Source: Gammaproteobacteria bacterium (GTDB lineage Bacteria > Pseudomonadota > Gammaproteobacteria > Eutrophobiales > Eutrophobiaceae). Taken from it: 64,000 nucleotides of DNA. Positions 1-64,000 of the stretch are shown here, piece by piece. The stretch covers positions 2,080,001-2,144,000 of the forward strand of contig CBDCDS010000003.1 in assembly GCA_965215365.1 (NCBI GenBank), read 5' to 3'. Within the stretch, counting starts at the first letter, position 1. The number at the start of each line of letters is the position of its first letter. The notes below the pieces were generated by a model. The model was not told the DNA's origin. It did not search any database and was given only the letters and a program-made list of their open reading frames with translations. The position numbers and the translations under genes were made by a program.

Positions 1-294
1 TTGCTCATCGATTGGCGCTGGGGTGAACGCTATTTTGCAGAGCAACTGCTGGACTATGAACCGGCGAGCAATATCGGTGGCTGGCAATGGGCGGCCGGCA
101 CCGGCACGGATGCTGCGCCCTACTTCAGAATCTTCAATCCATATACCCAGGCCGACAAGTTCGATAAGGACCGAATATATATATGCCGCTGGGTGCCTGA
201 ATACGATTCCCCGGACTATCCGCCTCCTATGGTCGAGCACAAGGCCGCCCGGGAACGGGCCTTGCAGGTTTACCGGCAGGCGTTATCTGCATGA
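1..294 (+). CDS. phrB: Deoxyribodipyrimidine photolyase, C-terminal FAD-binding part (5' end outside window)
   Basis: [40 protein letters not shown] motif typical of class I/III CPD photolyases. Confidence 0.9.
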
Positions 295-297
295 AAG

Positions 298-1335
298 TTA
301 TGATCTGGTCAGATACAGGTCATTCCGTTGGCGCCGCAGTTCGGCACCTTTCCAGTTTACCCGGGGGCTGGCGTCCGGTCTGGCCTGAATGACATCGCTG
401 AGTATGTGGGACAGGTGGCGGCTGTTGGGTGTGGGCAGGTCGAGTGCCCGGCACCAGTGACGGATCAGGTTTTTCTGTCTGGGCGCCGACAACTCCTGCA
501 CCTGGTCCACCCGCAATGCGTCCGAGTCTGCAGTGGCGCAGTGTTGCAAATCCCGGCGCGCCAGCTCATCGAGCAATTCCTGGGCTTCGGCGCAGGCCTG
601 CGCGGTGCGGCTGACCGGCAGCGCCAGCGCCGGCCACCGGCGCTTCAGCGCCGGCAGCGCCTCGTGGCGCAGGTAGTTGCGGTCAAGCTGTGTATCGGCA
701 TTGGAAGGGTCTTCTATCCAGCACAGGTTATGACGCTGCGCATAGTGCAGCAGTTGCGCGCGGGCATAAGACAGTAACGGACGCGCATGCAACCCCGGGC
801 TGAACTCCCGTAGCGGACGCATGGCCGCCAGCCCCAGCACTCCGGCCCCGCGCAGCAGGCGCAGCAGCAAGGTTTCCAGTTGATCGTCCTGATGATGCGC
901 AGTGAGCAGGACTTCGTCCACAGCCAAAATCTCCCGCAGCGCGCCATAGCGTTTTTCTCTGGCCCAGTTTTCCGGGCTTTCCCGGCCCGGCGCGTTGGCA
1001 TCGACCTCAAGCACTGCCAGTTCCACCTCCAGGGCCTGACAGGTCACCCGGCAATGCCGTGCCCACTCCTGACTGTGCGGGTGGATATTATGGTTCACGT
1101 GCACCGCCCGCACGCGGCAGCCGGTTTCTCGACCCAGGCCGGCCAGCAGATGCAGCAGTACGTGGGAGTCCATGCCGCCGCTGTAGGCGATGAGGTAGCG
1201 GCACCTGTCAGGAAGTGTATCCAGAAAGGTCGTAATACCTTGCTGGCTCAGTTTATTTTTCACAAGCGGCATGAATAACAAGAGCTGGCGCTTTATGGAA
1301 GCAGACGGTAGCGCTTGAGCTGTGCGCGGACTCAA
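298..1335 (-). CDS. tilS: tRNA(Ile)-lysidine synthetase, short form (true start may lie somewhat downstream)
   Basis: AYSGGMDS PP-loop, HVNH, TAHHQDDQLET, DPSN..DRNYLRH motifs; follows accA. Confidence 0.93.
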   Translation of the reverse strand: MSPRTAQALPSASIKRQLLLFMPLVKNKLSQQGITTFLDTLPDRCRYLIAYSGGMDSHVLLHLLAGLGRETGCRVRAVHVNHNIHPHSQEWARHCRVTCQALEVELAVLEVDANAPGRESPENWAREKRYGALREILAVDEVLLTAHHQDDQLETLLLRLLRGAGVLGLAAMRPLREFSPGLHARPLLSYARAQLLHYAQRHNLCWIEDPSNADTQLDRNYLRHEALPALKRRWPALALPVSRTAQACAEAQELLDELARRDLQHCATADSDALRVDQVQELSAPRQKNLIRHWCRALDLPTPNSRHLSHILSDVIQARPDASPRVNWKGAELRRQRNDLYLTRS

Positions 1336-1350
1336 GCGCTTAGTATGGAC

Positions 1351-2322
1351 TCACTCGGAAAAATGCCCATAAGCGCGCAGGCGTTGCTGCCGGCTTGCCA
1401 GCAGCTCAGCAATGCTCAACTGCTTGAGCTCGCGCAGCTGTTGGCCGAGCTGTGTGCCGATGTTGGCGGCGGCGACGTCATAACCCCGGTGGGCGCCACC
1501 CAAAGGCTCATCGATGATGCCATCGATGACATTCAGTTGCCGCAATCTGGCGGCAGTCACTCCCATAGCCTCTGCCGCCTCCCTGGCCCTGGCCGCGTCC
1601 TTCCACAGGATAGAAGCGCAGCCTTCGGGCGATATGACCGAGTAAGTGCTGTATTGCAGCATATTCAACCTGTCGCCGACACCGATAGCCAGCGCCCCGC
1701 CAGAGCCGCCTTCACCGATGACGACGGCGATGATCGGGGTGCGCAGCGCCGACATCACCATCAGGTTCCTGGCGATGGCCTCGCTCTGCCCGCGCTCTTC
1801 GGCGCCGACGCCCGGGTAGGCGCCGGGCGTGTCGATAAAGGTCAGCAGCGGCAATGCAAACCGTTCCGCAAGCTGCATGATACGCAAGGCTTTGCGATAA
1901 CCTTCCGGGCGCGGCATACCGTAATTACGGTAAATACGCGCCTTGATATCACGCCCCTTCTGGTGGCCTATAATTGCCACCGGCTCTCCTGCAAAGCGCG
2001 CGATACCAGCCAGTATCGCAGGGTCGTCGGCAAAGTTGCGGTCGCCGTGCAGTTCGATGAAATCGGTGAAAATCCGGTTGACGTAGTCCAGGGTATAGGG
2101 CCTGAGGGGGTGGCGCGCTAACCGGGCAACCTGCCAGGCGTCAAGACTCGAGAAGATCGAGCGTGTCAGCTCGGTGCTGCGCTTTTGCAGGCGGATAATT
2201 TCATCATGTATGTTCAACTCGCCGTCTTCACTGACGTGGCGCAACTCCTCGATCTTAGCCTCTAGTTCGGCAATAGGCTGCTCAAAATCAAGAAAATTGA
2301 CTGCTTGTTGCGAATCGTTCAC
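1351..2322 (-). CDS. accA: Acetyl-CoA carboxylase carboxyltransferase alpha subunit
   Basis: [38 protein letters not shown]. Confidence 0.97.
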
Positions 2323-5300
2323 AGTTTTACCCGCTCTGGAAAATCCAGATTAACGTTGGCCGCGCCCAGCATCGCGGCAAGTTCGGCCAGCAATTCATCA
2401 CTGACGGCTACCGTCCAGTCGCGCCCGAACTTCAGGACGGCGCAGATGTTGCCGTCATTATATTCCATTGTCACCGGGTTTGTCCCACTGCCGTAACGCG
2501 ATAAAACTGTTTTCAGTTCGGGCGCTAGCCCGTTGCTCAGCATATTTTTATGAATTTTCAGGCTGACGGACGCAAACTCCCGGCGCAACCGGGCAAGTGA
2601 GAAAACTTCGGCGGCAACAATGGCTACACCCGTTTCGTAATAGCTGTCCTCCACTGCTTCACCTTTTATGATAACCAGTTTATTTTTTTGCAGTAACTCA
2701 CTGTATTTAGAATAGTTTTCACTATATACAGTCACCTGGATGCGGGCTGTTTTGTCATCCAGCACGAGCTCTGCCATGCGTCCCTTGGCACTACTGCGCA
2801 TGCGCACGGTTTCGATATATCCGGCCACGGTCAGCGCCATGCCCGGCTTCACCTTGTGCAGACGGGAGCTGATAAAGGGTGACAGTTCGCGTTCATGGCG
2901 CGTGATGGGATGACCGACTAGGTAAAACCCCAGTGTCTCCTTCTCACCTTGCAGCCGTTCTGAGTCTTCCCAGTCCGGCGCCTGCACATAGGGCGTTTCG
3001 AGCGCGCCGGCAGTCGCAGCCGGCAGGGTCAACAGCTCGGCGCCGAACAGGTCATCCTGACCGGTATCGGCATTGCTGGCATATTGTTCGGCAAACCTGA
3101 GCGCCTTGTCTAGGCTGGCCATAAGCACGCTGCGCGGTTGCTTGAAGTCATCCAGCGCGCCGGCGCGTAGCAGCGCTTCTAGCACTCGCTTGTGGGCGCG
3201 GCGCGTATCAATGCGGCGGCAGAACTCGAACAGGTCGGGGAACTCGCCGTGTTGCGCGCGCGCCTCGCACACGTTGACCAGCGCGGCGCGACCGACGCCC
3301 TTGATGGCACCTAGGCCAAACAGGATGGTCTTGTGGTCCAACACTCTGAACTTGTAGTCGCTGTGATTGATAGAAGGCGGTTTGATGACCAGCTTCATCC
3401 TTCTCAGCTCCTCGAGCAGCCGGACGATCTTGTCCGTATTATTCATATCCGAAGACAGCACTGCGGCCATGAATGCCGCCGGATAATGGGTCTTCAACCA
3501 GGCTGTCTGGTAGGCCAGCAGGGCATAAGCGACCGAGTGAGATTTGTTAAATCCATAACCGGCAAATTTCTCCATCAAATCGAAAATGGAGGTGGCGACC
3601 TGTTGCTTGATTTGATTTTTCAGGGCGCCATTGACAAATATATCCCGTTGCGAGGCCATTTCTTCACGTTTCTTCTTGCCCATGGCGCGGCGCAGCAGAT
3701 CCGCGGCCCCCAAGGTATAACCGCCCAGGATACGCGCGATCTCCATGACCTGCTCCTGATACAGGATGACCCCGTAAGTCGGCTGCAGCACTGGTTCCAG
3801 CGCCGGGTGCGGGTAACGCACCTGCGCCCGGCCCTTCTTGCGATCGATGAAATCATCGACCATGCCCGAATCGAGCGGGCCGGGTCGGAACAAGGCCACC
3901 AGCGCCACCAGATCATCGAATTTATCAGGCTCCAGCCGCTTGATCAGCTTGCGCATACCATCCGATTCCAACTGAAATATGGCCGTGGTGTCGGTGCGCC
4001 GAATGGTGGCGTAGGTGTCGGCGTCGTGCAACGCAATGGCACTGATATCCACACTGGCCTCACCCCTGTCGGCCAGCAACCTGTTTACGTCCTTCACCGC
4101 CCAGTCGATGATGGTGAGGGTACGCAAACCCAAAAAGTCGAACTTGACCAGACCCACGGCTTCCACATCACCCATATCGAACTGGGTTGATGTCACCCGG
4201 GTATTGCGCTCACAGTACAGCGGCAAAAACTCAGTCAAGGGCCGCGGCGCAATGACGATACCGCCGGCGTGCTTGCCGGCGTTGCGCGCCAGTCCTTCCA
4301 GTTTTTTGGCCAGGTCGATGAGTATCTTCACCTCTTCTTCTTCGGCATAGCGTTGCGCCAGCACCGCCTCCGCCGCCAGGGCCTTTTCCAGTGTCATATC
4401 CAGCTCGAACGGGATGAGTTTGGCGATCTTGTCGACGAAGCCGTAGGGGTGTCCCAGCGCCCGGCCGACATCGCGCACCACCGCTTTCGCCTGCATACTG
4501 CCGAACGTGATGATCTGCGAGACCCGTTCACGGCCATAACGTTGAGAGACGTATTCGATGACCTCATCACGCCGCTCCATACAGAAATCCACATCAAAAT
4601 CGGGCAGGGATACCCGTTCGGGATTCAGAAAACGCTCAAATAACAGGTCGTGATAAATGGGGTCCAGGTCGGTGATGCCCAGCACGTAGGCGACCAGTGA
4701 GCCGCCCCCGGAACCGCGTCCCGGGCCGACCGGTATCCCTTGTTGTTTAGCCCAGCGGATGAAATCGGCCACGATGAGAAAATAGCCCGGAAACCCCATC
4801 CTGGTAATCACTTCGAGTTCATCATCCAGGCGTTGGGCATAGCGCTGAGCATCCGGGGTGCGGCCTGAAGCCTGCTGCCCGACGTGCAACTGCGCCAACC
4901 CGGCCTGTGCCTCCCGGCGCAGCCAGGCCGCCTGATCAAATCCTTCCGGCACAGGAAACTCAGGCAGATAATACTGATCAAATTCCAGCTCCAGGTTGCA
5001 ACGCATGGCAATATTGACGCTGTTTTCCACGGCTTCCGGCAGGTCCTGGAACAATTCCCGCATCTGCTCCGGCGTTTTCAGGTATTGTTCGCTGCTGTAG
5101 CCGCGCGGACGTTTGGGGTCGTTGAGGGTATAGCCGTTCTGAATGCAGACCCGGGCTTCATGGGCATTAAAATCGTCGGGGGCCAGGAATCTTGCGTCAT
5201 TGGTCGCCACCAGCGGCAGGTCAAATTCCTCGGCAAGCTCAATGGCATACTGGATATATACTTCCTCTTCTGCGCGCGCGGTGCGCTGTAATTCTAGGTA

Positions 5301-5804
5301 AAATCGTTGCGGAAACAAATTTTGGAAGAATGCCAGTTGCGCCCTGGCCTGCTGCGGCTGGTTATGCAGCAACGCCTGACCGATAGCGCCGTACACCCCC
5401 CCGGACAGGGCGATCAACCCGTGCGCACGCGTCGCCAACCAGTCCCTTTGCACGGCCGGCGTGCGGCCTTGCTGGCCCTCGGTGAAACTCAAGGTGAGCA
5501 ACTGCGACAGATTGTTAAAGCCTTTATGGTCCTGGCATAGCAGCACCAGCCGCTGGTCCTGGTCGGCGCCGTTGTCATCGGTCAGGTTAATTTCCGCGCC
5601 GATAACGGGTTTGATGCCGCGCGCCAAGCATTTACGGTAAAACTTGACCATGGAGAAAACGTTATACAATTCCGTGACCGCCCCGCTCCACATGCCGCCG
5701 GCCGCCAGGGCCTCAACGTAATCATCCACTCGTAACAAACCGTCCACCAGGGAATGTTCGGTGTGCACATGCAGGTGGACAAAGCTGTTTTCTTTCAAGT
5801 CCAT
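2319..5804 (-). CDS. dnaE: DNA polymerase III alpha subunit
   Basis: [14 protein letters not shown] domain, GPGRGSG, PDFDVDF catalytic motif, [11 protein letters not shown]; 1161 aa. Confidence 0.98.
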
Positions 5805-5812
5805 GGCTGTGT

Positions 5813-5953
5813 TAACCCGCAGGTCTCACCAGGTCGCTTGTTGCATTGTGAAACATGATGGCTTTCAATAAGTTATAGTAATACTTCTGCTCTTTCCACA
5901 TAACCCACTGCGCTTGATGCGCCCTCGCTGGTCTTGGTGCTGCCTGCGGGTTA
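5813..5953 (-). mobile_element. MITE family A, internally shortened copy (141 bp)
   Basis: Ends TAACCCGCAG...CTGCGGGTTA; body is the reverse complement of the right ~60% of the 54871-55115 element. Confidence 0.85.
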
Positions 5954-5958
5954 TAATT

Positions 5959-6537
5959 CTATGTCTTTGGAGCGACTGATAACAAGCGCTGTACCGGCGC
6001 GAAGCTGTGGCGGTGGATTGGACAGGGGCCGAGTTCGGCCAGGGCCTGCAGGTGTTGCCGGGTCGGATAACCCTTGTGCCGCGCCAAGCCATAGCCCGGG
6101 TAGCGCTGCTCCATTGCCAGCAGCTCCCGGTCCCGGCAAACCTTTGCTAGGATTGAAGCCGCGCTGATGCAGGATTCGGTTTTATCACCCTGTACAATGG
6201 CGCTGACCGGATAACAGGTAACGGGACAATGGTTGCCGTCCACCAGCACCTGCGCCGGCGCTACGGTCAAGCCGGCGATAGCTCGTTGCATGGCCAGCAG
6301 GCTGGCATTCAGTATATTCAAGCGGTCAATCTCCCCCGGGTCGGCGCGACCGATTGACCAGGCCCGCGCCCGCGCCTGAATTTGCACAGCCAGCCGCTCC
6401 CGTCGCGCAGCCGATAACAGCTTGGAATCGGCCAGCCCGGCAATGCTGTTGCGCTCATTGAGTATCACCGCCGCGGCAACAACGGGGCCCGCCAGCGCCC
6501 CCCTGCCCGCCTCGTCAACGCCGGCCGTCAACATCAT
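5959..6537 (-). CDS. rnhB: Ribonuclease HII
   Basis: [40 protein letters not shown]. Confidence 0.97.
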
Positions 6538-7654
6538 CGATCAGGTCCAGCACTACTTGTGCGGCACCGGCGTCGGCATTGCATAGTAAATGGTGCAACT
6601 CGGTGAAACGACGCATTAAGGATTGCGTCTGCTGCGGATGCTCCAGCCAGTATTGCAGAGCCGGGCCCAGCACCTCCGCCCGACAATCCGACTGGAAATA
6701 TTCGGGCACCAGCCGCGCCTGCGCCAGCAGGTTGGGTAGGGCAACAAATTTTACTCTGAGCAGGGCCCGCAGCAGCCAGTAAGACAGGCTGTGCATACGG
6801 TAAGCCACGACCAGCGGTGTCTTGTGCAGCATGGCTTCCAGGGTAACTGTGCCCGAAGCAACCAGGGCGACATCCGCCGCGGCTAGGGTATCGGCGCTAC
6901 GGTCGCGCACTACCAGCAACTGTATGCCGCGCCGCCGCGCCGTTGTCCGTAGTTGTTGTTCCGCTTCGGCATTGATGGCATTACTGATAAAACAGATCTG
7001 CTCGTGGCGCGCAGCCAGCCAGGCTGCCGCGTCGATAAACGGACGCACCAGCCTGTTTAATTCGTCCGCTCGACTCCCCGGCAACAAGGCAACCGTGAGC
7101 ACGTTGGCCGCCAGCCCCAGACGTCGACGTGCGCCGATTGCGTCCGCTTCCAGCGCTACCTGGCGCGCCAGCGGATGCCCGACATAATGGACACTAACGC
7201 CGCGGTTGCGGAAAAATGCTTCCTCGAAGGGAAACAGAGACAGCAGGCGCTGCGCCGCGCGCTTGATGCCATGGGTCCGCCAGGGCCGCCAGGCCCAGGC
7301 TGTGGGACAGACGTAATGTACTGTTTTAATGCCTTTTTCATGTAGCGTCCGTTCCAGACCAAGGTTGAAATCGGGAGCGTCCACGCCGATAAACACATCT
7401 GGCGGATCACTGCTGAAGTAATCTGCCAGACGGGCGCGCAACCGGCTCAGCTCCCATAACTTCCCCAGCACTTCCACCAATCCCATCACCGCCAGTTTTT
7501 CCATCGGGTACAGCACGTCACAACCTGCCGCGCGCAACGCCGGGCCGCCTATGCCGGTCACCTTGAGGCCGGGCCGCTGCGCCCTGAGGTCTTCAATCAG
7601 CTGCGCGCCCAGAAAATCTCCCGAAGGCTCTGCTGCTACAATGCCGACTTTCAT
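6515..7654 (-). CDS. lpxB: Lipid-A-disaccharide synthase
   Basis: [32 protein letters not shown]; synteny. Confidence 0.96.
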
Positions 7655-8424
7655 CTGACAATCCCGCGCTCGGACTCTTCTATGAAGCGCGCAAACCGGG
7701 CGACTTCCTCGCTCTCGGCGGCCAGCGCGCGCAGTTGCCTCAGTGCGTCTTTCAGTAACAGTCCTTCACGATAAACAATGCGATAAGCTTTCCTGAGCGC
7801 TTGTAGCGCCTGTTCCGAAAACCCGTTGCGCTTGAGGCCCACCCGGTTCAGGCCATTCGGTCTGGCACCGTTGCCGGATACCATCAGATACGGCGGCACA
7901 TCCTTGAGGATGATGGAGGCAATGGCGGCAATGCTGTGGACGCCCACATGGCAAAACTGGTGCACGCCGGTAAACCCCCCCAGTATGGCATAATCATCGA
8001 TATGCACATGACCGGCAAGGGTGGCGTTGTTGGCAAAGACGGTATGGTTACCCACTTGGCAATCATGGGCGATGTGCACGTAAGCCATGATCCAGTTGTC
8101 GTTGCCTATGCGCGTGACGCCGCCGCCCTGTGCAGTGCCGCGGTTAATGCTGCAGAACTCCCGGATAACGTTGTTGGAACCTATCTCAAGAAATGACTCG
8201 GCTTCGCCCCGGTATTTCTTGTCCTGCGGATCATCCCCGATTGAGCAAAACTGAGAGATTCTGCTGGCAGCGCCAATCCGGGTAGGGCCGGTGACGACCG
8301 CATGGGGGGCGATGACACAATCATCATCAATGCAGACCTGATCGCCAATCACAGCATAGGCGCCAATGCTGACCCCGGCTCCAATCTCGGCGCCGGCGTG
8401 CACTTTAGCGGTGGCTTCGATCAA
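7651..8424 (-). CDS. lpxA: UDP-N-acetylglucosamine acyltransferase
   Basis: Hexapeptide repeats, PQDKKY, INRGT, HIAHDC, VHQFC. Confidence 0.97.
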   Translation of the reverse strand: MIEATAKVHAGAEIGAGVSIGAYAVIGDQVCIDDDCVIAPHAVVTGPTRIGAASRISQFCSIGDDPQDKKYRGEAESFLEIGSNNVIREFCSINRGTAQGGGVTRIGNDNWIMAYVHIAHDCQVGNHTVFANNATLAGHVHIDDYAILGGFTGVHQFCHVGVHSIAAIASIILKDVPPYLMVSGNGARPNGLNRVGLKRNGFSEQALQALRKAYRIVYREGLLLKDALRQLRALAAESEEVARFARFIEESERGIVR

Positions 8425-8870
8425 GTCTCCCGATCCGCTATGGTTGTCAACAATTCCGTGTCGGCGACGACCACATCATCAACTTTTGCCGTGCAGGAGA
8501 AACGCCAGATATTTCTACGCAAGGCCACAAACCTGACCTCAATCACCAGTTGATCACCCGGTCCCACGGTCTTTCTGAACCGGGCCTTGTCAATACCCAC
8601 CAGATAATACAGTTTGTTCCAGTGTTCGCCGCCCGCCGCCGACAACAGGCCCAGCACTGCGGAGGCCTGCGCCATGGCCTCCACCACGAACACGCCCGGC
8701 ATGATCGGCTGCTGTGGAAAATGCCCCTGGAAGAAGGGCTCATTGACAGTCACGTTCTTGATCGCAGTTAAGGACACGCCCGGCTCATAATCCGTGACTT
8801 TATCCAGCAGCAGCAGCGGATAACGATGCGGCAATGCCTGTTTTATCTGTTCAATATCCAGTTCCGGCAT
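8421..8870 (-). CDS. fabZ: 3-hydroxyacyl-ACP dehydratase
   Basis: [31 protein letters not shown]. Confidence 0.97.
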
Positions 8871-8910
8871 AGCAGGGCAATCTTCGTTCTGTGGCTCAAA
8901 ATTGTTTTCA

Positions 8911-8936
8911 GGCCACCTCTAAAAATTAGAGGGGCC
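8911..8936. repeat. Solo terminal hairpin of MITE family B (26 bp)
   Basis: GGCCACCTCTAAAAATTAGAGGGGCC matches the end hairpin of 10534-10683; flanks TTCA/TTTA. Confidence 0.7.
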
Positions 8937-8937
8937 T

Positions 8938-9951
8938 TTATTCTACCAGCTTTTCCAGCCGAAAAACTCTCCTTGCCAGCGCATCGAGTTTTCTGAATCT
9001 CGCCATGTTTTTACGCCAGGTCTGCTGCTCTGTGAGCGGCACGCCAGAGGCATAGGCACCGGGCTGCCGGATGCTGTTGGGCACGCCGGACATGCCGGCG
9101 ATGAGCACGTCATCAGCAATATCAATATGACCGGCGATGGCACTGGCGCCGCCGATCATGCAGCGGCGCCCAAGCGTGACACTGCCGGCAATCACGACGC
9201 CGCCGGCGATGGCGGTATGCTCTCCAATCCGCACATTATGCCCTATCTGCACCTGGTTATCGATTTTCACGCCGGCGCCTATCACGGTATGCTCAAGCGC
9301 GCCGCGATCGATGGTCGTGTTGGCACCGATCTCAACGTCAGCGCCGATAACAACGCTGCCGAGTTGCGGGATTTTCAGCCAGCGCCCGGCATCGTTGGCA
9401 AGGCCAAAGCCATCTGCTCCGATGACTACGCCGGGATGCAGCAATACCCGCTTGCCGAGTTTGGCACCAGCTATTACGGTGACTCCCGGCTGCAGGCGGC
9501 AATGGGTATCGATACTCACGTCGGTGCCAAGCACACAGCCGGGACCGATATAAGTCCCGGCACCGATGCTGACATTGTTGCCGATCACGGTGTTGGCGCC
9601 GACAAAACAGTCGGCGGCGATATCCGAACCGGCGTCAACCACTGCAGTCGGATGAATGCCGGGAGAGAATGGCGCGGGCGGGTGCAATAACGCGGCAGCC
9701 TTGGTATAAGCCAGATAAGGATCTTCGACGATTAAGCTGGCCACAGGACTCGCCGCCGCGGCCGCGGCATTCAACACCACCGCGGCGGCGCGCGTGGCTG
9801 CCAGATCCGCGGCATAACGTTTGTCAGTATAGAAACTGAGCTGGCCCGGCATCGCCCGGCGCAAGCTGGCAACACCGCTTATTTCAACAGCAGGATCGCC
9901 TTGCAGTTGCGCGTCCAGATGCTCGGCAATAGCACCCAGAGTGGACGTCAT
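8938..9951 (-). CDS. lpxD: UDP-3-O-acylglucosamine N-acyltransferase
   Basis: [42 protein letters not shown]. Confidence 0.97.
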
Positions 9952-9959
9952 CTGGACTG

Positions 9960-10496
9960 TTACTCCTGAGCGTCCTCAATATTCTTCCCCGAATCATTTT
10001 CCTGTTTTAACTGGTCAATGACCAGCTGCGAGACATCCACCTTGGGACTGGCATAAATCACGCCCTCATTCAAAATCATGTCGAAGCCGTTGGTGCGGGC
10101 GACGGTGTTGATGGCATCGACAATGTCTTTCTGAATTTTTGCGATCTCCTCATTCCGACGAAAGGTCAGGTCCTCGCGAAACTCATCCTGGTTGCGTTTT
10201 AAGTCGCGGCGCGCATTCACTATATCGCGCTCGAGCTTGCTCCGTTCCGCTTCACTCATAATGGGCGCATCCTTGGTCAACCGGTCTTCCATTTCCTTCA
10301 AGGACTTCTGTGCATCGACCAGCTCCCGGTCGCGCGGGGCAAATTCCTTTTCCAGCAGGTTGCGCATTCGCTCGGCCTGGGGCGACTGCTCCAGTATGCG
10401 TATCGCGTTAACGGCACCAATCTTGTAGTCCTCCGCACTCGCGGCGGAGATGAAACAGGCCAGACAAAAACATATCAGGAAACGAATAAGCCTCAT
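9960..10496 (-). CDS. skp: Skp/OmpH periplasmic chaperone
   Basis: Signal peptide, KIGAVN, helical body, GFDMIL..GVIYAS; between bamA and lpxD. Confidence 0.92.
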
Positions 10497-10533
10497 AACG
10501 CTCACAGACTCCAAAAGTTAAAGGGTAACATAA

Positions 10534-10683
10534 GGCCACCTCTATTGATAGAGGTGGCCGTGCAGCATAAGGATATGCTGCCATTTTTAATCACGTAAGT
10601 GATTGAAAATGAAGGAAATGAAAAATCACACTTTTTCATTTCCGTCTCTAAAAATACCACGGAGGGTATTTTTAGAGGTTACC
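10534..10683 (-). mobile_element. MITE family B, cargo-free copy (150 bp) with 4-bp ATAA target duplication
   Basis: Ends GGCCACCTCTA...TAGAGGTTACC with ATAA on both sides; colinear (reverse complement) with 40217-40946 once the inserts there are removed. Confidence 0.85.
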
Positions 10684-10688
10684 ATAAT

Positions 10689-13016
10689 CTAAAAAGTTGA
10701 ACCAAAAGTAAACTGGAACGGTTGCGTCTCATCACCTGCCTGATCACCAATGGGTTTGGCTATACTAACACTTACCAGGCCAAAAGGTGAGATCCAGATG
10801 CCACTTAAGCCGGCAGAGTACCTGAGATCACCGAGCTCGACCGACTTGTCGCTGGAATACACATTGCCACCGTCAAAAAACGCGGCAAACCGGACCTGCT
10901 TGAAGTCCTTGAGAAACGGCAGCGGAAAGATCATCTCGGCACCGCCGACTACCTTGATGTTGCCGCCCAGCGGTCGCCGCCGGGTACCGCCGCGCACCGG
11001 CGTATCCTTGGGACCCAGGGTATTTTCCTCATAACCGCGTACCGAGCGCGGGCCGCCAGCATAGAAGTTCTCAAAGAACGGCAGCTCATCGGTGCCGAAC
11101 AGGCCGTCACCGTAGCCGAAATCTCCCTTCACGGTAAAAATGAATTCACGCAGCACCGGATAATACCATTGGGTGCGGTAGCCCACCTTGAAAAATTCCA
11201 GGGAATTACCGAACGAAGGGATGGATACCTCCGAACTGAAACGGTGCTGTACGCCTCGGGTCGGCAAAATTGCTCGGTTGCGCGTGTCGTAGGAAAACGC
11301 CGCAGACAGCCGCAGGATATCGAACTTGCTGCCTTCCCGTTTAATGAAATCAACCACCTGCTGGGCAAAAAAACGGTCTTCGGACAGGCGCGTATTCTCA
11401 TAGCCGAAGGCGGTGCTGATGAAATTATATTCCGTCACCGGCAAGCCAAAACTGACGCCGGCCCCTATCACCCTGCTGTCGAACGCGGTAATGTTGGCAT
11501 CATAGGCCTCTGTTTCCTGGTAATTGAGGTTGAAGCCACGGCTGATGCCGTCCATGGTGTAGTAGGGGTTGACGTAACCTAAGGCAAAGCGGCGGTTAAT
11601 GTCGCTGTTGTTAAAGGCAAACTGTATGCGTTTCCCTGAACCCAGGAAGTTGTCTTGGGTGATGCTGGTCTGGAAGATCAACCCCTGGTTCTGAGAAAAC
11701 CCCAGGCCGGCCAGGAAGTTGCCAAACGGTTTTTCCGTGACGGTATAATCAACGTCAACCTGGTCTGCGGAACCGGCGATGGCCGGTGTCTCCACATTCA
11801 CCTCCTCAAAAAAGCCCAGTCGCTGCAACCGGATCTTGCCCCGTTCCACCTTGGGGGTGGAAATCCAGCCCCCCTCGTGCTGACGCATTTCCCGGCGCAG
11901 CACCTCATCCCGGGTGCGGGTGTTGCCGGAAAAATTGATGCGCCGGACATACACCCGCTTGCCCGGGTCAACAAAAAACGTGACTTCCACCGTGTTATCG
12001 CCTTCATTGATATCCGGGATAGAATTGACATTGGCAAACGCGTAGCCGGAGCCACCCAGGCGCTTGGTCATACGCTCGCTGCTGTCGGTCACCTGCTTGC
12101 GCGAGAACAGGCTGCCCCGGGTCACGCTGATAAGGGGGTACAGGCTCTCTTCCGGCAGGATGAACTCACCCGCCAGCTTCACCCCGGAGACGGTGTATTG
12201 TCCACCTTCGGTGATATTGATGGTGATATAGATGTCCTTCTTATCGGGCGTGATCGATACCTGGGTGGAATCGATACTGAAGTTGACGTAACCCCGGTCC
12301 AGGTAAAACGAGCGCAGGGTTTCCAGGTCACCGGACAATTTCTGTCGCGAATACTGATCGTCCTTGGTAAAAAAGGACAACAAAGTGGGACTGGACAACT
12401 CGAAGTCATCGAGCAGGTCTGCTTCCCGAAACGACTGGTTGCCGACGATGTTGATCTGTTTGATGCGCGCGGCCTTGCCTTCCGATATGTCGATGGCTAC
12501 CGCCACCCGGTTATTGGACAGTGGTGTCACCTCGGAATTGATGCTCACCGCGTATTTACCGGCGGAGAAATACTGCCGTCGCAACTCCCGTTCCAGACCG
12601 TCCAGTTGCGACTGGTCAAACACCCGTCCTTCGGCAAAGCCGATCTGGTTCAGGCCGTCCAACAGGTCTTCGGTCTTGATGTCCTTGTTGCCGCTGATCT
12701 CGATGCTGCCGATGGCGGCGCGCTCTCTGAGCACGATGACCAGCACATTGCCGTCCCGTTGCAGTTGCACATCATCGAAAAAACCGGTCTTGAACAGGGC
12801 GCTGACTGCCTCGGACGACACCTCCGGGTTAAACCTGTCACCCACTTCCAGCGGCAGGTAGTTGAACACGGTGCCCGGGGTCAGGCGTTGCAAGCCTTCG
12901 ACCCGAATATCCTCAATGACAAATTCCTGCGCGGCCAGCCCGGTGCACAGGCAGGCCAGCAACAACGCCGCCAAAGTGGAGCGACACAGGCAACTTTTCA
13001 ATTTCTCCGCCAGCAT
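10689..13016 (-). CDS. bamA: Outer membrane protein assembly factor BamA
   Basis: FVIEDIRVEGLQR POTRA start, GNTRTRDEVLRRE, SVRGY motif, C-terminal FQFTFGSTF. Confidence 0.97.
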   Translation of the reverse strand: MLAEKLKSCLCRSTLAALLLACLCTGLAAQEFVIEDIRVEGLQRLTPGTVFNYLPLEVGDRFNPEVSSEAVSALFKTGFFDDVQLQRDGNVLVIVLRERAAIGSIEISGNKDIKTEDLLDGLNQIGFAEGRVFDQSQLDGLERELRRQYFSAGKYAVSINSEVTPLSNNRVAVAIDISEGKAARIKQINIVGNQSFREADLLDDFELSSPTLLSFFTKDDQYSRQKLSGDLETLRSFYLDRGYVNFSIDSTQVSITPDKKDIYITINITEGGQYTVSGVKLAGEFILPEESLYPLISVTRGSLFSRKQVTDSSERMTKRLGGSGYAFANVNSIPDINEGDNTVEVTFFVDPGKRVYVRRINFSGNTRTRDEVLRREMRQHEGGWISTPKVERGKIRLQRLGFFEEVNVETPAIAGSADQVDVDYTVTEKPFGNFLAGLGFSQNQGLIFQTSITQDNFLGSGKRIQFAFNNSDINRRFALGYVNPYYTMDGISRGFNLNYQETEAYDANITAFDSRVIGAGVSFGLPVTEYNFISTAFGYENTRLSEDRFFAQQVVDFIKREGSKFDILRLSAAFSYDTRNRAILPTRGVQHRFSSEVSIPSFGNSLEFFKVGYRTQWYYPVLREFIFTVKGDFGYGDGLFGTDELPFFENFYAGGPRSVRGYEENTLGPKDTPVRGGTRRRPLGGNIKVVGGAEMIFPLPFLKDFKQVRFAAFFDGGNVYSSDKSVELGDLRYSAGLSGIWISPFGLVSVSIAKPIGDQAGDETQPFQFTFGSTF

Positions 13017-13116
13017 AGCGGCTTATACTGAAATACTACGACTAAAAAATCAACACTTGCCGGTCACATTTTACGGCACATTCTCCATATAACGACAAAT
13101 CAAGCCCCTGGCAGCC

Positions 13117-16100
13117 CTACCACTGCCAGTTGAACCTGAGCTCGAACCCATGTTCGGCTTCGGCCTGTACACGCATGCGACGAACTGCGCGCATACTGAG
13201 GGAGAAGTCCGGGGCGTGTGCCGCCGCCGGCGCTAACTGCCAGCCAAGGTGATAGTCCTGCACCCCGGCGGCGCGTCCGACGCCGGCCAGCGGGTGGCTA
13301 CTGAAGCGCCCCTTCAAGGCGGGCAGGCCGTAGGCCGCCTCCAGCGTCCAGCGGGCGGCGGCGTGAGTGCCGCGCCGCGACTGTAGCGTCTCCGGCCGGA
13401 ACAGTGCATCAAGGCCGCCATAAGCCGGACCACCAAGGTCATGGCGCAGGCTCAGCCGAGGACCGAAGGGAGTCCCCGGCGCCGGGTCGAAGGTCAACAC
13501 CGCGGAGATACCCCGGTCTTTGAGATCACCATCCTCGTGCGTCAGCAGTGTGCGGGCTGAGATGTCCAGCGTCAGGCCGAGGCGCGGCTCGAGCCACTGC
13601 ACGCCACCGCCAAACTCGACACCAAAGCCGGTCTCGGCGTCGCCGCCGTCGTGGCGGGCGCCGACAGCCAGATTCGGCGTGACCCGTCGGGTGCCGGCAA
13701 AGTCCAGCACCCAACTGCCCTCCAAACCCAGACGCAGCCGGGTCACGGCGGATGCTGAGGCCAACAGGCCGCGCGTCGCCGCCGAGGTCGTGCGCGTCCA
13801 CAGAGCATCGGAGGTGAGTGCCAGCACCGGACCAGGCCCGACCGGAGCGAGCAGGTCGCCGCGCAGGCCGGCCGCGGCCAGTACCCAATCAGTGTCGGCG
13901 GTAAGGGTCGCAGCGGCACCCGGCATCAATGTCACTGCGCCGCGGCCATAGCCGGTGGCACCCCACAGCGTCAGCCGCTCGGCGACCCGGCGCGTGGCGT
14001 AGGGGACCACGGCCGTCAGGGCAGACTTCACCTCACCGGCGCCCGCACCGACGGCAGTGTCCGGGTCGGCCGTAGCGCACAGTTCCGAAGTGCTGCCCGT
14101 AGTATCGCCCACAGCCACAACCTCATCTTTACAGAGATTACCGGCGGCGGCGCGATAGCCGCCGGCGGCCGCAGTCTCGGTCAGCGTCAAGCCGACGAGC
14201 CAGTCGCCTCGGGCGTAGTCGGCGCCCAGCATGACGGTGGTGACCTTGCCGTTGAGGGTTACATCGGTACCATGACCGCGGTCAACGCCGTCAAAGTGAC
14301 TTTGTGCCGCGCGCCCCCAGAAAGCCAGACTGCCAGCGGCGCGGTCGGCGGCCCGGGTCAGCGTAAAGCTCGACCCTAACAATGCTGCGCGCGCAGTCAT
14401 GGAGGTGCCGTCTCCGGGTGGCCGGGAGTCAAGTAGCCGGGCGTCGAGTAACCGGACATCGAGTGAATGAGCAGCGGCTGAGTGGCTATCGCCCGCCAAG
14501 GTTGAGCGCCCCAACAATGGCTTCACACCGACGCCACCGCCAGGGGTATGGAATCCGTCTGGCCCGTTCGTCGCGCCTATAGTGAGGGGCGCCACGCCGC
14601 CGCTGACCGGTTTTACCGCCGCCGCGCTGAATGCCCGACCCGCAAACACCCCGCGCAGCCCCGGTGTGCGCGGGGCCGCCAAGCGTCCGGCGATGCCGCC
14701 GAGCGCATGCTCGGCCACAGTGCGCCCGAACCGTGCGAGGTGAGCCGCCGGCAGCGGATCGTCGTTCGTGATCATACCCACGCCCACCGCATCGGCGAGC
14801 GCCGCTCCATCGCTCACGCGGGTCAGAACCAGCTCGAACGTCTCGCCGCTGTCGTCGTGGGCATCATTGATTGTCGCAACCAAAATCTGCTGCTCGACAT
14901 CCCCCTTCCGGAAAACGGCAGCGGCGGACTTGGCTCTGTAGTCCACGCCCTCCTCGGCCGACACCGGCATGCTCTCGCGCGTCTTGGCGAACACGTAGAT
15001 GAGAACCGGTGCCGGTGCCGACAGCCGTACCGTGAACGCCGCCGCATGCCCCTCGCGCACCTCGGCATCGTCCACCGAAACCGTCGGCTCTGTCGAAGCC
15101 GGCGCCGGTGACGGGGTGGCCTGCTGCGCCGCGCCGCCTTCCCGCGCCGCCAGTGCCGCCGCTACCGGGTCCCAGCGCGACCAGCCCCGGCCTGCATAGC
15201 CTTGCGCCTCGGCAGTGGTCATCGGCTCCAGCTCGACGAAAGCTACGTCGGTCTCGCCCAAAGCCTTGAGCACCCGCTGCCAGCGCCTCACGTGCTCGGG
15301 ACCCTCGTCGGTCTCGAGCGCATAGCCGCGCACGGCAGCAATCAAATCAGCATAGGGGTCGGCTTCCGCCGCTACTTCGGTCTCTGTCTCAACTTCGGTC
15401 TCCGCCTCGACTTCGGTCTTCGCTTCAGCCTCAGCCTCCGCTGCAGCCGCGACATCGTCTTGGTTCTCAGCCGGCGCTTGCTGCGCCTGCTGCGTAGCAC
15501 CTTCCCGCGCCGCCAGCGCCACCACCACCGGCACCCAGCGCGCCCAACCCTGGTCAGCGTAGCCCTGTGCCTCAGCTGCGGTCATGGCCGGGCCTTCGCC
15601 CTCGGTACCGCCGCTCAGCGCATGCAGTACGCGCCGCCAGCGCAAGACATGGCCCCATCCCTGCGCGAGCTCGGTGGTGTAGTGGCGGACCTTGTCAATG
15701 AGGGGCGCCTCCGCGATGGTGAAGCGGGTTTCGCTGAGCCCCTCACTGGAAACACCCGAGTTAACCGTTTGCGACAGGGTGACAATCACGCTTTCCTCCA
15801 GCTCATCCAGGTCATCGGGCAGGATCGTGATGTTAAAGCGGGCCCGGCTTGAGCCGGCAGTGCGCGCGGTGCCGTCCGCCGCGTTGTTCGTCCGCGTGCA
15901 ACCGTCCTGGTTGAGTCTCACAAGCCTGCCGTTGTGCCACAGCTGATAGTCCGCGCCGGGCGTCGCGGTGCCCGTGAAGCACAGCCGGAATCCCCAGGCG
16001 TTCGGCAGGTGCAAGCCCGTGCCATCCGGCTTGTAGGCGATCCGGTGGACGGAGAAAGTCCGTTGCGCGCCTTCGGGCAGAGTCTGCCCCGATACCTCGC

Positions 16101-18297
16101 TGCGCGCAGGTGAAAACACAATGAAGTCGCGTTCGTTGATGACGGTGTTGGCCGTGACCACCAGGTTGAAGCCGCGGGCTGTCGCGTGCGGGTCCGCGCC
16201 GCCGCCGACATTGCTGCCGAGGCTCGTGCGGTCGAAGCCGTTGATGCCGGCACCGTCCGGCCCCAGCTCGACCCGCAGCGTCTTGCCGCCGCTGCCCGCC
16301 GCGGCAGTCAGCGCCAGCGTCGCCAAGCGGGCACCGGTGCCGTCGAAGCGCAACTGCGGCGTGGCGGTGGCGGCGCCGCTGAGTGCCACGCCTTCGTTGA
16401 GGCCGGCGCCGGATTGCAGCGCCAGATTCCAGTCGCCGACGGTGACATTGGCGCCGGACACGGCGAGCGGCACATCAATGATCTCGCCGGCAACGAGCGC
16501 ACGGCCAAGCGTAACTGTGAATACCGCCGTTTCGCCCTCGAACAATGAGCCTCCGCCCGCCAGCGACACGATCGTGGGGTCGTCGTCACGCACCGCGAGG
16601 ACAACCGAACCCGGCGCGCCGAGGGTGTAGCCGGAACCGGCGGCGATACGGGTGGTGAGCGACCAGTCGGGCTCGTCCAGATTGTTGCCGGTTGCGGTGA
16701 CGGTATAGCTGTTGCTGCTGCCGCCGCCGGAAATCGTCGTGGCCGAGGCGCTTACGCTGCCCCGCGCAGACACCGTCGGCTGGCCGTGGTTGATCGAGCC
16801 GTCCACGGGAATATCCGAGGTGACGATGATGGTGGCGGTGGCGCCCTCGTCGATGCGGGTGGTCGCGCCCTGCGCCGCCACCGTCAGCACGGGCGTGTCA
16901 TCGTCGGTTACGGTCACGGTCACGCTGCCTATTGAGATGCCGTTGTAGTCGGTATCGCTCGATGCCGCGGTATGGGTGATGACCGAGCTGCGCTGGTTGC
17001 CCACATCGTCGCGGCTGTTGTTGACGCCGGTGACGGTGATGGTTTGCGCCACGTTCCAGGCGCCGGCGCCGCTGGGCGTGAAAGTAAGCGTTTGCGTCTT
17101 GCCAGCCGAGCCTGCGGCCTTGTTGACGGTGGCCGCGCTGTCGGTGGCCGAGCTGACTGTGATGGTGACATTGTGGCCGGGCTCGGTGGCGAGCCGGACG
17201 GTGTAGGTGTCGCCGCCGCCGTTCTCGCCAACCGAGGTGCCACCATCCGATTCAACAATGAGCACCTCGGGCGTGTCGTCGTCTGCAACTGTCACCGTGG
17301 CTGCGGACGAGGTACCCAGGGTGTAGCCGGTGCCGGCCGTCAGCGTCACTGTCACGTCGCCGTTCGCTTCGTTGGTATTGTCCGCCACCGTTGCCACACT
17401 GTAGGCAACCGAGGCCTGTCCCGCCGCGATCGTCACGGTGTCCGCGCCCTCATTGCCCGTTGCCACGAAGTCGCTGCCCGAGGCATCGGCGACCGTGAGG
17501 CTCACCGCCAGCGCCGCCGTGGTCGCGCCCGTGCGGCTGATGGTGAAGCGCGCCGCTGCGCCCTCGGTGACCGGCGAGGCGACGCCGGCGATGGTGACCG
17601 TCGGGAGGGTGACGGCCGCGCCGTTGATGCGGATTTTGAGGCTGGACCGGACAAGGTTGTTGGTCCATTGAGCGCCATCCGTATTCCATCGGAACCGATG
17701 CAGGTTGGCGATGCTCCAGCCACTGGCGGCACCGCTGTCCTCGTTCATCGATGTGGTAACTCGCCATGAGGCGAAGTTGCTGCCGATGTCGCCGGTGACA
17801 TCAAGGACGAGGAAGTACGAGGTGTTGGCCGCCAGCGCGATGCCGCTGCCGGCCGCCGTAAACGTCAGCACCGTGTCGCTCGTGAACGCGGTGTATGCGG
17901 GATTCCGCAAGGTGCCCACCACAGTTCCCGGTGCGCCGCTGGCGTTGGCGCGGATCGACACCGTAAAGGGGACGCCGGCATCCAACCTGTTGAATTCGAT
18001 TTCGACGCTGTTCAACCGGTAGCCGGCACTGTTGCCGCCGGTGGTGAATTGCTGGGCGTGATCGAGCCCGCCAAACAAGCTGGCAATGAGGCTGGGATTG
18101 GCGAAGTCCGCCTGGCCGAGATTGCTGACCAGCGCCTGCTGCGCCAGAACTTTGGCAGGCAGGCCGGCCAGACCCAACAGCGCTGCCGCCAACAGCGGCA
18201 GCAAGCCGCACTGGACTTTGCCCGTCCCTCGTCTCGCCTCGGCGCCGCTTTGGGTTGTTCGCCAATTAGCGTCACCGCGCTCTTCGTTGCTTACCAT
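13117..18297 (-). CDS. Large surface protein: signal peptide, beta-sandwich/Calx-beta repeats, two helical repeats, C-terminal autotransporter-like beta-barrel
   Basis: V.EG..A.FT and TVTVADDD Calx-beta-like motifs; GADYARGDW, RHDGGDAETGFG, barrel signature FELRFNWQW at the C-terminus; visibly higher GC than neighbours. Confidence 0.8.
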   Translation of the reverse strand: MVSNEERGDANWRTTQSGAEARRGTGKVQCGLLPLLAAALLGLAGLPAKVLAQQALVSNLGQADFANPSLIASLFGGLDHAQQFTTGGNSAGYRLNSVEIEFNRLDAGVPFTVSIRANASGAPGTVVGTLRNPAYTAFTSDTVLTFTAAGSGIALAANTSYFLVLDVTGDIGSNFASWRVTTSMNEDSGAASGWSIANLHRFRWNTDGAQWTNNLVRSSLKIRINGAAVTLPTVTIAGVASPVTEGAAARFTISRTGATTAALAVSLTVADASGSDFVATGNEGADTVTIAAGQASVAYSVATVADNTNEANGDVTVTLTAGTGYTLGTSSAATVTVADDDTPEVLIVESDGGTSVGENGGGDTYTVRLATEPGHNVTITVSSATDSAATVNKAAGSAGKTQTLTFTPSGAGAWNVAQTITVTGVNNSRDDVGNQRSSVITHTAASSDTDYNGISIGSVTVTVTDDDTPVLTVAAQGATTRIDEGATATIIVTSDIPVDGSINHGQPTVSARGSVSASATTISGGGSSNSYTVTATGNNLDEPDWSLTTRIAAGSGYTLGAPGSVVLAVRDDDPTIVSLAGGGSLFEGETAVFTVTLGRALVAGEIIDVPLAVSGANVTVGDWNLALQSGAGLNEGVALSGAATATPQLRFDGTGARLATLALTAAAGSGGKTLRVELGPDGAGINGFDRTSLGSNVGGGADPHATARGFNLVVTANTVINERDFIVFSPARSEVSGQTLPEGAQRTFSVHRIAYKPDGTGLHLPNAWGFRLCFTGTATPGADYQLWHNGRLVRLNQDGCTRTNNAADGTARTAGSSRARFNITILPDDLDELEESVIVTLSQTVNSGVSSEGLSETRFTIAEAPLIDKVRHYTTELAQGWGHVLRWRRVLHALSGGTEGEGPAMTAAEAQGYADQGWARWVPVVVALAAREGATQQAQQAPAENQDDVAAAAEAEAEAKTEVEAETEVETETEVAAEADPYADLIAAVRGYALETDEGPEHVRRWQRVLKALGETDVAFVELEPMTTAEAQGYAGRGWSRWDPVAAALAAREGGAAQQATPSPAPASTEPTVSVDDAEVREGHAAAFTVRLSAPAPVLIYVFAKTRESMPVSAEEGVDYRAKSAAAVFRKGDVEQQILVATINDAHDDSGETFELVLTRVSDGAALADAVGVGMITNDDPLPAAHLARFGRTVAEHALGGIAGRLAAPRTPGLRGVFAGRAFSAAAVKPVSGGVAPLTIGATNGPDGFHTPGGGVGVKPLLGRSTLAGDSHSAAAHSLDVRLLDARLLDSRPPGDGTSMTARAALLGSSFTLTRAADRAAGSLAFWGRAAQSHFDGVDRGHGTDVTLNGKVTTVMLGADYARGDWLVGLTLTETAAAGGYRAAAGNLCKDEVVAVGDTTGSTSELCATADPDTAVGAGAGEVKSALTAVVPYATRRVAERLTLWGATGYGRGAVTLMPGAAATLTADTDWVLAAAGLRGDLLAPVGPGPVLALTSDALWTRTTSAATRGLLASASAVTRLRLGLEGSWVLDFAGTRRVTPNLAVGARHDGGDAETGFGVEFGGGVQWLEPRLGLTLDISARTLLTHEDGDLKDRGISAVLTFDPAPGTPFGPRLSLRHDLGGPAYGGLDALFRPETLQSRRGTHAAARWTLEAAYGLPALKGRFSSHPLAGVGRAAGVQDYHLGWQLAPAAAHAPDFSLSMRAVRRMRVQAEAEHGFELRFNWQW

Positions 18298-18357
18298 AGT
18301 GAAAAAGGTGGTTTTGCCAGGCCCTCGCCATAACCGGCAAAGATGGGCGCTGTTTTC

Positions 18358-19728
18358 CTAACCGACCAGTCGCAGGATGTCATTGTAGAGTGCCAGCACC
18401 ATCAGACTGAACAACAGTACCAGACCCACGCGCTGGGCCAGCACCTGCGCGCTGAGCGACACCGGACTGCCTTTGACAAACTCCACTAGATAATAACACA
18501 GGTGGCCGCCGTCGAGCATGGGGATCGGCAGCAGGTTCAAAATCCCCAGGCTGATGCTGACCAGGGCCAGGAAACTCAGGAACGCGACCACACCCAGTTG
18601 TGCGGTCTGCCCCGCGTACCGGGCAATGCTGACCGGCCCGCTGAGGTTCTTCAAGGAGGCCTGGCCGGTCATCATGCGCCCCAGTATCTGCAGGGTCATT
18701 ACGGACATATCGACGGTTTTAACTACCCCTTTCAGCGCCGCCTGATACCACGGATAGGTTTCCCGCGCCAACAGGGACTCGTCAAGAGCGGCCTTAGGGT
18801 CGAGGCCGACGCCAACATAACCGATGCGCTCGCCCTGCTCGTCAGTCCTTGCCTCAGGCGTGACTACCAGGGTCATGCGCGTGCCGGCTCTGGCTATGGT
18901 GACAGTCATGGGGGTATCCGGCGCCGCCCTGATCAGTTCCACCCAGTGCTGCCAATCGCGCACGGGCGTCTCGTCAACGGCAACGATTTCATCGGCTTCA
19001 CGCAGGCCGCCCTGCCAGGCCGCACCTTGGTAACTGACCTGCCCCAACTTCGCCGCCGCGTGCGGACGCGCCGGCTCGAAGCCCAGCAGGTCCAACAGGC
19101 TACCCGCGGCCATGGCATCGATGGAGATGGTGCCCAGGTCCAGCGTCAGCACCCGTTCAGTGTCGCGCGCATCCCGCACCCGTAACGCCGTGCTATCACC
19201 CTCAACAACGCCGGCCACCAGATATTCCAAGGCGGTATTCCAGGTCGGCGTCGGCTGCCCGTCGATGGCTATAATCTCATCACCCGCCTGCAAACCGGAC
19301 TGCACGGCCAGCTTGCCATTCTGCACCGATCCCAGCACCGGTTTCAGCCCGGTAATGCCGATCATGAAGACCAGCCAGTACGCCAGAATGGCAAAGATGA
19401 AATTGAAAATGGGGCCGGCGGCAACAATGGCGAACCGTTGCCCCAGCGATTTGTTATTGAAGGCCCGGCCCTGCTCGGCTGCCGGCACCGGTGCCTCGCG
19501 TTCGTCCAGCATTCTCACATAGCCACCCAACGGCACCATGCCGATGACAAATTCGGTGTCATCGGCGCCGAACTTGCGGCGCCACAACGGCCGCCCGAAG
19601 CCCACCGCAAACTGCAGCACCTTGACGCCACAACGCCGGGCCACCCAGAAGTGACCGAACTCATGGAACGTGATCAGGATTCCCAGCGCGACGATGAACG
19701 CCAGCAGCATTTGCACTATGCCAATCAT
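18358..19728 (-). CDS. rseP: RIP metalloprotease RseP
   Basis: HEFGH, PLGGYVRM, AGP.FNF, two PDZ domains, NLLPIPMLDGGH; start taken at MIGIVQ. Confidence 0.96.
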   Translation of the reverse strand: MIGIVQMLLAFIVALGILITFHEFGHFWVARRCGVKVLQFAVGFGRPLWRRKFGADDTEFVIGMVPLGGYVRMLDEREAPVPAAEQGRAFNNKSLGQRFAIVAAGPIFNFIFAILAYWLVFMIGITGLKPVLGSVQNGKLAVQSGLQAGDEIIAIDGQPTPTWNTALEYLVAGVVEGDSTALRVRDARDTERVLTLDLGTISIDAMAAGSLLDLLGFEPARPHAAAKLGQVSYQGAAWQGGLREADEIVAVDETPVRDWQHWVELIRAAPDTPMTVTIARAGTRMTLVVTPEARTDEQGERIGYVGVGLDPKAALDESLLARETYPWYQAALKGVVKTVDMSVMTLQILGRMMTGQASLKNLSGPVSIARYAGQTAQLGVVAFLSFLALVSISLGILNLLPIPMLDGGHLCYYLVEFVKGSPVSLSAQVLAQRVGLVLLFSLMVLALYNDILRLVG

Positions 19729-19798
19729 GCGCGGCAGCTCCGGCAACCTGAGCAGGCAGAGCAAGAACCCGCCACAACAGCACGCTTGAGAGCAGTCA

Positions 19799-20995
19799 TC
19801 ACCCTCCGAATTTTGCCGACAATACCCGGCAGTGATCCTGTGCATGGGTGCGCGCCTGTTGGTCTGCACGCAGTATCTGTTCCAGAGTGTCAGCCGGCTC
19901 GAGCGCAACCGCGCTCAGGGTCTGTTCCACCACGGCAGCAATGTCCGTGTATCTGATGCGCCCGTTGAGAAATTCATCCACCGCCACCTCATTAGCGGCA
20001 TTGAGCAGGGTGGTGCCGGTGCCGCCGGCGACAAAGGCCTGGCGCGCCAGCCTCAGGCATGGAAACCGTTGCGGGTCCGGCTGTGCAAAGTTCAGTTGCG
20101 ACACCTCGAACAGATTTAATCGTTTTACTCCGGCATCAATGCGCTGCGGCCAGGCTAGGGCATAAGCAATAGGCGTGCGCATATCCGGATTGCCCAGTTG
20201 CGCCAGCACCGAGCCATCGGCGTATTCAACCAGGGAATGAATGATGCTTTCGGGATGGATCACGACCTCAACGTTATCGGTGTCAGTGGCGAACAGCCAG
20301 CAGGCCTCAATGACCTCCAGCCCCTTATTCATCATGGTGGCAGAATCCACTGATATTTTTCTACCCATATCCCAGTTGGGATGAGCGCAGGCCTGGTCTG
20401 CCGTCACCTCTCGCAATGCCGACAGCGGCGTTGTCCGGAACGGGCCGCCCGATGCGGTCAGCAGGATACGGTTCACCCCGACCTTTTGCAAACCCTGCGC
20501 GCGCGGTTGCGGCGGCATACACTGGAATATGGCATTGTGCTCACTGTCAACGGGCAGCAGGCAGGCATTGTTTTTCCTGACCGCATCCATGAACAGTTTA
20601 CCGGACATCACCAGCGCCTCCTTATTGGCCAGCATGACCCGCTTGCCGCGCTGCGCCGCGGCCAGGGTCGGCAACAGGCCGGCGGCGCCGACAATGGCGG
20701 CCATGACATAGTCCGTTTCGGCACTGGCGGCGACTTCCTGCAACCCATCGCTCCCTGCCAGCACCCGTATTTCCGGTGCCTTGTGGCGCAGACCGTCCCG
20801 CAACTGTAGGGCGGCGTCCGGGTCAGCCATCACCGCGTAGCGCGGGCGCCACTCAAGACATTGCGCCAGCAACCCTTGCACGTTGTTATTGGCGGTGAGC
20901 GCAACCGGCGCAAACAGGTCCCGGTGGCGGGACATGACGTCCAGCGTGCTGACGCCGATACTGCCGGTCGAACCCAGGATGGTAATGCCAATCAT
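19799..20995 (-). CDS. dxr: 1-deoxy-D-xylulose 5-phosphate reductoisomerase
   Basis: [43 protein letters not shown]. Confidence 0.98.
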
Positions 20996-21000
20996 AGTCG

Positions 21001-21840
21001 TTACTCCAATAGCAGGACACCGCTAAAAAATACCGGCGCGGCGGCGGTCAGGCTGTCTATGCGGTCCAGCGCACCGCCGTGGCCCGGCAACAAATCGCCG
21101 CTGTCCTTCACGCCGCCGCTACGTTTCATCAGGCTCTCGGTGAGGTCGCCGACTACCGACATGGCCAGCGCCAGCAAACAGACCGGCATGAACAGCGCCA
21201 GTTCCACCAGGCTCAGTGGCAGCAGCAACAGCGCGCACAGCAACGCGGCCAACAAGCCACTGAGCAAGGCGGCCAGCAATCCTACTACGGTCTTGCCGGG
21301 GCTGATGTGCGCGGCCAGTTTACGCTTGCCCCATCTCCGGCCAACGTAATAGGCACTGCTATCCGCCACCCAGATCATAATAAACAGACAGCTTACCAGA
21401 ACCGGGCCGGACCATTCAGGATTTGTATGCAGCGCCACCAGCGCGGTCCAGGCCGGGACCAGCGCCAACACGCCGATAATGGCCTGCAGCAGTGGCCCGG
21501 GACTGAAGTTCCTGCCGTCCCGGTAACGCAGGATGAGCAGCAGCGCCACACCCCACCAGAGTAACGCCAGCCCCATAACAACCTGCGTCATCATACCGTC
21601 AAGGTTATGGTAGCAGAGCGCCAGCAGCAACAGACCCAGGACCAAGGCCAATAGTTTCCGCACCAATACTTGCCGGCGCCCGCGCGGCGGCATCAGCCCG
21701 GCCCATTCCCAGGCGCCAACTAGCGCCACCAGCGCACACAAGCCCGCAAACAGTTCCTGACCACCATACAGGGTAATACCCAGCGCCAGCGGTATCAGCG
21801 CCAGAGCAGTGCCGACACGCGCGTTAAGCGCCATGTTCAC
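21001..21840 (-). CDS. cdsA: Phosphatidate cytidylyltransferase
   Basis: ISPGKT, GDL.ES.MKR..GVKDSG.LLPGHGG.LDRIDS. Confidence 0.96.
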
Positions 21841-22553
21841 GTGGCCTTGACCAGTTGTTCCGAGGTGCGCCCGAAGCGGCGTTGCCGACGCACGTAGGCG
21901 TCCAGCGCCCGGTCAAGCTCGGCGGCATCAAAGTCCGGCCAATAAACGTCGCTGAAATACAGCTCCGTATAGGCCAGTTGCCACAGCAGAAAATTGCTTG
22001 CCCGCAACTCTCCACCGGTACGGATGAACAGGTCGGGATAGTCCGGCAGTTGCAAATGGGAACGCAGAGCTTGTTCGGTAATGTCGGCGGCGGCGCGCCC
22101 CTGCTCGTTCAGTTCGATGAAGAGTTTTCTGCAGGCGGATACAAGTTCCCCACGGCCGCCGTAATTGATGGCTATAACAAGCTGTAACCCGCCATTGCCG
22201 GCGGTGTCGCGCGCGGCGCTGCCTACCAGTTCCTGTAATTCAGCCGGGAACGCGGAAATATCACCAATAAATTTCAGCCTGACGTTGTTGCTGTTCAACT
22301 CGTCCATTTCGCTACTCAGCGAAGCCATAAACAACTCTATCAACAGGCCAACTTCCGCGTCCGGGCGCTGCCAGTTCTCACTGCTGAAAACATACACGGT
22401 AAGCATTTTGATGCCCCGACGCACGCTGTGTCTGACCGTGGCGCGCAACGCGTCGATACCGGCCCGGTGACCGGCTGCGCGCGGCAGACCCTTGTTCTTT
22501 GCCCACCTGCCGTTGCCATCCATGACGATGGCGACATGCGCCGGCAGACTCAA
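21837..22553 (-). CDS. uppS: Undecaprenyl diphosphate synthase
   Basis: [35 protein letters not shown]. Confidence 0.97.
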
Positions 22554-23107
22554 ACCTCCATCAACTCCATTTCTTTCTCCTCAAGTATCCGCTCCACATC
22601 CTTGACGTGGGCATCCGTAAGTTGCTGTATGTGTCCCTCGTGCCGGCGCTCATCATCCTCGGTAATGAGCTTTTCCTTCAACATTTCCTTGACGTTGTGG
22701 TTGGCGTCGCGGCGGATGTTACGGAGCGCGACCCTGGCATGTTCTGCTTCGGTACGCACCAGTCGGGTTAACTCTTTCCTGCGTTCTTCGGTCAGCGCCG
22801 GCAGTGGCACGCGGATAACATTGCCGGCAGTCACCGGGTTCAGCCCCAGATCAGAGTCACGTATCGCTTTTTCGACCTCCGTCACGGTGTTCCGGTCCCA
22901 GGGCGTCACCCCCAGGGTGCGCGCATCTAGCACGCTGATATTGGCGGTCTGGTTCAGCGGCGTTTTGCTGCCGTAATAATTGACGGGCAGGTGTTCCAGC
23001 AGGCTTGGATGTGCGCGTCCGGTACGAATTTTTGCCAGATCGTTGTCTAGCGCCTTGAGCGTCTTGTCCATACGCGTCTCAGCATCTTTGATAATGTCTT
23101 CAATCAT
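22550..23107 (-). CDS. frr: Ribosome recycling factor
   Basis: [31 protein letters not shown]. Confidence 0.97.
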
Positions 23108-23123
23108 TTTTTGTCTGGCATGG

Positions 23124-23849
23124 TTAAGCACTGACCAGGGTGCCCTCCGGCAGCCCCGTCGCGGCGCGCAGCAGCGCGCCAGGTTGCATCATATTCAACA
23201 CCCGCAGCGGCATGTTGTTCTCGCGGCACAGTACGATGGCAGTCGTATCCATGACCGCCAGCTTGCGCTCAATCACCTCATCATAACCCAAAACGTCGAA
23301 ACGTATCGCCGATTTATCCTGCATGGGGTCTGCGGAATAGATGCCGTCCACCTTAGTCGCCTTGATCAACAGGTCTGCATCGATTTCGACGGCGCGCAGG
23401 CTGGCGGCAGAATCGGTGGTAAAAAAGGGATTGCCGGTGCCGGCGGCAAAAATCACCACGCGCCCCTTCTCCAAGTGACGCACCGCCCGCCGCCTGATGT
23501 AATCTTCGCACACCTCATTGATCTTGAGGGCCGACATGACCCGGGCAAAAGAGCCAAGCTGCTCTAAGGCATCCTGCAACGCCAAGGAATTCATGATAGT
23601 GGCCAACATCCCCATGTGGTCGGCGCTGACCCGGTCGATGCCGGCCGCAGCCAACCCGGACCCGCGGAAAAAATTCCCCGCGCCCAGTACCAGGGCCACC
23701 TGGGCGCGCTGTTGGCTCAGCTCACGAATTTCGCCGGCGAGACGCTTTATGGTAGCGGGATCAATGCCGTAAGCGGCATCGCCCATCAAGGCTTCGCCGC
23801 TCAGCTTTATCAGAATTCTTCGATAACGCAGTTCTGCAAGCTCAGGCAA
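23124..23849 (-). CDS. pyrH: UMP kinase
   Basis: [28 protein letters not shown]. Confidence 0.97.
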
Positions 23850-23856
23850 GACTCCG

Positions 23857-24750
23857 TCACCCCTCGCTCAGTCCGGCTTGCTGCATGACTTCGGCAGCGA
23901 AGTTGTCTTCTTTTTTCTCCAGTCCTTCACCCACCTCATACCTGACGAAACCGTTGACCACAGCATTGTGTTTCTTTAGCAGTGCCGCGATGGTAACGTC
24001 GGGGTCCTTCACGAAGGCCTGACCCAGTAAGGTATTCTCCTGTAAGAACTTTTGCATGCGGCCGCTGACCATCTTCTCAACGATGGCGTCCGGCTTGCCT
24101 GATTGTGCCGCCTGGGCCAGCTGAATATCCCGCTCCTTAGCCAGCACCTCCGCCGGCACCTCCTGTGCCGCCACACACAGCGGGCTGGCGGCGGCGATGT
24201 GCATGGCCAGGTCTTTGGCGAGGTCGGCATTGTCCACGGACAAGTCCACCACGACGCCGATGCGGATACCGTGTACATAAATGCCCAGCGCGCCGCCGGG
24301 GCTCTGCTGCAGCCGGGCATGGCGCCGCACGCTGATGTTCTCTCCCAGCTTGGTCACCAGTTCCTGTCTGGCGTCTTCCGCCGCTTGCGCGCCACCGTTC
24401 AGGGACACCGCCGCGTACGCCCCGGGCGTTTCATCGCCCTGCTCCAGCAAGGCTCCGGCAAGACTGTGCGCGAAGCCCTGGAAGTTTTCGTCGCGAGCAA
24501 CGAAGTCAGTCTCGCAATTCACTTCCAGCACCAGCGCCCGGCTGTCGTTTTCAGCCGCGGCGATGACGATGGTTCCTTCGGCGGCGATACGTCCGGCTTT
24601 CTTGGCGGCCTTGGCCACGCCGGATTTGCGCATCGCTTCGATTGCCGCTTCAATATCACCGGCAGTCTCCTGCAACGCCTTTTTGCAATCCATCATGCCA
24701 GCGCCGGTGCGCTCTCTTAGTTCTTTTACCATGGAAGCTGTAATTTGCAT
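23857..24750 (-). CDS. tsf: Elongation factor Ts
   Basis: [29 protein letters not shown]. Confidence 0.98.
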
Positions 24751-24807
24751 ATTATCCTCACTACTTTGTATCTGAACCCTGACCCCACCCGTCCTGCCGG
24801 CACCCGT

Positions 24808-26109
24808 TTATTGTGCCGGCCACCCATACTTTTTCAGGCTGACGTTGCCGCTGTCAAGAAAGACAACGCCCTCACCTCGGAGCAAGCGCCGTTGCTCTGA
24901 GGCCGGCCCGGCGCTTGTTCTAATTTCGCCTTTGCTACCAATGATTCTATACCAAGGCGCATCCGGCAGGTCTCGTAACGCCTCGCCCACTCTCTTTGCG
25001 CCCTGTACAGGATTCGGTGCCCCGGCCAGCTCTGCGACTTGCTTATAGGTTGCGACCCGCCCTGTTGGCACCTTGCTCACAGCCGCGGCGATAGCGCTCT
25101 CCCAACCAACCTCGGCTTCACCTGCGACAACCGGCGCCACTTCTTTCTGTTCAGCATCACTATCTGCCGCGACTGGCTGTGCCTGCTCTGGAGCGGGTTT
25201 TGCCGCGGCGGGTTCTGCCTCAACCGGCGCCGTTTCGGCAGCTTCTGCCGCAGCGGGCTCTGCCGCGGCTGGCTCTGCCTGTTTCTCCACCCGGCGCGTC
25301 GCCTTCTTCTTCACTTGGACTTTTTCCTTTGGCGGCGCTTTTTTCTGCTTGTGCCTGGGCAGCGGCGCGCCTTCGGCATCGAGTTCGATGAACTCGTCTT
25401 TGTCGCCGCCTTCACCAAGGTGTGCGACGGAGTCCTTGCCGTTAATAATGGCGTCGGCCACAGCTTTGGTATAAAGCTTGATGGAGCGGATGGCGTCATC
25501 ATTGCCGGGAATCACGTAATCGACGCCGTTCGGGCTGTTATTGCTATCTACCACGCCAACCACGGGGATCTTGAGTTTTACCGCTTCGCTGACTGCGATA
25601 TCCTCATAGCCCACGTCAATAATGAATAATGCGTCCGGCCAGCCGTCCATATCCTTGATGCCGGACATGTTGCGCTCCAGTTTGTCGAGTTCCCGTTGCA
25701 ACTGTAAGGCCTCTTTCTTGCTTAACCGGGCCATGCCGCCGTTGGTTTTCATTTCCTCCAGTTCACGCAGGCGGTTAATGGACTGCTTCACTGTCTTGTA
25801 GTTGGTCAGCAAGCCGCCCAGCCAGCGCAGGTTGACGTAAGGCATGCCGCAGCGTTCCGCCTCTTCCCGGATGGCTTGCTGCGCCGCGCGCTTGGTGCCT
25901 ACAAACAGTATCTTGCCCTTGTTTGCAGACAGCTTGCTGACATAATTCAAGGCTTCCTGGAACAGGACTTTGGTCTGTTCCAGATCGATAATATGGATTT
26001 TATTGCGGTGGCCGTACAGATAAGAGGCCATTTGCGGATTCCAGTAGCGGGTCTGGTGGCCAAAATGGACCCCCGCTTCCAGCATTTCGCGCATGCTGAT
26101 GTCTGACAT
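24808..26109 (-). CDS. rpsB: 30S ribosomal protein uS2 with a C-terminal fused alkyltransferase-like (MGMT-family) domain
   Basis: [14 protein letters not shown] and PGNDDAIRS uS2 core (~aa 1-230); K/A/E/P-rich linker; then [15 protein letters not shown]...VG.AL...PWYRII..G....QRRLL..EGV; one uninterrupted ORF. Confidence 0.95.
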
Positions 26110-26210
26110 ACAATTACACTCCGAACAGGGTTAAGCTGCCGCACATCACGCATATTGCCCGGAGCTCCGGGACCCTGATATGCGCTTAACCAATGTGCGT
26201 GTGGATTTAC
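26110..26210 (-). promoter_or_regulatory. rpsB 5' leader (t44/S2 autoregulatory RNA-like)
   Basis: Minus strand reads CACACGCACAT...GCGCATAT CAGGGT CCCGGAGCTCCGGG CAATATGCGT GATGTGCG..TTAACCC; nested stems in the position of the gammaproteobacterial S2 leader. Confidence 0.7.
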
Positions 26211-26220
26211 TTGTGTTTAC

Positions 26221-26240
26221 GGCAGGCACTTTATAACATA
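26221..26240 (-). promoter_or_regulatory. rpsB extended -10 promoter with GC-rich discriminator
   Basis: Minus strand TGTTATAAAGTGCCTGCC (TGnTATAAA followed by a GC-rich stretch), the known layout of rpsB promoters. Confidence 0.7.
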
Positions 26241-26276
26241 GAAACCTGCAAACGACAACTTTTCCTCGCTTGATTT

Positions 26277-27044
26277 ATGGCAATTTCTCTGAAAACTCCC
26301 GCTGAGATCGACAAAATGCGCGTGGCTGGCGCGCTGGCGGCGTCGGTGCTGGACATGGTGGGAACCCATGTCCGGGCCGGTGTCACCACCGCCGAACTCG
26401 ATAAAATCTGCCACGACTACATCGTTGAGGAACTAAAGGCCACTCCGGCACCGCTGAACTATCGCGGCTTTCCCCGCTCTATCTGCACCTCGGTCAACCA
26501 TGTGGTCTGCCACGGCATTCCCGGCAACAAGCGCTTGCGCAACGGCGACATCATGAATATCGACATTACCGTCATCAAGGACGGGTATCATGGCGATACC
26601 AGCAAGATGTTCTGTGTCGGCCAGCCATCGATACGGGCCAGACGGCTGGTGCAGACTACGCGGGAGTGCCTGCTGCTCGGTATCGGCATGGTCAGGCCGG
26701 GCGTGCGCCTGGGCGACATAGGTCACGCCATCCAGTCCTACGCCGAAGCCAGACAGTTCTCCGTGGTGCGGGAATACTGCGGCCACGGCATTGGCCGACA
26801 GTTCCACGAAGACCCGCAGGTGCTGCACTATGGCGTGCCCGGCACCGGCGTCACCCTGGAACCGGGTATGACGTTTACCATAGAACCCATGATCAACGCC
26901 GGCAAACGCTATGTCAAACAGTTGCCCGACAACTGGACCGTAGTCACCAAGGATCGCTCCCTGTCGGCGCAGTGGGAACACACCTTGCTGGTTACCGCGG
27001 ACGGCCATGAAGTCCTGACCCGGCGCCCGGAAGAGGAGCTCTGA
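26277..27044 (+). CDS. map: Methionine aminopeptidase type I
   Basis: CTSVNHVVCHGIP, DGYHGDTS, GHGIG..FHE.P, FTIEPM, AQWEHT. Confidence 0.98.
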   Translation: MAISLKTPAEIDKMRVAGALAASVLDMVGTHVRAGVTTAELDKICHDYIVEELKATPAPLNYRGFPRSICTSVNHVVCHGIPGNKRLRNGDIMNIDITVIKDGYHGDTSKMFCVGQPSIRARRLVQTTRECLLLGIGMVRPGVRLGDIGHAIQSYAEARQFSVVREYCGHGIGRQFHEDPQVLHYGVPGTGVTLEPGMTFTIEPMINAGKRYVKQLPDNWTVVTKDRSLSAQWEHTLLVTADGHEVLTRRPEEEL

Positions 27045-27055
27045 CTTAATCAGAA

Positions 27056-29698
27056 ATGACGTCGGTGTCTATTGACAAAGCACTGCTGTTCGATAAAGCC
27101 ATGCTGGCGGGAGGCGGCGCGTCGGCAAACTGTTTCCGGGAAGCGTTGCAACGCGGGGACGACTACCTGGATCAGCGCTTTGCCGCCGGCGCTCCGATCC
27201 GGGATGTCATCTACCAACGCGCCTGGCTGGTTGACCAGTTGTTGAGTCATGCCTGGCAGGCTCATATCGACAGTGACGCCATGGCACTGGTTGCCACAGG
27301 CGGTTACGGACGCAGGGATTTACTGCCGCACTCGGATGTGGACCTGTTGCTGCTGCTCAAGCCGCACGCGCAAAAGCGCCTTAAGCCCGGCATTGAAGCC
27401 TTGCTCGCGTTCCTCTGGGACACGGGCCTGGAGGTGGGGCATAGTGTGCGCACAGTGAAGGATTGTGTGCGCGAGGCAAAAGCCGATATCACCATTGCCA
27501 CCAACCTCATGGAAGCCAGACTGATTACCGGCAACCGGGAATTATTTAACACCATGCTCGACCGGACCGGCCCCGCCAACATCTGGCCGTCCAGAAAATT
27601 CTTTGCCGCCAAGTGGGAAGAACAGCAGGCGCGTCACCGTAAATTCCACGATACTGAATATAACCTGGAACCCAACGTCAAAGAAGGCCCGGGCGGGTTG
27701 CGCGACATCCAGACCATCGGCTGGGTCGCCAAACGCCATTTCGGCGCCGAACGTCTGAGGGAACTGGTTAAACATCGCTTCCTGACGCAAGCGGAATATG
27801 ACAGCCTGACCCGGGGCAATAATTTTCTCTGGCAGGTACGCTATGCCTTACACCGGGTTTGTGGCCGGCGAGAGGAGCGCCTGTTGTTCGATCATCAGAA
27901 AACCGTGGCCGCCAGATTCGGCTATCGCGCCGCGGATAACTCAGGCGTGGAACAGTTTATGAAAACCTATTACCAGACGGTCAAGGAAATCAGCCGTTTG
28001 AACGAAATGCTGTTGCAGCATTTCCAGGAAGAAATCATCTACTCGCAGCGGCGGGAAAAATTGCGGCCATTGAACAAGCGCTTTCGCGCCAGAAACGATT
28101 TTATCGAGGTAACCCACCGTCAGGTCTTCAAACGACACCCGCTGGCCCTGCTGGAGATATTCCTGCTGCTGCAACAAAACCGTAAGTTGCGCGGCGTCCG
28201 GGCCAGCACGATCAGGCTGATCCGTGAATCGCTGCATCTGATCGACGCCGACTTTCGGCGCGACCTAGGCAGCCAGACCCTGTTCCTGGAGATCATCCGC
28301 CAGCCGCGCTGGGTCGGACATGAGTTGCGGCGCATGCACAAATACGGCGTGCTGGGCGCGTATATGCCCGAATTTGCCCAGGTGGAAGGGCTGATGCAGT
28401 TCGATCTGTTCCATGTTTACACGGTGGATGAGCATATCCTGTTTGTCATCCGCAACATGCGCTGGTTCGGCCTAGACGAATACCGACAAAAGTTTCCCCT
28501 GTGCCGACAGGCTCTGGAACAGGTGCCTAAACAGGAATTGCTGTATCTTGCCGGCATGTTCCACGACTTGGCCAAAGGCCGGGACGGCGATCATTCCAGT
28601 CTGGGCGCCGCTGAGGCCCTGGCTTTCTGCCAACGGCACCACTTAAGCGAATACGACGCGCAACTGGTAGCCTGGCTGGTGGAACATCATCTGCTGATGT
28701 CCAAAACCGCGCAGCGCGAAGATATCAGCGACCCGGAGGTCATTAACCGCTTCGCCCGCAAAGTGGGCGACATTATTCACCTGAACTATCTCTACCTGCT
28801 GACAGTCGCCGACATCAACGGCACCAACCCGGCGCTGTGGAACAGCTGGAAAGATTCTCTGTTCGCCAACCTGTACCGCACTACCCTGGGGGCGTTACGG
28901 CGCGGATTGGAAAACCCGATCAACAAGGCTGAGCTGATTGCGGACACAAAGACCCGCGCCCGCACGATTATTAACGACGAACGCCGGCGCGCGGTCGATA
29001 CCGGGCTGGTCTGGTCTCAGCGCAGCGACGATTATTTCCTGCGTTATTCCGCCTCGGAAATTGCCTGGCACACCGCGTCCATTCCAGCAACCAGTGCGCA
29101 ACGCCTGCCCCTGATCCTGCTGCGGGAAGAAACCGAACGCGGCGCTACCGCATTGTTCATCTACATGCACGATCACGACAACATTTTCTCGCACATCTCC
29201 CAGACCCTGGACCTGCTGAACCTGAATGTAGTCGATGCCCGGGTTATGAATTCCACCCACGGTTACACACTGGATACGTTCAGTGTGCTGGAAAAATCCG
29301 GCGCGGTAGTGACCGGCCGCACCCGCAAAAAGGAAATTACCGATACCCTGCGCCGCAATCTGACCTCATTGCAGCGACCGCTGAAGCGCATAGAGCGCAT
29401 CAGGTCGCGCCGCCTGCAACATTTCTCCGTCCCCGTGCGCGTCGATTTCAGCATTGACACCAAGAACGCACGCAACGTCATGGAAGTCAGCGCCAGAGAC
29501 CGCCCCGGCTTCCTGTCTGCAGTCGGTCTGGCGCTGCAACACTGCGGCGCCCGCGTACAATCAGCAAAAATCGCCACCTACGGCGAACGCGTGGAAGACC
29601 TGTTCTACATCACCGACCGCAACAACCGGCTCATCACGGATGAAACCCGACTGAAATGCCTGAGTGACACCATCACGGCCTCCCTGGGCATGGGTTAA
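27056..29698 (+). CDS. glnD: PII uridylyltransferase/uridylyl-removing enzyme
   Basis: GGYGR..L.PHSDVD, LEPNVKEGPGGLRD, FHVYTVDEH, FHD.AKG, C-terminal ACT domains (DRPG). Confidence 0.97.
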   Translation: MTSVSIDKALLFDKAMLAGGGASANCFREALQRGDDYLDQRFAAGAPIRDVIYQRAWLVDQLLSHAWQAHIDSDAMALVATGGYGRRDLLPHSDVDLLLLLKPHAQKRLKPGIEALLAFLWDTGLEVGHSVRTVKDCVREAKADITIATNLMEARLITGNRELFNTMLDRTGPANIWPSRKFFAAKWEEQQARHRKFHDTEYNLEPNVKEGPGGLRDIQTIGWVAKRHFGAERLRELVKHRFLTQAEYDSLTRGNNFLWQVRYALHRVCGRREERLLFDHQKTVAARFGYRAADNSGVEQFMKTYYQTVKEISRLNEMLLQHFQEEIIYSQRREKLRPLNKRFRARNDFIEVTHRQVFKRHPLALLEIFLLLQQNRKLRGVRASTIRLIRESLHLIDADFRRDLGSQTLFLEIIRQPRWVGHELRRMHKYGVLGAYMPEFAQVEGLMQFDLFHVYTVDEHILFVIRNMRWFGLDEYRQKFPLCRQALEQVPKQELLYLAGMFHDLAKGRDGDHSSLGAAEALAFCQRHHLSEYDAQLVAWLVEHHLLMSKTAQREDISDPEVINRFARKVGDIIHLNYLYLLTVADINGTNPALWNSWKDSLFANLYRTTLGALRRGLENPINKAELIADTKTRARTIINDERRRAVDTGLVWSQRSDDYFLRYSASEIAWHTASIPATSAQRLPLILLREETERGATALFIYMHDHDNIFSHISQTLDLLNLNVVDARVMNSTHGYTLDTFSVLEKSGAVVTGRTRKKEITDTLRRNLTSLQRPLKRIERIRSRRLQHFSVPVRVDFSIDTKNARNVMEVSARDRPGFLSAVGLALQHCGARVQSAKIATYGERVEDLFYITDRNNRLITDETRLKCLSDTITASLGMG

Positions 29699-29709
29699 AG
29701 TGTGGACTC

Positions 29710-31188
29710 CTACTCATCATTCTCTGGCAATTTAAGCGCCAGAAAGGTTGGCGCACCGCCTCGTTGAATGAGGATGGGGAGCGAGCGGTTGCGGGGGAGC
29801 TCGGCCAACAGTTGCTCAAATTGCGATACGTCGGCGACCTCTTCGTTGTTCATCATCAGGATTACGTCACCCCGGCGTATGCCGGCAGCGCGGCCCGGGC
29901 CTGGCATGACGTTTGCCACCATGACACCGCCTGCCGGCAGGTCCAGTTTTGCTCTCTGCGCGTCAGTCAGGTTGCGTACTAGGACTTTCATTGCATTGAC
30001 CGGTGCGGCACGCGAGTCAGGGTTCCGGGCGCTGGCCAGCTGGTTCTCTTCGGGCAATTCGGCAATCAGCACCTTGAGTGTTTTACGCGCACCGGCGCGC
30101 ATGACTTTTAGCGGCACCCTGGTATTGATTTTGCTGTTCCCTACCAGCGGTGGCAGGTCCGCTGAAAACGCGATGCCGGTGCCGTCATACTCGACGATGA
30201 CATCGCCCACTTCAATGCCGGCGGCAGCTGCGGGGCTGTCGGGCAACACCTGTGCCACCAACGCGCCATGCGGCTTGTCCATGGCAAAAGATTCGGCCAG
30301 CTCCCGGGTGACATCCTGGATCAGCACGCCGAGCCAGCCGCGGCTCACGCGCCCGGATTCACGCAGCTGTGTATATACGTTGAGCACCACATCGATCGGC
30401 ACTGCGAAAGACAGGCCCATAAACCCACCGGTACGACTGTAGATCTGGGCATTGACTCCGACGACCTCGCCGTCCAGATTGAACAAGGGGCCGCCGGAAT
30501 TACCCGGGTTGATGGCGACATCGGTCTGGATGAAAGGAACGTAATTTTCGTTGGGCAGGCTTCTCCCTATGGCGCTGATGATGCCCTGCGTCACCGAATA
30601 GTCGAAGCCGAAAGGCGAACCGATGGCCAGCACCCACTCGCCTACTTCCAGATCAACGGAACTGCCCAGTTTGACTACCGGCAGGTCGTTGCCGTCAATT
30701 TTGAGTACGGCAATATCGCTGCGCCGGTCAGTACCGACTATCTCGGCGACAAATTCCCTGCGATCGTTGAGCCTGACAATAACTTCCCGGGCATCGGCGA
30801 CCACATGGTTATTGGTAATCACGTAACCGTCCGTGGAGATAATAAAGCCTGAACCCAGGGAAGCCGACTGTCGCGGCGGCGCGTCCGGGTTGCCGGGCGC
30901 CTGTTCTTCAAAGAACTTACGGAAAAAATCGTGAAACGGGCTGTCGTCAGGCAATTCGGGGATTTGCGGGCCTGCGGATGCCGGCGCCTCATCCTGTTTG
31001 GCAACAGTGCTGATATTGACGACTGCCGCAGAGTTCTCCCGCACCATGTCGGTGAAGTCCGGTAGCGGCGTGGCACCCGTCGAGGGGGCATGAAAGCAGA
31101 CAAGTAGTAGCAGGAAACAGCCGACGCGGTTAAGAGCGCCGCTAACAACAGTGCGAAGGGTCGTTACCGAGGTTGTTTTAACAATCAT
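29710..31188 (-). CDS. degP: DegP/MucD-type HtrA serine endoprotease with two PDZ domains (start uncertain)
   Basis: SLGSGFI, TNNHV, IQTDVAINPGNSGGPL; follows rseA as mucD does. Confidence 0.92.
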   Translation of the reverse strand: MIVKTTSVTTLRTVVSGALNRVGCFLLLLVCFHAPSTGATPLPDFTDMVRENSAAVVNISTVAKQDEAPASAGPQIPELPDDSPFHDFFRKFFEEQAPGNPDAPPRQSASLGSGFIISTDGYVITNNHVVADAREVIVRLNDRREFVAEIVGTDRRSDIAVLKIDGNDLPVVKLGSSVDLEVGEWVLAIGSPFGFDYSVTQGIISAIGRSLPNENYVPFIQTDVAINPGNSGGPLFNLDGEVVGVNAQIYSRTGGFMGLSFAVPIDVVLNVYTQLRESGRVSRGWLGVLIQDVTRELAESFAMDKPHGALVAQVLPDSPAAAAGIEVGDVIVEYDGTGIAFSADLPPLVGNSKINTRVPLKVMRAGARKTLKVLIAELPEENQLASARNPDSRAAPVNAMKVLVRNLTDAQRAKLDLPAGGVMVANVMPGPGRAAGIRRGDVILMMNNEEVADVSQFEQLLAELPRNRSLPILIQRGGAPTFLALKLPENDE

Positions 31189-31727
31189 TGGCAGGCCTCC
31201 TCCAGAGCGGTATTATCTGCTCGTTGCTCGGTCTGTTGCCGGCCTCTTTGCGGAAGCTCACATTCCTTGTTTGTCGTCACCGCGCCTGAACTCACCTGGC
31301 GCACCGGCGCCTTGACGTTGCCAGTGCCTACGCCTCCCGGCACAGCTTGTAGCAATGAGTCCCCGGAAACGTCATGGGGGACCTGCAACTGCTGCTGTTG
31401 TATGCCAAAGATGGCCAGCGCCGCAACAGAAGCAGCCAGGGCGAAACCGGTGACGGGTTTTACCAGCCTGGCAGGAACGCGTGTCGGTGCCAGGATTGTG
31501 GGTTCCTGTGCCAAGGATTTGGCAACCCTTGCGGACAGGTCGAGCTCTATCTGTGTCGGCATTTGTGCGGGCACCTGTTGTTGCAGGCAATCTGAAATCA
31601 GGTGGTAACGGGACCAGGTTTCCAGCAATTCGGGCTCCTGCAGCAATTCATCGATCAGTTCCCGTTGCCGCCCGCCGGCCTCACCATCCATTAACGCAGA
31701 CAACTGTTCTTTCGTCATTTCGTTCAT
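31185..31727 (-). CDS. rseA: Anti-sigma-E factor RseA/MucA
   Basis: EQLSALMDGE, W.RYHLI.D.L, L..EP..LAP, TM segment ALAASVA. Confidence 0.9.
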   Translation of the reverse strand: MNEMTKEQLSALMDGEAGGRQRELIDELLQEPELLETWSRYHLISDCLQQQVPAQMPTQIELDLSARVAKSLAQEPTILAPTRVPARLVKPVTGFALAASVAALAIFGIQQQQLQVPHDVSGDSLLQAVPGGVGTGNVKAPVRQVSSGAVTTNKECELPQRGRQQTEQRADNTALEEACQ

Positions 31728-31732
31728 AACAC

Positions 31733-32311
31733 TCAGTCGTTCAGTAAGGGCTCTATCTGTTTGTTCACCGCTTCCCTGGCCCGGAAGATACGGGAGCGCA
31801 CCGTACCGACGGGACAATCCATGGCTGTGGCAATTTCTTCGTAGCTCAAACCGTCAATTTCGCGCAAGGTGATGGCCGCACGCAAATCTGCCGGCAGCTC
31901 TTCAATAGTCGTTATTATTGTCTCCTGAAGTTCGTGGGTAAGCAACATGCGCTCAGGCGTCGTCTGGTCCTTTAGAGTGTCGCTGGTATCGATTTGTTCC
32001 ATGTCGTCGAAATCTTCTGCCGCATCGAGCGCGCACCGCTCTGCTGAGGCTAGATAATTTTTCGCAGTATTGATCGCGATCCGGTAAAGCCAGGTATAAA
32101 ATGCACTATCACCGCGAAACCCGGGCAAGGCCCGGTAGGCCTTGATAAAGGTTTCCTGCGCCACATCGCCAGCGTCACCGGGTTCGCGTACGTAACGGGA
32201 TACCAGACCCAGAATTTTGCCCTGATACTTTAACACCAACGCATCGAAGGCCTTCTTGTCGCCGCGCTTTACCCGGTCTATAAGTATCTGGTCTGGTGTG
32301 TTACGTTCCAT
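31733..32311 (-). CDS. rpoE: RNA polymerase sigma factor RpoE
   Basis: DVAQETFIKAYRAL..FRGDSAFYTWLYRIAINTAKN, GLSYEEIA..M.CPVGTVRSRIFRARE. Confidence 0.97.
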   Translation of the reverse strand: MERNTPDQILIDRVKRGDKKAFDALVLKYQGKILGLVSRYVREPGDAGDVAQETFIKAYRALPGFRGDSAFYTWLYRIAINTAKNYLASAERCALDAAEDFDDMEQIDTSDTLKDQTTPERMLLTHELQETIITTIEELPADLRAAITLREIDGLSYEEIATAMDCPVGTVRSRIFRAREAVNKQIEPLLND

Positions 32312-32363
32312 AGTGGCAGTCAGCCGGGCGCACCGGTGTGCTCTGTCTGTACGTGGATGTAAC

Positions 32364-32392
32364 ATTATATTATCTTGTATCACGTATTGCAC
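32364..32392 (-). promoter_or_regulatory. Possible sigma70 promoter for rpoE
   Basis: Minus strand GTGCAA-N17-TATAAT in the AT-rich rpoE/nadB divergent spacer. Confidence 0.4.
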
Positions 32393-32414
32393 TCCAACTG
32401 ATGACATCCAACTG

Positions 32415-33995
32415 ATGACTGACACGCAGCGCCAATCTGAGGTACTGATTATCGGTAGTGGGGCTTCCGGCTTGAGTCTGGCCTTGCAACTGGCCCGCCA
32501 CGCGCGAGTCACGGTAATCTCCAAGGCGGCCTTGCAGGAAGGCGCAACGCGTTATGCGCAGGGCGGCATCTCCGCAGTCCTGCATGAGCGCGATACGCTC
32601 GAGTCCCATATCAATGACACGCTGAACACGGGCTGCGGACTGTGCGACCCTGAAGTGGTCAGGTTTGTGGTGGAAGAAGGCCGGGAAAGCATTCGCTGGC
32701 TGATTGATCTGGGTGTCAACTTCACCCGCTTCCCCCATGCCGATGGACAGGAGTTCCACCTGCACCAGGAAGGCGGCCATAGTCACCGCCGCGTGCTGCA
32801 TGCGGCGGACTCTACCGGCGCCGCCATAGCCGGCACGCTGGAGAGCCGCGTGCGGGCACATGGCAGCATAGACCTGCTGGAGTTTCATACCAGTCTCGAC
32901 CTCATTGTCAACAATGGGCGCTGTGTTGGCGCTTACGTTTATGATCAGCGTGCGGGACGGGTGCGGGTGTTCCGTTCTCGTTTCACGGTGCTTGCCACGG
33001 GGGGCGCCGGCAAGGTCTATCTGTACACCAGCAACCCCGATATCTGCACCGGCGACGGCATCGCCATGGCCTGGCGTGCAGGTTGCCGGGTCGCCAATAT
33101 GGAATTCATCCAGTTTCATCCCACTTGTCTGTATCACCCCGAGGCGAAGTCGTTTCTGCTCTCCGAGGCCTTGCGCGGCGAGGGCGCAAAATTACTGCTG
33201 CCCGACGGCGCCCGTTTCATGGAAAAGTTTGACCCGCGCGGGGAACTGGCGTCCAGAGATGTGGTCGCGCGCGCCATCGACCACGAAATAAAGCGCTTAG
33301 GTAGCGATTGTCTCTACCTTGACCTCAGCCACCGTGGCAAGAATTTCATTATGAAACACTTCCCCATGATCTATGCCCGTTGCCGGCAATACGGCTTTGA
33401 CCTGGCCCGACAAGCCGTTCCGATTGTGCCCGCAGCCCACTACACCTGTGGCGGGGTGGTGATTGACATGCACGGCCGCACCGATGTGGCCGGCTTGTAT
33501 GCCATCGGCGAGGTGTCCTGTTCCGGCTTGCATGGCGCTAACCGTATGGCAAGCAATTCCCTGCTGGAATGTCTGGTTTTCGCCCATGCCGCGTACCAGG
33601 ACATTCGGCGTCATCTTGCGCAAACTGTGCCCCTGCCGGCCGTACCAGAGTGGGACGAGAGTCAGGTAACGGACTCAGACGAAGAGGTCGTGGTGTCTCA
33701 TAACTGGGATGAAATCCGCCGCTTCATGTGGGATTACGTCGGTATTGTGCGCACCAACAAACGCTTGCAACGCGCCCGCCACCGGATCAGGCTGCTGCAA
33801 GAGGAAATCTACGATTACTACGGCAACTTCCGCATTACCAACGACCTGATCGAATTACGCAATCTGGCTCAGGTAGCAGAACTCATCATCGAATCGGCGC
33901 TGCGGCGCCAGGAAAGCCGGGGACTGCATTACTCGCTTGACTACCCGGTGTCGAACCGGACTGCCTCAGCGCACCATACGATCCTGCAACCCTGA
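32415..33995 (+). CDS. nadB: L-aspartate oxidase
   Basis: IIGSGASG, YAQGGI, EGGHS.RR..H, QFHPT, PAAHYTCGG, GLHGANRMASNSLLE, ESRGLH. Confidence 0.97.
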   Translation: MTDTQRQSEVLIIGSGASGLSLALQLARHARVTVISKAALQEGATRYAQGGISAVLHERDTLESHINDTLNTGCGLCDPEVVRFVVEEGRESIRWLIDLGVNFTRFPHADGQEFHLHQEGGHSHRRVLHAADSTGAAIAGTLESRVRAHGSIDLLEFHTSLDLIVNNGRCVGAYVYDQRAGRVRVFRSRFTVLATGGAGKVYLYTSNPDICTGDGIAMAWRAGCRVANMEFIQFHPTCLYHPEAKSFLLSEALRGEGAKLLLPDGARFMEKFDPRGELASRDVVARAIDHEIKRLGSDCLYLDLSHRGKNFIMKHFPMIYARCRQYGFDLARQAVPIVPAAHYTCGGVVIDMHGRTDVAGLYAIGEVSCSGLHGANRMASNSLLECLVFAHAAYQDIRRHLAQTVPLPAVPEWDESQVTDSDEEVVVSHNWDEIRRFMWDYVGIVRTNKRLQRARHRIRLLQEEIYDYYGNFRITNDLIELRNLAQVAELIIESALRRQESRGLHYSLDYPVSNRTASAHHTILQP

Positions 33996-34009
33996 CTGAC
34001 CCGCGCGCC

Positions 34010-34435
34010 TCAGTCGTTGACCAACACCGGTGTGGCAGCCAGCGTCGGCCCGCCTTCAATCAACTTCTTGTTGGCAGGGTCCACCAACAGATTCAGACCC
34101 TCCATGGTACGTGCGCCGAGTAACTCCATGTCGCCTTTTTGAGCAAAAACAATTTCATCAACCGTGGAGCTGTTGTTCACGTAAATGATGGCATATCCGA
34201 CCGGGCGAGTGACTACCTCTCCATTGGCGATGACAAAACGACGCTTCTTTTCCGGGGTGATGCCAACCTGCTCCAGACGCCGCTCTTCAATCCAGCTGCA
34301 TTCACTGCCGGTATCGACCAGCAATTGGGGCACCCGTATCGAACGCGTGCGGTTTTGATAATTTTCCAGTGAACATTCTGTATAGAACGTGCCCATTTGT
34401 TCCTCCTTACAGTTGATAACAGCCGCGGCAGTCAA
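34010..34435 (-). CDS. Clan AA (retropepsin-like) aspartic protease
   Basis: LLVDTGS catalytic motif, A.G flap, LLG...MEGLNL.VDP C-terminal motif; likely start MGTF. Confidence 0.82.
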   Translation of the reverse strand: MTAAAVINCKEEQMGTFYTECSLENYQNRTRSIRVPQLLVDTGSECSWIEERRLEQVGITPEKKRRFVIANGEVVTRPVGYAIIYVNNSSTVDEIVFAQKGDMELLGARTMEGLNLLVDPANKKLIEGGPTLAATPVLVND

Positions 34436-34447
34436 GGCAAACCGCCG

Positions 34448-36496
<2,049 letters not shown>

Positions 36497-39400
36497 TCAT
36501 GCAGAAGCGGCCAGCTCCACGGCTGCGTCAATATCCACTGACACCAGGCGTGAAACGCCAGCCTCGTGCATGGTAACACCCAGTAGCTGGCGCGTGATCT
36601 CCATGGTGATTTTATTGTGGGTAACGATGATGAATTGCACGTCTTTGGACATGACCTTTACCATTTCACTGAACCTGACCACGTTGCTATCGTCCAGTGG
36701 CGCATCCACCTCATCTAAGATACAGAATGGGGCCGGATTCAGTTTGAAGATAGAGAACACCAGCGCCACGGCCGTCAGGGCTTTCTCACCGCCGGACAAC
36801 AGATGGATATTGCTGTTCTTTTTACCCGGCGGTCTGGCCATGACCGTCACGCCGGTTTCCAGCAGGTTTTGCTCGGTCATTTCCAGGTACGCATGACCGC
36901 CGCCGAACAACAGTGGAAAGTTTTCCTGGAGGTTTGCATTCAGGCGTTCGAAAGTTTCCTTGAAACGGGCGCGGGTCTCTTTGTCAATCTTGAGCATGGC
37001 ATTCTCCAGCGTCTCCAGAGCAGTGGACAAATCAGCATACTGGCTGTCCAGATAGGTTTTACGTTCACTGTTCTGTTCATATTCACCAATGGCCGCCAGA
37101 TTAATGGCGCCCAGGCGTTGTATCCGGTTCTCCACTGCGCCCAAGCGCTCTCGCCATGGTTGTATCCGGGCCTGCTCATCCAGCCCTTCCAGCAAGGCCT
37201 GGGGAGTATGTGCCATTGCCTCCAGCCGCTCTGCCAACGTTTGCACCCTGACGGTTGTCTCCTGGTGCCGGATGCGCGCCTGCTCCAATACTGCGCGTAA
37301 TTCCTGCAATGCCAGTTCCTTGTCCGCGCGCGCCTGCTCTTCGTCTCTGAGCAGCTGTTCCTGGCCTTGAACGGTTTCCCGAGCCGTTGCCAAGGCGGTT
37401 TCCGAGCTCAACTTCTGCGCCAGTTTGAGTTCCAGTTCATCACCCAGTTGTTGCAGCGGTTGCTGCTGTGCAGCCTGCGCGCGCGCCAGTTCGCCGAGGC
37501 GCTGCTCCAGCGCGGCAAGCTGCTCCTCGCCGCGCCGGCACGACTGTGCAAATGATGCCTTTTGCGTTTTGGCCGAGGTCACTTGCAATTCGAGAGCGTG
37601 GCTGTCGGCACCGGCATCCTGCCAGTGTGAGCGGGCTTTGCTCAACGCCTGGGTATGCTCGGCGCGCGTTGAGGCCAGTTGTTGCTGTTGTGTGAGCAAC
37701 TCCTGTCGGCACTTTTGAGCGCGCGCCAGCAGCGGTTCAAGCTGAACTATTTCCGCCTGCGCAGCCTGTTCCTGGTCATGCAAGTCATGTAGTTCCTGTT
37801 CAATCCTGGTGGCTCTCTCGGAACTCTGTTCGTGCCGGGTTTTTAACTCTGTAAACTGTGCCTTGGTGGTTGCAACAACTTCTTGTTGATTATTTAATGA
37901 TATAAGTAACTTATTGTTTTTAATGTTTTCTTTCTCGACAAGGTTGTTCTTTTGTCTGATCTCGTCTTCGCGCTGGCCAATCCCGGTTTGCAATTCCTGC
38001 CGGATCCCTTTCAAGCGGGTCAGCTCCTGTTCGCGCGCCAGTGCGCCGGGTGCCTCCGCGGCGCCTTGCATTCTTACCCAGTAATTATTCAGCCACACGC
38101 CGTCTTTGGTGATGACCGACTCGGTGTCATCCAGCTCGCGACCGATTAACCGTGCCTGTTGCTCACTCTCCGCCAGGTAGATACGGTTCAGCAAGACCTC
38201 CACAGGCGTTGGCGTTGTGACCTTGTCGATCAGCCTGGGCCAGGGTTTGGGTGTGTAACTGATGGGCTCGCCCTCAGCCAGCACAAAGCCGGCGTTACCG
38301 GTTTGCAGTGATGCTGTGTCCAAGTCAAGACCCTGCAGGTCTGTAACCAGCAAATCCTGCAAGCGCGCGCCAAGCACCAGCTCCAGCGCGGCCTCCCAAC
38401 CCGGCTCCACTCGTATCTCGTCTATCAGCCGAGGTCTGTCCGTCAACCCCTGCGCGGCCAACCAACGTTCCAGACTTTCCGTATCGTCCAGTGTTTGTGC
38501 GCGCTGCAATGCCTGCAGGGAGGTGATGCGGTTCTCATTCTTCTGGTGTTCGGCGCGCAACGTCTGAACTTGTGTATTCAAGTCTGTCAGCGCAGCCCGG
38601 TAGTCCTGCAAGCTGGCGGCGCTTTCCTGCAATTCCTGTTTCCTGCGCGCCAGCAGGCGCTCACTTTCGCCGGCGGCTGCAGATAAAATTTCCAACTCCT
38701 GTTGCAGTCGCTCCGGGAACAGCGTTGCCGCTTCCTGCTGCAAGTCGGCGCGGCGTTGCTCCAGCACCAATGTCCCGGACTGCAACAAGCCCTTGCGCGT
38801 GGTGTTCACTTCAATGCGCTTGTCGGTCTCGGCCAGCGTGCGCTGTAATGTATCCCACTCCTGTTGCAGGGTTTGCCAAACCTGCTCTGCAGTGCGCAAG
38901 GCCTTGTGGGCATCGCTGCCGGCGCTACGGGCGCGCTCCAGGCGTGGCGCCAGCTGCTCTATCCTGTCCGTAAGCTCGGTCAACTGCCTAGTATCATCCG
39001 CCTGTTGCCGCAACAGCGCCTGCTCGGATTGCCCGACCTTGGCGGCTTCCTCAGCCAGTGCATCAATGCGCTCTTTGGTATGGGTAATGCGTTGCTCCAG
39101 CTGCGATATGTCGCTGCCGATCTGGTAAAACCCGGCCTGGGCTACGTTAAGCGCTTCATTCGCGGCGCTGTAGCTCTGTCGCTGTGTCTCAATGCCTGCT
39201 TCCACCTTGCGCAGCGCGGCGAGACCGGCTTCCACCCGGTTTTCGTGCCTGCGCACAGCGCCAAGCCGGTCTTCGGCAGCAGCCGACAACTCCTGCCATT
39301 CCAGCGCCAGCAGTTCCGCCTGCAGTTGCCGCTCTTCCTGCTTGAGCGCCTTGAAACGTTCCGCCGCGCGGGCCTGTCGTTGCAAGTGTTCCAGTTGCTT

Positions 39401-40006
39401 TTCCAGTTCTTCCAGCAGGTCCGTCAACCTGCTGATGTTATCGCGGGTATGCCGGATGCGACGTTCCGTTTCCCGGCGCCGCTCCCGGAACCTGGAGATC
39501 CCGGCCGCCTCCTCCAGGAACATGCGCAACTCCTCTGGCCTGGCTTCTATGAGCCGGGAGATCACGCCTTGCTCAATAATTGAATAACTGCGCGGACCGA
39601 TACCGGTGCCGAGGAAGATATCCTGGATGTCCTTGCGTCGACAACGCGCGCCGTTGAGGAAATAGGTGGATATCGCATCCCGGTTCAATTGTCGGCGGAT
39701 GGAGATTTCGGCATACCCGGCATAGGCTCCGCCGAGTTTACCCCCCGCATTGTCAAACACAAGTTCCACCGAGGCCTGACCGACCGGCTGTCTGGCGCCA
39801 GAGCCGTTGAAAATCACATCAGTCAAGGCTTCACCGCGTAAATGCCTGGCGGAACTCTCCCCCATTACCCAGGTCACTGCATCGATAATATTGGACTTGC
39901 CACAGCCATTCGGCCCGACGATTCCGACCAGATTGTCGGCAACCTGCAGGACCGTGGGCTCAACAAAGGATTTGAAGCCGGCGAGTTTAATTTTGCGTAA
40001 GCGCAT
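36497..40006 (-). CDS. smc: Chromosome segregation protein SMC
   Basis: GFKSF, GPNGCGKSN, coiled coils and hinge, LSGGE, ILDEVDAPLD. Confidence 0.98.
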   Translation of the reverse strand: MRLRKIKLAGFKSFVEPTVLQVADNLVGIVGPNGCGKSNIIDAVTWVMGESSARHLRGEALTDVIFNGSGARQPVGQASVELVFDNAGGKLGGAYAGYAEISIRRQLNRDAISTYFLNGARCRRKDIQDIFLGTGIGPRSYSIIEQGVISRLIEARPEELRMFLEEAAGISRFRERRRETERRIRHTRDNISRLTDLLEELEKQLEHLQRQARAAERFKALKQEERQLQAELLALEWQELSAAAEDRLGAVRRHENRVEAGLAALRKVEAGIETQRQSYSAANEALNVAQAGFYQIGSDISQLEQRITHTKERIDALAEEAAKVGQSEQALLRQQADDTRQLTELTDRIEQLAPRLERARSAGSDAHKALRTAEQVWQTLQQEWDTLQRTLAETDKRIEVNTTRKGLLQSGTLVLEQRRADLQQEAATLFPERLQQELEILSAAAGESERLLARRKQELQESAASLQDYRAALTDLNTQVQTLRAEHQKNENRITSLQALQRAQTLDDTESLERWLAAQGLTDRPRLIDEIRVEPGWEAALELVLGARLQDLLVTDLQGLDLDTASLQTGNAGFVLAEGEPISYTPKPWPRLIDKVTTPTPVEVLLNRIYLAESEQQARLIGRELDDTESVITKDGVWLNNYWVRMQGAAEAPGALAREQELTRLKGIRQELQTGIGQREDEIRQKNNLVEKENIKNNKLLISLNNQQEVVATTKAQFTELKTRHEQSSERATRIEQELHDLHDQEQAAQAEIVQLEPLLARAQKCRQELLTQQQQLASTRAEHTQALSKARSHWQDAGADSHALELQVTSAKTQKASFAQSCRRGEEQLAALEQRLGELARAQAAQQQPLQQLGDELELKLAQKLSSETALATARETVQGQEQLLRDEEQARADKELALQELRAVLEQARIRHQETTVRVQTLAERLEAMAHTPQALLEGLDEQARIQPWRERLGAVENRIQRLGAINLAAIGEYEQNSERKTYLDSQYADLSTALETLENAMLKIDKETRARFKETFERLNANLQENFPLLFGGGHAYLEMTEQNLLETGVTVMARPPGKKNSNIHLLSGGEKALTAVALVFSIFKLNPAPFCILDEVDAPLDDSNVVRFSEMVKVMSKDVQFIIVTHNKITMEITRQLLGVTMHEAGVSRLVSVDIDAAVELAASA

Positions 40007-40253
40007 GAACAGTTAACCCGCATATCTCACCGAGTGATGCGAAGCTCGCGCCGGATGGGTTCTGCCTGCGGGTGCATGCGACCGAAACCATAGCGGTAGC
40101 TATGGTTGAGCAAGCACGTGCCCGCAGGCAGAACCAAAACCAGCGAGGGCGCATCAAGCGCAGTGTGTTATGTGGAAAGAGTAGCAGTATTATCATAACT
40201 TATTGAGAGAAATTATGGTAACCTCTAAAAATACCCTCCGTGGTATTTTGTGA

Positions 40254-40325
40254 TGCGTCCCATCCTTGGGACGCCCCCTGCGGGCGTCCTGCGGACGTCC
40301 AAATCCGCTCCGGGCGGATTTGTGA
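40254..40325 (+). repeat. 72-nt four-hairpin module C1
   Basis: Absent from the 10534-10683 copy; GTGA direct repeat at the junctions. Confidence 0.75.
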
Positions 40326-40363
40326 GACGGAAATGAAAAAGTATGATTTTTCATTTCCCTCAT

Positions 40364-40867
40364 TGCGTCCATCCGTGGACGCAACCCTTCGGGCAGCTAT
40401 GGCTGTGCACAAATTCGTCTGGAACGAATTTGGACAGCGCAGCTGGCCCCATCGGGGCAAACTACACGGATGTAGTTTGCACAAATTCGTCTGGAACGAA
40501 TTTGGACAGCGCAGCTGGCCCCATCGGGGCAAACTACACGGATGTAGTTTGCACAAATTCGTCTGGAACGAATTTGGACAGCGCAGCTGGCCCCATCGGG
40601 GCAAACTACACGGATGTAGTTTGCACAAATTCGTCTGGAACGAATTTGGACAGCGCAGCTGGCCCCATCGGGGCAAACTACACGGATGTAGTTTGCACAA
40701 ATTCGTCTGGAACGAATTTGGACAGCGCAGCTGGCCCCATCGGGGCAAACTACACGGATGTAGTTTGCACAAATTCGTCTGGAACGAATTTGGACAGCGC
40801 AGCTGGCCCCATCGGGGCAAACTACACGGATGTAGTTTGCAAATCGTCTATCCTGACGATTTGTCAT
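40364..40867 (+). repeat. 72-nt four-hairpin module C2 (40364-40407 plus 40840-40867), split by the tandem array
   Basis: Absent from the 10534-10683 copy; TCAT direct repeat at the junctions; 44+28=72 nt. Confidence 0.75.
40408..40839 (-). repeat. Perfect tandem array, 6 x 72 bp (module C3, inverted relative to C1/C2)
   Basis: Unit CACAAATTCGTCTGGAACGAATTTGGACAGCGCAGCTGGCCCCATCGGGGCAAACTACACGGATGTAGTTTG starts at 40408, 40480, 40552, 40624, 40696 and 40768; no spacers. Confidence 0.97.
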
Positions 40868-41022
40868 TTTCAAGCACTTACGTGCTTGCTGTTACTGGCA
40901 GCATGTCCTTATGCTGCACGGGCACCTCTAATTTTTAGAGGTGCCCTTATGTTTCACAAGGCAACAAGCGACTTGGTGAGATATGCGGGTTAAGATACCG
41001 GTAAGCGTGTACTGATACAAGA

Positions 41023-42154
41023 TGTCCGGGTTCAGAAACAAGTAAGACTCTTTAGATAAAGAAATCGGGTAGTCTGTGTGTGAATTAATCTCAACTAATT
41101 GACACAGGAGGACTACCCGATGCAGATCAAAAGCCTGCGGGTGAAATCATATCGCAGTTGGCGCGTGGATGATACTACCGATGCTGACGCGCTCGGTCGT
41201 TTGCAGCAGTTGGAATTGGTTGCGACGTTACGCGAGGATGGGTGTGGTGAGGCGACGGCACTGGCAGCAGTAGGTTGGTCGAGGGCGACCTACTACCGTT
41301 GGTTGAAGCGGTATCGTGAACATGGGCTGAAGGGTCTGGGGTGTGGCTCTCGTGCGCCGCGGCGGCGGCGTGTGCCGCAATGGACGCGCCAGCACGAGCA
41401 GCAGGTCTTGCACCTTCGCCAACGTTATCCGTTATGGGGCAAGCGTAAGCTCTGGCGGGTGGGGGTGCGCGAGCAGGGCTGGACTTTGAGCGAGAGTACG
41501 GTCGGGCGCATCGTGGCGAAGCTGGTGCGGCTAGGTCGGGTCAAGCCGGTGGCGTTTTACTATGGCCGGGTGAAGCCTAAGCGCCGCCGGGCGTTTACCC
41601 ATCATGCCAAGCGCTGGCGCTACGGGATGAAGGCTAAGGCGCCAGGGGAGTTGATGCAGATAGACCACATGAGTGTCGGCTTCACGGACGGCGTCACGGT
41701 GAAGGAGTTCAAGGCCGTCTGTCCGGTGAGCAAATGGAGTGCGCTGCGAGCCTACAGTCGGGCCACCAGTGGCAATGCCCGGCGCTTCTTAAAGGCGCTG
41801 TGCCAAGAGGCGCCGTTTCCCATCCGTTCTATCCAGGTCGATGGCGGCTCGGAGTTCCGAGATGAGTTCGAGCAGGCTTGCCAGGACTTAGGAATCCCCC
41901 TGTACGTGCTGCCCCCGAAAAAACCCGAATACAACGGCTGTGTAGAACGCGCCAATGCCACCAGCCGCTATGAGTTCTATCCGTTCTACGAGGGTCCACT
42001 GACCGTGGCGGCCATCAACCGCAAACTGGCAGAGTATCAGCAATACTACAATACCTACCGCCCGCATGACGGTATTGGTTTATTAACCCCAATGGAGTAT
42101 TATCAACAACTCACACAGCCTGCCTCTGAGTCTCATATGTATTGAACCTGGACA
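41023..42154 (+). mobile_element. IS481-family insertion sequence (1132 bp), 5-bp CAAGA target duplication
   Basis: Left end TGTCCGGGTTCA..AGACTC, right end (reverse complement) TGTCCAGGTTCA..AGACTC; CAAGA on both sides; TGT...ACA ends. Confidence 0.9.
41120..42145 (+). CDS. IS481-family DDE transposase
   Basis: HTH SRATYYRW, P.WG.RKL, QIDH / QVDGGSEF / NGCVER DDE triad, YN..RPH; AGGAGG RBS. Confidence 0.92.
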   Translation: MQIKSLRVKSYRSWRVDDTTDADALGRLQQLELVATLREDGCGEATALAAVGWSRATYYRWLKRYREHGLKGLGCGSRAPRRRRVPQWTRQHEQQVLHLRQRYPLWGKRKLWRVGVREQGWTLSESTVGRIVAKLVRLGRVKPVAFYYGRVKPKRRRAFTHHAKRWRYGMKAKAPGELMQIDHMSVGFTDGVTVKEFKAVCPVSKWSALRAYSRATSGNARRFLKALCQEAPFPIRSIQVDGGSEFRDEFEQACQDLGIPLYVLPPKKPEYNGCVERANATSRYEFYPFYEGPLTVAAINRKLAEYQQYYNTYRPHDGIGLLTPMEYYQQLTQPASESHMY

Positions 42155-42180
42155 CAAGATTGACACAAAATAAAAATTAA

Positions 42181-42224
42181 AGTAACTTCCGAAAATACCT
42201 GCCTTGGCATTTTTAGAGGTTCCC
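42181..42224. repeat. Degenerate 44-bp mini copy of family B with TTAA flanks
   Basis: ttaa-AGTAACTTCCGAAAATACC...GGCATTTTTAGAGGTTCCC-ttaa resembles the other end hairpin of family B. Confidence 0.6.
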
Positions 42225-42274
42225 TTAAACCCGACGCCGGTGCATGGGGGAATGCATACTGGTAAAAAAACGAG

Positions 42275-42721
42275 ATGAAACGAAACGTCACCGAGGCTCA
42301 ATCCTCTGCAACGGCCTCTGCAACCAGCCCCGACCGCGGCATTGCTGAGTCAGGAGGCTATATGAATCCGGCCCAGGCTGCCCATTTCCGCGAGCAGTTA
42401 ATCGACTGGAAACATTCCTTGATGAAGGAAGTGGAACGTACTGTCCACCACATGCAGGACGAAGCGTCGAATTTTCCCGACCCCAACGACCGCGCCACCC
42501 AAGAAGAAGAGTTTGCACTGGAACTGAGGACTCGCGACCGGGAACGGAAACTCATCCGCAAGATAGATGAGTCGCTGATGATGCTGGATGCCGGCGATTA
42601 CGGCTATTGCGAAATCTGCGGCGGCGAGATCGGCATCCAGCGTCTGCAAGCCAGGCCCACGGCCACCCTCTGCATCGACTGTAAAACCTTAGACGAAATC
42701 AAGGAGCGGCAACTGGGGTAG
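42275..42721 (+). CDS. dksA: RNA polymerase-binding factor DksA
   Basis: YMN..Q..HF, DPNDRATQEEEF.LELR.RDRERKL, C4 Zn finger. Confidence 0.97.
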   Translation: MKRNVTEAQSSATASATSPDRGIAESGGYMNPAQAAHFREQLIDWKHSLMKEVERTVHHMQDEASNFPDPNDRATQEEEFALELRTRDRERKLIRKIDESLMMLDAGDYGYCEICGGEIGIQRLQARPTATLCIDCKTLDEIKERQLG

Positions 42722-42818
42722 TTACTCTATACCGAACCGGCAGATACCAAATAAAGGGAGCGGACCGGGCTACTGCCGTGCAGCTTCATTCTCGTATCAT
42801 TCAGGTTATACTACGCCC

Positions 42819-43373
42819 ATGCAGACGAAGGAAACTCTTGCGGGTCTCTTTATACTTGCTGTGGCCGGTCTGTCGTTGTGGCTGTGGCTCACTCCGTCCG
42901 GTTTGAAATGGGCGCCGGAGGTGACTTTTACCACCTTGCAGGGCGAGCGGCTCGCCATGGACGACTTGCGCGGGCGGCCGCTGCTGGTGACATTCTGGGC
43001 AACTACCTGCCCGGGATGCCTGAAGGAAATGCCACACCTGGTGGAATTGTATGAGGAATTCGGCCACAGCCGGTTTCAGCTGATCGGCGTTGCCATGTCT
43101 TACGACCCGCCCAACCGGGTGCTGGAATTGGCTAGCGAACGGCAACTGCCCTACCCTGTCAGCCTGGACCTGGACGGCGCCCTAGCTGCCGCCTTTGGTG
43201 ACGTGATGCTGACGCCAACATCATTTCTGATTGACCCGGAAGGCCGGATCGTCAGGCATAGCATCGGCGCGATGGATATGAGCGAACTGAGACAGGACCT
43301 TGAAAACCTGCTGTATAGGCAGGTTGCCGGGGATGAGCACAGGCCTGAGGTGGGCGCTAAGGAGCCGGCGTGA
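42819..43373 (+). CDS. TlpA-family membrane-anchored thioredoxin
   Basis: N-terminal TM, FWATTCPGCLKEMP, TPTSFLID. Confidence 0.9.
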   Translation: MQTKETLAGLFILAVAGLSLWLWLTPSGLKWAPEVTFTTLQGERLAMDDLRGRPLLVTFWATTCPGCLKEMPHLVELYEEFGHSRFQLIGVAMSYDPPNRVLELASERQLPYPVSLDLDGALAAAFGDVMLTPTSFLIDPEGRIVRHSIGAMDMSELRQDLENLLYRQVAGDEHRPEVGAKEPA

Positions 43374-43392
43374 ACCAATCCGGCGGATCATC

Positions 43393-43818
43393 ATGCTGCT
43401 ACTGAAGTCTCTGCACCTGATCTTCATGGTCACCTGGTTTGCCGGCCTGTTCTACCTGCCCAGGTTGTTTGTTTACCATGCCCGGAGTGATGATGCCATC
43501 AGCATCGACCGGTTCAAGATCATGGAACGCAAACTCTATTTCGGCATTATGACGCCGGGTGCGGTATTAACCCTGATCTGTGGCTGCTGGTTGGCCCTGG
43601 CCAACGGCTGGGACGGCTACGCAGCTCAGACCTGGTTTCAGGTGAAACTGGCGCTGCTGCTGCTGCTGCTCTGTTATCACCTGCACTGCGGCAAATTGTT
43701 GCAGGATTTCAAACACGATCGCAACCGCCACAGCCATGTGTGGTACCGCTGGTATAACGAAATACCGGTGCTGTTCCTGGTTGCCATCATCCTGCTGGCG
43801 GTATATAAACCGCTCTGA
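43393..43818 (+). CDS. hemJ: Protoporphyrinogen oxidase HemJ
   Basis: KSLHLIFMVTWFAGLFYLPRLFVYH, MERKL, R..NE.P. Confidence 0.94.
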   Translation: MLLLKSLHLIFMVTWFAGLFYLPRLFVYHARSDDAISIDRFKIMERKLYFGIMTPGAVLTLICGCWLALANGWDGYAAQTWFQVKLALLLLLLCYHLHCGKLLQDFKHDRNRHSHVWYRWYNEIPVLFLVAIILLAVYKPL

Positions 43819-43824
43819 CGCCTG

Positions 43825-44592
43825 ATGCCGGCAAAACCTGTGGTGCTGGCCTTATCCGGCCATGATCCGTCCGGCGCGGCCGGGGTACAGGCGGATATTG
43901 AGACCCTGGCGCGCGGCGGCTGCCATTGCGTTTCGGTCATTACCTCACTGACGGCGCAGAATACCGCACAATTCAGACATATCACGCCGCAACCGCCGGC
44001 CCTGTTCAGGGAACAACTGGACTTGCTGACGCAGGACCTCAGCGTGGATGCCTGCAAGATCGGTCTCATCGGCAGTGTTGAACTGGTCGAAGTGATTGCG
44101 GACTATCTTGCCCGCACGAACTTCCCGGTCGTCCTCGACCCGATCCTGGCCAGCGGCACCGGCGCCGGATTGGCCTCTGCGGCTCTGAGAGCGGCACTGA
44201 CTGAGCAACTTTTTCCCCATGCCACTATTGTCACGCCCAACCTTGCAGAGGCACTGACTTTGACAGGAGGCAACGAGCTGAACAGTGCCCTGTACACCCT
44301 GCTCGAGCGCGGCTGCGACACCGCACTGGTGACAACCTCAGACGACGAGGGCGGGCGCCTGACAAATACCTGGATGGATGAAACCCGGGCGCTACACAAG
44401 TACCATTGGGACAAGCTGCCGGGCACTTATCACGGCTCCGGCTGCACCCTCTCTGCCGGTATTGCCGGGTGGCTGGCACAGGGCACCCCACTGCGCACCG
44501 CCGTAGCACAAGCACAGGAATATACCTGGCAGACCTTGCATCACGCGCGCCGGCACGGCACCGCGCAACTGCATCCCGAACGTTTTTTCTGA
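43825..44592 (+). CDS. thiD: Hydroxymethylpyrimidine/phosphomethylpyrimidine kinase
   Basis: G.DPSG.AG.QAD, T..TAQN, VLDP, TPN..EA, HGSGC. Confidence 0.88.
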   Translation: MPAKPVVLALSGHDPSGAAGVQADIETLARGGCHCVSVITSLTAQNTAQFRHITPQPPALFREQLDLLTQDLSVDACKIGLIGSVELVEVIADYLARTNFPVVLDPILASGTGAGLASAALRAALTEQLFPHATIVTPNLAEALTLTGGNELNSALYTLLERGCDTALVTTSDDEGGRLTNTWMDETRALHKYHWDKLPGTYHGSGCTLSAGIAGWLAQGTPLRTAVAQAQEYTWQTLHHARRHGTAQLHPERFF

Positions 44593-44620
44593 TGTGGCGC
44601 CAATCTCAGGCCCGTTGTCT

Positions 44621-45241
44621 ATGAAGGGGTTGTATGTCATAACGGACTGTACCCGCTGGCCCACCGACCCGCTGCTGTCCATAACGGAACAAATCCTGCG
44701 CGCCGGCATTACCGCACTGCAATACCGGGACAAGTCAGCCGACCCCGTGAAAAGAACACGGGAGGCCCTGGCGCTGCATACACTTTGCCGGGACTACGGT
44801 TGCCTGTTTATCATCAATGATGATGTGCAACTGGTCCGGTCAACAGACAGCGACGGCGTGCATCTGGGCCAGGAGGATTGCAGTTGCAAGGCCGCCAGGG
44901 AGGCGCTGGGCGCGGGGGCAATCATCGGTGTTTCCTGTTACAACAGTCTGGTACGGGCGCGGGCGGCAGCGCGGCAAGGCGCGGACTATATCGCGTTCGG
45001 CTCGTTTTATCCAACCTCATCGAAGCACAATACCGCGCGCGCCGAAACTGGTATCATAGGGCAAGCCAAAGCGGGCCTGTCGCTACCAGTAGCGGCCATC
45101 GGTGGGATCACCCCAGCAAATTGCACCCCCCTGCTCGAGCACGGGGCCGATCTGCTGGCAGTCATCAGCAGCGTTTATCAGGCCGAAGACCCGTACTCGA
45201 CAGTAAAGCAATTCAATCAAATCATCGGCGCCTACAAATGA
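44621..45241 (+). CDS. thiE: Thiamine phosphate synthase
   Basis: [26 protein letters not shown]. Confidence 0.93.
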
Positions 45242-46512
45242 AGACTAACCATTTTGCACAAGCAAGGCAGTATATCGCCGGCGGCGTGAACTCACCGGTA
45301 CGGGCGTTCAAGGCGGTAGGTGGTGAGCCGGTATTCTTTGAACGCGGTGCCGGCGCGTACCTGTATGACACTGCCGGGCGCGCCTATATCGACTATGTGG
45401 GTTCCTGGGGGGCGCTGATTCTGGGTCATGCCCAGCCGGCGGTGCTTGCGCGCGTGCGTACAGTGATGGAACAGGGGCTGAGTTTCGGCGCGCCCACCCC
45501 GATAGAAACAGCCCTGGCTAAAAAAATCTGCTCACTCATGCCTGCTATCGAACGAGTGCGTATGGTCAATTCCGGCACGGAAGCGGCCATGAGCGCCATT
45601 CGCCTGGCGCGCGGCTACACCGGCAGAGAGCGGATCGTGAAGTTTGAAGGCTGTTATCACGGCCATGCCGATGCCTTGCTGGTCAAGGCCGGTTCCGGGG
45701 CGCTGACCCTGGGGATCCCTACCTCACCGGGGGTTCCCGCGACCACGGCGCAACACACTATTACCCTGACCTTCAACGACTGTGACCAACTGGCGCAGGT
45801 GTTTGCCGCTGCCGGCGCCGAAATTGCCGCAGTCATCGTCGAACCGGTAGCCGGCAACATGAACTGTATCCCGGGTTCGCAACGTTTCTTAGATACCTTG
45901 CGAGAACACTGTGATCGTTATGGCAGTGTCCTGATCTTCGATGAAGTCATGACCGGCTTGCGCGTAGCTCTGGGCGGTGCCCAGGCCCGATACGGCATCA
46001 CCCCCGACCTGACCCTGCTCGGCAAAGTCATCGGCGGCGGCCTGCCAGTCGGCGCCTTCGGTGGCCGCCGGGAGATCATGGATTGCCTAGCGCCAGAGGG
46101 CGCCGTCTATCAGGCCGGCACCTTGTCAGGAAACCCCGTGGCCATGGCTGCGGGACTGGCGACGCTGGAACAGGTGGCAGAACCCGGTTTCTTCACCGAC
46201 TTGTCAGACCAGCTGAAGACCCTGCTTAGCGGGCTGAAACAGGCGGCGACAGCCAACGGCGTGCCCCTGACTACCAATCAGGCCGGCGCCATGTTCGGTC
46301 TGTTTTTTACCGATGCCGCGCAGGTTACTTCATACCAACAGGCCACCGCGTGCAACCAGGATGCCTTCAAGCGTTTTTTTCACGGGATGCTGAAACGCGG
46401 AGTCTATCTGGCGCCTTCAAGCTACGAAGCCGGCTTCATCTCCAGCGCGCATGGCGCTGATGAAATAGACGAGACCCTAAAAGCGGCCGACACTGTCTTC
46501 AAGGAGATGTGA
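45238..46512 (+). CDS. hemL: Glutamate-1-semialdehyde 2,1-aminomutase
   Basis: [55 protein letters not shown]; ATGA overlap with thiE. Confidence 0.97.
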
Positions 46513-46553
46513 CAGCAGGTAACATCTTTTTCTGCCGGAGGCCTGACAGGAAA

Positions 46554-46783
46554 CTAATTGCCTGATGCAGCCTTAAGAATATCAAGCACTTCCATGTACA
46601 TTTGAAAGTTAATTCCAAGGAGAGCTATCAGTAGCACCATGTTCAACCCCGTCATCCATTTAAGCATCCTGATTTCTGTTTCTATTTTGCCCATGCGGGA
46701 ATCCATATCTGCCACGGATTGGGCGCAGCGCGTGCGCTTTTTGGGCCTGCTCCTGCTGTCGAACAAGCGGCCTATCTCATCAT
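46554..46783 (-). pseudogene. Probable degraded small coiled-coil plus TM protein (DUF1640/CCDC90-like)
   Basis: C-terminal part DSRMGKIETEIRMLKWM.G.N + TM; a shifted frame upstream reads MMR*AACSTAGAGPKSARAA, implying a stop and a 1-nt frameshift near 46724. Confidence 0.5.
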
Positions 46784-46859
46784 GGGCCAATATCTCGTTA
46801 AAGAAAATTTCCTTTGCTATTGTAAACTCAACCTAGGCACAACTTCCGAACTGAAACAG

Positions 46860-46901
46860 GTTTCACAAGGTAACAAGCGACTTGGTGAAACCTGCGGGTT
46901 A
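46860..46901 (+). mobile_element. MITE family A right-end fragment
   Basis: GTTTCACAAGGTAACAAGCGACTTGGTGAAACCTGCGGGTTA matches 40951-40992 and 55074-55115. Confidence 0.82.
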
Positions 46902-46929
46902 GAGCAACGTTCAACTTCAGGAGAAAACC

Positions 46930-47349
46930 ATGTCTGCATTTGCTAACGCCACCCGTTTTTTTCATGCCTGTGAGGGGCTGGAAGGCTGGAATGGCTGCAA
47001 ACAATACGTCGCGCCCGGTGCCGGTTTTGTCGCGCAGAGTGACGCTCTGGCTGACATAGATACGGTGCAAGGGTACAGCGAGTGGATGGCCGGTCTCGGC
47101 GCCAATCTGATGCCTGACTGCGGCTACGAGCTGCACGCGTCGGCTTATGATGAAGCGACGCGCACGGCGCTGTTTTTCGCAACCTTCAAGGGCACGCATA
47201 CCGGCGAGGGCGGCCCGGTGCCGCCGACGCACAAGCACACCCACTCACACTACGTCTATGCGTTGACCATGGATGATAATGACTTGGTGTCCGGCATGGT
47301 GAAAATATGGAACTCGGCGTGGGCATTAGCTGAGTTGGGCTGGGACTGA
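46930..47349 (+). CDS. SnoaL/NTF2-like (ester cyclase-family) protein
   Basis: 139 aa, GTHTGEGGPVPPT motif, KIWN near the C-terminus; AGGAG RBS. Confidence 0.78.
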   Translation: MSAFANATRFFHACEGLEGWNGCKQYVAPGAGFVAQSDALADIDTVQGYSEWMAGLGANLMPDCGYELHASAYDEATRTALFFATFKGTHTGEGGPVPPTHKHTHSHYVYALTMDDNDLVSGMVKIWNSAWALAELGWD

Positions 47350-47361
47350 GGCCGGGTTCAG

Positions 47362-48570
47362 CTAGCGCGCACGCGGCGCGCCGGTAGTGCCGTAACCGGC
47401 GAGTTCCACATAGCCGCGTCCGTCTATGGCGGCGGCGCCGAAGGCGCCATTGAATTCCACCGCGCCTTCCCAGTAGCGGAACGACAGGTCCAGTTCCTGC
47501 GCGGCCAGCGCTGGCCGGATGTTCAGGTCGAGTTTGTATTTTGGCACGCGCAGGCGCCAGGCGGCGGGATACACCACTTTGCTCTCGAGACTCTGCCAGG
47601 TATCCAGTATCTCCAGTTCGACCTCATCGAATTCTAACGTGTCCACGCGCCCGTCCGGGAACACGACGGCACCGTAGCTGAAGCGGTCTCGCACACCATC
47701 CATGCGGCGGAAACGGTAGTACATCACTTCATGGTCATTGGCCAGTTGCAGCGCAAACCAGTCCCAGCCAAGCTGCTCCTTGCCCAGGGCGCTGCTGCTC
47801 CACTCCCGGTCCATCCAACTGTTGCCGCGCACCGTGTAGGTCTGGTCGGCGACGCTGATATAGCCCTCAGTGGGCATACGAGTATAAGAGTAGTAATAGG
47901 ACGCATTGCCCGGTTCGGCATTCTTTACGCTAAGGCCGTTATCACCATGAAGCACGACACCTTTGCCTTGCTCCAGGCTGAGGTCCAGACTGATTCCACC
48001 AGCGCTGGCGCGCAGGCGCAGGGGGAAGGTCTGCGCTGAGGTCGCGGCGACAGACCAGTCGTCCAGCCAGACCTGCAGCTCGCCGGTGCGCGCGCCGGCG
48101 AGACCCGCAGCGCCGCGGCTGAAGCGCTCAACGGCATGAAACTGCTGCGAGTCAATATCGGTCAGGGCGAGGTGGGCCATGTATAACTGTTCAGTACGCC
48201 AGTACGAGCGGCCGCCGCGAGGCTTGAGGGTCGGGCGAAACCGAAAAAATGTGAGTTGGTAGCCAAAACGACGCTCCTTGCCATTATCAACATTGCCAGT
48301 GAAATACCACCACTCGGTGCGGTATTCATTATGGGGGCCATGGTCGGCGGGAAATCGGAACTGCCTAGGTTGCTCCGCCTGCGCAAATGAACGGGTGGGG
48401 TCGCCGCGCAAGACCTCGGTGACAGCGATTGGTTGCGCGCTTCTGTCCGTGCTTTGTCCCGGGCTGTTTTGGGAGTTCCTGTCAGCGCAGCCGGGCGCCG
48501 CCAACGCTGCCAGGATGAGCAAGGCGCTGCTATGGCAGGCATGTTTAGAGGGAGCCGGCAGGCAAACCAT
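47362..48570 (-). CDS. AttH-like lipocalin-domain (CrtC-like) lipoprotein
   Basis: FPADHGPH..YRTEWWYFTG, ASYYYS, WMDREWSS, GWDWF, YWEG, GYVEL.GY. Confidence 0.88.
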   Translation of the reverse strand: MVCLPAPSKHACHSSALLILAALAAPGCADRNSQNSPGQSTDRSAQPIAVTEVLRGDPTRSFAQAEQPRQFRFPADHGPHNEYRTEWWYFTGNVDNGKERRFGYQLTFFRFRPTLKPRGGRSYWRTEQLYMAHLALTDIDSQQFHAVERFSRGAAGLAGARTGELQVWLDDWSVAATSAQTFPLRLRASAGGISLDLSLEQGKGVVLHGDNGLSVKNAEPGNASYYYSYTRMPTEGYISVADQTYTVRGNSWMDREWSSSALGKEQLGWDWFALQLANDHEVMYYRFRRMDGVRDRFSYGAVVFPDGRVDTLEFDEVELEILDTWQSLESKVVYPAAWRLRVPKYKLDLNIRPALAAQELDLSFRYWEGAVEFNGAFGAAAIDGRGYVELAGYGTTGAPRAR

Positions 48571-48573
48571 AGG

Positions 48574-51165
48574 CTACTCCCTGCTCAGGGCCTCGGCAGG
48601 TTGGGCGCGCGCAATCTTCCAGGCCGGGTAAATGCCGGCAAGGAGGGCGGCGGCAAGACCGAGACTCAAGCCCTGTAACACGACCTCTGCGCTGAACTGC
48701 AATTCCATACTCCAGCCAAACGAACGCCGGTTGATGACCAGGATCAGCAAGGCTGTGATGAGGCAGCCTACCGGCATTGCAATGAGACCGGCAACCAGAC
48801 CCAGCAGGCCGGTTTCCGACATAATCAGGCTACGTATCTGGCCGGGCAGGAAACCCAGGGCCCGCAACAGGGCGTGTTCCCGGCTACGTTCCAGTTGTAA
48901 TGCCAGCAGCGCGCTGAACACGCCGATGAAGGCGATGATCGCGGCCAGCGCCCGCAGGATGTCGGTGACAACGAAAGTATTGTCAAACACCGCCAGCGCT
49001 TCCTGCAGAATCCTGTTCCGGTCCTGCAGCCACAAGTCATGTTGCGGCGCCAGTTGTTGTACTTGCCGGCGTAAGGTTTCCAGGTCTGTTCCCGGATGAG
49101 TGTAGATGCCAAAGCCCGAATAGCGGTTATCACGCCAGTGCCGTTGATAAGTACGCCGGCTCAGGCTGACGACGCCCTGCTCAGAACCATAGTCCTGGTA
49201 CACACCGAGGACGCGGAACGGTCGGTAGCCATGATCGGTGCGCAGCTCCAGTATATCGCCCGGTTGCACCTGATAGCGCCAGGCATAGGGTTCGGACACT
49301 ATGACCGCATCTTCCTGCTGAAACAGCGACCAGATCCGGTCGGCGTCACCCTGTTTGAAATGAAACCCTGCCCAGGACACTTCATTGAGTCCGTAGGCGG
49401 CGAGCTCCGTATGTCCGTGCGCCGCTTCAATATTCACGCGGCGCACGCTGCTGAGGGCTCGCACCTCGGGCAATGCCAGGATAGCTGCTTTCAAGGCGGC
49501 ATTCAGGGCGTGGCCCGAAGCCGTCGTGGCCGGCGCCGGGAGCGACACGTACAGATCCGCCCGTAGCGTCTGTTGCAACCAGCGTTCCACCGATAGGCGA
49601 AAGTTATTGACCATCAGGCCAATACCGATGACGGTGGCAATAGCGATCATCAACGCCGCAAGGGTCGCCGCAGTGCGGCTCAGGGAGGCCGTTAGCGACT
49701 GGCAGGCGTAGCGACCGGAAATGCCGAAAACCTGACCGAGCAAGGGCCTGATAGCCGCCATCAGTGTCACGGTTGCCAAAGGTATGAACAAGGCCAGGGC
49801 CAGAATAATGATGAAAATGCCGAGAAACCCCAGCCCGATACTGCTACCGGACAGCCGGATAACCGCAACGCCCACTGCCAGCGCCACGCCGCCGACAAGG
49901 GCGGCCGGAAGCGCCAGACGCCGTGACGAGGTTTCCAGGTGGGAACGTAACAATGCCTGTCCGGGCGCGACCCTGGTCGCCTCCAGCAGCGCCGGGACAG
50001 TTGCCAGCAAGGCGCCCGCCATACCCAGCAACGCGGCTTTGAGCAACGAGTAATGCGACCAGGCCAGGTTGGCATCCGTAAACAGGTCATACACCTCGTG
50101 TATAGTGCGGTTGACGATCTGTAACAGACCCTGGGCCAGCGCCACGCCGAACACCAGACCGGCTGCGGTGGCTGTCAGACCTATGAGCAATGCTTCCAGC
50201 GCGATGAGCCCCGCCAGCTGTCGGCGCGTTGCCCCCAGTGCTCGCAGCCGACCCAGCAATAGACGCCGCTGCAGCACCATGAAGGTCATGGTGTTGTAGA
50301 TGAGGAACATGCCCACCAGCAGGGCCAGCAGGCTCAGCGCCGTCAGATTGGTGTGAAATGCCGTGGTCAGCTGCTTGAGCGAACGGGTTCTCGTCTCTGC
50401 CGCAAGTAAGGCTGCATCAGGCGGCAGCAACGCTTGCAGCCTGGACTGCGCGCCATCATCTCCATCTGCCAGAACGACATCGATCCGGCTAAGCCGCCCC
50501 GGCATTCCAAGCACTTCCTGAGCTGTGGCAAGATCTGCCAGCAGCAAGTTGCCCGGGAGCGGGGAGGTACCGGGGGAAGCACCCGCTGCAGTCCGCGTAA
50601 GTATCCCTGCCACGCGCACGGGGGTACGCCGGCCGCCGGTTACAAGGTGCGCGTTATCATTTGGCTCAAGTCCCAGCCGGTTTGCCGTGGCGCCATCTAG
50701 GAGCACCGTATTGCGCTCCGTCAACAAACGGCTCAGCACGCCCGCTCCGGCGGCCTGCTGCAGATTGTCAAACCAGGCGTAGGAGCGAAAAGTCCTCTCC
50801 GCAAAGGGATCGAGGCCAAGCAGCGCCACGACTTCCCGTTGTGCGTTTTTTTCCAGGGTCACCCGAGCCTCGATAACGGGCGCAAGCGCGCGCCGGCCAT
50901 GCTCAACGCGCAAACGCGTGTACAACCTGTCATCAAGACCGTCGGGGCCGCCGACAATACGATGGGTAGCCTTGCCGGCGACAGTTTCGGTGGCGCGCGC
51001 AAAGGCTTGTCTGGCGCTGTTATTAACCAGGTCCACAGCGACTACCACGGCCACAGCCAGGGCAATGCCGGTAATAGCCAGACCCGCTTGCCACGGGTGG
51101 CGCAGGAAAAAGCGCCGACTGGAGCGGAGCAGGAGGCGCCGTTTCAACCTGATTCCAGGCGGCAA
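48574..51165 (-). CDS. FtsX/MacB-like ABC permease (fused AttF/G type)
   Basis: Duplicated TM plus periplasmic architecture; two LRALG motifs. Confidence 0.9.
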   Translation of the reverse strand: MPPGIRLKRRLLLRSSRRFFLRHPWQAGLAITGIALAVAVVVAVDLVNNSARQAFARATETVAGKATHRIVGGPDGLDDRLYTRLRVEHGRRALAPVIEARVTLEKNAQREVVALLGLDPFAERTFRSYAWFDNLQQAAGAGVLSRLLTERNTVLLDGATANRLGLEPNDNAHLVTGGRRTPVRVAGILTRTAAGASPGTSPLPGNLLLADLATAQEVLGMPGRLSRIDVVLADGDDGAQSRLQALLPPDAALLAAETRTRSLKQLTTAFHTNLTALSLLALLVGMFLIYNTMTFMVLQRRLLLGRLRALGATRRQLAGLIALEALLIGLTATAAGLVFGVALAQGLLQIVNRTIHEVYDLFTDANLAWSHYSLLKAALLGMAGALLATVPALLEATRVAPGQALLRSHLETSSRRLALPAALVGGVALAVGVAVIRLSGSSIGLGFLGIFIIILALALFIPLATVTLMAAIRPLLGQVFGISGRYACQSLTASLSRTAATLAALMIAIATVIGIGLMVNNFRLSVERWLQQTLRADLYVSLPAPATTASGHALNAALKAAILALPEVRALSSVRRVNIEAAHGHTELAAYGLNEVSWAGFHFKQGDADRIWSLFQQEDAVIVSEPYAWRYQVQPGDILELRTDHGYRPFRVLGVYQDYGSEQGVVSLSRRTYQRHWRDNRYSGFGIYTHPGTDLETLRRQVQQLAPQHDLWLQDRNRILQEALAVFDNTFVVTDILRALAAIIAFIGVFSALLALQLERSREHALLRALGFLPGQIRSLIMSETGLLGLVAGLIAMPVGCLITALLILVINRRSFGWSMELQFSAEVVLQGLSLGLAAALLAGIYPAWKIARAQPAEALSRE

Positions 51166-51824
51166 TCCCGTATGGTCAGCAACCGGTCGGCCAGTCCGAT
51201 GACTTCGCGACTGTGGGTCACCATGAACAGGGTTTTGTTGGCCTCACGCACCAGCCGCTCAAGCAGGTTCAGGACTTGCTGCCCGGTGTCGTGGTCGAGG
51301 TTCCCGGTAGGTTCATCAGCCAAGATGATGTCCGGGCTGTGAATCAGCGCCCGGGCGATTGCTATACGTTGCTGCTCGCCGGTGGAGAGCCGGTCGGGGT
51401 ATGTGTCCAAGCGCCGCCCCAGGCCCAGTTGCGCGAGCATAGCTGCTGGTTTTGCCCGCCCATCACCATCAAGCTGAGCGGTCAACTCCAGCGGCAACAA
51501 CAGGTTGTCTCTTACCGTCAGGGTAGGGATCAGATTGAAATTCTGGAAGATAAAACCAATATATCGGCGCCGAAACAGTGTGCGCTCAGTCTCACTCATG
51601 CCGGCCAGTGATTGTCCGCGCACCAGTATGTCACCCCGGTTTGGGGCATCAATACCGCTGATCAGGTTCAACAGAGTGGATTTGCCACAGCCGCTCTTGC
51701 CAAACAACACGACAAATTCCCCTGCGTGCACTACGCCGCTTACATCATCAAGAATGACGTGCTCCTGAGCCGCTTCCCAATAGGATTTGGACAGCTGGCG
51801 AAATTCTATAACAGGCCCGACCAT
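51144..51824 (-). CDS. ABC ATP-binding protein (LolD/AttE-like)
   Basis: [29 protein letters not shown]. Confidence 0.93.
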
Positions 51825-51874
51825 GGAGCGGAATCATAGCAAGTAGAAAAAACCAATACAAAATCAACTCGTTC

Positions 51875-52020
51875 TGGTATGCCAAGCGGCAGTTTCTGAT
51901 CAAACTGGGCATCGATACCTGGCCTGGCACGCTGAATCACGAGAGCCACACCCCAGACCCCTCAGCCTCTGTGCCAGACTGGTGATTGCCGGTGTCGGCG
52001 TGTTGGCGCAGTTCCTGATG
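51875..52020 (+). pseudogene. Relic of a CTP-dependent riboflavin kinase (DUF120-like) gene
   Basis: Intergenic frame reads WYAKRQFLIKLGIDTWPGTLN, resembling the F..KLG..P.PGTLN motif; no start, early stop. Confidence 0.5.
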
Positions 52021-52021
52021 G

Positions 52022-53506
52022 CTACGCTTTAGCGTCGGTCAACTTCCGCATGGGTCGGGCGGCTGCCAGCAATACTATGCCGGCACCGGTTGTAATCGCC
52101 ACGATCTGCAGATACAGACCGGGCATATCGTGCAGCGCTTCGGGGTCGAAGCGTCCTGCCAGCAGGCCTGCGATCAGGTTGCCCAGCGCGGCACCTAAGA
52201 ACCAGATGCCCATCATCTGACTCAGGTAGCGTTTCGGCGCCAGTTTGCTGATGGCGCTCAGGCCCACCGGGCTCAGGCATAATTCTCCGGTAGTATGCAA
52301 CAGGTAAGTCAGTAACAACCAGGTCGGCAGAACACTGTCGCCGCCGGCCACGAGGCGCGCAGCTAAGAATATGACGAAAAATCCCAAGCCAAGCTGAATC
52401 AGGCCCAGCGCGAACTTGACCGGTATGGATGGGTCCAGGTTACGCCGACCCAGGTTCACCCACAGGGCCGCCATAAATGGGGCCAGGATCAGGATAAACA
52501 GGGGGTTGAGGCTCTGGAACCAACCGGCCGGGATGACAAAACCCAGCCATTCCCGCTCTGTATAACGCTGCGCAAACAGGTTCAGAGAAGAACCGGCTTG
52601 CTCGAACCCGGACCAGAAAATGGCTGCGGCAATGACCAGAATAACAATGGCTGCAACACCTCTGCGCTCTTCTCCGGTGAGTCTGCCGTACCTGAAGATA
52701 TAGGCGAAATATAATATCACGATGGCACTGAGCAGGTAGGTGGAGCCCTGCGCCAGAGCTACCGCGTCGAAGCTGAGTGCGCCTCCCACAGCCAGCAACA
52801 GGGTGACGAGCAACAGGCCCAAGCCGATGCCGACGCACAACCAGCCATAACGCGGTGCGCCTTCAATCCCGGCGCCAGAACGTAAATGGGCGGGGTACAA
52901 GCCGGCATCCCGCAGCTGAGAACGGCTGTAACGATACTGGATCAGTCCCAGCAACATACCAATACCGGCTGCGGCAAACCCGTAATGCCAACCGAATCGG
53001 TCACTCTCACCCAGGGCACTGCACACCAGCGGACCCAGCAGCGCGCCCAGGTTAATGCCCATGTAGAAAATGGTATAGCCGGAGTCCTTGCCGGAACCAT
53101 GCTGCGGGTATAATTCACCGACGATGGCGCTGATATTCGGCTTCAGCAGGCCGGTGCCCAAGACCACCAGCACCAGCCCCAGGTAAAAGGCCGGGACGGC
53201 CGGGATAGCCAGGGTAAAATGTCCCAGCATGATGACGATGCCACCATACCAGACCGCCTGCTGGGCGCCGAGCAGCCGGTCTGCGATCCAGCCGCCGGGC
53301 AGCGCCGCCAGATAGACTGCGGCTGTGTAAAGGCCGTAAACAGCCGTCGCAGTCGCATCATCCATGTTCAGACCCCCTTCAGCCATGGTGGCGGTCATAA
53401 ACAGCACCAGCAAGGCGCGCATCCCGTAGTAGCTGAAACGCTCCCACATCTCGGTGAAAAACAGGGTGCGCAGACCGGGCGGATGGGTCGGTTGTGTATT
53501 TATCAT
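52022..53506 (-). CDS. POT/PTR-family proton-dependent oligopeptide transporter
   Basis: FFTEMWERFSYYGMRA, GLLKPNIS, FYMGINLGA, GELCLSPVGLS. Confidence 0.95.
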   Translation of the reverse strand: MINTQPTHPPGLRTLFFTEMWERFSYYGMRALLVLFMTATMAEGGLNMDDATATAVYGLYTAAVYLAALPGGWIADRLLGAQQAVWYGGIVIMLGHFTLAIPAVPAFYLGLVLVVLGTGLLKPNISAIVGELYPQHGSGKDSGYTIFYMGINLGALLGPLVCSALGESDRFGWHYGFAAAGIGMLLGLIQYRYSRSQLRDAGLYPAHLRSGAGIEGAPRYGWLCVGIGLGLLLVTLLLAVGGALSFDAVALAQGSTYLLSAIVILYFAYIFRYGRLTGEERRGVAAIVILVIAAAIFWSGFEQAGSSLNLFAQRYTEREWLGFVIPAGWFQSLNPLFILILAPFMAALWVNLGRRNLDPSIPVKFALGLIQLGLGFFVIFLAARLVAGGDSVLPTWLLLTYLLHTTGELCLSPVGLSAISKLAPKRYLSQMMGIWFLGAALGNLIAGLLAGRFDPEALHDMPGLYLQIVAITTGAGIVLLAAARPMRKLTDAKA

Positions 53507-53510
53507 GAAT

Positions 53511-54701
53511 TCAGCCGGCGCTGCCGGGAAGCCGATTATATTTGCGCACGAAACGGCGGTCAATCCAATCTTTCCAGCACCATACCCAGTGACCTTCCAG
53601 CGCCCACCAGGAGCGTGAAGCGATGGCGTACTTGTCTCCCGTGGAGATCAGGCTCAGGAACTCGCGTTGGGGAAAATAGGGTTTGAGCGGCCGGCCCAGC
53701 AACCTGTTGCGGAGATTCAACGCCAGCGGCGCCCCCTGGCGCACGGCGAATACACCGGATTTGGGTCGTGGATAGTTGCTGATATGAGCGATATCGCCGG
53801 CTGCGAAGATGTGCGGATGCGATACGGACTCAAGGGTATTGTTGACCTTGATAAAGCCCTGCTCATCGACTTCCATGCCGGCCGTTGCCGGCCAGGTCTG
53901 GGCGCGGGCCGTAGTTGCCCATAGCATCTCGTCTAACGCAAAGGTTGCGCCGTTGGCGCATTGCAGCGCGCCAGCCCGGACTGCGGTGACCTTGTGTTTC
54001 GTGTGCACGTCGATGTGGCGCTCGGCAAGCACGCGCCGGAATTTGGCGCGTACGCGGCGGTTATGGGTAGTAAGCACATCATCGGCATCGGTAAACAGGT
54101 GAAATTCCGGGCTTGTATAGTCCGCTGAGGCACTGGCCAGTAATCGTTGCAACCGATGCTGAAGCGCAAGTATCAGTTCAACACCCCCTGCCCCGGCGCC
54201 GACAATGCCGACGCGGGCGCCACCCTCACGGGCGCTGAGCCGTTCACACAGGCTTTGCCAGTTATTGACAAGGCCATCGATAGGTTTGACTGGCGTAACA
54301 TGGGCGCCGGCACCGGAGACGGCAGAGATATCCGGGGCAGAACCGACATTGATAGACAGCACATCGTAATTCACCTCGGGCCGGGCGCGACAGCCCAGTC
54401 GTTTATGCGCCGGGTCCAGGCCGATCACTTCATCATGGAAAAACCGGGCACCGGCAAACCGGCACAACGGCACCAGCTCAATATGAGCCTCAGCAAGGGT
54501 ATAATGCCCGGCTATGTACCCCGGTAACATACCGGAATAAGGCGCTTTCAGGTCGCGCGAGATCAAGGTGACGCGCACACCGGGCACGGGCCGCGTGGCG
54601 AACTTTTTCAACACCGTAACGTGGGTGTGGCCGCCACCCACCAGTACCAGCTCTCGCAAAACCGGAACGTTGCGTCTGGCGCCGGTCAGTTGTGCAGCCA
54701 T
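53511..54701 (-). CDS. FAD-dependent pyridine nucleotide-disulfide oxidoreductase (SelD N-terminal-domain-like)
   Basis: LVLVGGGHTH, PYSGMLPG, GAGAGGVE, FAAGD, PKSGVFAVRQG, WKDWIDRRF. Confidence 0.87.
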   Translation of the reverse strand: MAAQLTGARRNVPVLRELVLVGGGHTHVTVLKKFATRPVPGVRVTLISRDLKAPYSGMLPGYIAGHYTLAEAHIELVPLCRFAGARFFHDEVIGLDPAHKRLGCRARPEVNYDVLSINVGSAPDISAVSGAGAHVTPVKPIDGLVNNWQSLCERLSAREGGARVGIVGAGAGGVELILALQHRLQRLLASASADYTSPEFHLFTDADDVLTTHNRRVRAKFRRVLAERHIDVHTKHKVTAVRAGALQCANGATFALDEMLWATTARAQTWPATAGMEVDEQGFIKVNNTLESVSHPHIFAAGDIAHISNYPRPKSGVFAVRQGAPLALNLRNRLLGRPLKPYFPQREFLSLISTGDKYAIASRSWWALEGHWVWCWKDWIDRRFVRKYNRLPGSAG

Positions 54702-54730
54702 TGGGAATTTTCTCCCCCTTTACTGTTACA

Positions 54731-54757
54731 GGCCACCTCTAATTAATAGAGGTGGCC
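54731..54757. repeat. Solo terminal hairpin of MITE family B (27 bp)
   Basis: GGCCACCTCTAATTAATAGAGGTGGCC, perfect 11-bp stem as at 10534-10559. Confidence 0.75.
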
Positions 54758-54870
54758 TTATGCTGATGTGGCAAGTATAGTACAGCTGGAATCGATTGGG
54801 GAACATTTCGCATTTGCTTTTATTCGATGTTTGCGAATATTCTATGCAAAATGCCTTGTACAAGAAACCT

Positions 54871-55115
54871 TAACCCGCATATCTCACCAAGTGATGCGAA
54901 GATCGCGTCGGATTGGTTCTGCCTGCGGGTGCCTGGGCCCGAAGCCATAGCGGTAGCTATGGTTGAACAAGCACGTGCCCGCAGGCAGAACCAGGACCCG
55001 CGCGGGCGCATCAAGCGCAGTGTGTCAGGTGGAAAGAGCAGCAGTATTATCATCACTTATTGAGAGCAATCATGTTTCACAAGGCAACAAGCGACTGGGT
55101 GAGATCTGCGGGTTA
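54871..55115 (+). mobile_element. MITE family A, full-length copy (245 bp including flanking TAs)
   Basis: TIRs TAACCCGCATATCTCACCAAGT / ACTGGGTGAGATCTGCGGGTTA; internal stems GGTTCTGCCTGCGGG..CCCGCAGGCAGAACC and CCATAGC-GGTA-GCTATGG; no transposase. Confidence 0.88.
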
Positions 55116-55122
55116 AGCATCC

Positions 55123-55701
55123 ATGAAACGCATCATCATCGGCATGTCCGGCGCCAGCGGCCTGCCCTACGGCATCCGCCTGCTGGAAACGCTGGCTGGC
55201 CTGCCGGATATTGAAACCCAGCTGGTGATGACCCGCGCCGCCCGGCTGAACATTGGCATCGAGACCGAGCACAGTATTGCCGATGTTGAGGCCCTGGCCG
55301 ATACAGTGCATAACATCAAGGACATTGGCGCCAGCATTGCCAGCGGTTCTTTCCGCACCGACGGCATGATCGTCGCGCCCTGCTCCATGCGCACGCTCTC
55401 GGCAATCACCCACTCTTACGCCGACAACCTGTTGGTGCGCGCGGCAGATGTGGTCCTCAAGGAGCGCCGGCGTCTGGTTATCATGCCGCGCGAGACCCCG
55501 CTGCATACGGGACATTGCAAATTGTTTTATGAAGTATCGCTGCTGGGCGCGGTCCTTGCTCCGCCCATCCCGGCGTTCTACAACCGGCCGCAAACCGTTG
55601 ACGATATTGTCAACGCCAGCATCGGCCGGGTACTGGACCTGTTCGATATCGATCCGGGCATGGTGCGGCGCTGGGAGGGGATGAAGGGGTTAAACTCCTG
55701 A
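55123..55701 (+). CDS. ubiX: Flavin prenyltransferase UbiX
   Basis: GMSGASG, IASGS, APCSM.TL, RAADVVLKERR.LV..PRETP, PAFY. Confidence 0.95.
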   Translation: MKRIIIGMSGASGLPYGIRLLETLAGLPDIETQLVMTRAARLNIGIETEHSIADVEALADTVHNIKDIGASIASGSFRTDGMIVAPCSMRTLSAITHSYADNLLVRAADVVLKERRRLVIMPRETPLHTGHCKLFYEVSLLGAVLAPPIPAFYNRPQTVDDIVNASIGRVLDLFDIDPGMVRRWEGMKGLNS

Positions 55702-55721
55702 ACTCCAACACAGGATTATCA

Positions 55722-55952
55722 ATGAATACTATTGCTGAGCGGAAAAGAATTGTCAGCGACTTCATCAGGCGCTGCAATGACTACGCCGACGCACAGCTCA
55801 GCCAATGCAAGGCGCGTCTGCAACAGGCTGAAGACCTGGACGCACTGGCGCTGGAGGCGCAAATCTATAACTGGAAAGTCTATAAGGCGTTTAACGCTCA
55901 CGCCATTGAAGAATTAAAAACCACTGAGCTGGATAACTGGTTTGATGAGTAG
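55722..55952 (+). CDS. Hypothetical 76-aa helical protein
   Basis: AGGA RBS, plausible codon usage, follows ubiX and precedes a hairpin. Confidence 0.65.
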   Translation: MNTIAERKRIVSDFIRRCNDYADAQLSQCKARLQQAEDLDALALEAQIYNWKVYKAFNAHAIEELKTTELDNWFDE

Positions 55953-55957
55953 CGAAC

Positions 55958-55995
55958 CAGCCCGCAGAGAATAACGCGCCATTCTCTGCGGGCTG
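55958..55995. terminator. Perfect 15-bp stem hairpin (terminator-like or REP-like)
   Basis: CAGCCCGCAGAGAAT-N8-ATTCTCTGCGGGCTG, 5 nt after the stop codon; no U-tract. Confidence 0.45.
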
Positions 55996-56136
55996 CGCCT
56001 TGTCTTGACGATGCGGGTTGGCTCTGAAGCGGTCAGCATTAAATGGAAAAATTACCAGACAAGGTCTTTATGGTACTATTCCCTCTCCACCAGCTATTAG
56101 TCGGTGCACCGGCACCATAAATCAAGACAAATAATT

Positions 56137-57603
56137 ATGCACGCATCTTCTCTCCGTATTATCAGGATACTCTCTGGCCTGTTGTTACTGCTCGTCCCTA
56201 TTGTCGCTGGCGCGGCAGCGTCCGGGGTAGCCCCGGCGGCACTCGACTTCACCGACCACTGGGCCGGCATTGCCGCGCTGGTGATATTCGTTATCGCCTA
56301 CGCGCTGGTCATCAGTGAGGAAACCCTGCACCTGCGCAAATCCAAGCCAACCATTGTCGCCGCCGGTATCATCTGGGTACTGGTTGCCATCACCTACGCG
56401 CAGTACGGTCAGGCCCATGCGCTGGAAGGCAAATTAAGCCACAGCCTGCTTGAATTTGTCGAGCTGTTTTTATTCCTGCTCGCGGCCATGACGTATATCA
56501 ACACCATGGACGAGCGCGGGGTCTTCGCAATGTTGCGCGCCTGGCTGCTGGCCCAGCAATTCAATCTGCGCCAGCTGTTCTGGATCACCGGCGCGATATC
56601 GTTTGTGCTGTCGCCGATTATCGACAACCTGACCACAGCGCTGTTGATGGCTACGGTCATCTGTGCAGTAGGGGGTGACAACAAACGCTTTATCGCCATC
56701 GGCTGCGTCAATATTGTAGTCGCCGCCAACGCCGGCGGCGCCTTCAGCCCGTTCGGCGATATCACCACCTTAATGGTCTGGCAACAAGGCATTATCGAAT
56801 TTCAGGAATTCCTGGTGCTGTTCCTGCCGGCATTGGCCGGCTGGCTGGTAACGGCCGGCATTATGAGTTTTGCGCTCAGCACGGAGCGGCCGGCAGCGGT
56901 TATGGAAGAAGCCAAGCTCAAGTATGGTGCCTGGATCGTCATCGCGTTATTCCTGTTGACCATTACCATGGCCGTATCCTTTCACAACTTTCTGCACCTG
57001 CCGCCGGTATTGGGCATGATGACCGGTCTGGGCCTGCTGAACCTGTTCGGTTATTACCTGAAGCGGCGAGATGTTGCACTGTCCAGAGCAAGCCGGGCAA
57101 TGCCGGCGCAAGGCGCGGAATTTTCCGCCCTGGACGGTTGGCAGAATAATCAGGCACATTACGACATCTATCAGAACCTGCAGCGCGCCGAGTGGGACAC
57201 ATTAATGTTTTTCTACGGCATCATTCTGTGTGTGGCCGGGCTGGGCGCGTTCGGTTACATGGCTATCGTTTCTGAGTTTTTCTACGTGGAACTGGGGCCG
57301 ACCTACGCCAATATCTTTGTCGGCTTTGCCTCGGCCATTGTCGATAATATCCCGGTCATGTTTGCGGTGCTGGAAATGCGCCCGGATATGGACCACGGTC
57401 AATGGCTGTTAGTGACGCTGACGGCCGGCATCGGCGGTTCCATGCTGTCTATCGGCTCGGCGGCCGGGGTTGCGGTCATGGGTCAGGCCCGGGGGATTTA
57501 CACGTTTTTTTCCCACCTCAAGTGGAGCTGGGCCATTCTGCTGGGTTACCTGGTCAGCATTGTTGTGCACTTCATCGTCAATGCGTCGGCGTTTACGTCA
57601 TGA
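56137..57603 (+). CDS. nhaD: Na+/H+ antiporter NhaD
   Basis: EE.LHLRKSKP, SPIIDNLTTAL, AANAGGAFSPFGDITTLMVW, SAIVDNIP, GGS.LSIGSAAGV. Confidence 0.93.
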   Translation: MHASSLRIIRILSGLLLLLVPIVAGAAASGVAPAALDFTDHWAGIAALVIFVIAYALVISEETLHLRKSKPTIVAAGIIWVLVAITYAQYGQAHALEGKLSHSLLEFVELFLFLLAAMTYINTMDERGVFAMLRAWLLAQQFNLRQLFWITGAISFVLSPIIDNLTTALLMATVICAVGGDNKRFIAIGCVNIVVAANAGGAFSPFGDITTLMVWQQGIIEFQEFLVLFLPALAGWLVTAGIMSFALSTERPAAVMEEAKLKYGAWIVIALFLLTITMAVSFHNFLHLPPVLGMMTGLGLLNLFGYYLKRRDVALSRASRAMPAQGAEFSALDGWQNNQAHYDIYQNLQRAEWDTLMFFYGIILCVAGLGAFGYMAIVSEFFYVELGPTYANIFVGFASAIVDNIPVMFAVLEMRPDMDHGQWLLVTLTAGIGGSMLSIGSAAGVAVMGQARGIYTFFSHLKWSWAILLGYLVSIVVHFIVNASAFTS

Positions 57604-58226
57604 GCAAACGGTCTCTTGCAACCGGGCTGCTGGTGTGCGGCCTGGTGGCGCTGGCAACCATGATGGGAGTGCTGGTGGCAAAGCATCAGCAACCCGACCC
57701 GCCACCTGTCATTGCCGGGTTGCTTTGGCCGCAACCGAAGACCCTGTCCTCGTTTAGCCTCATCGACCAGGAAAATAATATCTTTACGCTGGCCGACCTG
57801 CACGGTAAATGGTCGCTCCTGTTCTTCGGTTTTACCCACTGCCCGGGGCCATGTCCGACGACCCTGGCAGTCATGAAACAAGTGCGTGAAGAGCTGGAAC
57901 AGGTCCAAGACCTGCAATTTGTATTCGTTACAGTCGATCCGGCCCGGGACACTTCGGCACGAATCAAGCAATATCTGGCCTCGTTCCACCCGGAATTCAT
58001 CGGCCTGGGCGGTTCGACTGAGCGGCTCTCGGCGTTGACCGGACAGATCGGGCTGGCTTATTTCCTGGACCAGACGGAAAGTAAAGAAAATTATCTCGTG
58101 GACCACAGCGCATCACTATTTCTGGTGGATCCGCAGGGGCGGCTGGTGGGGATTTTTTCCGCACCCCATGAGGCCTCAAGCATCGTTGACAGGTTTGCTC
58201 GGATTCGTACGTTTATTGATGGCTAG
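57600..58226 (+). CDS. SCO family copper chaperone
   Basis: FFGFTHCPGPCPTT (CxxxC), TVDPARD, VDHS. Confidence 0.92.
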   Translation: MSKRSLATGLLVCGLVALATMMGVLVAKHQQPDPPPVIAGLLWPQPKTLSSFSLIDQENNIFTLADLHGKWSLLFFGFTHCPGPCPTTLAVMKQVREELEQVQDLQFVFVTVDPARDTSARIKQYLASFHPEFIGLGGSTERLSALTGQIGLAYFLDQTESKENYLVDHSASLFLVDPQGRLVGIFSAPHEASSIVDRFARIRTFIDG

Positions 58227-58262
58227 CGGCAGCTCAAAACGCGCTGCCGTACGGGGACGGGG

Positions 58263-59105
58263 GTGAAGATAACTGTATTTTGTGCTGGCATCATAAGGTT
58301 GGCCGACACCCCGGCGCTACACCTGCTGTCGCGGCTGGCATACCGACTGACGAGATGTGCGTGGCGTCCCTGGAAAAATATCCTGATTCGTTTGTTTGTC
58401 TGGAAATACCGCGTCGACTTGCGTCTGGCAGAAAAAATCAAACCTGGTGATTATGACACCTTCAACGATTTTTTTACCCGCGCAATGAAACCCGCAGCGC
58501 GCCCCATTGCCGGGTCCGGCGCGCTGGTCTCGCCTGCGGACGGTTACATCAACGCCGCGGGAACACTGGACAATGAGCGGTTACTGCAAGCCAAGGGCAA
58601 GCGCTATACCCTGCTCGAACTGTTCAATGGCGACCGGCAATTTGCCGATTGTTTCCGTAACGGCAGTTTTATTACGATTTACCTCTCGCCCGGGGATTAC
58701 CATCGGATACACCTCCCCGCTGCTGGCGAGCTGCGCGCCATGGCTTATGTTCCGGGACGATTGTTATCTGTCAAACCCCGCAATGTGCGCCGCATTGACA
58801 AACTTTACACCCGTAATGAGCGTGTGATAACGGTCTTCAACTCAGCCATCGGCACCATGGCACTGATCTTCGTCGGCGCCATTTTTGTGGGTTCCATAGA
58901 AACGGTGTGGCACGGCGAGGTGACTGGCGCCGGCACGCGTGAATACCGGCGCTGGGATTATGACCCGGCTATCGGCTTTGCCCGGGGCGCTGAAATCGGA
59001 CGCTTCAATATGGGTTCAACGGTGATCCTGCTGACACAGGCCGGCAGGATAAGCCGATTTTATTCCGACCGGCGCATCGCCATGGGTGAGCCGCTCGCGG
59101 CATAG
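58263..59105 (+). CDS. psd: Phosphatidylserine decarboxylase proenzyme
   Basis: FNDFFTR, SPADG, YLSPGDYHRIH, RNER, RFNMGSTV cleavage site. Confidence 0.94.
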   Translation: MKITVFCAGIIRLADTPALHLLSRLAYRLTRCAWRPWKNILIRLFVWKYRVDLRLAEKIKPGDYDTFNDFFTRAMKPAARPIAGSGALVSPADGYINAAGTLDNERLLQAKGKRYTLLELFNGDRQFADCFRNGSFITIYLSPGDYHRIHLPAAGELRAMAYVPGRLLSVKPRNVRRIDKLYTRNERVITVFNSAIGTMALIFVGAIFVGSIETVWHGEVTGAGTREYRRWDYDPAIGFARGAEIGRFNMGSTVILLTQAGRISRFYSDRRIAMGEPLAA

Positions 59106-59124
59106 CAAAGGTTAGAAGACGCCT

Positions 59125-59427
59125 CTAAAGACGCGCTTTTGAGATACCGGCGCTGATAAACCCCGGAAACGCAAAGACCATGAACAAAAAAAAGGTGACG
59201 GCGTAGAACTCCCAGTCCTGAGCGTGGTTCTCGCCCTGCATTTTCTGCTCCACGCCCAGTGCCAGGAAACCGGCGAGAAAATACAGCAGCAGCCACTCCA
59301 GCAAGCACATCCACTGCTTCTTTCGGTCAGGCTTGATAACCAGCAGGAAGCGTCCGTAACACCAGGGCAGGTTGGCTAGGATAACCGTAACCGCAATCAG
59401 CAGCCAAGTCACGTTTCCCGCCGACAT
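59125..59427 (-). CDS. DUF2818-like small membrane protein
   Basis: LANLPW, LLEW, Q.WEFYAVT..LF.VFAFPGF; usual position after nuoN. Confidence 0.82.
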   Translation of the reverse strand: MSAGNVTWLLIAVTVILANLPWCYGRFLLVIKPDRKKQWMCLLEWLLLYFLAGFLALGVEQKMQGENHAQDWEFYAVTFFLFMVFAFPGFISAGISKARL

Positions 59428-59454
59428 AAGGGGCTCTAGGCGCGCTGTCGAGGC

Positions 59455-60903
59455 TTATAGCCCCACCACCCGGTTGCAGATCTCCATCAGTCCTCCGGGG
59501 GCAAAACCCAGCACCAGCACGGCCAGACCATTGACGCTGACCAGTATTCTGATCCCGGTGGCGGCGCTGAGCGTCGGGGCAATCTCTGCTTGGTCAAAAT
59601 ACATGAGCTTGATGATGCGCAGGTAATAATAAGCGCCTATCACCGAGAACAGCACGGCCAGCACGGCCAGCCAGATGTAACCGCTGGCAACCACTTCCTT
59701 GAGCACGTACCACTTCGCCCAAAAACCCAGGAACGGCGGCACCCCGGCCAGGGAGAACATGAACAACAACATTACCAGGGCAAACCAGGGACTGGCATCG
59801 GCGAGTCCCTTGAAATCATCCAGTCGGTCGGCCTCGTAATCCTTGCGTCCGATCAGGACAATAAAGCCGAACGCGCCTAGGCTCATAATCACATAAGCAA
59901 TCACGTAGAACAACGCGCCGGCATAGGTGGCGCCCTGTTCGGGATACAGGCCCGGCAGGATGCCCAAAATGAGAAAGCCGGCATGCGCAATGGCAGAATA
60001 AGCCAGCATACGTTTGATATTGGTCTGCACAATGGCAACGATATTTCCCACAGCCATGGACAACAGGGCAAGAATGATCAGCATCCCCTGCCAGTCGAGG
60101 TGCAGGGGCAACATACCATCTACCAGCAACCGTATCGCCATGGCAAACGCGGCCACCTTAGGCGCAGTGGCCAGGAACAGGGTGACCGCCGTGGGTGAGC
60201 CCTCGTACACATCCGGCACCCAGGAGTGGAACGGCGCTGCGCCCAGCTTGAAGGCAATGCCCACTATAATGAAGACCAACCCGAACAGAAACATGATTCT
60301 GTTATCGGACTCGGCTTCAAGATAAGCGGCAAGTTCCGGCAACACCAGTGTGCCGGAGACCCCATATACAATTGAAATACCGTATAACAACAGACCGGAG
60401 GCCAGCGCGCCCAGCACAAAATATTTCATGGCCGCCTCGGCCGCCGTTCCTGATTCCCGGTTCATGGCCACCATGGCGTACAAGGCCAGTGACATCAGTT
60501 CCAGGCCCAGATAGACGGTCAACAAACTGTGCGCGGAGATCATCACCAGCATCCCCAGTACCGCAAACAACCCGAGCACAAAATATTCACCCTGTAACAG
60601 CTCGCGCTGCCGGAAGTAATGGTAGGAATAGGCAAACACCAGCAAAGACCCAACGCAGACGGTCACCTTAAGCACCACACTCAGCGGGTCCAGAAGGTAA
60701 TGCTGGTGGAAGACGGCCACAGTCCCGGCGGGATACAGGTATAGCGCCAGACCTGCCACTACCAGCAGCGACACCTGGGCCAGCCAATAGGTCAGCTGCC
60801 GGTTCGGATTGTGCGAGAACACATCGCATAGCAGCGTCAGACAGACCAGCCCCAGCAAGGCCAGTTCCGGCAACACGAACAGGATTTCAGCGGTGATAAG
60901 CAT
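59455..60903 (-). CDS. nuoN: NADH-quinone oxidoreductase subunit N
   Basis: GLELMSL, EAAMKYF, FKLGAAPFH.WVPDVYEG, KRMLAYS. Confidence 0.97.
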   Translation of the reverse strand: MLITAEILFVLPELALLGLVCLTLLCDVFSHNPNRQLTYWLAQVSLLVVAGLALYLYPAGTVAVFHQHYLLDPLSVVLKVTVCVGSLLVFAYSYHYFRQRELLQGEYFVLGLFAVLGMLVMISAHSLLTVYLGLELMSLALYAMVAMNRESGTAAEAAMKYFVLGALASGLLLYGISIVYGVSGTLVLPELAAYLEAESDNRIMFLFGLVFIIVGIAFKLGAAPFHSWVPDVYEGSPTAVTLFLATAPKVAAFAMAIRLLVDGMLPLHLDWQGMLIILALLSMAVGNIVAIVQTNIKRMLAYSAIAHAGFLILGILPGLYPEQGATYAGALFYVIAYVIMSLGAFGFIVLIGRKDYEADRLDDFKGLADASPWFALVMLLFMFSLAGVPPFLGFWAKWYVLKEVVASGYIWLAVLAVLFSVIGAYYYLRIIKLMYFDQAEIAPTLSAATGIRILVSVNGLAVLVLGFAPGGLMEICNRVVGL

Positions 60904-62429
60904 CAGTTGATTTTGGCTTGGGCAATATGTTCTACCAACTGCCGCAGCGTCACGTCCATCAGTTCAAATAACGGCGCCGGCCACAGCCCCAGCAGCAGTA
61001 CCGGCACTGCCAGTAATAACAGGAATGAGACCTCGCGCAGGGACACATCCTGCAACGCCGCCACTTGTTCGTTGGCTATGTCTCCGAAGATCACGCGTTT
61101 ATACATCCACAAGGTATAGGCCGCGCCCAGAATCAGGACGGTTGCAGCCAGTACGGCAATCCAAGCATTGGCCTTGAAACTGCTGAGAATCACCATGAAC
61201 TCGCCGACAAACCCGGAGGTGCCGGGCAACCCGGCATTGGCCATGGCAAACAGCATCATAAACGAGGCAAACACCGGCATGGTATTCGCGACCCCGCCAT
61301 AGTCGGCAATTTGCCGGCTGTGCACCCGGTCATACATCACCCCCACGCACAGGAACAGCGCGGCCGAGATAAGGCCATGCGAGATCATCTGCATCATGGC
61401 GCCAGCCAGACCCAGGGCCGCGTCGGTGTTCGACCCGGCTTGTTCCATAATGGCAAACATGATGAAAAACCCCAACGTCACAAACCCCATGTGGGACACC
61501 GATGAATAGGCAATCAACTTTTTCATGTCCTGTTGCGCCAGGGCCACGAAACCGATATAAACGATGGCGATGAGCGACAACACGATCATAAAACCCGCCA
61601 GGGCGCCGCTGGCATCCGGGGTAATGGGCAAACTGAAACGGATAAAGCCGTAGCCGCCCATTTTTAGCAGGATTGCCGCCAGGATCACCGAACCGCCGGT
61701 GGGCGCTTCCACATGCGCGTCCGGCAGCCAGGTATGCACCGGCCACATCGGTATTTTCACGGCAAACGCCAGCAGAAAGGCGATAAAAATCCACTGCTGT
61801 TCGACCAGCGACAACGGCAACCGATACAGGTCAAAGAGATAGAAACTACCGATTTTAGAGTACATGTACAGCAGCGCCACCAGCATGAATACTGAACCCA
61901 GAAAGGTGTACAGAAAAAACTTGATGGTGGCATAAATACGCCGGGGGCCGCCCCACACGCCAATGATCAGGAACATGGGAATGAGCATGGCTTCCCAGAA
62001 AAAATAGAACAGGATCGCGTCCAGCGCGACAAATACCCCGATCATCAGACCTTCCAGGATGAGAAATGCCGCCAGATATTGGGTCACCCTGGTTTGAATG
62101 ACGCTCCAGCAGGCGCCCACCACCAGTACCGTGGTAAATGTTGTCAGCAGTATCAGGGGAACCGAAATACCATCCACCCCAAGATGGTAGTTGATGTTGA
62201 AAGTATCTATCCACACGGCATGCTCAACAAACTGCATGAGCATGGCGGCAGTGTCGAACAGGTAGCACAACCAGGCCGATAACAGAAAAATGAGAATGGC
62301 GACAACCAGTGCAAACAGTCTGGCAGCCTGTTGTTGGCGCTCGCCCAACATCAGCACAAAGATACCGCCCAGGATGGGCGCCCAGATCAGTAAGCTCAGC
62401 AACGGCAGGGATTGAAACAGGGGCGACAT
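60903..62429 (-). CDS. nuoM: NADH-quinone oxidoreductase subunit M
   Basis: GVDGIS, AFAVKIPMWPVHTWLPDAHVEAPT, KKLIAYSS.SHMG. Confidence 0.97.
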   Translation of the reverse strand: MSPLFQSLPLLSLLIWAPILGGIFVLMLGERQQQAARLFALVVAILIFLLSAWLCYLFDTAAMLMQFVEHAVWIDTFNINYHLGVDGISVPLILLTTFTTVLVVGACWSVIQTRVTQYLAAFLILEGLMIGVFVALDAILFYFFWEAMLIPMFLIIGVWGGPRRIYATIKFFLYTFLGSVFMLVALLYMYSKIGSFYLFDLYRLPLSLVEQQWIFIAFLLAFAVKIPMWPVHTWLPDAHVEAPTGGSVILAAILLKMGGYGFIRFSLPITPDASGALAGFMIVLSLIAIVYIGFVALAQQDMKKLIAYSSVSHMGFVTLGFFIMFAIMEQAGSNTDAALGLAGAMMQMISHGLISAALFLCVGVMYDRVHSRQIADYGGVANTMPVFASFMMLFAMANAGLPGTSGFVGEFMVILSSFKANAWIAVLAATVLILGAAYTLWMYKRVIFGDIANEQVAALQDVSLREVSFLLLLAVPVLLLGLWPAPLFELMDVTLRQLVEHIAQAKIN

Positions 62430-62436
62430 TATCGGC

Positions 62437-64000
62437 TTACAGCAATCCATGCACGAATATTGCCAGCAGCAGCAACAGGCCGATAATCATGGCAAACGCG
62501 TAGTGGTACAGATAACCGGTTTGCAGTGTTCTGACGGAAGCAGAAAGTTTGCGCACCGCCCGAGCCGTACCGTTCACCAGCAAATTATCTATGAGGCGCG
62601 CGTCACCCCATTGCCAAAGCGCCTGGCCGGCGCTGCGGGCACCGCGGGCAAAGACCGCCTCATAGACCTCATCAAAATAAAATTTCCGCTCCAACAACCA
62701 GTGCGCCGGGGCAAGCCAAGCGGCAATCCTAGCAGGTATCTGAGGAAACACGATATAACATAACCAGGCCACCAGGATCCCGGACAGCGTCAGCCAGACC
62801 GGCGCATGCTTCCAGGCATTCAAGAAGATATCAATGGCACCGGAATAATGGGACGTCAGTTCATGGAACCAGACGGCGTGTTCGGCGGCGACTTCGATAG
62901 ATGCCTGATAGTAATTGCCCAGCACCATGGGGGTAACCAGAAACGCGCCGATAACCAATGACGGCACTGCCAGCGCCAACAACGGGAAGCACACCACAGC
63001 CGGCGCTTCGCGCAAGCGCTCCCAGGTCTGCCGGCCAAACCTTTCCTTGCCGTGGAAAGTCAGGAAAAACAGGCGGAAAGAATACAAGGCGGTGATAAAG
63101 ACACCGGCCAACACGGCCAGATAGGCGATATTGGCAAAGGGAAGTTGCGCATAATGTACCGCTTCGATGATGGCGTCCTTGGAGAAAAAACCGGAGGTGA
63201 ATGGGAAACCGACCAAAGCCAGTGAACCGACCAGGGCGGTAAACCAGGTGATCGGCATATAGCGGTACAGCCCACCCATCTTGCGCAAGTCCTGTTCATG
63301 GTGCAGCATGATAATCACGGAACCCGCCGCCAGGAACAACAGCGCCTTGAAAAACGCATGGGTCACCAGATGAAAGATCGCCACCGAGTAGGCCGACGCG
63401 CCCAGCGCTACCGTCATATAGCCCAGCTGCGACAAGGTGGAATAGGCAATGACCCGTTTTATATCGTGTTGCACCAGCGCTAGCAGGCCCATGAAGAACG
63501 CGGTGAGCGCGCCAATAAGCAGGATCAGACTCAGCGCAGTCTCCGACAACTCATACAGGGGCGACATGCGCGCCACCATAAAGATGCCCGCCGTCACCAT
63601 GGTGGCGGCGTGAATCAGCGCCGAGATGGGGGTCGGACCCTCCATGGAATCAGGTAGCCAGACATGCAGCGGCACCTGTGCAGATTTGCCCATGGCGCCG
63701 ATAAACAGGCAGATACAGATGAAACTCAGTACCGACCAGTCCAGACCCGGAAGCAGCGACAGGGTAGTATCGTGTAGCACCGATGCCTGCCCGAACACCT
63801 GCATGTAGTCCAGTGAATTAAAATACCTGAGCAGCGCGGCGATACCGATGAGAAAACCGAAATCCCCCACCCGGTTGACGAGAAAGGCCTTGAGGCCGGC
63901 GTGAGTGGCGGAGTCGCGCTTGAACCAGAAACCGATCAACAGGTACGACACCAGTCCCACCGCTTCCCAACCGAAGAACAACTGGACGAAGTTGTTGGAC
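62437..64000 (-). CDS. nuoL: NADH-quinone oxidoreductase subunit L (5' end outside window)
   Basis: GKSAQVPLHVWLPDSMEGPTPISALIHAATMV, DIKRVIAYST.SQLG, HAFFKALLFL. Confidence 0.97.
   Translation of the reverse strand, partial: SNNFVQLFFGWEAVGLVSYLLIGFWFKRDSATHAGLKAFLVNRVGDFGFLIGIAALLRYFNSLDYMQVFGQASVLHDTTLSLLPGLDWSVLSFICICLFIGAMGKSAQVPLHVWLPDSMEGPTPISALIHAATMVTAGIFMVARMSPLYELSETALSLILLIGALTAFFMGLLALVQHDIKRVIAYSTLSQLGYMTVALGASAYSVAIFHLVTHAFFKALLFLAAGSVIIMLHHEQDLRKMGGLYRYMPITWFTALVGSLALVGFPFTSGFFSKDAIIEAVHYAQLPFANIAYLAVLAGVFITALYSFRLFFLTFHGKERFGRQTWERLREAPAVVCFPLLALAVPSLVIGAFLVTPMVLGNYYQASIEVAAEHAVWFHELTSHYSGAIDIFLNAWKHAPVWLTLSGILVAWLCYIVFPQIPARIAAWLAPAHWLLERKFYFDEVYEAVFARGARSAGQALWQWGDARLIDNLLVNGTARAVRKLSASVRTLQTGYLYHYAFAMIIGLLLLLAIFVHGLL

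Follow-up and report, generated by a model that had tools for sequence, protein, structure and literature searches.

The gene for ribosomal protein uS2, rpsB, lies in the order map-rpsB-tsf-pyrH within the window that we analysed (the whole stretch, 64,000 nucleotides of gammaproteobacterial DNA), and is read on the minus strand as one frame of 433 amino acids in which a uS2 core is followed by a long tail and by a C-terminal domain derived from the alkyltransferase-like (ATL) proteins. The features of the locus are as follows.

23857..24750, minus strand: tsf (EF-Ts), the downstream operon partner, an open reading frame
24751..24807, minus strand: rpsB-tsf spacer, 3' part of the exchangeable cassette (identity between cassette types resumes only at the tsf start)
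24808..26109, minus strand: rpsB coding sequence, one 433-aa frame plus stop with an ATG start, comprising uS2 core, tail and ATL domain
24811..25104, minus strand: ATL-derived domain, residues 336-433, from Pfam and from sequence and fold matches
24949..24954, minus strand: Trp386-Tyr387 of the PWYR motif, Trp standing in place of the acceptor Cys
24994..24996, minus strand: Lys372, at the Arg-finger position (Atl1 Arg39), from alignments
25045..25047, minus strand: Tyr355, equivalent to Atl1 Tyr25, from the alignment to 3gva
25105..25278, minus strand: acidic Ala/Glu/Pro linker, residues 278-335, net charge -11, 71% Ala, Pro and Glu, from segmentation
25279..25362, minus strand: Lys-rich segment, residues 250-277, net charge +10, from segmentation
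25363..25431, minus strand: acidic junction, residues 227-249, net charge -6, from segmentation and tail comparison
25432..26109, minus strand: uS2 core, residues 1-226, from PF00318 and TIGR01011
26130..26221, minus strand: rpsB leader, Rfam t44 (RF00127), 41.5 bits against a gathering score of 44, E 1.3e-6
26277..27044, plus strand: map, upstream of rpsB, an open reading frame

The gene, its frame and the segments of its product

The core matches the uS2 profile over its full length (PF00318 Ribosomal_S2: residues 9-224, model positions 1-216 of 216, 315.9 bits against a cut-off of 26.1, E 1.3e-94) and scores 333.5 bits against the bacterial model TIGR01011 (rpsB_bact, cut-off 76.3); the gene is the only rpsB and the sole TIGR01011 match of its genome (G000). 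The match to t44, which we take to be the rpsB leader, covers model positions 1-95 of 95 at a score slightly below the gathering score. The first-pass annotation of this DNA had placed a 433-aa rpsB at its usual locus with leader, promoter and tsf intact: open reading frames, gene order and the t44 match bear this out for the locus, the leader and tsf, whereas the promoter is not confirmed: a simple and weak sigma-70 scan returned no site upstream of rpsB on the minus strand, an outcome that does not count against a promoter.

Segmentation and Pfam likewise agree with its description of a uS2 core, a Lys-rich and then Ala/Glu/Pro-rich linker, and a complete domain of about 100 residues. The acidic junction is the final stretch common to all tail types and forms the 5' edge of the exchangeable cassette described below, and the Lys-rich segment contains a KVQVKKK motif that is found repeatedly in tails across the genus. 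The Ala/Glu/Pro linker holds a 15-bp tandem repeat (2.4 copies, 25244-25279) and differs by a 63-bp indel from that of a congener, G006; among 20 fused proteins compared, the spacer between core and ATL domain is 89-188 aa long. Selection is tight on the uS2 core (dN/dS 0.025-0.065), and dN/dS in the linker is 0.18-0.39.

In four of four sequencing runs, from four studies, a single contig spans the whole gene with no indels, which rules out mis-assembly or frameshift, and no stop or break in frame divides the sequence into two genes. The wider alternative, that the long frame is an artefact or a neutral passenger (two genes joined by mis-assembly or sequencing error, or a recent fusion now decaying), could draw on NCBI records of the same 90% cluster, in which 'MGMT family protein' stands as entries of its own (205 and 107 aa), and on the concentration of strain-level change in the ATL part, where all five of the non-synonymous substitutions among seven in the coding sequence are found; but it must contend with those unbroken contigs, with an open frame retained across 19 clusters and six species, with purifying selection in three sequence pairs, and with a complete ATL domain whose fold is predicted confidently. 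We regard this alternative as largely refuted and scarcely credible. Two further strain substitutions sit in the rpsB-tsf spacer. The motifs quoted from this protein in the first-pass annotation are all present, although two of their residues, Tyr in PWYRII and Ala in DAPW, hold for this strain only: contigs of two other studies carry Y387H and A384V (X6 and X10 in the case of Y387H), giving the usual PWHRI.

Identity and key residues of the C-terminal domain

Scanned as a whole, the 433-aa protein exceeds the cut-offs of both Ribosomal_S2 and the MGMT-family profile DNA_binding_1 (PF01035: residues 338-415, nucleotides 24865-25098, 57.9 bits against 27, E 9.4e-16), and the ATL part scored by itself reaches 60.9 bits. 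An AlphaFold2 (AF2) model of the domain, with a pLDDT of 84.1, was compared with solved structures by Foldseek; all matches with E <0.05 are MGMT-family chains, and the closest solved relatives are two ATLs, 2kif (TM 0.72/0.78) and 3gva (TM 0.71/0.74). The domain thus combines an above-threshold profile match with the winged-helix/helix-turn-helix fold of the MGMT superfamily, the fold being that of the AF2 model. Its best sequence matches are also ATLs (5.4e-15 and 8.2e-9).

A catalytic MGMT can be rejected, because the acceptor Cys is absent: where the active enzymes Ogt, Ada and MGMT carry PCHR, this protein has PWYR, with Trp at the acceptor position in 20 of 20 fused copies, no N-terminal AGT domain, and a TIGR00589 score of 22.8 bits against a cut-off of 46.4. 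Tyr at the position of Atl1 Tyr25 (numbered from the 3gva alignment), the conserved residue that drives nucleotide rotation in ATLs, is present in all 20 fused and all 24 standalone copies. The earlier assignment to ATL type rather than MGMT therefore stands, resting on the Trp, the Tyr and the nearest matches in sequence and fold, as does the reading of Lys at the Arg-finger position.

That last residue sets the fused domains apart. According to the available text of PMC10779285, the Arg finger is conserved across AGTs and ATLs, where it intercalates and takes the place vacated by the flipped base; in canonical members it lies in the recognition helix (Atl1 Arg39, human AGT R128). At this position the standalone ATLs have Arg in 24 of 24 copies, as do 101 of 103 background ATL domains, whereas the fused copies have Gln in 18 and Lys in 2, the present protein (K372) being one of the latter. 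Because the Arg finger is missing, we class the domain as ATL-derived by descent and not as a canonical ATL. Constraint on the position nonetheless persists, since nearly all fused copies share Gln there, and this points to an altered function rather than to decay. Gln can intercalate in other base-flipping enzymes, as Gln237 does in M.HhaI, so the loss of Arg does not prove that base flipping has been lost.

Other residues present a mixed picture. The Arg of PWxR is kept in every one of the 20 fused copies and the equivalent of Arg69 in 16; the His position of PWHR has become variable (Gln in 13, His in 6, Tyr in 1), and the residues at alignment columns Y43, N64 and H78, which every standalone copy retains, have disappeared from the fused group. 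No difference in net charge was found between the ATL domains of the two groups (median 0 in fused against 0.5 in standalone copies).

Descent, selection and exchange of the tail

We recovered rpsB from 21 of the 23 genomes of the genus, and all 21 genes have an extended tail, complete genes encoding 416-519 aa. The tails fall into three types by their endings: the ATL domain in six (G000, G006, G018, G009, G004 and G007, the last assigned across an N gap between core and ATL in its assembly), an unannotated globular module in five (G005, G020, G002, G014 and G008, the last with core and module on different contigs), and Lys/Ala/Pro repeats in ten. Among public proteins, 19 of 43 matches to longer sequences, each a protein cluster, combine PF00318 with PF01035. 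In 300 genomes scored across the class (one more, G272, is not counted), no further uS2-ATL fusion was found, every strong ATL match outside G000 being in a frame of at most 291 aa; three unpublished genomes (G063, G320 and G165) are counted here, and the conclusion is unchanged when they are left out. For twelve other listed uS2 frames of at least 399 aa, the rpsB ORF could be read in eleven (none from L164), giving true uS2 proteins of 250-455 aa, as stop-to-stop frames overstate length. Among 80 ATL loci listed from distant phyla, the genus's own loci lying outside this set, none has uS2 motifs beside the ATL.

The phylogeny of the domain places all 20 fused ATLs on one side of a branch with 100/99 support, within a 99/98 clade that also holds the family's 24 standalone ATLs, and so among ATLs. 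By this sequence-based evidence the ATL module is shown to have a single origin, in the standalone ATL gene of the same lineage. Horizontal gain from a distant donor is not favoured, the fused clade nesting with the family's own ATLs. One protein of other architecture (P0038, a NucS-like domain joined to an ATL) falls inside the fused clade, on an end branch of 1.72 and with weak support (86/52).

Fusion has been accompanied by faster but still constrained evolution. The ATL part is under purifying selection in each of three pairs (pN/pS 0.35, 0.38 and 0.31; P 3.7e-4, 2.4e-5 and 3.6e-6), and with 19 clusters sharing the architecture the fusion is neither unique nor decaying. Across the same genome pairs dN is 0.49-0.59 in the fused ATL against 0.13-0.18 in the standalone one, a rate 3-4 times that of the free paralogue. 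Besides the fusion, the genome encodes an ordinary ATL as a separate protein and an MGMT of PCHR type.

DNA comparison within the genus shows, at the level of sequence, that the stretch from about codon 250 to the tsf start behaves as an exchangeable cassette. Between G018 (ATL ending) and G002 (unannotated module), identity is 97-100% both before about codon 250 and from tsf onwards, and falls to about 30-55% in between, with homology breaking at about codon 247-250. On a tree of the locus, the ATL ending requires at least four changes and the unannotated module likewise at least four, counts that recombination could distort since the tree is built from uS2 core and EF-Ts, at the same locus as the modules. 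Identity in the core and in the ATL domain is nearly uncoupled (Spearman 0.22, 190 pairs): G018 and P0009 share 92% of the core and 100% of the ATL, G009 and P0009 96% and 49%.

The unannotated module has no significant match in Pfam or NCBIfam and none in PADLOC; no match in a PDB profile search had an E value below 0.25, hhalign against the ATL domain gave a probability of 0.1, and the AF2 model (pLDDT 61) is too poor for a fold search. Outside uS2, all of its relatives have either a GIY-YIG nuclease domain (GIY_YIG_2, 2.4e-19) or an endonuclease-III-like domain (match to 2abk, 9.7e-4), and these three relatives, in other architectures, offer weak-to-moderate grounds for suggesting a nucleic-acid role. 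In a genome of the sister genus (G023), uS2 ends in an HhH-type domain (HHH_5, 8.5e-5, below the Pfam cut-off), and its tail matches the C-terminal parts of the NCBIfam NuoE, L21 and PhaH models. Lys/Ala-rich uS2 tails recur in other families of the class. Some tails carry acidic repeats, for example (AKQADAPAEDAVA)n, which are not obvious nucleic-acid binders.

Exchange of this kind might reflect conflict, a surface-exposed tail being diversified by phages, toxins or other ribosome-targeting agents, with modules that serve as decoys or sensors and not as housekeeping binders. Cassette-like replacement between nearly identical flanks, the patchy distribution of tail types, the uncoupled histories of core and module, the fast evolution of the ATL module and the strain-level substitutions concentrated in it would all suit such a history. 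No module, however, matches PADLOC, and a single REase_II match on PAKT repeats looks compositional; dN/dS is below 1 in all pairs measured; and no mobile or defence genes are seen at the map-rpsB-tsf-pyrH locus. Conflict is in our judgement a decidedly improbable driver.

Possible functions and known relatives

[quoted passage not shown] Because the protein is universal, essential and stoichiometric, every ribosome will carry whatever is attached to it. Our best explanation overall, which we favour by a little over even chances, is that the fused, cassette-type tail acts as an interchangeable nucleic-acid hook. The tail would form a flexible tether of roughly 110 residues, suspending a replaceable nucleic-acid-binding module from the solvent side of the 30S near the bS1 site. 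The ATL version still has the Tyr and is predicted to retain the helix-turn-helix and a base pocket lined by the Trp; judged from its sequence, it probably still binds nucleic acid and may prefer O6-alkylguanine. The likely effect would be to hold 30S subunits or ribosomes near DNA or nascent RNA. The fusion and its replaceable nucleic-acid-type modules thus hint that ribosomes may be connected to the binding of DNA or RNA in a way not described so far. A tail standing in for a missing bS1 was rejected, because bS1 is present in the genome at full length (671.8 bits, cut-off 577).

The first-pass annotation had gone further, suggesting that each 30S subunit could bear a tethered damage sensor. 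Spelt out, this would be a dedicated alkylation-damage sensor: a ribosome-tethered ATL that flips out and binds O6-alkylguanine in single-stranded mRNA or rRNA, or in DNA at a coupled RNA polymerase, and so links translation to alkylation surveillance or repair. Several of our observations are congenial to this idea, among them the invariant Trp pocket residue, Tyr and PWxR Arg, the mostly conserved Arg69 equivalent, purifying selection, an ATL fold intact in the AF2 model, and alternative-module relatives that sit in proteins with DNA-repair or nuclease-type domains; losing a finger that intercalates into duplexes is what we would expect for a single-stranded substrate, and, in the available text of PMC10779285, lasting ATL complexes may halt RNA polymerase and set off transcription-coupled repair. 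The claim of a dedicated sensor nevertheless does not hold up well. The Arg finger is gone from every fused copy and kept in every standalone one; the PWHR His varies, and Y43, N64 and H78 are lost; strain-level amino-acid changes all fall in the ATL part; a standalone ATL and a PCHR MGMT are encoded elsewhere in the genome; and, in what the literature we consulted makes available, we found no demonstration of an ATL acting on RNA. Moreover, close relatives have other, interchangeable endings where this protein has the ATL, so lesion sensing cannot be the tail's general function. From the sequences, damage sensing by uS2-ATL is possible, if unlikely; a generic tethered nucleic-acid-binding hook would fit the data better, as the pattern is explained without any lesion specificity.

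A narrower form of the hook would restore some specificity: a swappable lesion- or structure-recognition module coupling ribosomes to nucleic acid, of which the ATL form would be a finger-less reader of O6-alkylguanine in single-stranded nascent mRNA or in DNA by a coupled RNA polymerase, with the GIY-YIG- and EndoIII-related module as its parallel in sister species. We think this quite unlikely; were it true, translation would take a direct part in alkylation surveillance or in triggering transcription-coupled repair.

Alternatively, the tail might act away from the ribosome, on free uS2, for example by altering rpsB-tsf autoregulation or through a DNA-bound uS2 pool that ties repair or a chromatin-type activity to ribosome synthesis. 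uS2 with bS1 is a known autogenous repressor of rpsB-tsf, as the accessible portions of the literature describe, the leader element is present here, and the cassette takes in the rpsB-tsf spacer; yet uS2 is stoichiometric and essential and the rpsB gene single, so that every ribosome would carry the tail unless it were processed. We consider an off-ribosome function improbable.

Whichever role applies, it is unexpected that a descendant of a DNA-alkylation sensor should be kept by selection on a ribosomal protein, and that the tail of an essential ribosomal gene should be an exchangeable cassette among close relatives, with varied nucleic-acid-type endings. If the preferred hook binds DNA, this would be a natural case of ribosomes tethered to the chromosome, bearing on transcription-translation coupling and on ribosome and nucleoid organisation; a hook that recognised alkylated bases would be the first damage sensor carried by a ribosome. 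For the ATL field, the genome is a natural Arg-finger experiment, a free Arg copy alongside a tethered Lys/Gln copy.

Our literature searches found no publication describing a uS2-ATL fusion, in keeping with the first-pass annotation, which knew of no description. Its nearest known systems are the ATLs themselves (S. pombe Atl1, 3gva/3gx4; Vibrio parahaemolyticus ATL, 2kif; and E. coli ATL/YbaZ), with which it shares the fold (TM 0.71-0.78), the best sequence matches, Trp for the acceptor Cys, the conserved Tyr, the lack of an N-terminal AGT domain and, by descent, its nesting with the family's standalone ATLs. Unlike them, it follows a ribosomal protein at its C-terminal end, with a linker of about 110 aa between the two; it also has Lys or Gln for the Arg finger in all 20 copies, and evolves 3-4 times faster than the free paralogue.

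Extended uS2 proteins are known to NCBIfam in two forms, one whose HhH-type C-terminal domain is also found in extended L21, NuoE and PhaH (PRK12311/NF008966) and a 'sunset domain variant' (NF051451); our literature searches found no paper on either. They have in common with uS2-ATL a uS2 core, a low-complexity tail and an appended C-terminal module, and G023 has an ending of the HhH type; uS2-ATL differs in ending in another domain and falls below both cut-offs (NF008966, 300.8 against 526; NF051451, 290.5 against 710). Lineage-specific C-terminal extensions of small-subunit proteins also include, in the text available to us, the histone-H1-like Lys/Ala-rich tail of mosquito RPS6 (PMC548281), which several Lys/Ala/Pro-repeat uS2 tails of the genus and class resemble, and the large uS2 extensions of the Chlamydomonas chlororibosome; those cases concern other organisms and proteins, and in the accessible parts of these sources we found no report of a globular repair-type domain or of cassette exchange.

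Finally, MGMT-family domains of C-terminal type are known as modules of larger proteins, including archaeal AGT-EndoV and ATL-EndoV and C. elegans AGT-2 with its histone-like part (PMC10779285, from the available text), and the protein collection that we searched also has ATL joined to NUDIX, AlkD, EVE, DEAD-box helicase, GNAT and NucS-like domains. In all of these fusions the partners are DNA-repair, nucleotide or nucleic-acid enzymes, whereas here the partner is a structural protein of the ribosome.

The rpsB-ATL gene and its C-terminal domain

The first-pass annotation described rpsB, at its canonical locus, as extended to 433 aa by an alkyltransferase-like (ATL) domain, a member of the MGMT family with Trp in place of the acceptor Cys. 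We find a single open reading frame in the usual gene order map / rpsB / tsf / pyrH, preceded by what we take to be the rpsB leader (t44), with the following features, all on the minus strand:

24808-26109: rpsB, one open reading frame, 433 aa
26130-26221: Rfam t44 match directly upstream of rpsB (41.5 bits, slightly short of the gathering score; E 1.3e-6)
residues 227-249: acidic junction between uS2 core and ATL
residues 250-277: Lys-rich stretch between core and ATL, net +10
residues 278-335: acidic Ala/Glu/Pro linker between core and ATL, net -11

Pfam places Ribosomal_S2 over residues 9-224 (315.9 bits) and DNA_binding_1, the MGMT family, over residues 338-415 (57.9 bits) of this one protein, both far above cut-off. 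With NCBIfam, the N-terminal part is rpsB_bact (333.5 bits versus a cut-off of 76.3), and the 433-aa protein stays below cut-off for both of the extended uS2 variants that NCBIfam catalogues and for its catalytic ogt model. Among solved structures searched by sequence, the closest relatives of the C-terminal domain are the Vibrio ATL 2kif (5.4e-15) and Schizosaccharomyces pombe Atl1 (3gva, 8.2e-9), the best match to a catalytic MGMT reaching only ~0.01; an AlphaFold2 model (pLDDT 84.1, 26 aligned sequences) superposes on 2kif with TM 0.72/0.78 and on 3gva/3gx4 with ~0.7. Counted along the alignment to 3gva, Tyr355 corresponds to the base-flipping Tyr25, Trp386 to Trp56 and Lys372 to Arg39, bearing out the annotation's reading of an ATL-type domain with Lys at the Arg-finger position. 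The genome of the window (G000) has two further MGMT-family genes, which brings its total to three. One is a separate standalone ATL whose 110-aa frame contains ARQVG and PWHRI; the other, located elsewhere in the genome, encodes an IPCHRI protein of 314 aa with a PF01035 match of 98.7 bits and an N-terminal part of ~220 aa, presumably the catalytic, Ada-like alkyltransferase:

G000:C3:318099-318335 (L040 868-1812), plus strand: IPCHRI protein, outside the window

At least 84% of the gene's sampled words are present in ten sequencing runs from four studies. In one run per study, at least one of which may be the window's source, a single contig covers 24700-26250 without insertion or deletion in all four (0, 0, 2 and 10 substitutions), so that no stop or frameshift divides the gene. 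The nine listed strain substitutions are confined to 24754-24959, in the final third of the ATL part and in the spacer: seven in the ATL part (A432V, P431Q, R411Q, Y387H and A384V, with two synonymous) and two non-coding in the spacer, with none listed in the uS2 core or linker or elsewhere in the other ~1150 bp of the gene. Because Y387H turns PWYR of the window strain into PWHR in other strains, the motif originally quoted stands as to its ATL-type Trp, its Tyr being strain-specific. The G000 gene and that of its congener G006 have likewise diverged at the 3' end (48-65% identity).

Distribution and exchange of uS2 tails

The architecture recurs in relatives. Among 23 genomes of the genus, rpsB was recovered in 21, G011 (83% complete) and G021 (77% complete) yielding a standalone ATL and no rpsB. 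Every recovered rpsB has an extended tail (complete genes 416-519 aa): six end in an ATL domain (G000, G006, G018, G009, G004 and G007, the last with a run of N between core and ATL), five in a second globular module of ~110 aa (G005, G020, G002, G014 and G008, the last with core and module on separate contigs) and ten in low-complexity repeats, for example (PAKTTAKA)n or (AKQADAPAEDAVA)n. The four other ATL tails that were scanned match PF01035 at 65.6-76.7 bits, and a standalone ATL is present in all 22 other genomes of the genus. The tandem-repeat tails of these two kinds (loci L020, L022, L023 and L025 of G022, G016, G015 and G013; L026 and L028 of G001 and G019) vary in copy number between species; a PADLOC match of the PAKT repeat to 'REase_II' (7.3e-14) looks compositional.

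A fused-ATL profile found 43 matches among 8000 scored candidates from longer public proteins, 19 of them PF00318 plus PF01035 proteins of 433-507 aa; the remaining 24 join ATL to NUDIX, AlkD, EVE, helicase, GNAT, NucS-like or unassigned parts. Fused clusters, where named at all, are called 'small subunit ribosomal protein S2' or, in two truncated NCBI entries, 'MGMT family protein', public annotation sometimes calling the C-terminal part alone and thereby hiding the fusion. The 90% cluster of public protein P0004 holds NCBI records of 205 and 107 aa called 'MGMT family protein'. A class-wide sample of 300 scored genomes spanning 271 genera (including the unpublished G063, G320 and G165) yielded no other uS2-ATL fusion; its strong ATL matches outside G000 all lie in frames of at most 291 aa.

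The second globular module, with the consensus ..EIASQRE..Y..LS.WI..ETG...AGRGMLSA.VVR...TPG.GFY.., occurs in five of the 23 genomes of the genus, always as a uS2 tail and never as a standalone copy:

L019:1207-1548, minus strand: module at uS2 tail end
L017:2719-3057, plus strand: module at uS2 tail end
L021:2554-2907, plus strand: module at uS2 tail end
L027:2587-2967, plus strand: module at uS2 tail end

Searches of Pfam, NCBIfam, PADLOC and PDB gave it no match, and its AlphaFold2 model reaches pLDDT 61. In public data, 41 of its 44 matches are PF00318 proteins; the three non-uS2 relatives (E 4e-11 to 1.3e-8) are a 258-aa protein without assigned family, one carrying a GIY_YIG_2 nuclease domain (2.4e-19) and one with a C-terminal match to endonuclease III (2abk, 9.7e-4).

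Both sister genera examined also have extended uS2, in G024 a 337-aa protein with a Lys/Ala tail and in G023 one ending in a helix-hairpin-helix (HhH)-type domain. The latter matches the C-terminal parts of NCBIfam models for extended uS2 (PRK12311), L21 (PRK12278), NuoE (PRK12373) and phasin PhaH, placing one module in four unrelated protein families. Of 11 long-frame uS2 genes read across the class, two are of ordinary length; Lys/Ala-rich tails occur in G302, G030, G164, G176, G262, G039 and G101, and G255, from another family, has a 455-aa uS2 in which PF00318 is the only domain found:

L141:1306-2382, minus strand: G023 uS2, 359 aa, HhH-type tail
L155:383-1747, minus strand: G255 uS2, 455 aa, with Lys-rich stretch, acidic spacer and globular C-terminal part of ~130 aa

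By sequence, then, appended uS2 endings, mostly of nucleic-acid type, are recurrent, and ATL is the genus-specific variant.

On a locus tree of uS2 core plus adjacent EF-Ts, ATL and the second module are interleaved, each needing at least four changes: G005 (module) is sister to G000 and G006 (ATL; 100/99), and G018 (ATL) groups with G002, G020 and G008 (module; 99/97). DNA identity between G018 and G002 is 97-100% over map, leader and rpsB to about codon 250, falls to ~30-55% across the whole tail and 163-bp spacer, and recovers to 93-100% where tsf begins. Across 20 fused proteins, whose core-to-ATL spacers span 89-188 aa, identity in the core is almost independent of identity in the ATL (Spearman 0.22, 190 pairs): public protein P0009 is 92% identical to G018 in the core and 100% in the ATL, and to G009 96% and 49%. 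The simplest reading of these patterns is that the tail has been repeatedly swapped by homologous exchange among lineages of the genus. Differing tail types (some ATL, both repeat types) share a short terminal motif, ..(T/A)E(A/V)KQD (L018, L038, L020-L028; P0012, P0013, P0015, P0016), and the G000, G006 and G018 proteins stop right after ATL, which suggests that an older tail received the ATL and in some cases has kept its original end.

Ancestry, selection and residue changes of the fused ATL

We built a maximum-likelihood tree of 73 ATL domains (20 fused, 24 standalone from the family, 29 others), leaving out P0020, a near-duplicate of P0019, and P0003, P0004, P0006 and P0007, which match the G000, G006, G009 and G004 copies (P0004 differing from that of G006 at few residues). 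All fused copies lie to one side of a 100/99 branch and share a 99/98 clade with the family's standalone ATLs; P0038, a long-branched protein that is not uS2, is placed, weakly supported, within the fused clade. The branches of the fused clade exceed those of the standalone clade several-fold in length, and pairwise dN is 0.49-0.59 for fused ATLs versus 0.13-0.18 for the standalone paralogue in the same genome pairs. Despite this fast change the fused domain is constrained: pN/pS is 0.35 (G000-G006), 0.38 (G009-G004) and 0.31 (G018-G007), and under neutrality a non-synonymous count this low has a binomial probability of 3.7e-4, 2.4e-5 and 3.6e-6, respectively. For the uS2 core dN/dS is 0.025-0.065, and for the linker 0.18-0.39.

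Compared column by column, all 20 fused and 24 standalone copies keep the equivalents of Tyr25 and Trp56 and the Arg of PWxR; the E-x-E-G motif is kept in both sets, and the Arg69 equivalent in 16 of 20 fused copies. The Arg-finger column reads Q18 K2 in the fused set versus R24 in the standalone set, and the residue after Trp, His, reads Q13 H6 Y1 versus H23 Q1. Fused copies have lost the standalone-invariant Y, N and H of columns 43, 64 and 78 and gained consensus residues of their own, among others Q, E and R in columns 12, 80 and 83. The finger is described as highly conserved in a 2023 AGT/ATL review (PMC10779285). The background set of 103 other MGMT-family domains comprised 80 diverse loci among the matches listed and 23 of the 24 other-architecture proteins, extraction having failed for one. 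Arg occupies this column in 101 of them, the only exceptions being P0038 (Q) and P0041 (P), public 441-aa fusions of a NucS-like part (PF01939) to ATL; a second ATL lineage without the finger may exist apart from the uS2 fusions. The near-fixation of Gln points to changed constraint rather than decay. In the M.HhaI-DNA complex a Gln fills the gap, and human AGT R128A loses DNA repair and retains the reaction with free O6-benzylguanine; so, even with the finger lost, the base pocket may remain functional.

A proposed tethered hook and its known counterparts

Given the architecture, conservation, origin, selection, finger replacement and cassette behaviour observed, we propose that the ~110-residue uS2 tail would serve as a flexible tether, with an interchangeable hook at its end that would bind nucleic acid. 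In the ATL version the helix-turn-helix (HTH) and base pocket appear to be retained, making a preference for O6-alkylguanine possible, perhaps on single-stranded nucleic acid, where a gap-filling finger would not be needed. The same retained features speak for the ribosome-borne alkylation sensor on the 30S subunit proposed in the first-pass annotation; that proposal leaves unexplained the unrelated endings at the same site in sister species, and we keep it as the minority reading beside the interchangeable hook. G000 has bS1, and uS2 is required for bS1 docking and may stabilise the Shine-Dalgarno helix (PMC10931766).

The earlier remark that no description of this fusion was known to its author agrees with our literature search, which, with subscription journals and supplements outside it, found nothing containing both 'alkyltransferase-like' and 'ribosomal protein S2'. 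The uS2 passages of a 2024 review of extraribosomal functions include no such extension (PMC10931766), and AGT/ATL fusions named in the 2023 review are to EndoV and to a histone-like part (PMC10779285). Extended uS2 variants and ATL fusions are each already known kinds; what appears to be new is their combination, along with the exchange of tail cassettes within an essential ribosomal gene.

Follow-up and report, generated by a model that had tools for sequence, protein, structure and literature searches.

The hairpin mosaic at positions 40254..40867 of the window, the 64-kb stretch of DNA analyzed here, contains three kinds of 72-nt unit (C1, C2, and C3), one of them lying inside another, and raises the question of whether they are copies of a single mobile element and what could have moved them. 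We assign a probability of roughly 0.55 to the reading that C1, C2, and C3 belong, respectively, to subfamilies A, B, and C of a single ancient module of broad distribution that has spread by precise insertion, and our verdict is that it is a REP-like mobile module.

Layout of the locus

The units are hosted by a repeated composite of hairpins (H1-H5), whose empty form, used as the reference in the initial annotation, occupies 10534..10683 on the - strand. At the locus under study, H1 (40223..40253, + strand; based on the sequence, a census of 30 junctions, and 139 rows of BLAST output) has an hp4-like stem and a CTCCGT loop, and its 3' arm is changed to ...TTTTGTGA at the boundary with C1. 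C1 (40254..40325, + strand), a type A module with hairpins hp1-hp4, was matched by the covariance model at 85.6 bits (E 6e-20) and is far beyond chance, because the genome contains six exact 72/72 copies, including that of the window itself. H2, followed by CTCAT, comes next (40326..40363, + strand) and leads to the 5' part of C2, a type B module (hp1-hp3, 44 nt; 40364..40407, + strand). The 3' part of C2 (hp4 and TCAT, 28 nt) stands at 40840..40867 on the same strand, giving 44 + 28 = 72 nt for the split copy. Between hp3 and hp4 of C2 lies an array of six identical type C modules (C3; 40408..40839, - strand), each scoring 76.6 bits with the covariance model and carrying its GGA-loop strand on the + strand of the window. 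Tandem Repeats Finder reported 6.1 copies of a 72-nt period with 100% identity at 40406-40841, an identity that indicates recent amplification. A second type C array, with 11 units, was found in the same kind of composite at G000:C3:2323421-2324213 (G000 is the source genome of the window, and C3 in its coordinates is a contig label). C1, the split C2, and the array unit C3 are thus all present where the initial annotation had placed them. The host composite continues with H3-H5 (40868..40955, + strand), and H5 (40920-40946, followed by TTATGTTT) has the look of a + strand terminator.

This arrangement could be explained as a BIME-like mosaic built by successive events, in which the H1-H5 composite would have come first, followed by insertion of A between H1 and H2, of B between H2 and H3, and of C into B, where C would then have been amplified to six copies. 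Such perfect tandem arrays might arise by slippage, unequal exchange, or rolling-circle copying.

The surroundings of the composite are also rich in repeats. An unrelated high-copy repeat of about 206 nt (40012..40218, no strand assigned) reached 61-116 copies per position in BLAST coverage and showed very high contig depth; its first 23 nt pair inversely with 40971-40993, and an inverted fragment of its terminus lies at 40960..40994 (- strand). An IS481-family insertion sequence unrelated to the module follows at 41023..42155 (+ strand; Pfam rve, HTH_32, and LZ_Tnp_IS481), with at least 25 copies of 97-99.7% identity among the matches listed. ARAGORN found no tRNA or tmRNA in the window, so none of the 72-nt units is a tRNA gene. 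On contig C3, GC skew and the strand bias of genes varied too irregularly to place an origin.

Structure and covariation of the module

The module has a set of fixed motifs, namely an NTCCNT loop closed by CC/GG, CCC-TNC-GGG, CAAAT...ATTTG, and a TCC in the last loop, and its hp4 is a palindrome with arms of 8-9 bp around a centre of 6-7 nt. Of these, the loop NTCCNT, the stem base CAAAT/ATTTG, and the last-loop TCC were invariant or nearly so in the copies of the window genome and in 78 copies from other taxa, in line with their description as constant (the loop as ATCC(G/T)T) in the three units of the window. The claim that stems diverge and pairing is kept was also borne out, with compensatory changes at 11 of the 19 predicted pairs in 20 copies from the window genome and double changes at 15 of 19 pairs in the covariation test. 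Paired cells amounted to 89% compared with 73% in shuffles, none of the 500 shuffles reached the observed value, and the covariation score was 0.407 against 0.035-0.071 for slid controls. In hp3, only two non-Watson-Crick pairs occurred in the 78 copies that could be parsed from 98 alignment rows (78 of alignment A2 and 20 of A1). These results support the view of the module as a discrete 72-nt unit that is defined by its structure and covaries strongly, and they show that the structure is under constraint.

Distribution of the family

The covariance model gave 74 matches in the window genome, and matches were found in 40 of 61 related genomes, including 21 of 22 from the same genus. A pattern search over a collection of 185,579 species returned at least 113 matching loci, and all 64 loci tested with the covariance model (64/64) contained full-length matches of 67-75 nt. 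The carriers tested included Microbulbifer, Rhodanobacter, Shewanella, Legionellaceae, and delta- and zetaproteobacterial MAGs, among others. Copy numbers ranged from 1 to about 80 per genome (single-genome counts included 1, 2, 4, 7, and 53, with 53 matches in the culturable Microbulbifer magnicolonia) across many Gammaproteobacteria and some other Proteobacteria. One structured module of 72 nt is therefore common to very distant Proteobacteria, as the initial annotation had proposed to find out by a covariance-model search. A scan of 39500-41500 against Rfam (E up to 10) gave only chance-level matches, and full-text searches of the literature returned no description of the module as a family, older subscription-journal papers on rrnB/tyrT lying outside these searches. 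The covariance model would improve the annotation of intergenic repeats and help to explain contig breaks in MAGs. Contigs from four sequencing runs break at the repeats, and the sole joints seen match the paralogous empty form of H1-H2; the contigs therefore give no orthologous evidence of presence or absence.

Junctions and target sites

Filled and empty sites could be paired among paralogous junctions of the composite. The H1-H2 junction measured 7 nt at 18 of 30 paralogous sites, 8 nt at one, 70 nt at two, 79 nt at eight, and 80 nt at one. For H2-H3, 20 of 23 sites measured 5 nt, and single sites measured 77, 149, and 509 nt, corresponding to +72, +144, and +504. The 77-nt junction contains an intact type B copy, the 149-nt junction one type C unit, and the 509-nt junction six. 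The junctions thus step by 72 nt (7 versus 79 nt and 5 versus 77 nt for empty and filled forms), in agreement with the claim that each of the three units is exactly 72 nt net, and they show the module to be gained as a discrete and precise unit. All nine A-filled H1-H2 junctions share the same flank changes, and they may represent one insertion that was copied along with the composite. The only orthologous comparison for empty sites was provided by genome G006, the single genome in which the genes flanking G000:C3:2257254 are adjacent; the spacer is replaced there, giving no clean empty site.

The module was found in diverse targets, such as the TTCGA T loop of tRNA 3' fragments, the 3' part of a 5S copy, and the module itself, with nested insertions of C3 within C2 and of C2 within the larger hairpin composite. 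At one locus (L039), a whole tRNA-Met gene is split by the module. Of 60 loci, 8 had flanks that together make up a 5-bp T arm divided by the insertion, compared with 1.64 +/- 1.23 (maximum 6) in shuffles. At T-loop insertions, joining the two flanks restores a complete T loop of 7 nt, and nothing is duplicated. T-loop, 5S, H1-H2, H2-H3, and C2 sites have the insertion context T^T(C/G) in common. The site in a transposase open reading frame differs from this rule (C^TGG). Judging from the sequences of these sites, the predicted preferred target is not hairpin-rich DNA as such but T^T(C/G), particularly within T loops in tRNA 3' fragments. Of the targeting originally proposed, insertion of the module into itself stands, as C3 in C2 demonstrates, and the preference for hairpin-rich DNA gives way to this short context. 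These features raise the idea of an insertion mechanism aimed at T^T, notably in T-loop DNA, for which no enzyme is known.

The absence of terminal inverted repeats was confirmed, and insertions are usually without target duplication. The 4-nt repeats GTGA, TCAT, and TGCA noted at the junctions are indeed present; their reading as a general target duplication did not hold, with T-loop insertions being clean and GTGA not representing a target duplication because the empty sites read TAGA. One junction has a 4-nt ambiguity (TCAT), and unit boundaries vary by 1-4 nt between cases. Terminal inverted repeats and target duplications of fixed length, the marks of DDE-type MITEs, are both absent from the module.

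The only 72-nt insertion in a coding sequence was identified in an Alteromonadales TnpAY1 gene, where 72 nt are added between GRF and WEGRF compared with uninterrupted homologues of 322-327 aa. The length of the unit had led to the suggestion that it could be inserted into genes in frame; in this case, the insertion brings an in-frame TAA into host genes that are pseudogenes.

An immobile module, multiplied by local duplication and gene conversion under selection for terminator or stabilizer hairpins, is highly improbable. Recombination alone can enlarge arrays and composites, and the A-filled sites perhaps belong to one lineage, yet distant taxa show clean 72-nt interruptions in targets that are not related to one another, namely the T loops of various tRNAs, a copy of 5S, and an open reading frame for a transposase, and copy numbers differ from 1 to about 80 between related genomes.

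The T-loop sites also bring to mind a tyrosine recombinase, either an integrase or XerCD, that would mobilize the module as a miniature cassette by acting on a folded or palindromic core, by analogy with integron attC sites and with integration into the T loop of tRNA genes. The T loop is the crossover region of many tRNA-targeting integrases, and the duplicated tRNA 3' ends beside the module, the palindromic hp4, and the tandem arrays resembling rows of cassettes would fit such a system. However, the integron attC core (R''/R', RYYYAAC...GTTRRRY) does not occur in the module alignments, and T-loop insertions share no core beyond T^T. The window genome has only three tyrosine recombinases (Phage_integrase matches), two of which were taken as XerC and XerD from their lengths alone. 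In addition, the covariation of the arms argues for pairing rather than for a protein reading duplex DNA. We consider a cassette of this kind very unlikely.

Copies behind stable-RNA genes and relation to RtT RNA

The preferred reading, an old module spread by insertion, extends to Escherichia coli. In strain K-12, the operons rrnA, rrnB, and rrnD each carry one copy (three in total), which lies 80 nt behind the final 5S gene (rrfA, rrfB, and rrfF, respectively) and has one half of a duplicated 5S 3' end on either side. Each copy scored 52.2 bits (E 9e-10) and has all four hairpins, with an hp4 nearly identical to that of C1. In rrnB, the copy occupies the T1-T2 terminator spacer, which is not known to have been described as anything but inverted repeats inside the terminator cluster, and this piece of rrnB is present in many cloning vectors. 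RefSeq carries no annotation for the E. coli copies, and an Rfam scan of the distal region of rrnB was blank over the module. Among the four papers whose full text matches the rrnB module sequence, none appears from its title to be about repeats.

All three tRNA-Ser genes of the window genome (3/3) are likewise followed, at 81-82 nt, by module-bearing units of 173-185 nt. These units contain type C modules, have the architecture of RtT RNA, and finish with a duplicate of the tRNA 3' end. The stable-RNA-linked copies stand beyond a terminator hairpin, and C1-C3 in the window are outside such a tRNA-linked context.

RtT RNA (RF00391) resembles these units in being repeated directly after a tRNA gene in units of about 170-185 nt (178 nt x 3.1 in E. 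coli), each ending in a tRNA 3'-end copy; in that copy, an insert with several hairpins, CCC-GAA-GGG among them, interrupts the T loop. The RtT model aligned end to end with one module-bearing tRNA-Ser-linked unit (L104) at 40.5 bits, under the Rfam threshold of 45, and had no match in the window (E up to 10) or in the tRNA-Ser units of the window genome (L155, E up to 1). Conversely, our covariance model R1 gave at most 5 bits on the E. coli RtT units, which it did not detect. RtT RNA differs from the module in having neither the CAAAT/ATTTG hairpin nor the ANGGAN loop, and to our knowledge it is not described as a dispersed element capable of insertion. Comparison with Rfam, proposed in the initial annotation, thus gave no family for the window itself and a relation to RtT through L104.

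Judged by these sequence matches, the family is not confined to the window genome and has relatives in the distal spacer of E. coli rrn operons and in tRNA-linked repeats of RtT type. The module links RtT RNA with the post-5S hairpins of E. coli and with the mosaics of hairpins in genomes rich in repeats, which were formerly treated apart, and it forms the core of tRNA-linked units of the poorly understood RtT type. As a separate observation, a selected function would account for the wide conservation and the fixed position behind stable-RNA genes just as well as mobility would.

The GGA-loop strand and CsrA

The strand opposite to that of the initial annotation, here called the GGA-loop strand, suggests a rival reading. 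The module could mainly be a functional RNA, transcribed from this strand with two GGA-loop hairpins per unit, that titrates CsrA/RsmA; copies after rRNA and tRNA operons and arrays would do the titration, and dispersed copies would be secondary. We regard this reading as tentative and rather doubtful, and it raises the idea of CsrA-type hairpins right behind the most strongly transcribed genes of the cell.

On this strand, the hp1 loop is A-N-G-G-A-N closed by C-G, with the A and GGA invariant and the N positions variable in 20 window-genome copies and in copies from other taxa. The hp4 loops of type B read CAGGA(U/C), like the repeats of CsrB; according to PMC7652899, RsmE binds an ANGGAN hexaloop and CsrB has CAGGA(U/A/C)G. 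The window genome contains csrA. Both in E. coli and behind the tRNA-Ser genes of the window genome, the GGA strand has the same sense as the stable-RNA gene that precedes it. A processed RNA is known from the related RtT unit of E. coli. Beside protein genes of the window genome, called with a crude codon-usage gene caller, the opposite orientation was commoner (17 versus 6), which fits counter-selection of GGA hairpins within mRNAs; orientations from 300-nt flanks in GC-rich taxa were too noisy and were left out.

Other observations weigh against a role in CsrA titration. Rfam Csr/Rsm families had no match, and consensus scans found promoter-like and terminator-like sites around the array at chance level (one terminator-like site, not above the shuffle expectation of 1.3). 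Among 24 runs, none listed with the stretch was an RNA run. C1, C2, H1, and H4 bear TCC on the strand where C3 carries GGA, and therefore no single transcript of the window has all sites. The stable-RNA-linked copies lie on the far side of a terminator hairpin. The stems of the module have 7-9 bp, compared with four pairs or fewer in most SELEX hairpins according to PMC7652899. The resemblance to the sponge RNAs CsrB and RsmZ thus consists of repeated hairpins with GGA loops in a genome that has csrA; unlike them, the module is a dispersed unit that occurs in either orientation and interrupts other sequences. Furthermore, the GGA strand also carries C-GNA-G triloops and tandem G.A, which favour DNA folding rather than RNA folding.

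Weak matches of sX7 (RF02226) overlap five module copies on the GGA strand. An identity with sX7 was rejected, the best match of 21 bits being far under the threshold of 55, and the overlap was kept as a lead only.

Comparison with known mobile elements and search for an enzyme

If the preferred reading of spread by insertion is correct, the module would move as a folded single DNA strand, for which the motifs of the opposite strand would favour folding, and a trans-acting enzyme would nick and join it in a manner like that of REP or IS200/IS605-derived elements. Such an enzyme had been expected outside the window. The 64-kb window indeed contains no candidate, and searches of the whole genome identified none. 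Neither an RVT_1 reverse transcriptase nor TnpB was found in the window genome (97.6% complete), and Y1/HUH transposases do not track the copy number of the module, contrary to the co-occurrence with an HUH transposase or reverse transcriptase that the initial annotation had envisaged. Y1_Tnp (PF01797) was found in none of G006, G004, and G009, which have 81, 24, and 14 module matches, respectively. A TnpAY1 subclass-2.3-like gene was considered as a mobilizer and rejected, as it was not found in G000, G006, or G004, shows no tie with copy number, and, where intact, has no flanking module copies. Covariance model R1 had no match beside the Y1-like genes in L156-L161.

The module resembles REP/BIME and REPIN sequences with their RAYT in being a high-copy, intergenic unit of hairpins that forms mosaics and tandem arrays. 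REP/BIME elements are believed to move as single strands, and REPs are able to occupy tnpA genes (PMC6006769; PMC2817692; PMC3116915). By the definition in PMC6006769, a REP is a single imperfect palindrome with 5' GT[AG]G at its foot, whereas the module fits four hairpins into a constant frame of 72 nt, lacks such a foot, stands beside no RAYT, and is conserved in sequence across orders instead of being species-specific. It is also like IS200/IS605 elements and PATEs (PMC6006769; PMC3201880) in its oriented insertion next to a short target, its hairpins close to either end, and its lack of inverted repeats and of duplications. It differs from IS200/IS605 in that the search gave no cognate TnpA and its hairpins reach the very ends, where those of IS200/IS605 lie 10-19 nt inside. 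PATEs insert 3' of one fixed tetra- or pentanucleotide; the context common to the module's sites, with the open reading frame as an exception, is T^T(C/G) only.

These likenesses, together with the insertion in the Alteromonadales TnpAY1 gene as a parallel and the single RAYT of the window genome, would fit an ordinary REP/BIME mobilized by that RAYT, or a PATE mobilized by a TnpA of IS200/IS605. Nevertheless, the 48-nt repeats on either side of the RAYT are its own and differ from the module, no module copy stands beside any Y1 gene examined, and many-copy carriers have no Y1_Tnp, which together with the missing foot makes this origin unlikely.

More speculatively, the module could be a new four-hairpin element, free of terminal inverted repeats and duplications, that homes to the T-loop T^T and to stable-RNA 3' ends by means of an enzyme that is not of the Y1/HUH, reverse transcriptase, or DDE type, and that also titrates CsrA through operon read-through. 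We consider this combination possible and rather improbable; if true, read-through of rRNA and tRNA operons would couple stable-RNA synthesis to the Csr network.

Rickettsia palindromic elements are short structured repeats that can occupy open reading frames. Going by this description, the module is unlike them, as its single case in an open reading frame has an in-frame stop and decayed hosts.

Structure and distribution of the 72-nt module

The hairpin-cluster region of the window (40007-41098) is bordered by an SMC gene (36497-40006, minus strand) and by an IS481-family transposase gene (41099-42145), which is followed by DksA. It carries a 72-nt module of four hairpins (hp1-hp4) in three variants, C1 (40254-40325, type A), C2 (40364-40407 and 40840-40867, type B), and C3 (type C), the last forming an array between the halves of C2 (period 72, 6.1 copies, 100% identity). 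The best-supported reading of the module is that of a unit under structural constraint, which inserts precisely between two T (T^T sites), is at home beside stable-RNA genes, and has multiplied into mosaics and arrays in some lineages, including this one.

Six exact copies of C1 were found in this genome by BLAST, and iterated nhmmer gave 68 matches (44 distinct sequences) that sorted into types A, B, and C. A covariance model of the module (R1) had 74 matches in the 2.7-Mb genome. Among relatives, R1 matched 40 of 61 sampled genomes (21/22 of the same genus, 30/36 of the same family, and members of nine further families of the class). A degenerate pattern search for types A and B in a species-representative collection identified at least 113 loci. 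The taxa among the matches listed included Microbulbifer, Rhodanobacter, Woeseiaceae, Sulfuricaulis, Endozoicomonas, Shewanella, Pseudoalteromonas, Alteromonas, Colwellia, Legionellaceae, and Granulosicoccus, together with MAGs labeled Desulfosoma, Desulfobacteraceae, Mariprofundaceae, Zetaproteobacteria, Bacteriovoracaceae, and one Polaribacter. R1 was run on 64 of these loci, leaving out extra loci from MAGs already represented, and all 64 gave full-length matches (67-75 nt; 78 matches in total). The covariance-model search proposed in the initial annotation yielded more copies both in this genome and across other proteobacteria. Copy number differed strongly between genomes, with R1 counts of 1 in Endozoicomonas, 2 in Pseudoalteromonas, 4 in Shewanella basaltis, 5 in Colwellia, 6 in Alteromonas, 7 in Rhodanobacter, 10 in Gilvimarinus, 18 in Halioxenophilus, and 53 in Microbulbifer magnicolonia.

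From 20 copies of this genome (75 alignment columns), RNAalifold recovered hp1 and hp4, with compensatory changes in 11 of 19 pairs. In the alignment of the 78 R1 matches from other taxa, 15 of 19 pairs changed on both sides, 89% of cells were paired versus 73% in shuffles (the observed value was reached by 0 of 500), and the covariation score was 0.407 versus 0.035-0.071 with partners slid by 1-3 columns. The structure of the module is well supported, and the covariation suspected from the window copies gave a strong signal against shuffled and slid controls in this larger alignment. hp3, which is absent from R1, is an almost perfect hairpin of 4-6 bp with two non-Watson-Crick pairs in total in the 78 copies that could be parsed, out of 98 aligned copies from this genome and other taxa.

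Several features concern the strand opposite to that first read, i.e., the strand with GGA rather than TCC loops (GGA orientation). In other taxa, hp1 shows a 2 x 2 TC/TC mismatch, conserved in close to half of the copies (35/78 and 37/78 rows in its two columns) and located beside a covarying closing pair; this mismatch is a tandem G.A on the opposite strand. hp2 is always CCC-TNC-GGG and the hp3 loop is TNC in 37 of the 78 copies parsed for it; these loops are C-GNA-G triloops on the opposite strand. Tandem sheared G.A and C-GNA-G are unusually stable motifs, especially in DNA. On the same strand, the hp1 loop is A-N-G-G-A-N (A and GGA invariant, both N variable) and type B hp4 loops are CAGGA(U/C). 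A review (PMC7652899) gives the CsrB motif CAGGA(U/A/C)G, a SELEX consensus, and an ANGGAN hexaloop as binding motifs of CsrA/RsmE, and both loops match motifs of this kind. The main rival explanation is that the opposite strand acts as RNA, as a CsrA-binding module. Counter to folding of that strand, the strand first read has 50 G.T wobbles versus 11 A.C, 31 of the 50 falling at one loop-adjacent column. It is also more often the sense strand beside protein genes (17 co-directional sense, 6 antisense, 5 convergent, and 7 divergent at 35 loci of this genome, which are not independent and rest on our own crude gene calls). Promoter-like and terminator-like sites on the GGA-carrying strand of the window array occur at chance level only. 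At one locus (G000:C3:10343-13498, contig C3 of this genome), csrA is followed by tRNA-Ser and two 185-nt module units with GGA loops on the csrA strand, a neighborhood that could be coincidence given 74 copies in 2.7 Mb. Mobility and a CsrA-related RNA role are compatible with each other.

Nested insertions in the window cluster

The 'empty' copy (10534-10683) used as reference for the inserts is one member of an abundant ~150-nt composite of five hairpins (H1-H5), which as a BLAST query gave 139 rows, ~30 full-length copies among them. In a paralogous census, the H1-H2 junction measured 7 nt at 18 of 30 sites, 8 nt at one, 70 nt at two, 79 nt at eight, and 80 nt at one. The H2-H3 junction measured 5 nt at 20 of 23 sites and 77, 149, and 509 nt once each, corresponding to B alone, B with one C unit, and B with six C units. 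Both censuses uphold the arithmetic of the claimed 72-nt net inserts, and the proposed insertion of the module into itself is borne out by C within B in the window cluster. These series indicate that the cluster is the end of nested events: the H1-H2 junction received A, the H2-H3 junction received B, B was in turn entered by C, and C was then amplified. Elsewhere on contig C3, composites carry intact B (near 829 kb), one C unit (near 1193 kb), or 11 C units (2323421-2324213).

Two of the 30 composites (G000:C3:688192, and minus strand, offset 294438) have a different 63-nt insert at the H1-H2 junction, unrelated in sequence to the module. In an orthologous spacer of the two closest genomes, G006 (L167) and this one (L162), hairpin composites have been gained or lost: G006 has an H1-H2 insertion where this genome has none, and this genome has B with H3-H5 where G006 has unrelated sequence.

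Insertion sites

In the T^T register the unit reads TG(A/T)-T-hp1-hp2-hp3-hp4 and ends in ATTTG. Cut sites were T^TAG at H1-H2, T^TCA at H2-H3, T^TGC for C3 in C2, T^TCC in a 5S copy, and C^TGG in a TnpAY1-like ORF. The 4-nt direct repeats noted at junctions reflect a likeness between the flank and the 3' end of the unit itself; they are not a regular duplication.

In other taxa, the left flank on the strand first read is usually ...GGATTGA and the right flank starts with TCGAACC.... At 8 of 60 loci, the two flanks make up the halves of a split 5-bp stem (shuffled pairings, 1.64 +/- 1.23; maximum 6 in 500). Seven of these stems are T arms, and in each the loop portions on either side total the usual 7 nt without duplication. 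The cut is AT^TCGAA, read on the antisense strand, in five cases and (T/C)^TCGA, read on the sense strand, in two, both orientations occurring because TTCGAA is palindromic. On a 427-nt Woeseiaceae MAG contig (L039), the module interrupts the T loop of a complete tRNA-Met gene, which is directly adjoined by an intact tRNA-Met gene; among the loci tested, in-silico removal of 72 nt restored a tRNA only here.

The module also lies between GRF and WEGRF of a Y1/HUH-like gene at 8 of the at least 113 pattern loci and 5 loci fetched from those genomes (Shewanella, Pseudoalteromonas, Colwellia, Paraglaciecola, a Cellvibrionaceae MAG, and Endozoicomonas). Homologues without the insert are 322-327 aa long and read GRFWEGRF. 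Judging by its size, the taxa that carry it, and the absence of flanking REPs, we take the gene to be TnpAY1 subclass 2.3 of Quentin et al. (PMC6006769). The insert adds an in-frame TAA, and the five interrupted copies examined are pseudogenes, since they carry further stops, frameshifts, or truncation. The idea of in-frame insertion into genes is supported by this one coding-sequence case and weakened by the stop codon and the decay of the copies.

Association with rRNA and tRNA genes

Escherichia coli K-12 has three R1 matches (52.2 bits, E 9e-10), exactly 80 nt past the last 5S gene of rrnB, rrnA, and rrnD, on the operon sense strand in GGA orientation. In rrnB, the 5S gene is followed by a first hairpin, the module, a second and partial copy of the 5S 3' end, which the module splits, and a further terminator-like hairpin; the two hairpins are known as terminators T1 and T2. 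The E. coli sites have no RefSeq annotation and no Rfam family.

In this genome, all three tRNA-Ser genes (among 46 tRNA and tmRNA genes found) carry module units 81-82 nt downstream, in arrays of 2-5 with a unit length of 173-185 nt. The units are built from a terminator hairpin, a spacer, GGGTTCGA, the module in GGA orientation, and the tRNA's final 19-20 nt. At six or more loci in other taxa, the module has an intact tRNA gene (Ser, Arg, Gln, Pro/Arg, or Leu) 39-86 nt upstream on its own strand, and at four loci a tRNA gene on the other side points toward it.

The module is of an already known kind, namely REP-like structured repeats and tRNA-linked RtT units. The E. coli tyrT/tyrV repeat (178 nt x 3.1; L188 705-1263) is the Rfam RtT RNA (133-137 bits). 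Like the module units, it includes a copy of a tRNA 3' end with an insert of several hairpins in the T loop, here tRNA-Tyr split as GGATT ... CGAACC around CCCTTCGGG and an hp3-like hairpin. Over its whole length, the RtT model aligned with L104, a tRNA-Ser unit that bears the module, scoring 40.5 bits and so missing the threshold of 45, and R1 did not detect the E. coli RtT units. On these grounds, we regard RtT as a diverged relative on the strength of its architecture and not as a member of the module's family. The rtT RNA is said to take part in the processing of tyrT and perhaps in the stringent response, its mode of action not being established. The Rfam model of sX7, a Xanthomonas RNA of 85-95 nt described as a processing product, gave five sub-threshold matches (18-21 bits) in M. 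magnicolonia, all on module copies and on the GGA strand. The module itself matches no family in Rfam 15, a comparison already suggested, and is undescribed in the full-text literature searched, the scope of which excludes older subscription-journal papers. Its reach across orders, the sites after E. coli rrn operons, the T-loop target, and the ANGGAN loops were likewise not found described in these sources.

Candidate mobilizing enzymes

The module may move as a folded single strand, by an enzyme acting in trans. A co-occurring enzyme, as foreseen in the initial annotation, did not emerge: searches of this genome for RVT_1 (no reverse transcriptase) and the TnpB zinc ribbon gave no match, nor was a TnpAY1 subclass-2.3-like gene found. 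Y1_Tnp and the 2.3-like gene each occur in 14 of 22 same-genus genomes, and neither tracks module counts: G006 has 81 matches without either gene, and G010 has one match yet four 2.3-like genes. No module copies were found beside intact 2.3-like genes. This genome has three tyrosine recombinases and one REP-associated transposase (RAYT), flanked by its own 48-nt repeat array (G000:C3:1055390-1058620; ~8 tandem REP-like units after the gene and two more upstream). The RAYT gene and repeats apparently lie within a larger ORF, a 517-aa ORF spanning all of them.

Other repeats around the cluster

A ~206-nt repeat starting with TTAACCCGCATATCTCACC occupies 40012-40218 of the window. Its BLAST coverage across the genome is 61-116 copies at each position, and in places it forms tandem copies spaced ~242 nt apart. 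An inverted fragment of its terminus (40960-40994) lies beyond the far side of the hairpin cluster and accounts for a 23-nt inverted pair around it. The IS481-family element (~1133 nt; 41023-42155) has at least 25 genome copies at 97-99.7% identity, indicating a genome rich in insertion sequences. The terminus of the ~206-nt repeat also truncates a module copy beside csrA.
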